A stretch of DNA of 63,366 nt, counting the filler, from Octopus bimaculoides (Eukaryota): the NCBI RefSeq assembly GCF_001194135.2. It is 5 parts of 4 records of this genome, joined end to end, with 100 filler letters (N's around TTAATTAATTAA, not from the genome) between each part and the next. Parts side by side here need not be neighbours in the genome. Positions count along the whole stretch, not along the records: positions 24,090 to 29,499 come from NC_068985.1; 4 more parts are not named here. The stretch is one strand, 5' to 3'. The position numbers and the translations under genes were made by a program. The notes below the pieces were generated by a model. That model had not been told where the DNA came from and searched no databases. It saw nothing but the letters and a program-made list of their open reading frames with translations. Below, piece by piece: positions 1-63,366 of this stretch (positions are counted from its first letter, which is position 1; every line of letters starts with the position of its first letter).

Positions 1-669
1 ATATATATATATATGTATGTATGTATGTATATATATATATATATAACAAAAAATCCCATAAAGCAGAAGTGTACTTCTGAGGCTTTGGAAGGAAAGTCCT
101 TTTAAATGGTGCCGAGAATTTCTTTTTTTTTTCAGATAGAGAACCGCCTGATCCCTCTTTGAATTTCTTTAATGTCCTTTGCATTGCCAAATAATCTGAA
201 ACCCTTAGTATTCATTGCGTTGTCTAAATAAACTCCAATAATAAACTTTATAATAAACTGCACATTCCACAAGTGGCAAATGATTCGTACGTGATACGCA
301 AATGATATTGATATGTGTTGGCTGTTTGTCCTTTATGAACCGTACGAAATATCCTACCTCTTCAAGCTCGCTAAGGTCATCTAGTCCACATTCTCATGAG
401 TAAGACAGCTGTTTCATAATAATGAAATTAATGTATTTTATATTATTTAACCGATTTTATTTATATAACCGTCTAACAAACATGCCTCGGAACTATTAAT
501 GAATGTGTTCTGTCACTTGCGAAGGCATTGACGTCGTTTTTAATTGTACATAAAGTAAATTTATTGTAAAAGAACCCACACATCTCTGCACTGTTGATTA
601 CGGTTGTATTTGCAGATTGATTGTTTATTGGAAGAAAATGTCTTCGCTGTTTACAATGGTTGCATCACA

Positions 670-750
<81 letters not shown>
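670..750 (+). repeat. Compound microsatellite (CAG)9(TAG)18
   Basis: Read directly. Confidence 0.95.
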
Positions 751-752
<2 letters not shown>

Positions 753-1385
753 AAGTGAAATGACCCAAGTGGTAATTGAATGCATGTTTATGGCTCTGCT
801 GCTCACCAAAAACATGATTTTTGCTTTCCTTTTCGACATATGGTCGTAGTTTCTCGTAGTTCTAGAGAGACGGTTCTGCAATTTTTTGCTGAACAACCTG
901 CACAAATGATTTGATTATAGTGATCAAATGTACCTACTCTGCATTAGCTCACACTCTCCATTAGATTGATGTTACGATGATCCACAAATCAGGTGTTGAA
1001 GTGAATGCAGAGTAACATGAGATGAAATGTTTTACTCAACGCACCAACCCTTCCAGGAATTGAAACTACGACTGAAAGTGCAACACAGTAATCACTATCA
1101 TGCGCCCTTTACTTTCAGAGTATATATTACTTTTAAACGCCATTAAAATGCTTCAGGAAGGAAACGTTTTATGATGAAATCAAATGAAATACACTACTAC
1201 TTCAATCTTCTAATTTATGTGGAATGTCAAAAGCATTGCTTCCTGCAAAAAAAATTGATAAAAATGGGTCATAATTTCGATTCACCTTTATGAGTTTGAT
1301 TCCCTCTTGAGAGGTTTTTTGTTCTTAATACTGAGAAAGAAATTGAAAACCGAACCGCTTTATTAGTTTTCTTTCTTTCTTTCTT

Positions 1386-1425
<40 letters not shown>

Positions 1426-1428
1426 CTT

Positions 1429-1463
<35 letters not shown>

Positions 1464-2149
1464 TTTTTTTTCATTTTTCAAACATATTAAAATCGATGGT
1501 AAATTAAATTATGGTGTTTAGAGATATTTTCGTAGTCGAATAAGTCTCATAATTCGAATAAGCAAAACGAGTGGGAATGTAGTGTTTGGAAATAACTAGA
1601 ATGTATTGCAAATATTTGCAAATGTTGCAATCATTACAAGATATTTATCGTACGATGGGATGTAAACATTTCTAGTGAAAGAATCGTGTCAAAACCCGTT
1701 CGTGCAATTTAGATATATATAAGCAATCTGTCAATAAATCAGGGCATGGCATTCACAATTCTGCATGTAATAGAAATGAATACACTCGGAAATGTAAATA
1801 TTAGGTATAAAAGAGTAGATAGATATAGAAAGTAGAATAAAATTAAAACGAAGAGACAGTTGTTTTTGCACTCAAATGCGTTTGTAAAGTAAAATTAAAT
1901 ACTGTAGCAGAAATTGCTATTGATCATTACAAAATAGTGGTTGTCTTATTATTAGGTTAAATATGTAATTATAAACAAAACACCCGTTTAAACATTTCTA
2001 ACAAGGTCAAGCGTTAATATGAATATAAACACATTATGTTTGTATGTTAAAATAGGAAGGATATGTGCAAAAATGTCTAGACTGAATTATAAATTAAATG
2101 GGTAGAATGATCATAACGCTCTGTTGGTTTCGACGACGAGAGTTTCTGT

Positions 2150-2440
2150 TGATCCGATGCACGGAATAACCTGTTCGTGAAATTAACGTGTAAGTGACTG
2201 AGCAGTCCATCAACAAGTGTAAACCTTAATATGGTTCTCAGGGATATTCAGTGTGACACAAAATGTGGAAAGGCTGTTCCTATGAAATACAGATACTGCT
2301 CATTTTTGCCAGCTAGCTGAGTGAACTGCAGCAACGGGAAATAAGGTAACTTGCGAAAGGACACAAAGTGCCACCGGTTATCGAACAAGTGACTTTACAA
2401 CAGTTAACAGAATACCCTAACCACTGAGCCACACGCCTTC
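2150..2440 (-). mobile_element. tRNA-derived SINE (third family)
   Basis: Minus-strand head ggcgtgtggctcagtggttagg (A box) and gttcgata (B-box-like). A related fragment lies at ~950-1110. Confidence 0.55.
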
Positions 2441-2880
2441 AATCAGGTTTGTTCAACGACTGTCTCTATCTTATTACCTTAGTGGAGAGTATCCCTGTGC
2501 GAAATTAAACAAAACAGGAAGAGATAAACTCATATTCTATGCAAGTAGAATTAGGTAATGCGATTATTTTTAAGTAAATTAAGGAATGGGATTATTTGTA
2601 AGTGAAATTATGTAATGGGATTAACGGTAAGAAAATTATTGCTATACGATTGGAATTACATGAGTTGAATAATAGAAATTTGTTTGGACGATATTCTTGT
2701 TAATTCTTAATGTTATTCGTTCGTAGTGGCATTTGCTGTCTAAAAAAGTTTACAAAGAATAGGATTAGGAGTTACATTTGTGTGGGATGTGAGACGGAAA
2801 TGGGAATTTTCAAAAGTTAGGATGACAAAAATATTCGAATACTAATAAATAAGTGCATACATGTAAGACTACAGAAACCA

Positions 2881-2914
<34 letters not shown>

Positions 2915-4039
2915 GATACAAAAGAACTTACAGTAAAGACGCTTGCATATATAAATAATTATGTATGTATGTATATGTATGTCCTGGGTAAGACTTGAAG
3001 CTGCATTATGTAGTGGGGCTGTGGTACGGGTCTTCGTGCTTTTGAGGAGCGTGGAACCACCTCTCAATCACAATTATTCCCAGGTCTACTCTCAACCGGA
3101 GTAGTGGCTCCTTTCAAAACCCGAGCTGTGGGTTAATTAGTGCCGCAGGGGTTTGGTTGTCGATCTATATGAGCTGGCCGATGAAGGTTTATTTCTTTGA
3201 CTGCATAAATAACTGAAGCGAACCCGCGGATATTAAACTGAAATATCTTCTGCGGAACAAAAAGCTATTTGGTTTTGGTTATTTATGATGAACAATATTA
3301 CTAACTGCTGACTGAGAGAGAGAGTAAAACTACCTTGAAATTATGGAACACTATCTGTATGATAACATGTGGTCGATCCAAGAATATACGAAGTCATCTG
3401 CGTCTGCGAAAATATCGCTGGCAGCAGAGATCCGTTGACCAATGCGCTCTAAACTACGGAAGAAACGATTTTTATTGGAGAGAAGAGGTTTTATTCTAAA
3501 CATTCGAGAAAACGATATCACGCTGATTGGTCCATATATAGACAGACTACACTAAACTATAGTGGTAACTCGTTGGCTCTGACTGAGTATCTAGCGGTTA
3601 GGCGTCGAATCACTGCTGCACGAGTGTATGAGAAGACATTCCATCTGAACGTCGGAGTGGTTAGATTGAATACCCTTGTTTGGTGTCAGAGCACCTAACA
3701 AGATCAAATGTGAGTGAAGGACTTCTGGCTGTCGTCACAGTATCCTTCACGGGGAGGAATGCCCTGATGTAAAACCTGCGATTACAGAGGATTGCTAGTC
3801 ATCTCACTTCGGTATGACACTAGAACAACTCAAGCCTGATGATCAGGGGACAATGTTCTGCATATAGAGTTATGTTTGTTCAGAGTAAAGAATTATTTCC
3901 ATGATGAGAAGTGAAAAGTACGGAAGGAAGACAATTAAAAAGAACCATTAAAATTAAGTTTCAAAAATACAGCTGTCTTGTAGAAAAGGGCGTGAGTAAC
4001 ACATTCTGACTTACAATGTATACTACACTCTCTTTCCAA

Positions 4040-4108
<69 letters not shown>

Positions 4109-7100
4109 CAGATAGATAAACTTACTTGGAAATGGATCGTGACATTCAATCAAATAATATAATATAATANNNNNNNNNNNNNNNNNNNNNNNNNNNNNNN
4201 NNNNNNNNNNNNNNNNNNNNNNNNNNNNNNNNNNNNNNNNNNNNNNNNNNNNNNNNNNNNNNNNNNNNNNNNNNNNNNNNNNNNNNNNNNNNNNNNNNNN
4301 NNNNNNNNNNNNNNNNNNNNNNNNNNNNNNNNNNNNNNNNNNNNNNNNNNNNNNNNNNNNNNNNNNNNNNNNNNNNNNNNNNNNNNNNNNNNNNNNNNNN
4401 NNNNNNNNNNNNNNNNNNNNNNNNNNNNNNNNNNNNNNNNNNNNNNNNNNNNNNNNNNNNNNNNNNNNNNNNNNNNNNNTATATATATATATATATATGA
4501 ATATATATATATATGTATATATGTATATACGTATATGTAAACATACACACATATGTATGTGTGTGCATATATGGGTACACGACGTCACAAGCCGTAAACA
4601 ACAGGAAATTCAAAAATAAAAGAGTTGAATACATGGTAAACACGACAAGTAACATAAAGAACGACACTTCATCAGTTGATGGCTGTCTATATACTCCTCA
4701 TTTAGAACATTGAACGACAATATGAGTCTCCGAAGGGCAGTTGCTCCCGCAAACCAAAATAAAATTTGGTATTTGCGGAGGGTCAAAATTGGTAACAAAA
4801 ACAGGACAGTGGAGACATACAAGGAGACCGAACAAGAACAAACATAAAGGGTCGTTATACCAGGCGAAGGTAAAATAGCGAACGCTAGAGAATTATTCTC
4901 TTTGACAAGAGGGAAGATAGAACAGAGACACAGGTGGGATACGACAACCGTGAAGGAAAAGAAAGATGGACGATGGCCATGTGTGACCAACGAGAGAGAG
5001 AGAGAGAGAGTGTGTGTGTGTGTGTGTGCGCGTGTGTGTGTGCGCGTGTGTGTGTGCGCGTGTGTGTGTGCGCGTGTGTNNNNNNNNNNGAGAGAGAGAG
5101 AGAGTGTGTGTGTGTGTGTGTGCGCGTGTGTGTGTGCGCGTGTGTGTGTGCGCGTGTGTGTGTGCGCGTGTGTGTGTAAAGGAGAGAGAGGGAGAGACAG
5201 ACAGACAAGCAGGCAGACAGACAGACAGGCAGGCAGACAGGCAGACAGACAGACAGGCAGACAGGCAGACAAACAGACAGGCAGACAGGCATACAGGCAG
5301 ACAGGCAGACAGACAGGCAGGCAGACAGACAGATAGATAGAAAGTAGTGTATGTATATAACGTGTGTCAACTGATCTCGACTAAAATAAGTGGAAATTAA
5401 TTTCTATCTATTACTCATCAGTATGTCTGGGACACTACGCTTTAGGCTTCACGCTCGTTTCTAAATATGCTCATCAAACGGTGTTGGGGCGGTGATTGCA
5501 AGAATGCAAACTGTATGAGCCTTAAAATAAAAGGGGCTATACTTCAAAGCAAATTGACAAAGAATCAATAAAAGCTGACCTTGAAGTTGATTTGTTAAAA
5601 TTATATGAAAATCAACATGTGCCAAAGACTTATTCGTAAGTTTCAAAAACTAAGCATTATTCAGCTGAAGATAGTAAAGACAAAAACTATCGAAATTGCC
5701 TTAAAATAATTATTGTGAATGCAATGCAATGCCTTGAAAGAGTTATTCTATTTTATGACTCTTTGAAATATCATATCAGATAAAACTGCCGAAGAAATAA
5801 TTTGAGTAGGAATTATCCAATCGAAATTAGTCTTCAATTCGCGGAATAAGTATTGAGAGAAATGGAACAAAAAACTAATCTATAAAATGTAACATCTTCA
5901 GTTTACATATGCAATATGAAGCTAGAAAATTAGTTTAGAAAAGGAATAATGCCTCGAAATTAGCTGATTTTTTTTATAACACACTGTTGTTAAATGTCTT
6001 CTATATAAGATGTCGTGTATTTAAGAACAACACGAAACTGAGCAATGTGTCAAAATAACAACAATAGAACTGTGATCTTAAGGAAGAATGGCTCATGGTA
6101 AATTTCAATAATTAATAGAGATGAAAACAATTGAGACAAGTATAGAAATTATTTAAAACAACATAAGGAAGGATATTTCAAAATGATGCAGGAAGCGTGT
6201 AGCAGAAGCTGACAACCTAGCCAACAACAGAGCTATACTAACCTCTGCCGTCAGTGCATAAGACAACTGGCTATAAGACTTTTCAATGTTATCATTTATA
6301 GAAAGTAGAAAGCAGGGAATTGACCGGTGTGGTGGATTGGACAGAACATCGAATTGGCTTTGACAGATAGAGAGAGAGACAGATATTTAGTTACTTCTTA
6401 TAAATAGTTACTTCTCTCTTCATTGTGTTCAGATAAAGAGATCTTTACTCTCAGCTGCTCTGCGTCAGTAACTCAGAAAGTACTTGTTACGTCCCGAACA
6501 AATATAATTTATTACGTCTTCCTCACAAATGTGTCCAAGCTGGACATCATGAAAAACCATGGCTAGTGCCACAAACAATGAGAGCCACTATAAATCCTGC
6601 GTCGAAATGATTGCATTTTGCATGTGAAACCGAAGTTATGGACAAACGTATAAAACCTTGTCATTTTACACCCTCCATGAAAACAAGCAATATGATGTAG
6701 TTGTATGTAGCCAAAATAAAAAGGAAAACATTAGAGCAAAAGAAAAGGTAGCGAGTGAAATAGAGCAAGAAGAAAGCACGCAGTGAACCTCATTTAAAAC
6801 ACATTTTACTTTACGAATGTTATTCAGACGTTCGATAATGACTTTGAGAAAATATGAACGCCAGAATATCTCACTTCTGTTTCTCCTTTAAATATATTTC
6901 TTACGTGTGTTAGTCAAAAGAAACCAAATGTTAAAGTAAACAAGACTGAAGTGAGCGTTCGAAATAATCAATAAATAAGGAGTATAAGGAAAAAGTAACA
7001 AAGTGTAGGCGAATCTTATCTTTTCATTTAGCTATACTTCAATCAGATCTCATAGTCTGAGTTAGTTTTCCACATAGATATCGACTTTCATTTCTATCAG

Positions 7101-8385
7101 CATTTAGACACAACTTGTTACAATTCTCTTTTTTTTTTTTACATATCACGTAATATTGATGGCCAATAAAACAATAAATAATTAATAAATCTTGAACACT
7201 CTTCTCCTTATCTTCTAACACACTGGTTACAGCATATTTGATGCAGACAGACACTAATCTGATAATTCATTTTTTTTCTCTCTCATTCTTAATATTGATA
7301 AATAAATATAAAAAGTATTTCGCTAGCTTTTTATCAATATATATATATATATACANNNNNNNNNNNNNNNNNNNNNNNNNNNNNNNNNNNNNNNNNNNNN
7401 NNNNNNNNNNNNNNNNNNNNNNNNNNNNNNNNNNNNNNNNNNNNNNNNNNNNNNNNNNNNNNNNNNNNNNNNNNNNNNNNNNNNNNNNNNNNNNNNNNNN
7501 NNNNNNNNNNNNNNNNNNNNNNNNNNNNNNNNNNNNNNNNNNNNNNNNNNNNNNNNNNNNNNNNNNNNNNNNNNNNNNNNNNNNNNNNNNNNNNNNNNNN
7601 NNNNNNNNNNNNNNNNNNNNNNNNNNNNNNNNNNNNNNNNNNNNNNNNNNNNNNNNNNNNNNNNNNNNNNNNNNNNNNNNNNNNNNNNNNNNNNNNNNNN
7701 NNNNNNNNNNNNNNNNNNNNNNNNNNNNNNNNNNNNNNNNNNNNNNNNNNNNNNNNNNNNNNNNNNNNNNNNNNNNNNNNNNNNNNNNNNNNNNNNNNNN
7801 NNNNNNNNNNNNNNNNNNNNNNNNNNNNNNNNNNNNNNNNNNNNNNNNNNNNNNNNNNNNNNNNNNNNNNNNNNNNNNNNNNNNNNNNNNNNNNNNNNNN
7901 NNNNNNNNNNNNNNNNNNNNNNNNNNNNNNNNNNNNNNNNNNNNNNNNNNNNNNNNNNNNNNNNNNNNNNNNNNNNNNNNNNNNNNNNNNNNNNNNNNNN
8001 NNNNNNNNNNNNNNNNNNNNNNNNNNNNNNNNNNNNNNNNNNNNNNNNNNNNNNNNNNNNNNNNNNNNNNNNNNNNNNNNNNNNNNNNNNNNNNNNNNNN
8101 NNNNNNNNNNNNNNNNNNNNNNNNNNNNNNNNNNNNNNNNNNNNNNNNNNNNNNNNNNNNNNNNNNNNNNNNNNNNNNNNNNNNNNNNNNNNNNNNNNNN
8201 NNNNNNNNNNNNNNNNNNNNNNNNNNNNNNNNNNNNNNNNNNNNNNNNNNNNNNNNNNNNNNNNNNNNNNNNNNNNNNNNNNNNNNNNNNNNNNNNNNNN
8301 NNNNNATATATATATATATATATGCATATATATATGTATGTATGTGTGTACATATATACATATGTATGCATGTGTGTATATTCTG

Positions 8386-8421
<36 letters not shown>

Positions 8422-8524
8422 GTATATCGTGTATATTTATGTGTGTATGTGCTTATAAAATAAGTCTTTGGCTACTGAAAGCCAGCTGTGAACAAACTAA
8501 TCTGTAAAGGAGTAGAATATAATG

Positions 8525-8645
8525 TTGGTTTCAAATTTTGATACAAGTCCAGAAATTTCCGAGCAGGGGCGAAACCGATTGCATCGACCCCAGTGCTCAA
8601 GCGATACTCATTTTATTTGTATGGAAAGGATGAAAGGTAAAGCCG
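8525..8645 (-). mobile_element. SINE fragment, main family
   Basis: catcgaccccagtgctc..gaaaggatgaaagg is shared with the other copies. Confidence 0.7.
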
Positions 8646-8754
8646 TATGTCTTTCCAGTTATACTTCCCTAACAAGACTTTGATACTAGAAGCAACAAAA
8701 ATATTTCCAGAAGAAAAAGTTGTACTAAATGAGGTAAAACAGCCTATATATATA

Positions 8755-9184
8755 ATTCTTTTCTACTCTAGGCATTAGACCCGAAATTAATTTTGGGGGA
8801 GGAGACAGACGACTAGATCGACCCAAGCACGAAACTGGTACTTAATTTATCGACCCCGAAAGTATGAAAGGCAAAGTCGACCTCGGTGGAATTTGAAGTC
8901 AGAACGTAACGGCAGACGAAATACCGCTAAGCATTTCGCCCGGCGTGCTAACGTTTCTTATTTCTTTACTGCCCACAAGGGGCTAAACATAGAGTTTACA
9001 AACAAGGACAGGCAAAGGAATTAAGTCGATTACATCGACCACAGTATATAACTGGCACTTAATTTATCGACCCCGAAAGCACGAAAGGCAAAGTCGACTG
9101 CAGCGGAATTTGAACTCAGAACGTAACGGCAAACGAAATACCGGTAAGCATTTTGCCCAGCCTGCTGTTTCTACCAGATCACCT
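8755..9184 (-). mobile_element. Dimeric tRNA-derived SINE, main family, Nin-like core
   Basis: Two monomers, each with a B box GAGTTCAAATTCC-like motif and core GCCTTTCATCCTTTCGGGGTCGATAAATTAAGTACC. Junction at 8957/8958. Confidence 0.85.
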
Positions 9185-10630
9185 TTTATTGAAACAGCCC
9201 ATATTGTTGATTAGATAGGATGGGGATATTAGCAACCACTTTTCACAATCGTTCCTAGTAATATAGAACAGATGAACCTCTCAGACTATGCAGGGAACTT
9301 ATCTGCATGACAGAGACATGTAATCGAGGAAAATATCCCTTTATGCACGAAATATTTTCTCGATGCAATGTTGGGAAATAGGCCCATGAAATGTTTGGAG
9401 CGATATCTAATCCATCCGTAGAAGTAGGTCTTATAGGACAGAATGTAATGTTTTCGAGATTGACAATATCACAAAACAGGAGGTTGAATTAGAGCTACCT
9501 ATGGTAGCTTGCATCACAGTACCACACAAGTGTTACAGTGAAGTATACTGGTAATAATGTTACCCTTTATCATAACCTCCTCTTTGGCACATTATTCATT
9601 GAAGTAACGAGAAATGACATGCGATTGACTAGATCTATATAGACAGGCAAATTGTTGTGATGCTCGAATACTTCAGAACATCTAGGGACCTGTACTCCCT
9701 AGTACATGTGGGAAGAGGATCAATGAGACTCGTGTACGTGCCAAAGTAATAGGTATTTGAATTGAGTGTAGCTGGAAAAGCTTAAAACAAAACAAAGAAG
9801 ATAACAGTCGAGACAACAGCAATATAATCATACAATACAAAGCACCCTTCTCACAGCACCAACGTTGGCGCCGCGAGAAGTAGCAGAAGAAATATTCTCG
9901 CCTTCATCAGAAAACAAACATCAGAGGACCAATCATCTAACCATAACTAACAATGCTATCTCATTGCCGGGTGATAATGGGGTGATGGATGGATACACAG
10001 CAGAGAGAATGCTGAAGCGTAGAGAAAATGAATTTACCAAATAATAAAACAGCGCTAAAAGGAAATGTTCACCCAGAGAGAAACCGAGATGAATGAGCGC
10101 CGAGAAGCACAAACCCTCATCGAAACTCATCAAATTTACATTGGTATGTATAGCAAACTAATAACTGATTAGCGATCTCAGTAACTTTCAGAAAAGTTCA
10201 ACTGCAGATTTGTGAAGGCATGTGATTATGCTGAGTGTATAAGAAATAGAGTCTGTGAAAACCACGGTACAATGAAATTAACAGCTGTACTTACTATCAG
10301 GAGGACTACGGCTACTTGTCACACGTTCTAAAACTCGAGCTTTTCACGGACTCTTTCGTGACCAACTCGATGTTCTGTTCCTGAAAATGGATTATGTGGA
10401 AGCATTAGGGGATGTCTAGTGGCGAGGTAATTTTTGAAATTGAAACATAAACTTCAAGTAGACTAATCATACACACACACACACACTCTCTCTCTCTCTC
10501 TCTCTCTCCCTCTCTCTCTATCTCTCACTCACTCTCTTTCTCTCACTTTCTCATTCAAATATAAATTAGTCTAGCTTATAAGATATTCAGACATCATGTT
10601 GCACGGANNNNNNNNNNTGTGCATTATTAT

Positions 10631-11682
10631 TACCTCCGCCTTAGTGAAGGCGGGGGTATTGTTTTCAGTCGTGCTTCTTTGTTTGTCCGTGAACAAGATA
10701 TCTCAAAAACCGCTGGATGGATTTGGATAGAACTTTCAGGCATGCTTGGCCTTGCGACTGGTACGAACTGATTAGATTTCGGAATCGATCCGGTACCGGA
10801 CAAGGATTCTGGATTATTTGTTATATTTACTTTACTTTACACGAAGTCTTACGATCTTACGGACAATCAAATCTTTCTCTGATTATCTCCCTTGAAAGCA
10901 CGCACATGGTTTCTACCTAAGCTATGGTGGCGTTGCTCTTTCCAAAGTTTTATTTTCGTTTCTCTTATTAATTTTACTCTCGTCTCTATCTTAATAGAAA
11001 CTGATGGACAAAGAAATCGAACTATATGAAAAAAACGCTAGCGAAACCGTTCAAAAATTAAATAACACTAAAATATTCAGTGACTTGTAAATTCAATTTA
11101 TTCTCGACAATATTTAGTTTTACCAATTTTGAATATACGCTCCCTTTTATAACCTCTTACCCACTTGACAATTACATTTCTAGCTCTGCCTTGAAAGAAG
11201 CTTTACTTCCTGGACTCACGTTTTTTGTGTGCAACAATGTTGTTAAACCTCTGTTAACAGCACCGTATGCAGGTCCTTTCCGTTTTATTTCACGCACGAA
11301 TAAATTTTATACTATAGGCCTTAATGGTCGTAGAGACACTATATCAGTGGTTAGACTAAAAAAGGCCTTCATAGAGGAAACTGTCCCTGTTCCCACTGCA
11401 GACAGCACATACACAGCATTACAAACATGGCCCGCACACTCACATTCATATTCTATGACTACCATTGGGATCGATCAGGTACCGACCAAGGATTCAGGGT
11501 TATTTTTCCGGTTTCTTCACTCAATTTTCGAGAGCGGTCGGCTTCATTTTTAGTATTCTCGTTTGTGAGAGCAGTCGAGTTCATTTCAGATATTCTCATT
11601 TTAAAAATCATCTCCGGCTAATAGTTGAAAGGACGCTGGTGTTGACTTGGCGAAGATTTGCGCTCTCTGAGTGGTCTTGTTA
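10631..11682 (+). mobile_element. Helentron-associated non-autonomous element (HINE/DINE-1-like)
   Basis: 5' hairpin TACCTCCGCC-ttagtgaa-GGCGGGGGTA (10631-10658), followed by gtttgtccgt and gatatctcaaaaac. 3' subTIR tggcgaagat (~11648) is followed by the small palindrome gcgctc-tct-gagtg. An internal ~35-bp segment gatcgatcnggtaccgnncaaggattc is present at ~10785 and ~11470. Confidence 0.6.
11200..11379 (+). mobile_element. Ty3/Gypsy integrase C-terminal (GPY/F) fragment
   Basis: FFVCNNVVKPLLTAPYAGPFRFISRTNKFYTIGLNGRRDTISVVRLKKAF matches the PL.PPY.GP....R..K.F.I...G..DTVS.DRLK pattern. Confidence 0.75.
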
Positions 11683-12527
11683 TTGTTATCATTATTGTTA
11701 TAATTAGTAGATAGAGACAAGTGTACTACGCTGAAGAGAGAAAGATAGAAAGAGAGAGAGGGGAGGGAAGGAGGAAGGGAGACTGAAATTGAAGTGAAAA
11801 TAATAAGCACTTACAAAGAGGGAAACGTCATAAAATGTCAGTCGCTTATTAGTTTTCTGAACAATGTATCTGTACATTATAACTATCCTTCATTTTTTAA
11901 TCTCATTTCTGTTTTATTTTCTGCTTCTACCCATGAGCGTCGTATTTGGGACTTTAGTTTTGGTTTATTCAGGATATGTGAGCAAATTTTAATAAAGTTA
12001 TATAGTAAAATAGTGAAATTCTTGAGTCAATAATCGGGTGTTAGCAGTGCAGTATGATATTGTTTTAGAACAGTATTAGATGTACTATAATACACAAGAT
12101 AGCTAGTGCGTGAATTTTATATTAAACTAAAATGATTTCAGATTTTGTATTATACCAATGTATATGAATAACCCACAGATACATTAAGGTGTTTTATTGT
12201 TCTGCTGTGTGTTGTTAAGTGACAGTCTCTACTCTCTCTCTATCTCCCTCTTCTCACATACACACACCTATATATATGTGTGTGAGAGTGTGCGCGCGTG
12301 TATCTCCGGGCGTGTGTAGCAGGTATGTATGTATGTATGTATGTATGTATGTATGTATGTATGTATGTATGTATGTATGTATATGGTACATTTATTCAAA
12401 GAGTAAAACTGGATACAACGAAACCATGCTTCGAAGTGGTATCAATTATTATATACAAAATTAGTTTGACCCTAATTGCTATGAATGCAAAACCTATTTC
12501 ACTTACCTTTTTCACTGGATTTTTCAA

Positions 12528-12563
<36 letters not shown>

Positions 12564-13140
12564 ACATATATATATAAGTAGACACACATACATATTTAAC
12601 ATACACAATATTTCCTTAAGTGTTTTCATTAGATTCACGCTGTTGAGACACAATAAATCCCAGATTTATATATCATGACTTGTGCCTCGAAGTACTCCTT
12701 TCGATTCAAGTGATCATCGTGCCTGATTTTGTTTGAAAATAACGAGAAAGGTTGTTGGTTTACGAGAAAAAAAAACAGAAAGAAAAATCGAATGGAATGC
12801 AGAAGGTGGAAAGAGAAAAAGCGCAATGAATAAAGAAAAGGCAAAGAAAACTAAAAAAAGAAAGAATGAACAGAAAACCAAGAATTGCTTCCCTTTTTTC
12901 ATCGAAATTAGAATCAATATGGATGGTGTTCAAATTAGAATTAACATAGCAGGTGGAAAATAATTAAAGGGGAGGGTGGTGTCATCCAGTCCGGCAAAAG
13001 TAATCATTTCATTTGTTTACATTTATTGAAAATTAGGATCTGGAATTCTATTAAGTTCTATATTAAGGAGATGAGGAATTATGTACATTATTTACATTAT
13101 TTACATTTGACGGATATTTGTCTTCATCTTGTTTGTTGTT

Positions 13141-13186
13141 AACACAACGTTTCTGCTGATATAATATCCAGACTTCATCAGGTGTT
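13141..13186 (-). ncRNA. Minimal type I hammerhead ribozyme motif, stem II base damaged
   Basis: Minus strand AACAC CTGATGA A GTCTGG atattata TCAGCA GAAA CGTT GTGTT. Stem I is AACAC/GUGUU, stem III is palindromic ACGU, the cleavage triplet is GUU, and there are two mismatches at the base of stem II. Confidence 0.6.
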
Positions 13187-13232
13187 TGGGGAAATTTCGA
13201 ACCAGGGTTCTCATTCCTATGGTATTTTTCGA

Positions 13233-13281
<49 letters not shown>

Positions 13282-13331
13282 ACATCTAAACATACCTTAG
13301 GAATGAGAACCCAGATTCGAAATTTCCCCAA

Positions 13332-13374
13332 GACACCTGATGAAGGCTGAAGGGTATATCAGTCGAAATGTGTT
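13332..13374 (+). ncRNA. Minimal type I hammerhead ribozyme motif, stem III and cleavage site deleted
   Basis: GACAC CTGATGA A GGCTGA agggtata TCAGTC GAAA TGTGTT. Stem II (6 bp) is intact, but the CGT present in the twin copy is missing after GAAA. Confidence 0.55.
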
Positions 13375-14544
13375 AACGACAAACAAAATGAAGACAAATA
13401 TCCGTCAAATGTAAATAATGTAAATAGTGGAATTAAGTAGTTCGGTGGAGTTCTTGGATATTAAAAGAATATGAGGTCTTCCCTCTACACATAGACTACA
13501 TCTGTTTGATCCATTTATATTTACCGTGGTTTGCACCGTGATTCTGTATTTGATTGCGTGTGTTGTGCAGTTGGTATTCACATCCCAAACTTGGTTGGCC
13601 AACTTTGTGATTTCATTCTTATTCATGTGTGGGAAAGAAGACTGGTGGTTTTCGTGTCTTCTTTTAAAATTACCTTCGCAGAAACCAACGTAATTTTTCG
13701 TTTGAATTTACTTACTTTGGAGCATTGCTAAAACTTTAGGTTAATAAGCCACTGACTTTATCAATCATGCCTGACCGAGCAAGCATTTTAGTTTTGACTA
13801 TTAAAATTTGGAGTGCACTCCTGACGTGGCTTACGAGTGATAAAGTCTTTCATATTGGAGTATCAGTGCGTATTTACAGAGCGCCTATTGACAATGTTCT
13901 TGTATTTACCGTTAACTGCGAAATTCCTATCAAATAATGCCGCAAAATTTTGCCTATGGTTGCCTTAACGTTCAAAGTGAAAGAGAGGGCAAACAATATT
14001 ATTTTCCTGGATTTTTTCAATTACACACACAGGTTTCATATTTTTAATTGAAGCCATTGTTAGCCAAGGCACGGCTATTATAGGGGGTGCATTATTGAAT
14101 ATTTCCTAACAAGAAGAGAGATTAGATATCATATTACTGAAATTAGCTACACGGTTTTTAAATATCATAAGGGGTGACACGACTGTTTATGTACAAACGT
14201 AAGTTTTTCCTTCAGCTTATGATAGGGCTTATAAGAGCACCTATTTAAGTCCAGGGAAAATTTAAGAAATCAACATTTTAGAGATTAGAGGTAACAGTAA
14301 TTTTGACGTAAAAATTGATTGCAGTTATATATATGATATTTTGTACACAAACGAATGTCATGGGATGGCAACTTCCATTTCAGTCTATTTAATGTAGAGG
14401 GAGCTACTATGTCTCAGATTTCAGCATTGTCATACCATTCCATAACGTGTGTATATCAGATGAATGAGTGCATACGTGTAGGTGTCTGCCGTCTGTGAGT
14501 GTACCAGCTGACCGTAAATATATATTTGTATGTATGTGTGCATT

Positions 14545-14575
<31 letters not shown>

Positions 14576-14613
14576 TTATGCATGTATGTATGGATGTATG
14601 TATGCATGCATGC

Positions 14614-14646
<33 letters not shown>

Positions 14647-15149
14647 TGTATGAAAGTATTTGTGTGTGTGTGTGTATGTGTATGTATGTATGTATGTATG
14701 TATGTATGAAGCTGCAGATGTGTGTAAGATGGCCTGTGAGTAAGTGCCGGTGGTTTCAGCTCATTGGTGCGTGTGTGCGTCTTTACCCGGGTTCGTGTAC
14801 GTTTGGCAGTGTCTTTGTATCAGCCATGTATGAGTACACCCGAGCGCAGGTATGTGTAGATATGCGTCAGTTGATTATATCAGCTGTGTTTGTATCAGTC
14901 GCATATATGTGTCTGTGTACGAATACTTGTGCGTTAGCGCCTGTTGTGCAAGCGTGTGTGTGCAAACGTGTGTAGGGTGAATGTATGGGTGTGTGTATGG
15001 ATGACTGGTGAACATGAATATATACACTCCCGTATTTGTATGTATATGTATGGATGGATATATTCGTATTCTCCTGGAAGCGCATGTATACGTGCGTGTA
15101 TACATATACATTCATTAGTTCGGTGTTTGCTTGCACGAGCAAGACAGAG

Positions 15150-16050
15150 ATCCGGTAGTGTGGCTACAACGGCGTTTCTAAGGGAGACAAATTTAGAGTG
15201 GGATTGAAGTTTTGATAGTATTAAGGAGGAGGTGTTTTGGTGGTGTTGTTAAGAGGGTAAAGAAAGAGCGGAAAACCATGCGTACACGGGTGTATATATG
15301 TGACTGCACGCCCACGTATATGGAGACGGATGTGGGGAGTTCAAAGCGCATCATGTATCCTGCGTAGGCATCGGTGGTTAGGTATCTTGTTCTTAGTTGT
15401 GAAGCAGCTAGTATTGAGGTACAATAAATGTTAAGGTGGAATATATTTGGGTTGTTTGAGGACAGTGTTTTGAAATTCACCAGGAGGGTGTACCTCTGAT
15501 GGCAGCAATAAGATATGTCGCATTTTTTGTTGCCAGACACTGCAGGATAGTGGAGACAGAGCTAGCAATTGCGGTCTCCGCATGAGCACGTGGGGAACTT
15601 TTCGGTGGTGGTCAATTGAGTGTTGAGGATTTATTCCGGAGGTCACGAAGTCTCGAAAGAAAACAAGACAAAAAGGTGGAATTCTCTCTATTCCTGCATC
15701 TAAGTGTATATATATATACTGCGTGTATCTTCTCTTGCACTCATTGGTTGTAATGCACGTGTAGTCCTTTGTCTCATCACCGAATGTTGTGAGGGTGCTT
15801 AGAGCCGTTGCCAGGCGGCATTCTCCCAGAGGGCAGCTGGTAGAGTTTGGGAGACTGCATGGTGTTTAGAGGTCGTGTGGGTGCATGCTGTAGCATGCGA
15901 TGCTGGTGGACACTTCTAGGTTAAATGTAGGGTTGGAAAAGATTATTTTTCCTTTCTGGTCATCAAGACGAGTTTCGAGTAGCCATCGTGGGTTTCCTGC
16001 ATCTCTCCATTCCGTTAACTGAGAAGCTAGATTTCCGTAAATGACTAGGA
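15150..16050 (-). mobile_element. Highly degenerate second Penelope-like RT/endonuclease remnant
   Basis: Minus-strand frames give ETRLDDQKGKIIFSNPTF..YSMHP..SLPNS (thumb-like) and CSCGDRNC*LCLH (Cys-rich pre-GIY-YIG-like), with many stops and frameshifts. Confidence 0.4.
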
Positions 16051-16687
16051 AACTTTAAGTCTCATAGGGCCAAATCCAACTCTCTTAAATAATAAAACAT
16101 GTAGCACCTACAGAATGTGCTAAATGCCTCTTTGTTTGTTTATCCACTCATCCCTATATACATACACACACACACACACGTACATACGTATATATAGTCA
16201 TATATATAATTAATAGCAACAGAAGTATTATTATTACCAAAAGGTAATATACGAGAGTGCTTATATACATCCCAAGTTCATATGAGAGCTTTTCTCACGG
16301 TAACTATCGCAGTATTCTGTGCCCTAACAGAATATCCAATTTAAGTGGTGAAATATATATACATATATATATGTATATTTATACACACATACTTCAGTAC
16401 ACATGCACACACGCACAAGGGGCGCACACACACACACACATATATATATGCATTCTTATGACGCCGAAATGATCCGCCGAAATTTAGAAGTCACTGCCAA
16501 CTTTTTCATTGTAAGACCTTAAAATACAGTTCATATACTAAAAAATTTTGATTAATCCTTCAGTATAATGTTAAACTGATTTAATATATGACTTGATATA
16601 TAAACATACATTGATATATATTCTTATATTTATATGTATGCATGTGTTTGTATAGATATATATGTGTGTATATGTATATATTGGCTC

Positions 16688-16746
16688 TATTTTGTTTATA
16701 TATTTATTGTAAAATTATATTTTGTTTATATATTTATTGTAAAATT
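16688..16746 (+). repeat. Tandem duplication of a 30-bp AT-rich unit
   Basis: tattttgtttatatatttattgtaaaatt twice. Confidence 0.9.
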
Positions 16747-17378
16747 TTCGCCATCTGAAATATATGGCAGAAGTTAACATAACTGATTTATGTATGCGAT
16801 GCCTTAGATGTTTTAGTAGTGTCGTTTTTAATCTGCACCACATTAAGAAATTAATAAATGAAATTTCGAATGGAAAGGGATTCATTGACGATGTTAATGA
16901 GATGTTGGATAACCACATGTTCTTTGTTATATGAAGACCATTGGACATGAAAGCTAATGCTATCATAATATATAATATTCATCGATCAATAATGTATTGA
17001 CACGAATATTGATTTCATCACAGTGAAGTTTTTAAAAGGAGCTGCATAGTTGATTGAATTTACTCAATATACTTCCTCGGAATAGTATGAATACATTCGA
17101 CCTCAATTTGAGCTTAAGACGAATGCGTATGAAGATATATATGTTTAAGACATTTAGAGTCCTCTTCCAAGTTTCCGTGAATTCCGCTGGGTTTTGATAT
17201 TAGTTTGTGACACATTACTAGAAATAATGTATGTTAATTCGCTTAGGCTTCAATTCCTTTATTGACGTGTCTTACAGCGTGAGAGTACAGTTTTTTCTTG
17301 TAGAAAAGAACATTAAAGATCGTCAAATTATTCTAGCAAACGGCTGGATTAAAGAATCCTCATATATATATATATATG

Positions 17379-17427
<49 letters not shown>

Positions 17428-19091
17428 CATATGTATCTATGTACGTATTAATGGGTAAGGACATATTTCTCACGAATAATTAGATCTCGCGTTACAGTAT
17501 TGCTCAGCGTTATCTAAAACGTGTTGTAATTATGAATGCTAGCGGGTCCCGTGAATATTTCACCGAATTTATAGTAAACCTATTGACGTATTCCTGAAAA
17601 CTTTATCCAAAAATCTTGAAAGCATAGCTTGTGTTGTGTCTAGATCAAAAGATAGTCGCTCATTTGCTATTCACCGAGTAGTGAAGGAAATTGGAATACG
17701 ATGATTATTTAATGTACTTTATATATATANNNNNNNNNNATAGATTTAATACACAGCACTCATAAAATAAATATTCACTCTTACTTTTCCATTTTCCACA
17801 TAAACGGAAAAAATTACATCTTAAAATTTACATGGTCATAATTTCATATCTTGAAAACAAAAAAATTATAGTAAAAAAAATTATTTTATATATAAAGATA
17901 TAGGGATCACAATTTCACGAGGGAAAAACATGGTATACTCTGAAAGGACAGCTCAAAAGTTATATGATAGACATATGCTTCACTGTCTCATTTCTTTGTG
18001 CTTAAATAACCCCGAAGGTATTGCTTGAAAGGGGAAGGTTCAATGAAACTGTTGTGACTCATATAATATGTAACACTATTCAACAGTATCATGTGATGTG
18101 CAGTATGACTTAGATATTGATTTATACCTTAATAACAAAGGAAGTAACTTGAGGTAATTCTCTGTAGATTCACAACGATGATTCAGTTGCTCGATAAACT
18201 AAATTACCTGCTTATAAATCAGTGTCTAAATTGCTGAGCTTTTCAGAGGCACGCGTTCCTTAACGAAATCCTTTGGCAGAATCAGCTTGACAGTTTGTGA
18301 CTAAGCTGTACTTTTGCGATTCAGATGTACAACTCACTCGACGGAGTTGTACATAGTCTTGTCTTCCCAATTTCACTTATCATGTATGAGTCGCACCAAG
18401 GTGATAGAAAATGACAATCCTCCAAGAGGAAACGCAGTAGGATGGGAAACGGGACCTCAAGAATGCAAAGCAAACGTGAACATAAAGTTATGTTGCGCTG
18501 ACAATAGGCACGTATACTAAAAGTATGTTAATTGATATAAAGCTCAATTCACTCAAGAGTTTGCCCACCATGTTTCTCCAAGCTGAACAGAAACGTCCAT
18601 GACGTGAGGTAGAGAGAACGTAGTTGTAATTCTTTCACGGGATTAGTTGAAGGGAAAGACAGAACAAGAGAAAGAAAAAGGAGGGAGAAAAAGAGGATAA
18701 GGTGAAGAGTGGGGCAGAAAGAGAGAGAAAGAAAAGTGATGGGAGAGTGAAGAAAAGACGGAGAGAGAAGAGTCCATGACAAGTGGTGGGGTAACGTAAT
18801 ATTTATTACGTGGTTAAAAAAGTTAGTTGAAGGTGGTGATATAGAGGAGAGTTAGAAATATAATTTTAGCAGATGGGTGATGTTCTGACGAGATTAGAGA
18901 AAGGCAGAGAAAGCGAGAGAGTGAGAGAGAGAGAGACAGAGAGACAGAGAGAGACAGAGAGACAGAGAGAGAGAGGGAGATGGTGGTGGTGGTGGTGGTG
19001 GAGGTGGCGATGGTGAGTACATTGTGAAAACTAATTTGTTTTTAATTGAATTAAGTTTTTTATATCATCTATCACGTAACGCACGCACATC

Positions 19092-19360
19092 CCAAACTTA
19101 CCATTCACTTTAGAAAGAAATCAATTTCCCGTCCGCCTGCCATATGCAATGAATATCAATAAATCACAAGGTCAGACATTTGATAAAATGGAGCTTTTCA
19201 TGTCTGAACCTGTATTCGGCCTTGATCGGCTATATGCTGCATTCTCAAGGTCTCGCAAATAATCTGATGTGAAAGTTAAAGTTATCAAACTGGCAAACAA
19301 GGGAAAAGAAGAGGGAGAACTTACACAAAGAACATAGTCTGCAAAGAAGTATTGGATTGA
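19092..19360 (+). mobile_element. Helitron Rep/Hel PIF1-type helicase C-terminal remnant
   Basis: PNLPFTLERNQFPVRLPYAMNINKSQGQTFDKMELFMSEPVFGLDRLYAAFSRSR* shows helicase motifs V and VI. After a frameshift it ends YTKNIVCKEVLD*. Confidence 0.85.
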
Positions 19361-22149
19361 AAGAAGTACACAAACTGAAACGTGTATTGGCTCTGACGAT
19401 GATGTCCTTGTGTAAAGTGTGTTACCAATGAGCCAGACAGTGAGCTAACCTACCAGCTAATTCTCTGCTAACCTGGTTTTTGATTTCAGATTGAAATTAA
19501 TTCATTTCACAGACGCCTTTAATGTACAGGAAAAAAACCATAAAAAGTCACTGAATACATTTCCTTTTCCGCGTAAATATGTGATCTTATGACTAGGTAA
19601 AAATAAATAAATAAAATATATCGAAGCTTGCCACATTAAATATATGCTAGTCGTATATATTCATAATGATGTAGACTAGACAATTGAAAAATAAAGTTAT
19701 TTACTAAGAGCATACAAGTTTACAGGGAACGGGGTAGTAATTACTTTCCTACACTCAACGATCATTAGCGTACATATAATAAAAAAATGTAGACTAATGA
19801 CTAATTATATTGCTGCAATCGGTGCAACAAAAGATAAGTATCTTCCCTATGGACTTGGTACAGAGCAATAGTTCATTGTTTTATCACGTGACATGAATCC
19901 TAGACCCATATTGATTTGTTTAGCTGTGGTTGTTTTCATATTGATCTTCTTTGCATACACTTACGCCTGGTTAATATGTGCGGCCCAATCGATTAAATAC
20001 ATCAAGTATATTGATGATTCATATTTTTATTGACTCCTAGACATGAAATGCAAAGTTGTTTGTGGAAATTTGAACTCAGTTCACAAACTGCCTGTATTAA
20101 ATATAGTTAGTCTTGTGCACAACCGTTTGTGTCACTCCATCAATCTCCAGCGTTTTCAAAATTGAAAACTAATATTTGTATTTACATAATTATTGTCATT
20201 TGCATACTCTACATGCGATTACCATTGATTTATGTGCCATTTAAACTACATGTATCTCTGATACTAAAGTATAGTTTGGATGTTTCATGGACGACTTCAT
20301 CTTTTAAATGGTTGGTATCTTAAATTAAATTCAAAATAATTGTAAAACAAAACGTAAATAAGAATTAAGTTGAAACATATGTAACTCCCCTGGGAAATAA
20401 TAAAGTACTTATTTCCAGTGAAGAACCGAGGCTAAACAATGCTAACAGATATCACAAGTGTATATATGACTTTATGTTTCAGGCAGGCGCATGTCTACTG
20501 ATACTGAATTATGGCATCAACAACGATAGAAGAATTTATTATTTTATGTGTATAGTAATAGTGATTTTTATATACGTATATAAATATACGTATCTCCATA
20601 TCTATTTAAATATATGTGTGACAGTGCGTGTACAATTAAAGATATATGAAATAACATAGAGGATATATTCTTGACTTACTGAAATTACCTTCGCCACTAT
20701 GGATGATACCACAATCAGTTTATAACAAATGGGATCAACACTTATGTAGAGTTGGTCCCGATTGCCACCGTTACGTAGCAGTTGTACATATACAAAAAAA
20801 GTTTCAAATTTATTTATGGCCTAACGTAATTTACACAAATTCAATGGTTAATAGTACAGAGAAGCTCATGGCATGTATTTGAAAAGCAAAGATGAATAAA
20901 CGTGTATCAAATGCATGATTCGTTGAAATTAGCATCTCTTTTGCAGATTGTAAAACAATGCCTTTGTTACAGGTGGCACCAAATCTAAATGCGAATTAGA
21001 GATCATATCTAGATTCAACAATGCTACAAACTCAATATTTAAGGCGGAAAAAACAATATGGTTGTCTTAAGATAGAGGAGCAGCTGTTCACACGTACGTC
21101 CGCCACAATAGGTGTCGTCAGCACAATAGTTGTTCTACTTTATCTCTTGCAGACACTTAGAATATATGAAGAAAATATTATGAATACATTTCTTCCTTTC
21201 AAGTCTCTCAAATCTTTGCAGTAGTTCAAATAACCAAGGAAATATAGAATTATGTGTGTGTGTGGGGGGGGGGGACCTTGCTAGGTCAGTATAATCCGCA
21301 CACCCAAACAATATTAATTGAATATTGAATATCAAGTCTCCGTGCATGGGTGTTTGTACTTGATATTCCTGCTGTGGGTGCAGACAACGCAACCCAGTTA
21401 AGTGAAGATATCCGTTCTTGGTAATTCAGACCTGTNNNNNNNNNNNNNNNNNNNNNNNNNNNNNNNNNNNNNNNNNNNNNNNNNNNNNNNNNNNNNNNNN
21501 NNNNNNNNNNNNNNNNNNNNNNNNNNNNNNNNNNNNNNNNNNNNNNNNNNNNNNNNNNNNNNNNNNNNNNNNNNNNNNNNNNNNNNNNNNNNNNNNNNNN
21601 NNNNNNNNNNNNNNNNNNNNNNNNNNNNNNNNNNNNNNNNNNNNNNNNNNNNNNNNNNNNNNNNNNNNNNNNNNNNNNNNNNNNNNNNNNNNNNNNNNNN
21701 NNNNNNNNNNNNNNNNNNNNNNNNNNNNNNNNNNNNNNNNNNNNNNNNNNNNNNNNNNNNNNNNNNNNNNNNNNNNNNNNNNNNNNNNNNNNNNNNNNNN
21801 NNNNNNNNNNNNNNNNNNNNNNNNNNNNNNNNNNNNNNNNNNNNNNNNNNNNNNNNNNNNNNNNNNNNNNNNNNNNNNNNNNNNNNNNNNNNNNNNNNNN
21901 NNNNNNNNNNNNNNNNNNNNNNNNNNNNNNNNNNNNNNAAGAGATTCAGAAATATTATCTGCAATCGCAGGGGATTAAGGTACATTTTAAAAATAACGTC
22001 GACCACTAACGTGGACAATTAATGCGCTAGAAATAGATCACATTTTGTGTCTATTAAGACCTAAAAAGTTCTCAACATGAAATATAGCAGCATACAAAAA
22101 ACGTGAGCGGGCAAGACATTTAAAATCACCTAAAAAAATCATTATTAAA

Positions 22150-22208
22150 CAGGAACCAGGTTTCGGATTTAACAAATCCTTACCATTTGGCTATTCCTCA
22201 TCAGCCTG
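22150..22208 (-). ncRNA. Hammerhead-like motif with an 18-nt insertion between the core and stem II
   Basis: Minus strand CAGG CTGATGA [GGAATAGCCAAATGGTAA] GGATTT gtt AAATCC GAAA CCTGGT T CCTG. Stem I is CAGG/CCUG and stem III is near-palindromic ACC-U-GGU. Confidence 0.5.
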
Positions 22209-22313
22209 ATTTGTAATGTAGCAGCAATTATCAGAATCGTATACATAGTTGCCCACCGCCATGGGTGCGCGTGCATATGGTTCTGCTAATTACAGCTTAA
22301 TGGTAATATATAT

Positions 22314-22424
22314 ATAATAAAAAAAGAGTTACGACGCAAAAAACATATAGATTAAGTGAACATATTTATCTTCAATATATATTTCTGTATATATTTTTTT
22401 GCGTCGTAACTCTTTTTTTATTAT
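22314..22424. repeat. Perfect 30-bp inverted repeat with a 51-nt spacer
   Basis: ATAATAAAAAAAGAGTTACGACGCAAAAAA (22314-22343) and its exact reverse complement (22395-22424). Confidence 0.9.
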
Positions 22425-22559
22425 TATTATAGCCAAAAGGATCGATTCTTGAGGAGTCTACATACCTTCACAGTCGTTTTTTCTGTTATTTTGGTAATTT
22501 TTTGAGTTAGCTTACCAATTATTTTTGTTGGTAGTTAATTTATAATATATTGATATTAA

Positions 22560-22637
<78 letters not shown>

Positions 22638-23589
22638 ATTACCATTAGGTCATCCGTCGTTTCGTCGGTTACTAAGGACTTCCTCACATGGGAAAAAAAT
22701 TAGGAGCTATGTGTGTCCGGTTGTGGCTGATCAATCAGATGTGCACTCGGAAATTTCCCTCCGCAAGTCAGACATTGGTTGTTGGTCTGCTGAGATTGAA
22801 GGCGAGGAAAATGTTTCTGGACTTGCGTATTTCACATTTTCTTTGCGCTTCGACAATCTTGCTCTGTTCGTAGAACGTGACTCCTCTGTGAGTGCACCTT
22901 CCCCAGGAAAGGCAGTCTTGCGCTTGCGTATAAGTGTGAAGAAAGTAAAGAAAAAATTTATTTAAAAGGTTCGTAAAGTAGTGTATTAAATATAAGAATT
23001 TAGAATTTAGGCTAATAAGCTAATAAGGAATATGTATTTAAAATATAAGGGTATAAACATAAGGTATACGACTAGATACTGTCTCCTAATAATTTTAAAT
23101 ATAATTTATTCATTAACTGTATATCTAATTTCTAAATCTATTTTAACACTGTAACATTATAACAATGCCAAATTGTAATTGTCCTCCTTTTTTTTTCTAT
23201 TGTAATTTTATTACTACCTCTATTTCATTTATTTTAGAATTTTACTCCATTATTTCTCAAGGTCTTTAATACGGTAATGAATCTAAGTAAATTCAGTTTC
23301 CTCTGTCTTAATTCTTCTCACTAACATCCCCTTCCCCCTCACTCATTCTATTATTAAAATCCTATGCCTTCCCTGTTTTGCGAAGATTAAGCCGACATAT
23401 AGTCCCATAACATCTGATAATTTAGTAGGCTGACCTGACATTAACTGCTTCTCCCACCACCGACAAGTACACAGAAACATCTTACTTGAGATAAAAATCT
23501 AAGTGATCGGAGCCGATCCTTCCTCTATTGTTATAAGTTTTGAAAACTGGGTCACTTGGGACAAATATCTCCTCCTTCTACTATAAACT

Positions 23590-23720
23590 CTAATCTGTAT
23601 ATATAAAACTGAGAACGTGTGTTTGTCTGTCTGTATGTATGCATCACGAAAACGCGCGAACTAACTAAGCGATTTCATTAAAATTTTATGCATAACTTAC
23701 TGGGGGACATTGCAGTGTCA
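23590..23720 (+). mobile_element. Helitron-like 5' end fragment
   Basis: Starts tctgtatatataaaactgagaacgtgtgtttgtctgtctg, a TC...TATATATAAAA start followed by GTCT repeats. Confidence 0.4.
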
Positions 23721-23912
23721 TGGGCAGAAGGAATTTCCAACTTCTTGCTTATTGCGAGCCAGTAGCATTCCCTTATCCCTTACCCTATTTCAGTATTACG
23801 TGTCAACAGTGAAACTGTAACATTTCTATAGTAATGTGAGATACTTTCAGCTTAATAGTTTCACTATTAATACTGAAACTATTAAAGCGAACCTATTATC
23901 TCATATTTATTT

Positions 23913-23989
<77 letters not shown>

Positions 23990-24089
23990 NNNNNNNNNNN
24001 NNNNNNNNNNNNNNNNNNNNNNNNNNNNNNNNNTTAATTAATTAANNNNNNNNNNNNNNNNNNNNNNNNNNNNNNNNNNNNNNNNNNNN
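23990..24089. other. Artificial 100-bp scaffold join N44-TTAATTAATTAA-N44 (also 29500-29599, 46518-46617, 56787-56886)
   Basis: An identical 12-mer centred in 44+44 N at four places. It gives stop codons in all six frames. Confidence 0.95.
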
Positions 24090-24400
24090 AGCTGATGAAG
24101 GACGTGTTCTCTATGTGGCCTGTGTGTTTTCTGTGCTCTATTTATGTTCTGTTTCTCATTTTGGCCACTTTTTTTTTTTTTGCAACGTCCTGTACCCAGA
24201 TATGCATCTATATATACATGTTACCCTCCGAGACACAAGTCCGGTCAAGATTGGTTATGGAAGATCAGCAGGTGACCATGCATACCAGTCTCTCCTCTCC
24301 ACGCCACCGATGTTATCCAAGAGAAAGGCAAAGACCGATACAGCTTGGCACCAGTGACGTCGCAACTCATTTCTACAAATGAGTGAATCCCAACGCTCTA
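24090..24400. repeat. Interspersed repeat, SINE-like, unclassified
   Basis: A discrete unit ending ctcatttctacaaatgagtgaa, similar to the tail of the 2150-2440 SINE. Confidence 0.4.
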
Positions 24401-24500
24401 ACAACTAAATTATGCAACTAGATCTAGTTATAATCATATAATTAAGAATTATATTGCCAGTATCAATGTAATTATATTTATCATACTAATACTATGATAG

Positions 24501-25106
24501 TTCTTTCTAATTTTGGCATAATTTCGAGGGGAGGGGAAGACAATTACATCGACCTCAGTGCTCCTCTAGTACTTTATTTTATCGCCCCGTCAAAGGATGG
24601 AAAGCAAAGTCGACCTCGCCGGAATTTGAACGCAGAGCGTAAAGACGGACGAAATACCGCTAAGCATTTTGTCCGGCTGCCAACCATTCTGTCAACACGC
24701 TTCCTTTCTACTATAGGCACAAGGCCTGAAATTTCGATTCCAGTGTTATACTGATACTTAATTTATCGACCCCGAAAGGATAAAAGGCGAAGTCGACCCC
24801 GACCGGCATTCGAACTCAGAACGTAACGTCGGAAGAAATGCCGCTAAGCATTTTGCCCAGCGCAATAACGATTCTTATTTCTTTATTGCCCGCCAGGGGT
24901 TAAACATAGAGGGAACAAACAAGGATAGACAAAGGGATTAAGTCGATTACATCGATCCCAGTGCGTAACTGGTACTTAATTTATCGACTCCGAAAGGATG
25001 AAAGGCAAAGTCGACCTCGGCGGAATTTGAACTCAGAACGTAACGGCAGACGAAATACCACTAAGCATTACACCCGGCGTGCTAACGATTCCGCCAGCTC
25101 ACCACC
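24501..25106 (-). mobile_element. SINE cluster: monomer (24501-24700) plus dimer (24701-25106)
   Basis: Three copies of the main-family core. Dimer junction at 24874/24875. Head ggtggtgagctggcggaatcgttagcac. Confidence 0.85.
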
Positions 25107-25176
25107 TTTATAAATTAATACGTAATGCTATACTTTAATACTAGAATAATAATTATTATCGTTATTATATACTTCG

Positions 25177-25360
25177 TCATGGCAGAATCGTTAGAACCCC
25201 TGGCGAAATGCTCAGCGATGTTTCGCACGTCGTTCTGAGTTCAAATTCCACCTTTCTTCCTTTTTCGGGTTGGTAGATTAAGTGAAACACTAGGGTCGAT
25301 GTAATCGACCAGTCCCCTCTCCCCAAATTTCAGTCCTTGTTCATTTAGTAGAAAGGATTA
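25177..25360 (+). mobile_element. SINE monomer, main family, internally deleted
   Basis: tggcagaatcgttag (A box), gagttcaaattcc (B box), tail gtagaaaggatt. Confidence 0.8.
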
Positions 25361-25905
25361 TGTTCTTCGTCATGGAGAAGTTGCGATAAAATATAATACT
25401 AGTCCAGTACAGGGGCCACCAGTATCGGCTGCACTTCTCCCACCTCTCATAATTGCTAGTCTTATACTTAAATCATAAACTATAATATCTTTTGGCAATA
25501 AGATACGTACATAGGTCACTAAGAATTTTAACGAGATATTTCACTGAAAAGAAAGTATGCATGATTTTTTACCTAAATAATTTATTCTTTTATTTTTATT
25601 AACATTACCTTAAAAATTATCATTTCTTTTAGAATCATTAAATATATTTCATATTCTTTTTTATTTATACAACTTATTTAGTTATTCATTTCGTTTTCGT
25701 CATTTAATGTGAAAATTAACTGTGCAATAAATAGGATTGGAGCTAAAGTCTTCGTGAGGTGGTAGGTGTAAGGGAAATAACTCTATCAGTTTATTGCGTA
25801 GTTGTTTCCTCTTGATAGATTGACGTTATTTCCGTCAAGATTAGCAGCGACGGCTGTCTATCGACTCGCCCGCGTACAAACACACACACACACACACGCA
25901 CGAAT

Positions 25906-25941
<36 letters not shown>

Positions 25942-26629
25942 NNNNNNNNNNNNNNNNNNNNNNNNNNNNNNNNNNNNNNNNNNNNNNNNNNNNNNNNNNN
26001 NNNNNNNNNNNNNNNNNNNNNNNNNNNNNNNNNNNNNNNNNNNNNNNNNNNNNNNNNNNNNNNNNNNNNNNNNNNNNNNNNNNNNNNNNNNNNNNNNNNN
26101 NNNNNNNNNNNNNNNNNNNNNNNNNNNNNNNNNNNNNNNNNNNNNNNNNNNNNNNNNNNNNNNNNNNNNNNNNNNNNNNNNNNNNNNNNNNNNNNNNNNN
26201 NNNNNNNNNNNNNNNNNNNNNNNNNNNNNNNNNNNNNNNNNNNNNNNNNNNNNNNNNNNNNNNNNNNNNNNNNNNNNNNNNNNNNNNNNNNNNNNNNNNN
26301 NNNNNNNNNNNNNNNNNNNNNNNNNNNNNNNNNNNNNNNNNNNNNNNNNNNNNNNNNNNNNNNNNNNNNNNNNNNNNNNNNNNNNNNNNNNNNNNNNNNN
26401 NNNNNNNNNNNNNNNNTTTTTTTTTTTTTTTTTTTTTTTTGCCGAGGGCTAGTTTCCGAAGATGTCAACAAACCAACACCGGTTGTCACGCGGTGGTAGG
26501 AGGGACAAATATAACGCAAACACACATAGATATATATACATACGCACACAAGCACACATATATAAGAAGCCCGTCGTGTATGTCTTTAAGAAATAAGTTT
26601 TAAATAATGGATAAAATGCTTTGTGGTAT

Positions 26630-26746
26630 TTAGCGAGGCGGATAAAATGCTTTGTGGTATTTCGTCCGTCTTTACGTTCTGAGTTCAAATCACGCCGAGG
26701 TTGACTTTGCCTTTCATTCTTTCGGGGTTGATAAAATAAGTACCAT
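26630..26746 (+). mobile_element. SINE, main family, partial
   Basis: ctgagttcaaatcacgccgaggttgactttgcctttcattctttcggggttgataaaataagtacca. Preceded by a 23-bp local duplication (26609-26631, 26640-26662). Confidence 0.8.
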
Positions 26747-26784
26747 TCTGATATCAATATTGATAACGCTCTTATAGTAACATG

Positions 26785-26842
26785 TTTTTTTTTAATTCAC
26801 TTTTTAATTTATTTTTTTTCTTGTATCTTTTTGCAGGTAAGT
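26785..26842 (+). promoter_or_regulatory. Candidate recursive splice site (ratchet point): 3' splice site fused to a 5' splice site
   Basis: About 50 nt of T-rich tract (ttttttttt-aattcac-ttttt-aatttattttttttcttgtatctttttg) then CAG (26834-26836) directly followed by GTAAGT (26837-26842). Same strand as the GPCR exon. Confidence 0.6.
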
Positions 26843-27559
26843 GTTTCACCTGTATAACTGTTGATGTGTTCGGTAATGTAAAGTTTTGAGATGCTTGGAA
26901 TAGATGCAACGGGATACCTCCAGGTGTTCATTCAGGTAAACACAAATTTTATACTTAGAGTTTCTGCTGGAAAAATATTTCTTGCTTTGAACGAATTTCT
27001 TATTTATTCTCAGTTGATGGCTAAAAAAAATATTTGTTTTCTTTTTTACTTAAGCCTTTTTTTTATTATATATGTACATACATATATNNNNNNNNNNNNN
27101 NNNNNNNNNNNNNNNNNNNNNNNNNNNNNNNNNNNNNNNNNNNNNNNNNNNNNNNNNNNNNNNNNNNNNNNNNNNNNNNNNNNNNNNNNNNNNNNNNNNN
27201 NNNNNNNNNNNNNNNNNNNNNNNNNNNNNNNNNNNNNNNNNNNNNNNNNNNNNNNNNNNNNNNNNNNNNNNNNNNNNNNNNNNNNNNNNNNNNNNNNNNN
27301 NNNNNNNNNNNNNNNNNNNNNNNNNNNNNNNNNNNNNNNNNNNNNNNNNNNNNNNNNNAGAGAGAGAGAGAGATAGAGTGTGTGTGTGTGTGTGTGTTAA
27401 CAGATGAGATCGAGAGAATCTCAATATAGAAAACACTTTGTAGCGCCCAAATGATTTGAACTTACACTCCGATTTCTTTATCGAGGACAAAGTCAGCACT
27501 TGTTGGTTTGTTGCTGTTTTTCAGACCAGGTTCTCTTTCATCAAACAGATCTATCTTTG

Positions 27560-28145
27560 TCTTTTACCTGATCCAGTTATTAGACTGCGGCCATGCTGGA
27601 GCACCGCTTTGAAGGAATTTAGTCGAACGAGTCCACCCCCAGTATTGATTTTTTAATTTTTTAAGACTACTATTTATTCTATCAATCTCTTTTGGCACCA
27701 TGTGGTTGCAAAGCAAATGTCTTACTACACAGCCACGCCTGCATCTGAGACCATTACGCCTCGTCTGCTATATATTGTGATGTTGGAACGGGGAGGAGGG
27801 ATCTCCATCATTCGACGACGAGGATTCAGATATTCGAACAACTAAATAACCTGCTCTTGCATAAACCTACAAAGTGGCTGAGTATTCCTCAGACACGTGC
27901 AACCTTAGAGTAATACTCAGGGAAGAATGTGGATGACACTGTGTGTGTGATGAAGTTGTACCTTTTGATTTGCGGGCAAAATCCACCCTATGGGCTTCTA
28001 TGCAATTTCCGCCTCCTCAATTTCGTTCAGAAGGTATAGGCTGACCTGAGACTAAAGAAAATTGCATTTACCCAAGATGCCAAACAGTAGGATCGAACCC
28101 GGCAACTTGTGGTTTTGAAGTAAACTTCTTAACCATTCGGTCATA
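27560..28145 (-). mobile_element. Degenerate CORE-type and other SINE fragments
   Basis: Tail gactgcggccatgctggagcaccgc and head-like ggatcgaacccg..cttaaccattcggtcat. Confidence 0.55.
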
Positions 28146-28165
28146 CAGCTTCTACTCATACATAA

Positions 28166-28786
28166 TTTTATCTACCATAAGCACAAAGACTGAAGTTTTT
28201 AGGGAGAAGGTTAGCCACATCGACCCCAGTACTTAACTGGTATTTATTTAATCGACCCCGAAAGGATAAAAGGTGAAGACGACCGCAGTCAAATTTAAAC
28301 TCAGAACTTAATGACTAACGAAATGCTTAGCAACATTTCGTACGGCTTACTAACAATCTTCTCATACACAATAGACTTTGCTACTCTAAGCACAAGGCCC
28401 GAAATTTTGAGGAACGGGGCCAGTCGATTAGATCGACCCTAGTATGCAAAGGGTATTTAATTAATCGACCCCGAAAGGATGAAAGGCAAAATCGAGCTCG
28501 GTGGAATTTGAACTCAGAACGTAAAGGCAAACGAAATACCGCCCGGCGTGCTAACGTTTCTTTATTACTTACAAGGGGGCTAAACATAGAAGAGACAAAC
28601 AAGGACAGACAAAGGGATTGAGTCGATTACATCTACCTCAGTGCATAACTGGTATTTATTTAATCGACACCGAAAGGATGAAAGACAAAGTCGACCTCGG
28701 CTGAATTTGAACTCAGAACGTAACGGCAGACGAAATACCGCTAAGCACTTCGCCCGGCGTGCTAACGTTTCTGCCAGCTCGCCGCC
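28166..28786 (-). mobile_element. SINE cluster: monomer (28166-28361) plus dimer (28376-28786)
   Basis: Three main-family cores. Dimer junction at 28560/28561. Intact head ggcggcgagctggcagaaacgttagcacgccggg. Confidence 0.85.
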
Positions 28787-29249
28787 TTTTCACATCCACA
28801 ATAGATAGCGACCAAAGTGGTCTTCGCTTCTGAGTATGATGTAATTTGAAGGAAATTTAGGTGTTATTTCTAACAGGTTGGTCGACTAATATAAAGCAGG
28901 ATGTTTATTTTTGTATATTAGAAGGCTGCATTGAATTAGATATAATTAAATAAAGCTACATTAAAGACAATATTATTAAATATACAGTAAATGATAATTA
29001 CATTTATTGGGAGAAGGTAATTATGAATATTAATGTAAGAAATAATATGTTAACTGACTTTTTAATGGCTTTGGTATATGTATGTATGCATATGTGTGTG
29101 TGTGTGGGGGGGTCTGTATAATGTTTTATATAAATGTGTGTGTATGCATAGATATATATGTATGTGTGTGTATACACACACAGACACCGCGTCTGTGTGT
29201 ATGAATAGTTAGTGACATCTACATATATATATATATATATATACACACA

Positions 29250-29303
<54 letters not shown>

Positions 29304-29400
29304 TATACATACATGCACACATACGTATGTATATTTACATACATACACGTATATATGTATACATACATATATATATACACATATATATATGTATGCATAC

Positions 29401-29431
<31 letters not shown>

Positions 29432-29599
29432 CATACATATATATACACATACACATTTATATATATGTATGTATGTGTCTTTATATATATATATATATAN
29501 NNNNNNNNNNNNNNNNNNNNNNNNNNNNNNNNNNNNNNNNNNNTTAATTAATTAANNNNNNNNNNNNNNNNNNNNNNNNNNNNNNNNNNNNNNNNNNNN

Positions 29600-29648
<49 letters not shown>

Positions 29649-30675
29649 TTTTTGTATGTACTGATGTACGTTTATAACTTTATACATACCTATATGTGTA
29701 TGTTGATTTGAGTACACACATACATATATATATGTATATATCTATGTGCATGTATGTATGTATATGAAAATATGCATATATACATATATGTCTATATATG
29801 TATATGTATGTATGCTTATTTTTTATTGCCTTATCTTTATTATTTTACTTCTCACTAATTATAATTATTTACACCCTTGATAAAAATATTTGACTATTTA
29901 TTTAGTTAGGTACTAACGTTTATTGAACATTTATGTTTAAAATTTTTTTAATATATCTAGCTGTATTATAACGATAATTACGTATTTTCAAACACTATTT
30001 TCACGAATGCACATCAATATTATTCTTCTCCCCGTCTACAATACTAAATAATATTTCTATTCTTTTTTACACCCTATTCTCTATTTAGTTCTATCTTAGA
30101 ATTTCTCAATTTTAATTTCATGTTGTTCGTAATTTTTTTGTCGATATCCATCCTTATATTTCGTAAACACAGTCTCTTAGAACTTTTATTTAATATCATT
30201 TTGTTGTTTTTTCTCTATCATTACTATTTTTTATTTTCTAGATTGTTAATGTTAAACATATGATTTTCCTATTCTTTCTTTTATATTTAGCCTTCTCTTA
30301 TACCAAAGTTATCAGCTGTTTACTTTTTAATATCTTACCAAATTTCTCTTCTCTTCTATAGAAAACTGTTTCATTAATTTCTATTAATTTCACTCTTATT
30401 GTCTTCCATATCTTAATGTTTTCAAAATCGACTCCCCGCGTTTTGAAATATTATGTTGAGATACCATTTTAAACATGAGTCCTTTTAACCTGACGAGCAA
30501 GCTTAATGTCTGCATAAATTTCAAAATTGTATATATCAATACAAACATGCAGATATTTTATCATTTATTATAAAATATAACAAAATAAATTATCTATACA
30601 TGTTTATTAAGCTGCGAAACAATTGGTGTAACTATGAATATCCAACGGTAATATAAATTTTATAGTGCATTTCAC

Positions 30676-30677
<2 letters not shown>

Positions 30678-30758
<81 letters not shown>
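30678..30758 (+). repeat. (ATT)n microsatellite
   Basis: Read directly. Confidence 0.95.
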
Positions 30759-30759
<1 letters not shown>

Positions 30760-30918
30760 GTGTGTGTATGTATGTATTATGAGGTGTATTTACACCATAT
30801 ATCTACAGCAAGAAATTTTCTCCATGACAAAAGACGGTGAATAGCTTGTTTACAAGTCCGAACGTGCTTTTAGCATATTCAAACTGGTATTGTGTTAACA
30901 TAGCACACACACACAATT

Positions 30919-30970
<52 letters not shown>

Positions 30971-31108
30971 GTGTAAAACAGGCTCAGAGAAGACTTGAAC
31001 TCAGCATTACATGCTAGCAAAAATATTCAATAATCATAGAGTTTCTCGCTCTCAAGGGAGAACTGTGTTTTGCATGCTACATTATACAGTTAAGTGGACT
31101 GTCTACGA

Positions 31109-31664
31109 ATGACAACAGCAATTATGAACAATTCTAAATTTCTTGTCTATGGTGGCCCACGTAAAGATGTTTACTACCCTATTGAGGTTTTATATTGTGG
31201 AGAATGTGCGATGCCTGTGGAGTATTGTAAATACTATCCAAATTATGAAAGATGTAAAGTTTGGCTTGAAAAAAAGACATGTGATTAATTAAAAACTCAT
31301 GGTTGGCAAAGGAGATGAAAAACCAGGTTTAGAAGAAATTGAAGAGGAGAAGAAAAGACAAATCCGGGTTGGCAGGGATGTGGTAAAAGCTAAAAAGAAA
31401 ACTAAAGCACTAGGCCTGAAGCTGTCCACAGCTACAAGAGGCAAAATGCAGAGAGTAGCAATTGTTGCTGGAATTGCCACTTATGATATTGAGCTGAAAG
31501 AAGCCAGGAAATACTTTGGCACAAGTTTTTCTTGTGGTTCATCAGTGACTGCCGATGAGATTGTTATCCAGAGAGATGTAAAAGATGAATTGTTTGATAT
31601 CATCGTAGAAAAGTGGCTCCAAATTGGTGAAGACAATATTGATGATCTTGGAGAACAGAAGTGA
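31109..31664 (+). pseudogene. DENR: Processed pseudogene of density-regulated protein DENR/Tma22 (Zn site plus SUI1 domain)
   Basis: YPIEVLYCGECAMPVEYCKYYPNYERCKVWLEK matches the DENR N-terminal 4-Cys motif. GIATYDIELKEARKYFGTSFSCGSSVTADEIVIQRDVKDELFDIIVEKW...IDDLGEQK matches the SUI1 domain. It is intronless, with an in-frame TAA at 31286-31288 and a +1 frameshift before ATG 31299. Confidence 0.92.
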
Positions 31665-31755
31665 CATTTGTTTCGAAAGTCATCCACGCCACCGACATCA
31701 GCTATCACTTGATGAACATTGAGCTGTTCTCTCTCTGTCTCTGTCTCTGTCTCTG

Positions 31756-31788
<33 letters not shown>

Positions 31789-32482
31789 TTCTCTCTCTCT
31801 CTCTCTATCCACCTGGCAGTAGAATTTGCCATTTTGTTAGCAAAATGTGATTCTTCTTGCATTATCACAGATTTCAAATTGAAAAAAATACTACATCATA
31901 AGCAAGAAGAAATGTATAAATATATATATAAGAGATAAATTTGAAAAGTTGCATTCCCTCGCTTTCGGTAAATATGTTACTTATTTTTGGTAGTTTTTTG
32001 ACTTATTTAGTCCCTCGATAGCGTGAGGTATTAATACAAAGTTANNNNNNNNNNNNNNNNNNNNNNNNNNNNNNNNNNNNNNNNNNNNNNNNNNNNNNNN
32101 NNNNNNNNNNNNNNNNNNNNNNNNNNNNNNNNNNNNNNNNNNNNNNNNNNNNNNNNNNNNNNNNNNNNNNNNNNNNNNNNNNNNNNNNNNNNNNNNNNNN
32201 NNNNNNNNNNNNNNNNNNNNNNNNNNNNNNNNNNNNNNNNNNNNNNNNNNNNNNNNNNNNNNNNNNNNNNNNNNNNNNNNNNNNNNNNNNNNNNNNNNNN
32301 NNNNNNNNNNNNNNNNNNNNNNNNNNNNNNNNNNNNNNNNNNNNNNNNNNNNNNNNNNNNNNNNNNNNNNNNNNNNNNNNNNNNNNNNNNNNNNNNNNNN
32401 NNNNNNNNNNNNNNNNNNNNNNNNNNNNNNNNNNNNNNNNNNNNNNNNNNNNNNNNNNNNNNNNNNNNNNNNNNNNNNNNNN

Positions 32483-32525
<43 letters not shown>

Positions 32526-32945
32526 ATAAAATTAGAGCAGAGCCATTATTAGCAAGTTTCCAAGGAAGTCTATGTTTTATCGGTTACTGAGAAGGACAAT
32601 AACCAGCATAACAACTCAAGTTCTTGGTTGTATTTATGTCCCCATATCACAAATTAGGTTTTACAATCTGTCTTTTAGCAATTTCAATGGGACACAGTGT
32701 CTCGCCTGATTCATTACCGTCTTTGTAAGCGATATGGTGTAATTGATAAGATAGTCGCTCTTTTAGCGAAGATTATTGGGGTCCAATTCCAGTCGGTGTG
32801 TGCTCATGTGGATTTTGGAATCGCAAATTACTTTTTCTCTAATTAACAAAGCTTAAAGCAAAGAAAGTTGGGACTTAATAGTACACATACGCACACACAC
32901 ACATATATACGCACGCACATATACGCAGGCACATACATACATACA

Positions 32946-33028
<83 letters not shown>

Positions 33029-33660
33029 NNNNNNNNNNNNNNNNNNNNNNNNNNNNNNNNNNNNNNNNNNNNNNNNNNNNNNNNNNNNNNNNNNNNNNNN
33101 NNNNNNNNNNNNNNNNNNNNNNNNNNNNNNNNNNNNNNNNNNNNNNNNNNNNNNNNNNNNNNNNNNNNNNNNNNNNNNNNNNNNNNNNNNNNNNNNNNNN
33201 NNNNNNNNNNNNNNNNNNNNNNNNNNNNNNNNNNNNNNNNNNNNNNNNNNNNNNNNNNNNNNNNNNNNNNNNNNNNNNNNNNNNNNNNNNNNNNNNNNNN
33301 NNNNNNNNNNNNNNNNNNNNNNNNNNNNNNNNNNNNNNNNNNNNNNNNNNNNNNNNNNNNNNNNNNNNNNNNNNNNNNNNNNNNNNNNNNNNNNNNNNNN
33401 NNNNNNNNNNNNNNNNNNNNNNNNNNNNNNNNNNNNNNNNNNNNNNNNNNNNNNNNNNNNNNNNNNNNNNNNNNNNNNNNNNNNNNNNNNNNNNNNNNNN
33501 NNNNNNNNNNNNNNNNNNNNNNNNNNNNNNNNNNNNNNNNNNNNNNNNNNNNNNNNNNNNNNNNNNNNNNNNNNNNNNNNNNNNNNNNNNNNNNNNNNNN
33601 NNNNNNNNNNNNNNNNNNNNNNNNNCTTTCTCTCTCTCTCTCTTTCTCACTCTCTCACAA

Positions 33661-35957
<2,297 letters not shown>

Positions 35958-36134
35958 CTATAAAAAAAGAAGAGAAATCGATTAATTTCAACTCTTATAT
36001 GGACTGTCTAGTTGAAAACTTAAAAGAAAAAGAAAACCCCACACTTTATGATCTTGAATTAATCCGTGCTGGAGAGTTTTAATGAAGATGAAATGAAAAG
36101 ATACTGGGATTTTCTGTTAATAATATAAGGATTA

Positions 36135-36330
36135 TGTAGCACACCGGGCAAAATGCTTACCGTCATTTCTTCTGGTTCATTACGTTATGAGTTCAAATTC
36201 CGCCGAGGTCCACTTTGCCTTTCATCTTTTCGGAGTCGATAAAATAAGCGCGATTTGAACACTAGAGTCGAGGTAATCGGCTTAACTGGTTCGGAAAATA
36301 TGCTGGCCTTGTGCCAAAACTTGAAACTAA
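36135..36330 (+). mobile_element. SINE monomer, main family
   Basis: gagttcaaattccgccgaggtccactttgcctttcatctttcggagtcgataaaataag. Confidence 0.8.
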
Positions 36331-36461
36331 TATAAACTAACCATGTGAAACTAATTATGTGCAAAAAACATAGATTCACGTTCCCTTAATATCTGTTTTT
36401 CACCTCCGATAGAAGAAAAAAAATGACATTCCAACTGAAGACTAATGTATATACATAGGCA

Positions 36462-36494
<33 letters not shown>

Positions 36495-36504
36495 NNNNNN
36501 NNNN

Positions 36505-36544
<40 letters not shown>

Positions 36545-37114
36545 CTAGCGTATATACTCGTGTAAAAGTCGAATTTTTTAGACCATTTTTTAAAGGTCAA
36601 ATTTACAGGGTCGACTATTACATGGATAGTACTCTTGAGGGACTGAAATTCAAGCTAGAATCCGAAGTGCCATATCAACAGCAGAAGCCCAACTGGTCTC
36701 TAAGCGAATAAAAACAAAAACGCAATATATTACCAAATATATGCATCAAAACACATGTCCTAGTAAATAACAAAACCCATAAACAAGACCGCGTATCTCT
36801 TATAAATACTTACACTTTGCCATTTATTTGTATCCATCAATGTTAACAGACTAGCGGAGTGAAATCAATTTATATCTCATAATTATATCGCATGAGATAA
36901 CGTTAATGCATTTTGGCCTAGATGCTATCGTATTCACGCTCACGATCAATTACCATTTCGTGGAATGCGTTCGCCTCACGATTCTTATTAGGTAAACAGT
37001 GTGTCGTGTTCTGTGTTATGTTGCCCCACGACAAAAATGAAAAAAAAGTTGCAGGATGTTAATTGCAGTTACCAGTAAATGTCTATAATATTGTGTAGAG
37101 TTGTCAACCTGGAG

Positions 37115-37238
37115 CAGGGATTCCCAAAGTGTGTTCTGCAAAACCCCAGGGTTCCCTGAAAGATAGCTGGGGTTCCACGTTTTTAAAAATAATTACGAAG
37201 GATTCAGCGGCAAAAAAAAAAATGCTTGGTAACCACTG
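37115..37238. mobile_element. hAT (Charlie-like) MITE, 124 bp
   Basis: Termini CAGGGATTCCCAA and TTGGTAACCACTG. The 8-bp flanks acctggag and atctagcg resemble the NTCTAGAN target. Confidence 0.65.
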
Positions 37239-37794
37239 ATCTAGCGATTAACTAAATGTTTTTAGGCTTACCGAAGTCATGCCTCTGTACGAATGTATAC
37301 AGCAGTGTTTGCTGTTGTTCATCGATAGTGAAACACTTTTCTCACTATGTGAACAGACGAGGGTATGACGCATGTTTTTATTGTATTTGGAGATGAGGAA
37401 AATATAAAGGTGGCATGGGAACCACTGATCTAGCGATTCATTGAATGTTTTTAGCCTTTGTACGGATTCGGACAGTGGCGTTTGGTGGTGTTCACCAATA
37501 GTGCTGTCTGTGAAGCACGTTTCTCACCATGTAAACAACGAGTGTATGACGCATCTGTTTATTGTGTTTGAAGATGTATGCAGGCCTGCGGCATATCCAA
37601 CGCATACATTTCAGTAATGGTGATGTAGCACCCATGAATAGATGTGTAGTGTTCGCTGTTAAATGGTATTTTACTATAAGCACTGAGCATTCCAAGACCA
37701 TGCCTTTATTTTGCTGGGCTCAAATATCATTTGCGGACCTGAAGAACGAATCTTCACCAAATATTCTGCCTATATATCTTTGCACACCTTTCAA

Positions 37795-37968
37795 TGCCAT
37801 GTATGCTATAAGGTCTACAAATGTAACGGAGGCCTCAAAAGACATTTTAAGATCCACAAAGATCAGAACTTAATTGTAGCTCTCGGTGGTCCAAATCAGA
37901 GGTGCAATCTATGTGGGTGTTTTTTCAGAACATTGTCTGGTTTAAAAAAAGCCCATCAGATACCATGA
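37795..37968 (+). other. Pair of C2H2-type zinc-finger motifs, second frameshifted; probably a retroelement C-terminus or a ZNF remnant
   Basis: CHVCYKVYKCNGGLKRHFKIH (37795-37857, C-x2-C-x12-H-x3-H) and CNLCGCFFRTLSGLK.. from 37903. No clear splice acceptor. Confidence 0.55.
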
Positions 37969-38721
37969 TGGATCTAAGGTGTAGGTACAGGGGGTGGTCA
38001 GACTCTGCATAAGGAGTAAGTAGACAACCACCAAATATACATTTACATCTATATATATTTCAACAAAACAAAAACTGTAACAAGAACGTAACAAGCAACA
38101 ACAAAACATTCGGACAGTTTGACGATACAAAAAAGAACAGGAAAAAAACAAGGACGGATCATTCGGAGCTTTCAATCTTCAGTCGAGCTGTTTCTTCAAT
38201 CTTCGTCTTAGCTGTTTCGCCTGGTTACTCTCGAGACTGGTCTAGTTTGGCCGGCCCCAAGAAAATCTAAGCTACGAGCAATAGATTCTTTGAAAGAAAG
38301 CAAGCGAATGTCTACGAACGAAAACAAGGTCGAAAAAAAAACGGAGAAATGGTGCACAATTACAAAAACAAACAACAGGTGTCTTTCGACTAAGGACGAA
38401 TTAGATTAAGCTGGCGTGTGTGGAAGTGAAACCTTACGGCAGTAACATAGAAGATGAAAGTCATGGAAGGGAATATAAAAGATGCTACAGGAACGGTAGT
38501 CGAACCAAGAAAGAAAGGTCAGGCTTGGCCGAATGGCAGTCACGTGGAAAGAGAGGAGAGAGGTAGGGGGTAGAGGGATTGAAGAATTAGGGAGGGACAA
38601 GGAAGAGAGAAAAAGGAAAGGGACAGAGTGAAGTAAATGAGGGAAAGTGATGAGAATGAAGGGAAGGCCAAGAAATGTGAGAGAGGGTGGGAGCGAGGAA
38701 AAGAAAAGTGGAAGGAAGTAC

Positions 38722-38767
<46 letters not shown>

Positions 38768-38769
38768 CA

Positions 38770-39627
38770 CACACAGGGTGCGTACGATATTTGAGGACAG
38801 GTTTATTTTTATAAAAAACAAATACATNNNNNNNNNNATAGTCCAATGGATTGAGATCTGGAGAATTAGGAAGCCAAATGTTAGGGGTTGTGTGACCATG
38901 AACATTTTCAGCCATCCATTCCTGAATCGCTAGAGCCATGTGCGATAGTGCAGAGTCTTACTGAAATACATATGGCCTTCCATTGCATGCGCTGTCTATC
39001 TAGGGCTTAACAATTATTTCCAGGACGTCAATGTGGGCGGCAGAGTCAACTTTAAGGCCTTGTGGAAAGAAGTAAGGAGGCATCACATCTCCTTCATTGC
39101 TGACAACCCCTAAAACCATGACAGTTGCAGGAGACTTTGTATGCATAACACTTGGAACTTCAGAAGGGTCTGCACATAACCATCTGTCATTTCTTGTTAA
39201 CTTTTTGATCTTGGTCGAAGTTTTTCTCGTTTGAGAGAAATCAAATAAAATCTTCTTCTGTTGGACTTTTCAGTTTGTTTAAGAGCCTTTTAGATCCGAT
39301 GTAGTGATTTTCTTTTGCTTTTTCTGACAAATTGTCCTTTCCTCATCGCATAAGACTTATATCTGATGTCTTCATGGACAACATTTCTGACTGTTCCTTA
39401 TGACACATGGAGATCTTTTGCAATTAAATTCATGGACTTTCTGGGATTGTAATCAATGGTCTGTTGACCGTGCTGGATAAATTCAGCTGTTCTGGTGATT
39501 TCAGAGCGTTTAGAATGCTTTTTATGCTTTGATACTGGTGATACGTTTCCATCTTCAGTCTCTAGCTCCTTATAAACTTTGTAGGCGAAAGATCTAGCAA
39601 CTTTTAAAAATCGAGATATTTCTAAAT
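38770..39627 (-). mobile_element. Degenerate Tc1/mariner-superfamily transposase, D,D37D (maT-like)
   Basis: SNEKNFDQDQKVN..DRWLC..HTKSPATVMVLGVVSNEGDVMPPYFFPQGL..FQ*DSALSHMALAIQEWMAENVHGHTTPNIWLPNSPDLNPLDY. I count 37 residues between the second and third Asp. Confidence 0.85.
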
Positions 39628-41082
39628 NNNNNNNNNNNNNNNNNNNNNNNNNNNNNNNNNNNNNNNNNNNNNNNNNNNNNNNNNNNNNNNNNNNNNNNNN
39701 NNNNNNNNNNNNNNNNNNNNNNNNNNNNNNNNNNNNNNNNNNNNNNNNNNNNNNNNNNNNNNNNNNNNNNNNNNNNNNNNNNNNNNNNNNNNNNNNNNNN
39801 NNNNNNNNNNNNNNNNNNNNNNNNNNNNNNNNNNNNNNNNNNNNNNNNNNNNNNNNNNNNNNNNNNNNNNNNNNNNNNNNNNNNNNNNNNNNNNNNNNNN
39901 NNNNNNNNNNNNNNNNNNNNNNNNNNNNNNNNNNNNNNNNNNNNNNNNNNNNNNNNNNNNNNNNNNNNNNNNNNNNNNNNNNNNNNNNNNNNNNNNNNNN
40001 NNNNNNNNNNNNNNNNNNNNNNNNNNNNNNNNNNNNNNNNNNNNNNNNNNNNNNNNNNNNNNNNNNNNNNNNNNNNNNNNNNNNNNNNNNNNNNNNNNNN
40101 NNNNNNNNNNNNNNNNNNNNNNNNNNNNNNNNNNNNNNNNNNNNNNNNNNNNNNNNNNNNNNNNNNNNNNNNNNNNNNNNNNNNNNNNNNNNNNNNNNNN
40201 NNNNNNNNNNNNNNNNNNNNNNNNNNNNNNNNNNNNNNNNNNNNNNNNNNNNNNNNNNNNNNNNNNNNNNNNNNNNNNNNNNNNNNNNNNNNNNNNNNNN
40301 NNNNNNNNNNNNNNNNNNNNNNNNNNNNNNNNNNNNNNNNNNNNNNNNNNNNNNNNNNNNNNTATATATATATATATATATATATATGTATGCATGTATG
40401 TATGTATGTATGTATGTATGTACGTATGTATGTATGTATGTGTGTGTGTTTCAGTTCATATATATCATTATTTCCGTCTACTTTATAGTTCAATCAATCA
40501 AATATTAAATGTCTATTTAACCCTTCATTTAACGATCTTTTTATCTACGTATCTATATATCTATTTATGTATCCCTGTATCTATTTCTATATCGATCAAT
40601 GCATTTATCTCTGTCTCATTATATGCAGTTTTATATAATTTAAATCCAGATATAACAACCGTATTTCCAATTTTAGGCAGCGTGACGAGTCATTCAACAA
40701 CCGTTTCGGCTTTGATCTGGAAACTTAAAGACGAAGGGACCAGTTTCGACATCATATGGTAAATCCTCTTCCAAACCAGACTATGTATTAATGGCTCCAA
40801 AAAATGTTCAGTATGTTCTCTTGAAGAATCACATCTTCTAAAGAACATGGAAACCTCCAGCGTTCCCTTCTGTTATTGGCCCGGGTATTGATCGATCCAG
40901 GCATGTAGTAGAAAACACTTGCCCAAGATGCCGCTCAATGACACTGGGAGCCAAGGAAATCTTAGATAGACTAGTCACAGGTGTGGCTGTGTAATAAGAA
41001 ACTTGCTTCCGGTTTATCGCTTTGTGAGTAACACACGTGTTTTGTTGTCTTAGCGGTGCGACATTTTCCCTCTTGTTTAATG

Positions 41083-42061
41083 GAGGGCCGTCGTGTGATG
41101 AGTTGTGAAAATTTGAATTATTCTTTTTCAGACTTTGTGTCATCTGAGGAAGAGTTGGTCAGAAGTCTGGAGAAAATTTATGAAGTAATGGAGACAAAGA
41201 ATTATGCAGAGGCGACGAAAGAAAAAAGCGAAGACGTGAGGCCGGAGGAATTGAGTAAATTCAAGGAAACAATTAAAAGGGAGGGGAACGAAGTGAAGGT
41301 GTCCCCACCCCTAAGGAGGTTTTAAAAGAAAAAAATGAGAAGACAATAATCTACAGAATATACTCGGTAACAACCAGGAAGATTGAAGTCATGTCGACGG
41401 CTCAAATAGAAAAGGCACTTAAACCATTCTTGCAAGAGGAAGAAAATTTAGGACAGTGGAGGTGCAGTTTCGAGAGGTAGCTACTGCCAGGCTGCACTCA
41501 GCAACACCGTTGAAAACAGATTTAGTGATGCTTCTACCCGTATACCTTGGGAGACGTGCTTCCAGGTTTAGGGTGGAAGATATACTCCTAGAAGTTGATG
41601 TGGCCTGGCTGGTAGCTGCCATACTGCTGTGCATGGAGGAGAAGGTGGTGGCCCTCCAGGCCACCAGAATACCCCACAGGAACTGGCAGGGGCAAATCCT
41701 AGACATGGTCGTACAGGTTGCTCCGGAAGATATTGAAAGTATGGTGGAGGCCATTAGGGTCGCAGACGTGACACTGAAAGTCAGAGTGGAAGGGAGGATT
41801 CCGTGGTGCTATAAATGTGGCCTGAAAGGCCACATTAGAGCAGATTGTCCTCCACCACCTGTGAAGGCTAAAGAAAGGCAAAAGAGTGAGAAAGTGGTCG
41901 GTGCTCCACTACCCGTAGAGGCTGAGGAAAAGCACGAGAAGAGTGGAGCGGCACCACAGAGAAAGACCAGTACCAGCGTCGAAGAAGAGGAGGTGGACAA
42001 TGAATGGGAAATAGCTGGGAAAAAGAGAAGAATGAGGAAAAAAGGCACACGCTCTCAATGA
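41083..42061 (+). mobile_element. Gag-like/ORF1-like remnant with a CCHC zinc knuckle
   Basis: VRVEGRIPWCYKCGLKGHIRADC is C-x2-C-x4-H-x4-C, followed by a charged low-complexity tail. The upstream part (41083-41325) is cut off by stops or frameshifts. It runs toward a gap at 42239. Confidence 0.7.
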
Positions 42062-42754
42062 CAATCACAATCTCGCACCCACTCGACTCCCACCCGACTT
42101 CCACCCACACCCACTTTACCCCAACTACTCCTACAGACATCAGCCCTTTCCATGCCCCACCTGACATGAAGACTAACACAAGCACACAAGAGCCCCAACT
42201 TTCCCCACCCTCGCCCTTGAAAAAACATGTTATATTGTNNNNNNNNNNNNNNNNNNNNNNNNNNNNNNNNNNNNNNNNNNNNNNNNNNNNNNNNNNNNNN
42301 NNNNNNNNNNNNNNNNNNNNNNNNNNNNNNNNNNNNNNNNNNNNNNNNNNNNNNNNNNNNNNNNNNNNNNNNNNNNNNNNNNNNNNNNNNNNNNNNNNNN
42401 NNNNNNNNNNNNNNNNNNNNNNNNNNNNNNNNNNNNNNNNNNNNNNNNNNNNNNNNNNNNNNNNNNNNNNNNNNNNNNNNNNNNNNNNNNNNNNNNNNNN
42501 NNNNNNNNNNNNNNNNNNNNNNNNNNNNNNNNNNNNNNNNNNNNNNNNNNNNNNNNNTTAGCTGTCGCTAATTAGTCTAAAAAAAAAGAAAGGTTGTATT
42601 AACCGGTTCAATGAAGTCGCTCGGAGATGGGGCCGAACGGTTTCATTTCATCGTTCATTATATTAAACCATCCTTTCTTTTCATTTTGTATTTTTTGTCC
42701 CCACCTTGTGGTATCCCCTCTTTGTACAGCTTTCTTGGCCAATTTCATAAAATA

Positions 42755-43150
42755 AAGGAGCTTGCTTTCCAGCAATATGGTTTCAGGTTCAGTCCCACTG
42801 TGTGGCACCTTGGGCAAGTGTCTTCTACTATAGCTTCAGGCCAATCAAAGCCTTGTGCGTAGATTTGGTAGATGGAAACTGAAAGAAGCCCTGTATGTGT
42901 GTACGTGTGCATTCTTGTGTGTGGGCACGTGTGTTTATGTGTGTGTGTGTGTGTTTGTGTTTTTGCTTGTCACCGACCACTGATGTTGGTGTGTTTACGT
43001 CCCCACAAACCAGAGGTTCGGTAAAAGAGACCGATAGAATAAATACTGGGCTTAAATAAAAATTCTGGAGTCGATTTGTCCGGCTAAAATCCTTCAAGGC
43101 GGTGCCCCAGCATGACTGCAGTTTGATAACTGAAACAAAAAAAAAAAAGA
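42755..43150 (+). mobile_element. CORE-type tRNA-derived SINE with internal (TG)n
   Basis: ggttcagtcccactgtgtggcaccttgggcaagtgtcttctactatagc (B box plus CORE-like), tail aaggcggtgccccagcatg, A-rich end. Confidence 0.8.
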
Positions 43151-43199
43151 AACATATAACAGTGTGGGAGGCTGAGTGGAGAATGACACAGGTCTTGAG

Positions 43200-44024
43200 A
43201 TCTGTGATGGTGATGGTGATGGTGGTGGTGTGGTTTGGGGGATGACGATGACGATGATGGTGGCGGTGATATTGGTGGCACCGGTGGGCGGGATGACCGT
43301 TATAGTGTGATTGCAGTGGTGGGGTTGTGGTGGTGATGGTGGTAGTAGTAGTGATTGTGCGGTGATGGTAGTGATAATATTGGCTGTATAGATGATGTTG
43401 ATGGTGGTCATGCTTGTGGTTGTGTTGGTGGTGGTAGTTGTGATGTGCCTGTGGTGGTGGTGGTGGTGGTCGTCATTCTGGTGGCGGTGGTGGTCGTGCT
43501 GGTAGGAATGGTCGTTGTGGTAGGAGCGAGGGTGGTGGTTGTGTTGTTGCGGTGGTGACGGTTGTAGTGTTGATGGTAGGGTTCTGGTGTTAGTGAAGGT
43601 GATGGTGGTATTTGTGGTGCGGTGGTAGGAATGGCGGATGTGGCAATAGCGGTTGTAGTGTTGGTGGTAGCGTTGGTATTGCTGTTGTTCTTGTTGGTGG
43701 TGGTTGTGGTAGTAGTAGTGTTGGTGGTAGTAGGAGTGATTGTGGTTGTAGTGGTAGATGTGGTGGTGTGGATGGGTGGGTGGTAAGCGATTGATAGTGG
43801 CTTGAGTGATGGTGGTGGTTGTGGGGGTGATGGTTGTAGTGATGGCGGCGGCAGCGGTGGTGGTGGTGGTGGGTGGCAAAGGTGGTTGTGGTGATGGTCG
43901 AGGTGGTTGCTTATCTAGTCTTGTTTGAGAGTAGGGTTTGGGTAGTTGTGTGCATTACATTATTTGTCGAAAATGTCAGCTGGGAAACAATAGCAACAAC
44001 ATAAGCAACAACAACAACAAAAGC

Positions 44025-44057
<33 letters not shown>

Positions 44058-44090
44058 AGCAAAAGTAAAGACAACAGCAAAACGACGAGG
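43200..44090 (+). repeat. Cryptically simple trinucleotide block (GGT/GAT/GTT, then CAA)
   Basis: Degenerate triplet repeats that explain the His/Thr/Val-rich pseudo-ORFs. Confidence 0.9.
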
Positions 44091-44371
44091 AGGATAACGA
44101 GGATACTACTTCACTTTCGATTAAAGAATACACAGTCAGAAGCATTAGTAAAAGTTTGTGCGCATTCAACGGTGCGGGCATGGATAGACGGGTTAAGAAA
44201 GAGGGGGGAAATATGGTAAGGGCGTGGATATTTTAGATGGGGAGAAATGAAGGTGGGTGGTTGATGAAGGAGAGACAAAGAAGTGGTTTGGAGTAAATAA
44301 CGCTGAGGTATACAAGTAGACTGACATACATACATACATGCATGCATACATACATACATACATACATACAT

Positions 44372-44429
<58 letters not shown>

Positions 44430-44617
44430 AATATATGAGTATATGCATATATATGTACATGTATGTAGTATATACGTTCATCTACATGTACATATAGATA
44501 CATAACTGGGTACAGAGTTTAGAAGTGGTTTGGAGTAAATAACGCTGAGGTATACAAGTAGACTGACATACATACATACATGCATGCATACATACATACA
44601 TACATACATACATACAT

Positions 44618-44657
<40 letters not shown>

Positions 44658-45431
44658 AATATATGAGTATATGCATATATATGTACATGTATGNNNNNNN
44701 NNNNNNNNNNNNNNNNNNNNNNNNNNNNNNNNNNNNNNNNNNNNNNNNNNNNNNNNNNNNNNNNNNNNNNNNNNNNNNNNNNNNNNNNNNNNNNNNNNNN
44801 NNNNNNNNNNNNNNNNNNNNNNNNNNNNNNNNNNNNNNNNNNNNNNNNNNNNNNNNNNNNNNNNNNNNNNNNNNNNNNNNNNNNNNNNNNNNNNNNNNNN
44901 NNNNNNNNNNNNNNNNNNNNNNNNNNNNNNNNNNNNNNNNNNNNNNNNNNNNNNNNNNNNNNNNNNNNNNNNNNNNNNNNNNNNNNNNNNNNNNNNNNNN
45001 NNNNNNNNNNNNNNNNNNNNNNNNNNNNNNNNNNNNNNNNNNNNNNNNNNNNNNNNNNNNNNNNNNNNNNNNNNNNNNNNNNNNNNNNNNNNNNNNNNNN
45101 NNNNNNNNNNNNNNNNNNNNNNNNNNNNNNNNNNNNNNNNNNNNNNNNNNNNNNNNNNNNNNNNNNNNNNNNNNNNNNNNNNNNNNNNNNNNNNNNNNNN
45201 NNNNNNNNNNNNNNNNNNNNNNNNNNNNNNNNNNNNNNNNNNNNNNNNNNNNNNNNNNNNNNNNNNNNNNNNNNNNNNNNNNNNNNNNNNNNNNNNNNNN
45301 NNNNNNNNNNNNNNNNNNNNNNNNNNNNNNNNNNNNNNNNNNNNNNNNNNNNNNNNNNNNNNNNNNNNNNNNNNNNNNNNNNNNNNNNNNNNNNNNNNNN
45401 NNNNNNNNNNNNNNNNNNNNNNNNNNNNNNN

Positions 45432-45502
<71 letters not shown>

Positions 45503-45519
45503 TTGTTTGTGTATGTTTG

Positions 45520-45985
45520 TTCCCCACCACCACTTAACAACCAGTGCTAGTATGTTTACGTCTCAGTAACTTCGGCAAAAGAGGCCGATAGAATATTTAC
45601 CAGGCATTAAAAAAAATACTAGGGTCGATACGTTCGGCTACAAATTATTGAAGGTGGTGCCCCAGCATGGCCGCACTCTAATGACTGAAATGTGTAAACG
45701 CTGAACGATAAAAGACAGACAAATTTATACATAGATATACAAACCGATAGATAGAGAGATAGATAGGTAGACTTAGAGAGATAATTTAATAGATATATAG
45801 ACTTTTGGATAACTAATGATGATTTCAAATTTTGACGCAGGCCATCAATTTTTGGGGCGGAACTAATCAATTAAATCGACTCCAATGTTCATTTCATTGA
45901 GCTCAAAAAGATGTATAACCAAGTCGAATTCCGCGGAACTCAGAACGTAAAGTTGGAGGAAATGTCGCTGAGTATTTATCCTGGT
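45520..45985. mobile_element. CORE-SINE 3' half (+, 45520-45700) and degenerate main-family SINE (-, 45820-45985)
   Basis: gaaggtggtgccccagcatggccgca tail; ctcagaacgtaaag..aaatgtcgctgag core. Confidence 0.6.
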
Positions 45986-46014
45986 TTTGGGTAAAAGAAA
46001 ATACAAGTGAATCA

Positions 46015-46110
46015 GTTTATTATGATTTTATTCAACATATTCTCCTCTCAGATTCACACACTTATTACAGCGGTCCTGAAGTTTCTCTAAGCCCTATAAT
46101 AGAACTTAAA
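46015..46110 (-). mobile_element. Mariner transposase extreme C-terminal fragment
   Basis: Minus strand RCNKCVNLRGEYVE* matches the RW.KCV...G.Y.E terminus. Confidence 0.55.
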
Positions 46111-46471
46111 AATATAAATAATTTTTGAGTTCTCTAGTCATTAAATTATACTGCGATTCGATATTTACCGCGTATGATTTCTGATATTAATTACATGATC
46201 AAGATGGGCTTGTAGATGGAATATATTCGCGAGAAATGCGTGTATAAGTTGGTTTCTACGAATAGATTTATTGGTATGTACATGTATTTCTTACTTATAT
46301 ATTTATCGATGTATTTCTACTGAGGATGGCAAAGCCATTTTTATTGCAGAGAATGAAATCTTGAAATCTAGAATTATCCGAAATTTTGTAAATATTCTTG
46401 CTCATTTTTATACACAAGACCACTGATATAATAATTTTTATGATTATATCCTTAACTTATAAGTATATATG

Positions 46472-46517
<46 letters not shown>

Positions 46518-46741
46518 NNNNNNNNNNNNNNNNNNNNNNNNNNNNNNNNNNNNNNNNNNNNTTAATTAATTAANNNNNNNNNNNNNNNNNNNNNNNNNNN
46601 NNNNNNNNNNNNNNNNNATCTATTTGAATCTACTCTGATATTTTTTTTTCTTTCTGTTCCCTATGTCACAACGATATTTATCTGCGGCGTATGCATGAAT
46701 GTGAGCATGTACGGATGTATATCTATATGTATGGATGAGGC

Positions 46742-46785
<44 letters not shown>

Positions 46786-46924
46786 TAATATTTCGATGTG
46801 AGGACCGATATATGCAATACACGCAGTAACACGTTTCCCCCCTCTTCCTCTCTGTTTTTCTGATTTCCATCTCTCTCTCACTACTCCCCTGTCTCTCCTT
46901 GTCTTCCCTCTCTCTCTCTAACAC

Positions 46925-46966
<42 letters not shown>

Positions 46967-47739
46967 TCCCTCTCTCTCTATCATACTCCCTACACACACG
47001 TACATAATGCCAAAGAGTTATTGAGTCTAATTGTTTCGCATTTTTTTTGCTCCAATTTTCCATTCTTCGTTTATATGTTGTTTTTTTTATTATTTTATTA
47101 TTTTTATAGTCGTTTTATTCATCGACGACATCCAAGTTGATAATGTTTTATAAAAATATAGGATAGGAAGTACAGTAAGTGAATAAATGAATAGTGCTGG
47201 CGATCTATTCACATCAATATAGTATAGTTACACCTCGGTGCACAACATCGCTGAAATTGATGCTTTAAGAATATTCTTTAAAAATATTCGCATTTCATTT
47301 GGACAATTTTAGAATGCTTTCCATTTTATTTGGTCCATTTCGTTTGTAGGGGGCGGTGTAGGTTGGGATGGGGGAGGAGAAATATTTCTGTTATTTTTAC
47401 ACATGTTTGTATATTGTTTCTTGTTCTCTTTCGATGTTGTTTTTTTGGGGAGGGGGTGATTTTTGCAGTTTTTTTTTTGTTTTGTTTAATGCTGATGGTT
47501 TTCTGCAATTTCATACATTTAGAAAATTGAATCGCCAACAGCCTGAGGTGTTAACATCTATATACGCGTGTACGTATGTACATAAGCGTGCGTATGCATG
47601 TGTGTTTGAGTGTGTGTATGTGTGAGTGTGGGGGTACATATAATATATGTGTGTGTATGTATATATATATATGTGGGAGTGCATATATGTGTGTGTGTGT
47701 ATCTATGTATATATATGTGTGTGTGTGTGTGTATCTATG

Positions 47740-47772
<33 letters not shown>

Positions 47773-47955
47773 CTATGTGCGTGTGAATATATGCACTTTA
47801 CACAAGTATATCGTAAATGTAGTTATATTTATATCTACGTAGGTATATATATAACTATTATATATGTATGTATATGTATATGTATAAATATATAAATATA
47901 TGAGTGTGTATATGTATATATTTATATAAATATATATATATATACACACACATAC

Positions 47956-48013
<58 letters not shown>

Positions 48014-48390
48014 NNNNNNNNNNNNNNNNNNNNNNNNNNNNNNNNNNNNNNNNNNNNNNNNNNNNNNNNNNNNNNNNNNNNNNNNNNNNNNNNNNNNNNN
48101 NNNNNNNNNNNNNNNNNNNNNNNNNNNNNNNNNNNNNNNNNNNNNNNNNNNNNNNNNNNNNNNNNNNNNNNNNNNNNNNNNNNNNNNNNNNNNNNNNNNN
48201 NNNNNNNNNNNNNNNNNNNNNNNNNNNNNNNNNNNNNNNNNNNNNNNNNNNNNNNNNNNNNNNNNNNNNNNNNNNNNNNNNNNNNNNNNNNNNNNNNNNN
48301 NNNNNNNNNNNNNNNNNNNNNNNNNNNNNNNNNNNNNNNNNNNNNNNNNNNNNNNNNNNNNNNNNNNNNNNNNNNNNNNNNNNNNNNNNN

Positions 48391-48448
<58 letters not shown>

Positions 48449-49119
48449 ATTGTGGGTGTGGGTGTGTCTGTGTGTGTACATACATATGCACCCCCACACA
48501 TATATTTATATATATATCCATCCATACATATTTGTACACGTATATGCATATGCTTTTTATACATATCCACATATATCTATGTGTGTGTGTACGTACGTGT
48601 GTATGTGTGTGCTTTGTGTGTGTGTGTGTGTTGATATTTTGTGTATGTGTGTGTGTATGTGTGTGTATTAATTGCATTATATGTGTTTTGATACTTAGCA
48701 ATCTTGCCGTCATTTATTCATATATGTATATAAGACATATCTCTACATCTGTATCTATGTGTGTAAACTATATATATATACATACATATACGCCTGCATG
48801 TATGTATAGGCTCTAAAAATGATACCTATAAACAGTGGGAGCATTATATATCTACAAACACAATCTAGTTTACAATTATCATATGTGTGTGCGTGTGTGT
48901 GCGTGTGTGTGTGTGTGTGTGTATGGGTGTGAGGTTGTTTGTGTGTTTTTGCCTATGTGTGTTTTTGGTGGGGTTTTTTTATTATTTTCAATCTTTTTGT
49001 ATATATATATATATATATATGCATGTGTATTTGTATTGTATTTGTGCAATGGTGGGTGATATTGAGTTAAAATGTCCAATGTCTATGAACCAGTAAATAA
49101 AACATTTACAGGATGTTCT

Positions 49120-49271
49120 CCGGGGGAGGGGCAAAAGGAAGAGGAGGGGCAGCAGCAGCAGCAGCAGGAAGAGGAGGAAGACGAAGAGGAAGAGGAAGAA
49201 GTGGATGAGGTGGTAGTGAGGGTGGTGATGGAGGAAATGGCTTTGAATTGTTAATGGTGATGGTGATCACA

Positions 49272-49320
<49 letters not shown>

Positions 49321-49415
49321 CAATGATGATGACAATGATGATGACAATGATGATGACGACCACGATAATGAATACGATAATGGTGATGACGATGACGGTG
49401 ATGATTCTGATCATG
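49120..49415 (+). repeat. GAG/CAG/GAT trinucleotide low-complexity block
   Basis: Read directly. Confidence 0.9.
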
Positions 49416-49689
49416 ATGGTGTTCTTGATAAAGAGTGGGTATCTAAGTTTTCCCAAATCCTTCCTAAAAGCTTTCGAATCTTGGACACTCGAGTTCGATA
49501 CCATTGATATTTATCTTACACAAACTTTTTTTTTTTTTTGACATAGCTTCGTGTGCACCCGAGCCTTGTGCATGGAACTATCTAGATAAGTAGTTCTCAA
49601 TCGGATTCCATGTGACCCTTAGATGCGGAGTTCATATAAGCTTTTTATAAAGTTTATGTGCAATGAATTGGTATGACTTCAATAAGCAA

Positions 49690-49960
49690 TATAGCCTCGA
49701 GCCGACCAAAGCCTTGTGAGTGGATTTGGTAGACGGAAACTGAAAGAAGCCCGTCGTATATCTATATGCGCGCGTGTGTGTGTATTTGCTTGTGTGTCTG
49801 CGTTTGGTCCCCCCCCCCATCGCTTGACAACCGATGTTGGTGTGTTTACGTTCCCGTTAGTTAGCGGTTCAGCAAAAAGAGACCAATAGAATAAGTACTA
49901 GCCTTACAAAGAATAAGTACTGGGGGCCGTTTTGTTCAACTAAATGCGGTGTAGCCCATG
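49690..49960 (+). mobile_element. CORE-SINE partial copy
   Basis: gccgaccaaagccttgtgagtggatttggtagacggaaactgaaagaagcccgtcgtat. Confidence 0.7.
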
Positions 49961-50479
49961 GCGTGCTCCAAAAATATAAACGTACGATCAAAGACAGTCC
50001 AACTAGGACCATACCATCTTTATTTCGAACTCTACATCTATGAATACAAAACTTAATGTACCTTTCATTTAAACAACATAGAATAGATCTTGAGGAATAT
50101 TTCGCTCCTATTTGTAGCAGATCAAGCGACCACATGTATGTTCCCATTCTGACTCATGCAAATTATCTTCAAGAAGCGAGAATCACAGAGAATATATCCC
50201 AAGAAGTAGTTTCACAGACCGGAACATTACTCGTCGAACACGACGGAGGATCGATTTAGAATATATATGTACGAACATATGTGCACATACGTCATTGTAC
50301 GTCCGATTCGGTATGTTATTCTTAATGATAGTGTATATTTATAAAGCATTATGGCGAAAGACGGCGTTTACGAGTCACGTGATATTTATGCATTGATGTC
50401 AGATCAAACGGACCGCTAGACCAAATCAGTAAATTGATGACAAATATTGATCTGTCGCGTGATTTCTATACACGAACAG

Positions 50480-50658
50480 ACATAAACATGTTCTTACACA
50501 GAGCATCCTACATATGTGTGTGTATAATATATATACATATGTATATACACACACATATATATACATACATACACATATATAATATTTATTCCTTATTAAT
50601 AGCTGAGTATTATATACATAGATATCTGTGTATATGTATGCATGTATATATGCATATA

Positions 50659-50755
<97 letters not shown>

Positions 50756-50948
50756 GCATATATACATATATGTATGTATATATATATATTTACATACATA
50801 TATATATATACATAAATATATACATATATACGTATATATATGTATATATGTATATGTGTATGTGTGTATATAGCATATATACATATATGCTTGTATATAG
50901 TTACATATATATATATCTAATATATATATATATATATTTATATATATT

Positions 50949-50990
<42 letters not shown>
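50480..50990 (+). repeat. Long (TA)n/(CATA)n/(TG)n compound microsatellite
   Basis: Read directly; representative of dozens of similar tracts, many bordering N gaps. Confidence 0.95.
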
Positions 50991-50992
<2 letters not shown>

Positions 50993-51223
50993 GCCCACAT
51001 TACAACATAACGTACTGAAGTCACATGATACGTCATACAAGGTGGGTGGCGGAGGAAAGTTTCGAAAATTCACTTAAATATCTGAAGACATTGGAAATTA
51101 TCGTTATGAATTCGGTTGTTATGTCACAAAGTCATATGCGCCGAATGGAATTGGTTGATTGTTCGGCATATGGAACCAGAAATCTATGAGGATGCGTGAG
51201 TGTATCGATGAGTATGTGCGTGT

Positions 51224-51258
<35 letters not shown>

Positions 51259-51319
51259 TTTATTTGTATGTGTGTAGGGAAAATAATTTTTTTGTTGATT
51301 AATGTGACGTTATTATCAT

Positions 51320-51605
51320 TTCCTTATCTTTCACTTGTTTCAATCATTAGACTGCGACCATGCTGGGGTACCACCATGAAGAATTTTAGTCCAGCAAATC
51401 AAGTCCAGGATTTAATTTTGCTTTTATAGTAGAGGGAACCAGTCGATTAGATGGCCCCTGTACGCCAATGGTACTTAATTTATCGACACTGAAAAGATGA
51501 AAGGCGAAGTTGACATTGGCGTAATTTGAACTCAGAAAATAAAGACAGGCGAAATACCGTTAAGCTTTACGCCTGGTGTGCTAACGTTTCTGCCAGCTCG
51601 CCGCC
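51320..51605 (-). mobile_element. CORE-SINE tail (51320-51410) plus main-family SINE (51412-51605)
   Basis: gactgcgaccatgctggggtaccacc; head gctaacgtttctgccagctcgccgcc. Confidence 0.75.
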
Positions 51606-51744
51606 TTAAAGATAATATCTTAATATCAAACACATGTTCTGTTTTTAGTATATTCATTTTCATTGAGCCTGACACTGTCACACATCGAGAAGGTTTGTAT
51701 GAACACCATCATTTTCATGTCACAAAATGATGCTGTGCCATGTC

Positions 51745-51950
51745 TGGTTTGTTCCTCAGCTCCAGAGGTTGACGGTGGATTTGAATGATCGTTGGTTTCA
51801 ACAAGATGCTGCCCCACCCCACTATATCATCAATGTCAGGGAATAACTGAATGAAGTTTTTCGGGATAGATGGATGGGACGAAGATCACAACTTCCAGCA
51901 CCTCTCGAATGCCCTCCTAGAAGTCCAAACCTCACGTCTTGCGACAACGC
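51745..51950 (+). mobile_element. Tc1/mariner-superfamily transposase catalytic fragment
   Basis: WFVPQLQRLTVDLNDRWFQQDAAPPHYIINVRE*LNEVFRDRWMGRRSQLPAPLECPPRSPNLTSCD. Confidence 0.8.
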
Positions 51951-51954
51951 AAGA

Positions 51955-52560
51955 CATTATCTTCTTCTATTACTACTACTACTAATTTTCTTCCACTTAA
52001 TATCTTCTTCATCTTCATTTTCTTTTATTTCTTCTTCTTCTTCTTCTTCTTCTTCTTCTTCTTCTTCCATTTCTTCTTCTTCTTCCATTTCTTCTTCTTC
52101 TTCTTCTTCTTCTTCTTCTTCTTCTTCTTCTACATTATCTTTTTCTATTACTACTACTACTACTACTAACTTTCTTTCACTTTGTATCTTCTTCTTCATC
52201 TTTATCTTCTTCATCTTCATTTTCTTCTATTTCTTCTTCATCTTCTTCTTCTTCTTCCTTCTCCTCCTCCTCCTCTTCTTTCTCTTCTGCCACTACTCTT
52301 ACTACCTTCTCTTTCGACTTATTTTCTTCATAATCCTCATTTTCCTCCTCCTCGTTCTTCGTCCTTTCATCAGTATAGTCTTTCCTTCCTAATTTTCTCT
52401 TCTCTTCCCCATCTTCATTCTCCTCCTTCTTCATCATCTTTCTTCTCCTCTTCTTCCTTCTCCACCTTCTCTTCCTCCTCCTTATCCTTCGTTGTTCTTG
52501 TTCCTCGTCATATTGTCTGTTTCTTTCATCCTTCTCCTCCCCTCTTCTTTCTTCAACTCT
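51955..52560 (+). repeat. (CTT)n/(CTA)n/(CCT)n pyrimidine-rich block
   Basis: Read directly. Confidence 0.9.
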
Positions 52561-52737
52561 CTCTCTTTCCCTCTCTCTCTCTATCTCTCTTTCATTTTTA
52601 TAAAAATTCTCTTATTTATCTCGTTCACCAATAAAATTAATACAACACAATTCCACACGTGATTTTACGTGATTTCCCAGTTTTGTTATCACTAAATTTT
52701 AATTAAACGCTGATTCAGCCATTACTATCTTTGCCAC

Positions 52738-52791
<54 letters not shown>

Positions 52792-52936
52792 NNNNNNNNN
52801 NNNNNNNNNNNNNNNNNNNNNNNNNNNNNNNNNNNNNNNNNNNNNNNNNNNNNNNNNNNNNNNNNNNNNNNNNNNNNNNNNNNNNNNNNNNNNNNNNNNN
52901 NNNNNNNNNNNNNNNNNNNNNNNNNNNNNNNNNNNN

Positions 52937-52991
<55 letters not shown>

Positions 52992-53320
52992 GTATATATT
53001 CATTTCTTCCTGTCTATCACCCTTTCTGTTTGTCATTCATTTTTTTCTATCTAATTTATTTTCTTTCTCGCTTTCCTCTTTTTATTTTTTCTTCCCCTAT
53101 TTCTTTCTGTTTCTTTTTTCTTACAAGCTTTCTGTCTCCCTAACTTACATTCTTTCTTTCTTTCTTCCTTCCTTTCTTTCTTCTATTATTTCTTTATTTA
53201 TTTATTTATTTACTCCTTCCCTCTTTTTTTCTTTTGCTGTGAATAATGAAGGTTAATTGGGAAATGTTGTAATTGATGTTTTTTTTTAAATTACCGTCTT
53301 GTTATTGCTGTTGTTTTTGC

Positions 53321-53362
<42 letters not shown>

Positions 53363-53659
53363 CATTATTATTATTATTATTATCATTATCATCTTTTTTA
53401 ATTTATTTCATTGTATTCGAAAAATTTAAAGAAACCCCGGCAATTGAAATNNNNNNNNNNNNNNNNNNNNNNNNNNNNNNNNNNNNNNNNNNNNNNNNNN
53501 NNNNNNNNNNNNNNNNNNNNNNNNNNNNNNNNNNNNNNNNNNNNNNNNNNNNNNNNNNNNNNNNNNNNNNNNNNNNNNNNNNNNNNNNNNNNNNNNNNNN
53601 NNNNNNNNNNNNNNNNNNNNNNNNNNNNNNNNNNNNNNNNNNNNNNNNNNNNNNNNNNN

Positions 53660-53742
<83 letters not shown>

Positions 53743-53885
53743 CTCTATTATAGGTACAAGGCTTGTAATTGGGGGAGAGCGGGATAGTCGATTACATTGA
53801 ACCCAGTACTCAACTGTTTCTTAATTTATCGACCCCGATAGGACGAAAGATAAAGTCGACCTCGACGGAATTTGAAGTCAGAACA
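53743..53885 (-). mobile_element. Main-family SINE lacking its head, abutting the RTE fragment
   Basis: aatttatcgaccccgataggacgaaagataaagtcgacctcgacggaatttgaagtcagaac. Confidence 0.75.
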
Positions 53886-53902
53886 TACAAAACGAACCAG
53901 GA

Positions 53903-54660
53903 TCCAAGGCCTTCGGTTTGGTCATCAGTGTAAAGAGGACAGTCATCCTCACTCAGGAGGACGCAGTGAAAGGCCATATCAAGCTTGATGACAAAGAGCT
54001 TGGGACAGTGGACAGGTTCTGCTATCTAGAGTCTACTATTTCCTCCACTACTTCACTTGATGATGAGATTAACGTCAGGATAGGGAAGGCAGCAACAACT
54101 TTTGGAAGGCTGACAAAACGAGTTTGGAAGAACAAGAGTTTAGACAGCAAGACAAAGGTCAGGATTTATGAAGTGTATGTTCTCAGCACACTCCTCTGTG
54201 GATCTGAAACATGGACCTTGTACAGCAGGCAGGAAAGGTGCCTCGGCATTTTCCATCTCAGATGCCTCCGCAAGATCTTAGGCCTAACATGGCGCGACAA
54301 GGTCACCAATGTTGAAGTGCTGGCTCAGGCGAATCTTCGAAGCATGACAGCTATCTTGTGTATGAGAAGACTGAGGTGGCTGGGGGAAGTCAAGAGAATG
54401 GATGACCATCGAACCCCGAAGCAACTGCTCTATGGAGAACTGGCCCAGGGCATGAGACCAAGAGGAAGACCAAAACTGAGGTATAAGAACACTTGCAAAA
54501 CTAGTTTGTCCAAGTGTGAGGTGGATGTCGGCACCTGGGAAGAGAGGGATGAGGATAGAACAACATGGAGGACTGTGGTGAAGGAAGGAACTGCTTCGCT
54601 AGAGAGAGCAGCTACAGGAAAAAACAAGTTGAGAAGCGTCAGCGGCGAAAGGAAAGATAT
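53903..54660 (+). mobile_element. RTE-clade LINE, 5'-truncated (RT C-terminus)
   Basis: SKAFGLVISVKRT..FCYLESTIS..DDEINVRIGKAATTFGRL..RVW..KTKVRIY..VLSTLLCGSETWT..FHLRCLRKILG..WRDKVTNVEVL..RLRWLG..PKQLLYGEL..RPRGRPKLRY. It abuts a truncated SINE. Confidence 0.92.
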
Positions 54661-54880
54661 ATAGAATCATATATATGGAAGACTTATGTAATATTGGATA
54701 TTTTTGTATGGAAAACAATATGGAAGACGTATTTTATGGCAAATGTGAGTATGAAATATTTACGTATGGAAGATTACTTATGAAGAACCTATTTTATGAA
54801 AGACATGCATGTGTGGAAGCCTATATAGGGAGGACGTATATAAGAAATATTTATCTATGGAAGACAAATGTATAGGAGAT
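54660..54880 (+). repeat. Degenerate minisatellite with TATGGAAGAC-like units
   Basis: About 10 irregularly spaced variants of tatggaagac immediately after the RTE 3' end. Confidence 0.6.
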
Positions 54881-56059
54881 ATATGCACAGTAGATGTATA
54901 TATGTGTTATGATGTATGCATGTAACCTATATAGTGCTTGTATGTATGTCTGTCTCTGTCTCTGCCTCCCTTTCTCTCTTTCTCTCTCTCTCACCAGTTG
55001 TCCTTCAGCAGCTGTTCTACGACGACAAAAACGGTAATGACACCTCAGACGTTTCTCCGTAGATTGAAAAAAAAATTATGTACAATCTTAATCAATTTTC
55101 GTATCTTATTTAGCTCTCATCAGAGGTATTTCACAGCAGTTTGGTCAAACCCGGAGAAACAAGCAACCCATCTGTTTATTTACTCAACACTTACGCTGGC
55201 TACAGATAACCACAGCTACAAATTGGCGTACCGTAGGTGTGAACAATTTGGAAGACATATACAAGAGTACGAAAAACTTACTGGCCAAAGATGTATGTGT
55301 TGAAGATGAACGTATGACAGACGAAATCAGAATCTCTCGTAAAATGATTTTCAAATTATAATCAAATTACCCACGCAAAAACAACAACAAAAAATTTGTC
55401 TTGCGTCTCTTAAATGAATAAGAAGGGGTTTAATAGTTTTGACACCCTAAAATACAACCAATCTAAAATTTTCTCAATAGAAATCTCACACTTTCAGCCA
55501 CCGAAGACTGTGCTTTGAGTAGGCGGCTAATCGTTTTTATATTCTTTTTCATTTATTTATATTTTTTTCGTTTTTGACTGTTTCGTTTTTTTTTGTTTTT
55601 TTTGTTTTGTTTTTTTTGTCAATTAATTAGTGTGTCTTGTACTGGTGTGTCTTTGTCCATTTATTATGATANNNNNNNNNNNNNNNNNNNNNNNNNNNNN
55701 NNNNNNNNNNNNNNNNNNNNNNNNNNNNNNNNNNNNNNNNNNNNNNNNNNNNNNNNNNNNNNNNNNNNNNNNNNNNNNNNNNNNNNNNNNNNNNNNNNNN
55801 NNNNNNNNNNNNNNNNNNNNNNNNNNNNNNNNNNNNNNNNNNNNNNNNNNNNNNNNNNNNNNNNNNNNNNNNNNNNNNNNNNNNNNNNNNNNNNNNNNNN
55901 NNNNNNNNNNNNNNNNNNNNNNNNNNNNNNNNNNNNNNNNNNNNNNNNNNNNNNNNNNNNNNNNNNNNNNNNNNNAGTTGTCCTTCAACAGCTGTCCCAC
56001 GACGACTAAAACGGTAATGATACCTCAGACGTTTTTGTCTAAACACAGAACATTAATTG

Positions 56060-56188
56060 GCACCCTGTTTATTGTTGTTGTTGTCGTCGTCGTCATCTAT
56101 CCTCCTACTCCTCCTACTCCTCCTTACCATCATCATCATCATCATCATCCACATCAACATCATTATCATGGACCATCCTCATTATCGC

Positions 56189-56256
<68 letters not shown>

Positions 56257-56330
56257 CCGTCACCTTTAACATCATCCTCACCGTCACCACAACCATCCTC
56301 CTCCTCCTCCTCCTCCTCCTCCTCTTCATT

Positions 56331-56390
<60 letters not shown>

Positions 56391-56488
56391 TTCATCATCA
56401 TCATTGTCGTCGTCGGCGTCAACGTGATCGTCATCATCATCATTATCATCTGTGTCACCATCGTCATCAACAAGTCGACATCATTACC

Positions 56489-56520
<32 letters not shown>

Positions 56521-56560
56521 CAACAACACCATCATCATCATCATCATCATCATCAACATC
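56060..56560 (+). repeat. (CAT)n/(CCT)n/(CAA)n low-complexity block
   Basis: Read directly. Confidence 0.9.
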
Positions 56561-56562
56561 AA

Positions 56563-56775
56563 GGCGGCGAACTGGCAGGATTGCTGCACGCAAGGCGAAA
56601 TGCTCAGCGGTATTTCGTTTATCGCTACGTTCTGAATTCAAATTCCGCCGAGGTTGCCTTTCACCCTTTTGCGGGGGTCAATGAATTAAGTACCAGTGAA
56701 ACACTGGGGGTCGATGTAGCCGACTATCTTCAGCCCACCAAATTTCATGCCATACACCTCCAGTAGAAAGGATTA
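56563..56775 (+). mobile_element. Full-length main-family SINE monomer
   Basis: ggcggcgaactggcaggattg (A box), gaattcaaattcc (B box), core, tail gtagaaaggatt. Confidence 0.85.
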
Positions 56776-56952
56776 TCATCATTATCNNNNNNNNNNNNNN
56801 NNNNNNNNNNNNNNNNNNNNNNNNNNNNNNTTAATTAATTAANNNNNNNNNNNNNNNNNNNNNNNNNNNNNNNNNNNNNNNNNNNNTATATATACATATA
56901 TATATATATATATGTGTACATATATATGTGTGCGTGTACATATGAAAATATA

Positions 56953-57809
56953 CGAGGAATGATCACCAAAGCGGACTCCTAATCTGCTAAAAACAGACAT
57001 CAAATCGCCTTACCACGAATTGCGTATTCTCAAGAAAATTTCAGCAAACGCCAGAATGTAAAAATAAGCAAGGCAAATGAAAATATACAAAATTAAACGA
57101 TTACCTATGCACCATGGTTTCGTCTGTTAATATTTACGAATGTAAATATCTGCAAACTAATCACAGTAATCTGTCGCTTACAAAACATAATTTCCAAAAC
57201 TAGACACAGAACGTTCAAACGAAAGAGAAACATGTATAAACTTCTGCAAAATTATATCTGGGCGTATCTTTCAAATGTCTTCATTTTGGTGTGCTGAGGC
57301 CGGAAATAACTCTGCAGTTAATAAATTTCCGCAGCTAATTTACAGGTTAGAGACCGTGGTTATTTAGAAATTAGATAATAAAGGTACAAATTGATATTAA
57401 TCAATTAACATCAATTAAAATCAGTGCTTTAAAATTTTTTTTTTAAATCCGAAGATTATGGATTCTATTACATAGAAATATCAGAAGAATGACCACCAAA
57501 GTGGATTTCTAATATGCTAAAAACACACGTCAAATCGCCTTACCACGAAGAGTGTGTTCTCAAGAAAAATTCAGTAAACGGCAAAATGTAAGAAGTAGCA
57601 CGACAAATGAAAATATACATTCGTAAATATTAACAGACGAAACTATGGTACGTAGGTAATCGTTTTATTTTGCATATTGTCATTTGTCTTGCTCCTTTTT
57701 ACATTCTGGTGTTTACTGAATTTTTCTTAAGAACAAACAATTCGTGGTAAGGAGATTTGACGTCTATTTTTAGCATATTATGAATCTACTTTGGTGGTCA
57801 TTCCTCTTG
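56953..57809. mobile_element. TA-flanked non-autonomous DNA element with ~200-bp terminal inverted repeats and an extra internal copy
   Basis: Copy A 56954-57150 (+), partial copy B 57487-57618 (+), copy C 57613-57811 (-). TA at 56951-56952 and 57810-57811. Confidence 0.7.
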
Positions 57810-57923
57810 TATTTGTACGTAATATAATTTTTAATCTTCGAATTATTTTAAATATGCTAAGTCACTGGTTTAAATTGGTCTTACTTGATTAATATTAATT
57901 TCTACTCTCATTATATAATTTCC

Positions 57924-57971
<48 letters not shown>

Positions 57972-58669
57972 NNNNNNNNNNNNNNNNNNNNNNNNNNNNN
58001 NNNNNNNNNNNNNNNNNNNNNNNNNNNNNNNNNNNNNNNNNNNNNNNNNNNNNNNNNNNNNNNNNNNNNNNNNNNNNNNNNNNNNNNNNNNNNNNNNNNN
58101 NNNNNNNNNNNNNNNNNNNNNNNNNNNNNNNNNNNNNNNNNNNNNNNNNNNNNNNNNNNNNNNNNNNNNNNNNNNNNNNNNNNNNNNNNNNNNNNNNNNN
58201 NNNNNNNNNNNNNNNNNNNNNNNNNNNNNNNNNNNNNNNNNNNNNNNNNNNNNNNNNNNNNNNNNNNNNNNNNNNNNNNNNNNNNNNNNNNNNNNNNNNN
58301 NNNNNNNNNNNNNNNNNNNNNNNNNNNNNNNNNNNNNNNNNNNNNNNNNNNNNNNNNNNNNNNNNNNNNNNNNNNNNNNNNNNNNNNNNNNNNNNNNNNN
58401 NNNNNNNNNNNNNNNNNNNNNNNNNNNNNNNNNNNNNNNNNNNNNNNNNNNNNNNNNNNNNNNNNNNNNNNNNNNNNNNNNNNNNNNNNNNNNNNNNNNN
58501 NNNNNNNNNNNNNNNNNNNNNNNNNNNNNNNNNNNNNNNNNNNNNNNNNNNNNNNNNNNNNNNNNNNNNNNNNNNNNNNNNNNNNNNNNNNNNNNNNNTA
58601 TATATATATATATGCATATATATATATGCATATATATATGTATATGTATATATATATTTATATATGGGA

Positions 58670-58855
58670 GAATGTACGAAAAAACAACAGACGAGGACAG
58701 GTGGTGTAAATAACAAAAGGATGTATTAGTATGACACTCGGGAATACGGAAAGTCTTTGACGTTTCGAGCTACGCTCTTCAACAGAAAGAATACGGAGAC
58801 AAGGAGAAAAACACGGAGAAAAAAAATTGAATAGTGTTCAGTCAACGGTCAATAT
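58670..58855 (-). mobile_element. Short non-autonomous repeat carrying the 58754-58790 hammerhead motif, Penelope terminal-repeat-like
   Basis: A discrete non-microsatellite unit between (TA)n tracts, with T-rich flanks on the minus strand around the ribozyme core. Confidence 0.5.
58754..58790 (-). ncRNA. 37-nt minimal type I hammerhead motif with variant core CUGUUGA
   Basis: Minus strand TCTTT CTGTTGA A GAGC gta GCTC GAAA CGTC AAAGA. Stem I is a perfect 5 bp, stem II a perfect 4 bp, stem III is palindromic ACGU, and the triplet is GUC. Confidence 0.65.
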
Positions 58856-59329
58856 ATATATATATGTATATGTCAAGTCGCTCTTGAGTGCTACTGACAC
58901 CATGTAGTCCAGTACAACCTGTTTCATGATCGCGTTGTCGGCGACTAAACTGGCAACTCCATCAGGCTTGCTTTGTGGGTGGGTGCTTATTGAACACACT
59001 TCGGGACAAAAATTAAGATTCGTTAAAGGGCGGAGGATCTACAACGCAGTCATCAACCATACAACTACGTGTGTTTGTGGAGTGTTTGTGTGTATGTATT
59101 GCATATATTTCATTTTAAACTCTGTGTGCATGAGTGTTATATATATTGTATGTGTGAGTGTGCATATTGTATATTGTGTTTTAAATTGTATATATTGTAT
59201 GTCAATCTCATGTATTCCATATCATATATTTCATGTATAAATTGTATATTAATATTTTTATATATTGTACGTTTTTTTATCTATTTAAAAAATGTTATTT
59301 ATTAATAACTTTTTTTATCCAGCCTATGG

Positions 59330-60650
59330 CTGTATCTTTTACGGGGGCATAGAAATAATCAGACTTAATACCCGATCGTGCGGTTAAACCATTAGGAGTG
59401 AAGGACCCTAGCATTTGTTAGGGCATCCTTCTTGGAGAAGGCAACACAGGTAACTGGGATAACTCCGACATAATACCTGCGGTTCAGTGGTTACTGATGA
59501 TGTTGACTTGTTCTTTTCGGGTTATGGCTGCTGTTGCTTAGTGAATGGGATTGACTCAGTGCACAGCAGACCATCATTTTAAAACAATTCTTCTGGCACA
59601 GGTATTGCACGATAACAACATTGATTGATTGATGATTGTTGATAGTGCTATGAGTCTCAACTGAATGGCTGGCTGTAGCCTTAAAAAGCAAACAATCAAT
59701 GATGTACCAACACAGTATAGAAGTAAATGGCAGTAAGAACTCTGGAACCACATCACATGAAAGAGCCCGGCAGGGGCTCCAGACTTCACAGACTGAACCC
59801 CGCCGTCATCGTGCTACTGTGATAGAACCAAACAAAATATTGAATATTGTCTGTTGGAATGTACGGACATTGCTTGACCACGAGTCCTCAGAATGCCCTG
59901 AACGAAGGACTGCTCTTGTTGCAAAGGCGCTTCGACGCTATGATCTTGACATCGTTGCTGTATCGGACGCGAGATTAGCTGGAAACGGTCATCTTACAGA
60001 ATCTTGTGGAAAATATACATTCTTTTGGAAAGGCAGAAATGAAGTGTTCAGAGGAGAGTGTGGTGTGTCTTCGCTGTTAAGCCTACTCCTGTGGACAATT
60101 TGGAAGAATTCTCATTCGGGATTAACGAGCGTCTTATGTCCATAAGAATTCCTTTGTTTAAAGGAAATTATGTGACCTTGGTGAGTGTGTATGCTCTAAC
60201 TATGATGAAAAAGTTTTTTTCTACCATGCTTTGAAGGGCATTATAAGAAATATCCCTCGGGCAGACAAAGTCATCGTACTTGGTGACTTTAATGCTAGAG
60301 TGGGTAGGGATTTTAACAAATGGACTATTATTGGAAAGCATGGAGTGGGAAAGTGTAATAGTAATAGTATGCGTCTGCTGCAGATGTGCGAGGAGCTGCG
60401 TCTGTGTGTTACCAATACCATCTTTCAACAAATGAATAAGTTTAAGACCACATGGACGTACCATGCATCTAAAGATTGGCACATTCTGGATTACATCCTT
60501 GTTAGGGTGCGTGACAGACGAGATGTGCAGTGTGTTCGTGTCCTTCGTGGGGCTGAGTGTTGGACTGACCACCGCCTGATACGTGCAAAAGGGAAATTAA
60601 TCACAAAACGCAAAATCCGGGCTGCAGGTATTACCCTGCCAAAATGACTG
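59330..60650 (+). mobile_element. RTE-clade LINE 5' portion (5' UTR plus AP endonuclease), 3'-truncated
   Basis: CWNVRTLLD..PERRTALVAKALRRYDLDIVAVSDARL..YTFFWKG and IVLGDFNARVG..GKHGVGKCNSN..CVTNTIF..WHILDYILVR..ECWTDHRLI, with frameshifts. Confidence 0.9.
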
Positions 60651-60788
60651 AATGTTGTTCATCTTAGGTGTAATAGTGTGGGTTCGAGGCAGAAGCAAGG
60701 AAAATGCCCCTTGTATTTGAATACTAAGTAAATATTCTTTTCAAAAACTTTTCATTTAATTTTTCCAAGATTTTATTGTTTACCATAC

Positions 60789-60830
60789 TTACAGTTGAAA
60801 AAGTTTCAATGACCGAAACCGGTACTGAAA
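60789..60830 (+). ncRNA. Degenerate hammerhead-like motif (UUGAAAA core, ACCGGU stem III)
   Basis: TTACAG TTGAAAA A GTTTCAATGACC GAA ACCGGT A CTGAAA. Stem I pairs at 5 of 6 positions, stem III is palindromic, and stem II is weak. Confidence 0.35.
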
Positions 60831-60953
60831 TGTTTGTTAGAAAATTATACTCGCATTTTTTACCTTGACTTTTTTCCGTATATATATATATATATGCTAT
60901 TATATTGTTTAGCATTAATAATGTATTTAATTCATTTCAATTTTTTTATCCAG

Positions 60954-61063
60954 GTTGTAGAAAAGTGGACGCTAAGCGACCAGCTTTGTGATGCATGGGT
61001 AGCAAGTGATGTAATGTATTGTACAGCTTCTATATTAAACCTTACTGCTATCAGCGTAGATAG
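60954..61063 (+). CDS. Internal coding exon of an aminergic class A GPCR (ECL1-TM3-DR of DRY), most like a D2-type dopamine receptor
   Basis: Acceptor tttttttatccag (AG at 60952-60953) and donor AG|GTAAGT (61063/61064) bound 110 bp encoding [37 protein letters not shown](AG). It has the ECL1 Trp, Cys3.25, amine-binding Asp3.32, Cys3.36 and DR. Phase 0 start and phase 2 end within the DRY Arg match the human DRD2 TM3 exon as recalled ([37 protein letters not shown]). Aminergic class is secure; the subtype is inferred. Confidence 0.93.
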
Positions 61064-61559
61064 GTAAGTATATCTGACTATCTCTTTTTTTCCCTAGCTG
61101 TTAAACCCACACACAATGTTGTGTTGTTAACTGAAACACTCTTTCAGTTATTACACATTAAGATCTCATTATTCACAATATATTATTGATACCTCAACGT
61201 ATCCCTCTGCAATTGGAGCATAAACGACAATACCACTTCGGTCTCTCAAGCGATTGACATTATAAGTTGACAGAGAACTGCCGTTGTGACTATTAAGAAT
61301 CTAAATACAGTTTTTCCACTACATTCATCGCAATATCAATACCAACTTTGCCTTAAATTTGTATTATTTTATTGATAATACGAAGACGGTGAACTAGGAA
61401 AATCTTTTACGCATCGGACAAAACGCTTACCGTCATTACTTCTTGCATTTTTCATTGTTATTTTATCTAATATTAATAACATCAAATACGACACAATGTT
61501 GTCTACACGAATTATTTCTTAAAGTATTTATGTTTACATCCTGGATCTTGAGGAAAGGG

Positions 61560-61790
61560 GAGGCCATTCGATATTCCAGGTGAAAGCCCACAGGAAAGAT
61601 ATGAGCAGGGAGGAGATTCCAAGGGGCCAATGCTCTGAAAAAGAATGAGGATAGTGATTAGTGCGAGAGTGGGCAGCGGGGTGCACAACGATTATTGAGA
61701 TGTGGTAATTTGAGTGGGATAGGCGTGCCTGGGTAGTTGAAGTACAAAACCAATCAGCTCAGAACCGCTGATGACATTATAGTATAGGGA
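61560..61790 (-). mobile_element. CR1/L2/Jockey-type LINE 3' coding remnant
   Basis: Minus strand RTNHYPHSFF/RALAPWNLLPAHIFP matches the SFFPRT..WN.LP..VFP terminus. Confidence 0.55.
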
Positions 61791-62908
61791 TACAAATAAT
61801 ATCTTAGTTGATATGAAAACAATAAATTCTTATTAGATTTCATTTTTACACTCCGTGGGTTATATAAAAGTCGAAAAACAATGTGAACAAATCGATTTTG
61901 TTGAGCACAATGAAAAGTCTTCCTTGCAATTTGAAACTGAAAAATAATCTGAACGACTTTAATGAAATTGCCATCATGTTTAAGAATAGATTCACTTATT
62001 TATTGTTTGGACATAATTCAAGATTTATTAAGGAAATCCCTAGCAGATTGTTATCACAAACGCATCGTGCTCAAACTCGAGAGATATCATTTATATGCTA
62101 TTCACGTAATAATTCAAAGAATTGTGACGACATCCATAACTCCGCGTTGCAAATTAAAAGTTTAAAAACTATAATTTTAACATGAAATGTTAAAATGTCG
62201 CTTCATGCACTGGACCTCTATTAAAGAGCAGAACTCAGTTGTTGTGCTACTATTCTGGCATAACGCCATTCACCATTCAACACCCACAAAAGTATAATAC
62301 TCCACTCTTTTATACAATAAATCAATATGCTTCAAAGAAAACAGACAACATAATAAACTTTACAATAGAAACATAGACGGCAATGAGGATGATGCTAGTA
62401 TTAATGATTATTAGAATGACAATATGAACGGATAAGTAAATTGATTGTCAAGTACATGTCCATTATTAATCAATTCTGGCATTTTGTAAGTGTTTATTAA
62501 GATTAATTGTAAAAGTTTCTTTTGTCAATATTGTTAGAATTCGTCATTAAAATGATAAAAGACTTTTAGAAGTGTCTTCAAATGGCAAATGTCCGGAAAT
62601 TACCTTGAGGTGAAGAGCCCTAATAATATGATAGCATTTACAATCGTTTCAAGTATAAATAATGCCTCGAATATCTACGTAATACAATTTCAAGACAATC
62701 TGCTAGTTATATGGGTCAATAGGTAAATGAATTAAATGAACAATTTATCTGCTTATCAAATATATTTTACAATATTAATATTGCTCTCGGAATAATGGTG
62801 TGGGGCACTGCTACCGTTGTTATAGAGACAGAGAAATTTTGTCAGTTTCCACTTACATCTTTGACCCACTTCCTTATTCTCTCTCTCTATCTATCTATCT
62901 ATCTTTCT

Positions 62909-62970
<62 letters not shown>

Positions 62971-62971
62971 T

Positions 62972-63002
<31 letters not shown>

Positions 63003-63272
63003 TGCCATCTAGCTATTTATCTACCTTTCTATTTATATACATGTACATAGATAAGTTAACAAATACATACTATATATAAAATATATAAGCACCTTCAAAC
63101 AGAAAGCAGTCACAGAAGGTCGCCAAATCCTCATTAGTTATCGGTCAGAGGTTCAAAGCAATTTCGCGCTTTTAACATACAAACATATATACATACATAC
63201 ACACACGCATACATACATACATACATACATACACACACATACATACATACATATATGCATACATGCATACAT

Positions 63273-63305
<33 letters not shown>

Positions 63306-63366
63306 TACATACAAACAGACAAACATACATACATACATACATACTTACATACATACATACATACAT

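What the first reader, a model, noticed from the sequence alone, without database searches (positions are those of the whole stretch)
26785..26842. Candidate recursive-splicing ratchet point in a giant intron of a dopamine-receptor-like gene
Seen: a ~50-nt pyrimidine tract ends in CAG and is followed immediately by the consensus donor GTAAGT. It is on the same strand as the GPCR exon and 34 kb upstream of it. In my manual scan of the + strand, AG|GTAAG occurs only here and at the exon's true donor (61063/61064). Established: zero-length AG|GT ratchet points subdivide long introns in Drosophila (e.g. Ubx) and in long vertebrate neuronal genes. Inference: this intron is removed stepwise. I know of no description in molluscs, but cannot search for one.
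Basis: partly seen in the sequence, partly recalled or inferred. Interest (0 to 1): 0.85.

Follow-up and report, generated by a model that had tools for sequence, protein, structure and literature searches.

The report
Unverified splice-site look-alike beside a SINE
The sequence really does contain a textbook "acceptor joined to donor" splice motif. Nothing available here shows that it lies in an intron, is conserved or is ever spliced, so it stays an untested look-alike in repeat-rich non-coding DNA.

Summary
The motif is real. A T-rich tract (26785-26833; 80% pyrimidine) ends in CAG (26834-26836) and is followed directly by GTAAGT (26837-42). It is unique on both strands of the piece. On a rough scoring matrix it is both the best acceptor and the best donor there. 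That donor would bound a stop-filled cryptic "recursive exon".

The rest of the claim is not supported. "Giant intron of a dopamine-receptor gene, 34 kb upstream" comes from joining unrelated pieces. The site sits on a 671-bp contig between two N gaps, next to a tRNA-derived SINE. No exon, ORF or RNA family is present in the piece. No cephalopod DNA or ORF from this locus could be retrieved, so conservation and usage are untestable here.

By my estimate, chance gives roughly 0.05-0.25 such motifs per Mb per strand, or hundreds per large genome. Most likely this is a fortuitous, unselected composite motif (about 0.6). A genuine recursive site remains possible (about 0.2). Interest is low until RNA or comparative data exist.

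The parts
26785..26833 (+). T-rich polypyrimidine tract (80% Y, 72% T over 50 nt; 85% Y over the last 20 nt). TT at -5/-6 relative to the AG.
26804..26808 (+). TTAAT branch-point-like sequence with A at -31/-30 from the AG. A second TTAAT lies at 26792-26796. This is a sequence match only.
   Evidence: sequence. Compared with the Drosophila branch-point range of -36 to -21, peak -30.
26834..26842 (+). CAG|GTAAGT: an acceptor joined to a donor with 9/9 match to the U1-complementary consensus. Junction at 26836/26837.
26837..26935 (+). Candidate 99-nt cryptic RS-exon. It has stop codons in all three frames.
26936..26941 (+). Downstream donor-like CAG|GTAAAC. It is weaker than the reconstituted donor: 7/9 consensus matches and 7.8 vs 12.8 bits on a rough scoring matrix.
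26600..26785 (+). Copy of a tRNA-derived SINE-like repeat, with the T-rich tract starting at its right-hand end. Its body aligns to the seven other copies in the piece up to about 26770.
25942..26416 (.). Assembly gap (N run) to the left of the 671-bp contig that carries the site.
27088..27358 (.). Assembly gap (N run) to the right of the 671-bp contig that carries the site.

Best explanation
This is a fortuitous, unselected composite splice-site motif in repeat-rich, AT-rich non-coding DNA. A T-rich low-complexity tract lies next to a SINE copy. Read on the other strand, that tract looks like an A-rich polyadenylated tail (AATAAA, 14 nt, A9). The tract happens to be followed by CAGGTAAGT. Nothing shows that it lies in an intron or that selection maintains it. 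If the + strand is transcribed as part of an intron, the spliceosome would probably recognise it and then remove it again. That would be neutral recursive splicing through the 99-nt cryptic exon. Such use would follow from the sequence itself, not from an evolved ratchet point.
For: (1) Chance expectation. In Markov simulations trained on the piece, CAGGTAAGT occurs 2-9 times per Mb per strand. In the piece, 3% of 20-mers have at least 16 pyrimidines. Together these give roughly 0.05-0.25 full motifs per Mb per strand. For a genome of a few Gb that means hundreds of sites (inference). With a looser 80% score, Shepard 2009 found a background of 0.07-0.12 RP-sites per 100 kb on antisense strands of all animals studied. 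(2) There is no gene context. No credible ORF, tRNA or Rfam family was found in the piece. The candidate exon is closed in all three frames. (3) The site lies on a 671-bp contig between N gaps, next to a SINE. (4) On the minus strand the tract reads AATAAA-N14-A9. This is an ordinary origin for antisense pyrimidine tracts.
Against: The site is simultaneously the best of 470 AG acceptors and the best of 547 GT donors on both strands of the piece. It meets every motif-level feature of Drosophila ratchet points: TT at -5/-6, a branch-point candidate at -30, and a weaker donor within 100 nt. From, a donor scoring at least as well within 100 nt has only about a 5% chance expectation. The + strand shows T>A skew, 10 T-runs against 1 A-run, and AATAAA 2 against 16. 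This is weakly consistent with + being the sense strand of a transcription unit. In all five invertebrates tested, such motifs are 4- to >20-fold enriched on the sense strand of long introns.
Confidence: 0.6

Rival explanations
1. It is a genuine recursive splice site (ratchet point). The upstream exon of a long-intron gene is first spliced to 26837 after exon definition of the 99-nt cryptic RS-exon (26837-26935). The regenerated perfect donor GTAAGT then out-competes the weaker GTAAAC donor. The RS-exon and the rest of the intron are removed, leaving no trace in the mRNA.
For: The full consensus (Y)nNCAG|GTAAGT is present. TT at -5/-6 matches 99.5% of fly ratchet points, and the branch-point candidate at -30 matches their peak. 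A weaker downstream donor and an out-of-frame, stop-filled cryptic exon fit the RS-exon model. The site holds the top acceptor and top donor scores in the piece. Strand asymmetry hints at sense transcription. RP-site enrichment is reported in sea urchin and four insects.
Against: There is no evidence that the site is in an intron, no RNA data and no orthologous sequence. A comparable number of chance motifs is expected genome-wide. Large repeat-rich vertebrate genomes show little RP-site enrichment, with ratios of 0.9-1.5. Only nine fully suppressed intronic sites were definitively noted in mammals. The orientation of the 671-bp contig between gaps is uncertain. No paper in the library links recursive splicing with octopus.
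Confidence: 0.2
2. It is the boundary of an ordinary, unannotated exon. It could be the acceptor of a non-coding, UTR or poison cassette exon at 26837-26935. Alternatively it could be the donor of an exon ending at 26836, possibly an exonised repeat.
For: A strong acceptor and a usable donor lie 99 nt apart. The exon length is a multiple of three, with stops in all frames, as in poison exons. The SINE and A-rich-tail neighbourhood resembles known routes of repeat exonisation (general knowledge of Alu exonisation).
Against: There is no coding potential. The ORFs over the site have no relatives among 1.84 billion representative proteins. A perfect donor at the first base of an exon would normally cause that exon to be skipped. 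No transcript data are available.
Confidence: 0.12
3. It is an assembly or placement artefact. The short contig may be misplaced, inverted or chimeric, so any inferred relation to neighbouring sequence is meaningless.
For: The contig is 671 bp long. It is bounded by 475-N and 271-N gaps whose edges are microsatellites and a T24 run.
Against: The motif lies well inside the contig, 420 bp from the left edge and 245 bp from the right. It is not at a junction with low-complexity sequence. An artefact of placement would not create the motif itself.
Confidence: 0.08

Closest known systems
Drosophila intronic ratchet points (zero-nucleotide recursive splice sites; Hatton 1998, Burnette 2005, Duff 2015, Joseph 2018)
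   Same: Juxtaposed strong acceptor and consensus donor, (Y)nNCAG|GTAAGT. TT at -5/-6. Branch-point candidate near -30. Short cryptic RS-exon with a weaker downstream donor and no open frame.
   Different: Fly sites are defined by their position in sense introns of 11-133 kb, by junction, lariat and saw-tooth evidence, and by strong conservation. None of these is available here. The candidate RS-exon is 99 nt, against about 50 nt typical in flies.
Vertebrate recursive splicing with RS-exons in long neuronal genes (Sibley 2015; Blazquez 2018)
   Same: The RS-exon definition model, with donor competition between the reconstituted donor and the RS-exon donor. A stop-containing RS-exon would trigger decay if included.
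   Different: Vertebrate sites were found from RNA data in introns mostly longer than 50-100 kb. Here the host gene and intron are unknown.
Non-functional intronic or intergenic AG|GT motifs (background 'RP-sites')
   Same: They occur at 0.07-0.12 per 100 kb on control strands in every animal examined. They are expected at hundreds per large genome even under a strict definition. Such sites have no supporting context, as here.
   Different: This example is at the extreme high end of motif quality. It also has an RS-exon-like downstream donor.
Repeat-derived cryptic splice sites (antisense A-rich tails giving pyrimidine tracts, as in Alu exonisation)
   Same: The T-rich tract reads as AATAAA-N14-A9 on the opposite strand and abuts a SINE copy.
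   Different: No homology of the tract or motif to the SINE tail could be shown (shuffle p about 0.3-0.4). No second copy of 26771-27087 exists in the piece.

Membership tests
Recursive splice site / ratchet point | [quoted passage not shown] | tested here: met
   perfect CAG|GTAAGT, 85% pyrimidine in the preceding 20 nt, top acceptor and top donor score in the piece.
Recursive splice site / ratchet point | TT at positions -5/-6 (99.5% of fly ratchet points) | tested here: met
   The sequence is ...CTTTTTGCAG|GT, with T at -5 and -6.
Recursive splice site / ratchet point | Usable branch point 21-36 nt upstream | tested here: inconclusive
   TTAAT at 26804-26808 puts an A at -31/-30. This is only a sequence match in AT-rich DNA, and there are no lariat data.
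Recursive splice site / ratchet point | Cryptic RS-exon bounded by a downstream donor weaker than the regenerated donor | tested here: met
   CAG|GTAAAC at 26936, 99 nt downstream, scores 7.8 vs 12.8 bits. Stops occur in all frames. This is motif level only.
Recursive splice site / ratchet point | Located on the sense strand inside a long intron (>10 kb in flies, >50 kb in mammals) | not testable with these tools
The piece is 5.4 kb with no exon. There is only a weak strand-asymmetry hint.
Recursive splice site / ratchet point | Evolutionary conservation of the motif above flanking intron | not testable with these tools
   No cephalopod DNA was found in the metagenome or genome collections. 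There is no ORF relative. Exact ORF look-ups were empty. The search for homologous proteins timed out three times.
Recursive splice site / ratchet point | RNA evidence: exon-to-site junction reads, saw-tooth coverage, recursive lariats | not testable with these tools
Protein-coding cassette exon | Open reading frame through the exon | tested here: not met
   26837-26935 has stop codons in all three frames.
SINE-derived sequence (tail of the adjacent repeat) | Significant alignment of 26746-26870 to tails of other copies | tested here: not met
   Local alignment scores of 27-29 were reached by 31-42% of shuffles. The SINE body ends at about 26770-26785.

The most novel reading that the evidence does not exclude
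The site is a working recursive splice site with a 99-nt cryptic RS-exon in a long intron of a cephalopod gene. That would be the first described example in a mollusc or lophotrochozoan. It would imply that Drosophila-type ratchet points (TT at -5/-6, branch point at -30, perfect GTAAGT) go back at least to the protostome ancestor.
Probability: 0.2. Interest if true: 0.45.

Novelty: not a real feature. Interest (0 to 1): 0.2.

Why it matters
If it were shown to be used and conserved, it would extend recursive splicing to a third major animal lineage. Cephalopods have large, repeat-rich, long-intron neural genes, so it would also give a concrete locus for testing how they handle long introns. 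As it stands it is a single motif match without context. One site cannot establish the mechanism in a new phylum. A genome-wide count of such motifs on sense versus antisense strands would be far more informative than this locus.

Tried and rejected
(1) SINE-tail origin of the tract and motif. The alignment to the tails of two full-length copies was no better than shuffles, so this was not shown.

(2) The site lying inside a larger repeat or an element with terminal inverted repeats. The unique part, 26771-27087, has no other copy in the piece. The flanking contigs share only a 13-nt match.

(3) A coding exon or protein gene. There are only short ORFs derived from low-complexity sequence or the SINE, and stops in all frames of the candidate exon.

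(4) Known RNA families or tRNA. Only sub-threshold microsatellite 'miRNA' hits at 29074-29499 were found, and no tRNA.

(5) Special RNA structure at the site. The fold z-score is -0.92.

(6) Retrieving orthologous or same-species DNA. Exact look-ups of five ORFs found nothing. Exact-pattern scans for the site and for the SINE core in metagenome contigs and genome contigs gave 0 hits. The search for homologous proteins failed three times with time-outs. An exhaustive HMMER search with the ORFs over the site gave two weak hits; the one I inspected, P0002, is an unrelated repetitive protein.

(7) Literature. No paper holds both 'recursive splicing' and 'octopus'.

(8) Bacterial-type promoter and terminator scan. 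It is irrelevant to this eukaryotic sequence and uninformative.

Full report
**What is in the sequence**

The piece 24090-29499 consists of three real contigs: 24090-25941, 26417-27087 and 27359-29499. They total 4,664 bases and are separated by N gaps of 475 and 271 bases. The finding lies in the middle contig, which is 671 bp long.

At 26785-26842 the + strand reads TTTTTTTTTAATTCACTTTTTAATTTATTTTTTTTCTTGTATCTTTTTGCAG|GTAAGT. The tract is T-rich rather than purely pyrimidine. It is 85% pyrimidine over the 20 nt before CAG, and 80% pyrimidine (72% T) over 50 nt.

AGGTAAG(T) is unique on both strands of the piece. YYYYYYNCAGGTAAGT with up to one mismatch matches only here, and none of 100 shuffles gave any match.

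**How good a splice-site motif is it?**

I scored every GT and every AG on both strands with a rough position-weight scoring. The frequencies were recalled from the general metazoan consensus, so I use the scores only for ranking. The site is the best of 547 GT donors: CAG|GTAAGT has 9/9 consensus matches and scores 12.8 bits. It is also the best of 470 AG acceptors, at 13.5 bits.

- There is a T at both -5 and -6, as in 196 of 197 Drosophila ratchet points.
- TTAAT at 26804-26808 places an A at -31/-30. This falls within the -36 to -21 range, at the -30 peak, of mapped recursive branch points in flies.
- A second, weaker donor, CAG|GTAAAC, lies at 26935/26936. It has 7/9 matches and scores 7.8 bits. 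It would bound a 99-nt cryptic exon, 26837-26935, that has stop codons in all three frames.

This last feature matches the 'RS-exon' architecture now held to underlie recursive splicing. In that model a short, unconserved, out-of-frame cryptic exon carries a donor weaker than the regenerated ratchet-point donor. From, a donor scoring at least as well within 100 nt is expected by chance only about 5% of the time. That threshold was chosen after seeing the data.

**What surrounds it**

The T-rich tract starts at the right-hand end of a copy of a tRNA-derived SINE-like repeat (about 26600-26785). That repeat has seven further copies in the piece, six of them arranged as two head-to-tail triplets on the other strand.

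I tested whether the tract and motif are simply the decayed tail of this SINE. The alignment to the tails of two full-length copies is no better than shuffles (31-42% of shuffles score as well). The idea is therefore not supported.

The unique segment 26771-27087 has no other copy in the piece.

Read on the minus strand, the tract is AATAAA (26813 to 26808), then 14 nt, then A9 (26793 to 26785). It abuts the SINE. This looks like a polyadenylated retroposon-type 3' end. It is an ordinary way for an antisense pyrimidine tract to arise, but I could not test it.

The piece contains no credible ORF, no tRNA and no Rfam family. The 'miRNA' hits at 29074-29499 are microsatellite artefacts below threshold. 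RNA folding around the site is unremarkable, with z = -0.92.

The statement that the site lies 34 kb upstream of a GPCR exon, in a giant intron, depends on coordinates outside this piece. The program's note says the window was joined from unrelated pieces, so that context is void. The piece itself does not show that the site is in an intron at all.

The only internal hint is strand asymmetry:
- The non-repeat sequence has T>A (AT skew about -0.08).
- There are ten T-runs of at least 6 against one A-run.
- AATAAA occurs twice on + against 16 times on -.

This is the direction expected for the sense strand of a transcription unit. But the sample is small, it is partly explained by base composition and SINE copies, and T-richness itself makes chance pyrimidine tracts more likely on this strand.

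**Chance**

Markov simulations trained on the piece give AGGTAAGT at 11-29 per Mb per strand and CAGGTAAGT at 2-9 per Mb per strand. In the piece, 3% of 20-mers reach at least 16 pyrimidines. Together these give about 0.05-0.25 full motifs per Mb per strand. For a genome of a few Gb that is hundreds of chance sites (inference).

Shepard et al. found a background of 0.07-0.12 sites per 100 kb on antisense strands in all animals studied, using a looser 80% score. On the sense strands of long introns they found 4- to >20-fold enrichment in four insects and a sea urchin. Vertebrates showed only 0.9-1.5-fold. No mollusc was examined.

Across animal genomes, introns and intergenic DNA are of similar total size (title of the paper read). 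From this I take roughly 10-15% of strand-specific genome positions to be 'sense, long intron'. That fraction is my assumption, not a measured value. With it, the probability that a motif at an unknown location is a selected ratchet point is about 0.4 if cephalopods resemble other invertebrates. It is about 0.05 if they resemble vertebrates. Allowing for the RS-exon-like donor and the strand hint, I put it at about 0.2.

**Attempts to get decisive evidence**

Conservation and usage are the defining tests. All of the following attempts to reach relevant data failed:
- Exact look-ups of five window ORFs found nothing.
- Exact-pattern scans for the site and for the SINE core in the metagenome and prokaryote-genome collections gave no hits.
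- The search for homologous proteins timed out three times.
- An exhaustive HMMER search with the reading frames over the site returned two weak hits; the one I inspected, P0002, is an unrelated repetitive protein.

No paper in the library mentions recursive splicing together with octopus. A recent preprint lists flies, mice and humans as the species where recursive splicing has been identified. A predicted site has also been used in locust work.

**Verdict**

The motif is real and of the highest quality. Its interpretation rests on the motif alone, and the stated gene context is an artefact.

- Best explanation (0.6): a fortuitous, unselected acceptor-donor juxtaposition in repeat-rich non-coding DNA. 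It would behave as a neutral recursive site only if it happens to lie in a sense intron.
- Genuine ratchet point with a 99-nt cryptic RS-exon: 0.2.
- Boundary of an unannotated non-coding or poison exon: 0.12.
- Placement artefact of the short contig: 0.08.

If the recursive reading were proven, it would be a new member of a known kind, in a new phylum. That would be of moderate interest. As it stands, interest is low.

Noticed in passing
24537-25109, 28164-28789 (minus orientation); 25170-25345, 26600-26785 (plus orientation): A tRNA-derived SINE-like repeat of about 200-215 bp occurs eight times. Six copies form two head-to-tail triplets with spacing of 184-217 bp. This is more like a short tandem array than independent insertions. 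Two tail subtypes are visible.
   Followed up: partly
24970-25085 vs 26630-26745; 26630-26745 vs 28650-28765: The SINE copy next to the site is inverted relative to copies 1.5 kb upstream (85% complementary over 116 nt) and 1.9 kb downstream (81%). If transcribed, these could form long double-stranded RNA stems around the site. Such stems could be RNA-editing substrates or intron-folding stems of the kind Shepard 2009 proposed.
   Followed up: no
whole piece, + strand: There is a strand asymmetry: ten T-runs of at least 6 against one A-run, AATAAA 2 on + against 16 on -, and AT skew of -0.08 in non-repeat sequence. This weakly suggests that + is the sense strand of a transcription unit.
   Followed up: partly
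26785-26813, minus strand: Read on the minus strand, the 'pyrimidine tract' is AATAAA, then 14 nt, then A9. This looks like a polyadenylated 3' end or retroposon tail abutting the SINE.
   Followed up: no
26842-26853 and 26933-26943: GTGTTTCACCTG, just after the first donor, is an almost perfect reverse complement of CAGGTAAACAC at the second donor. The resulting stem would pair the two ends of the candidate 99-nt exon. The overall fold is not significant (z = -0.92).
   Followed up: partly
25942-26416 and 27088-27358: Both assembly gaps are bordered by simple repeats: (CA)n and a T24 run on one gap, (TA/CA)n and (GA)n(GT)n on the other. The 671-bp contig's order and orientation therefore rest on scaffolding only.
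   Followed up: no
29074-29499: A TA/TG/CA microsatellite block gives many sub-threshold Rfam 'miRNA' matches (mir-297, mir-3149, mir-466 and others). These are low-complexity artefacts.
   Followed up: yes
26609-26631 and 26640-26662: There is a local direct duplication of GGATAAAATGCTTTGTGGTATTT at the 5' end of the SINE copy.
   Followed up: no
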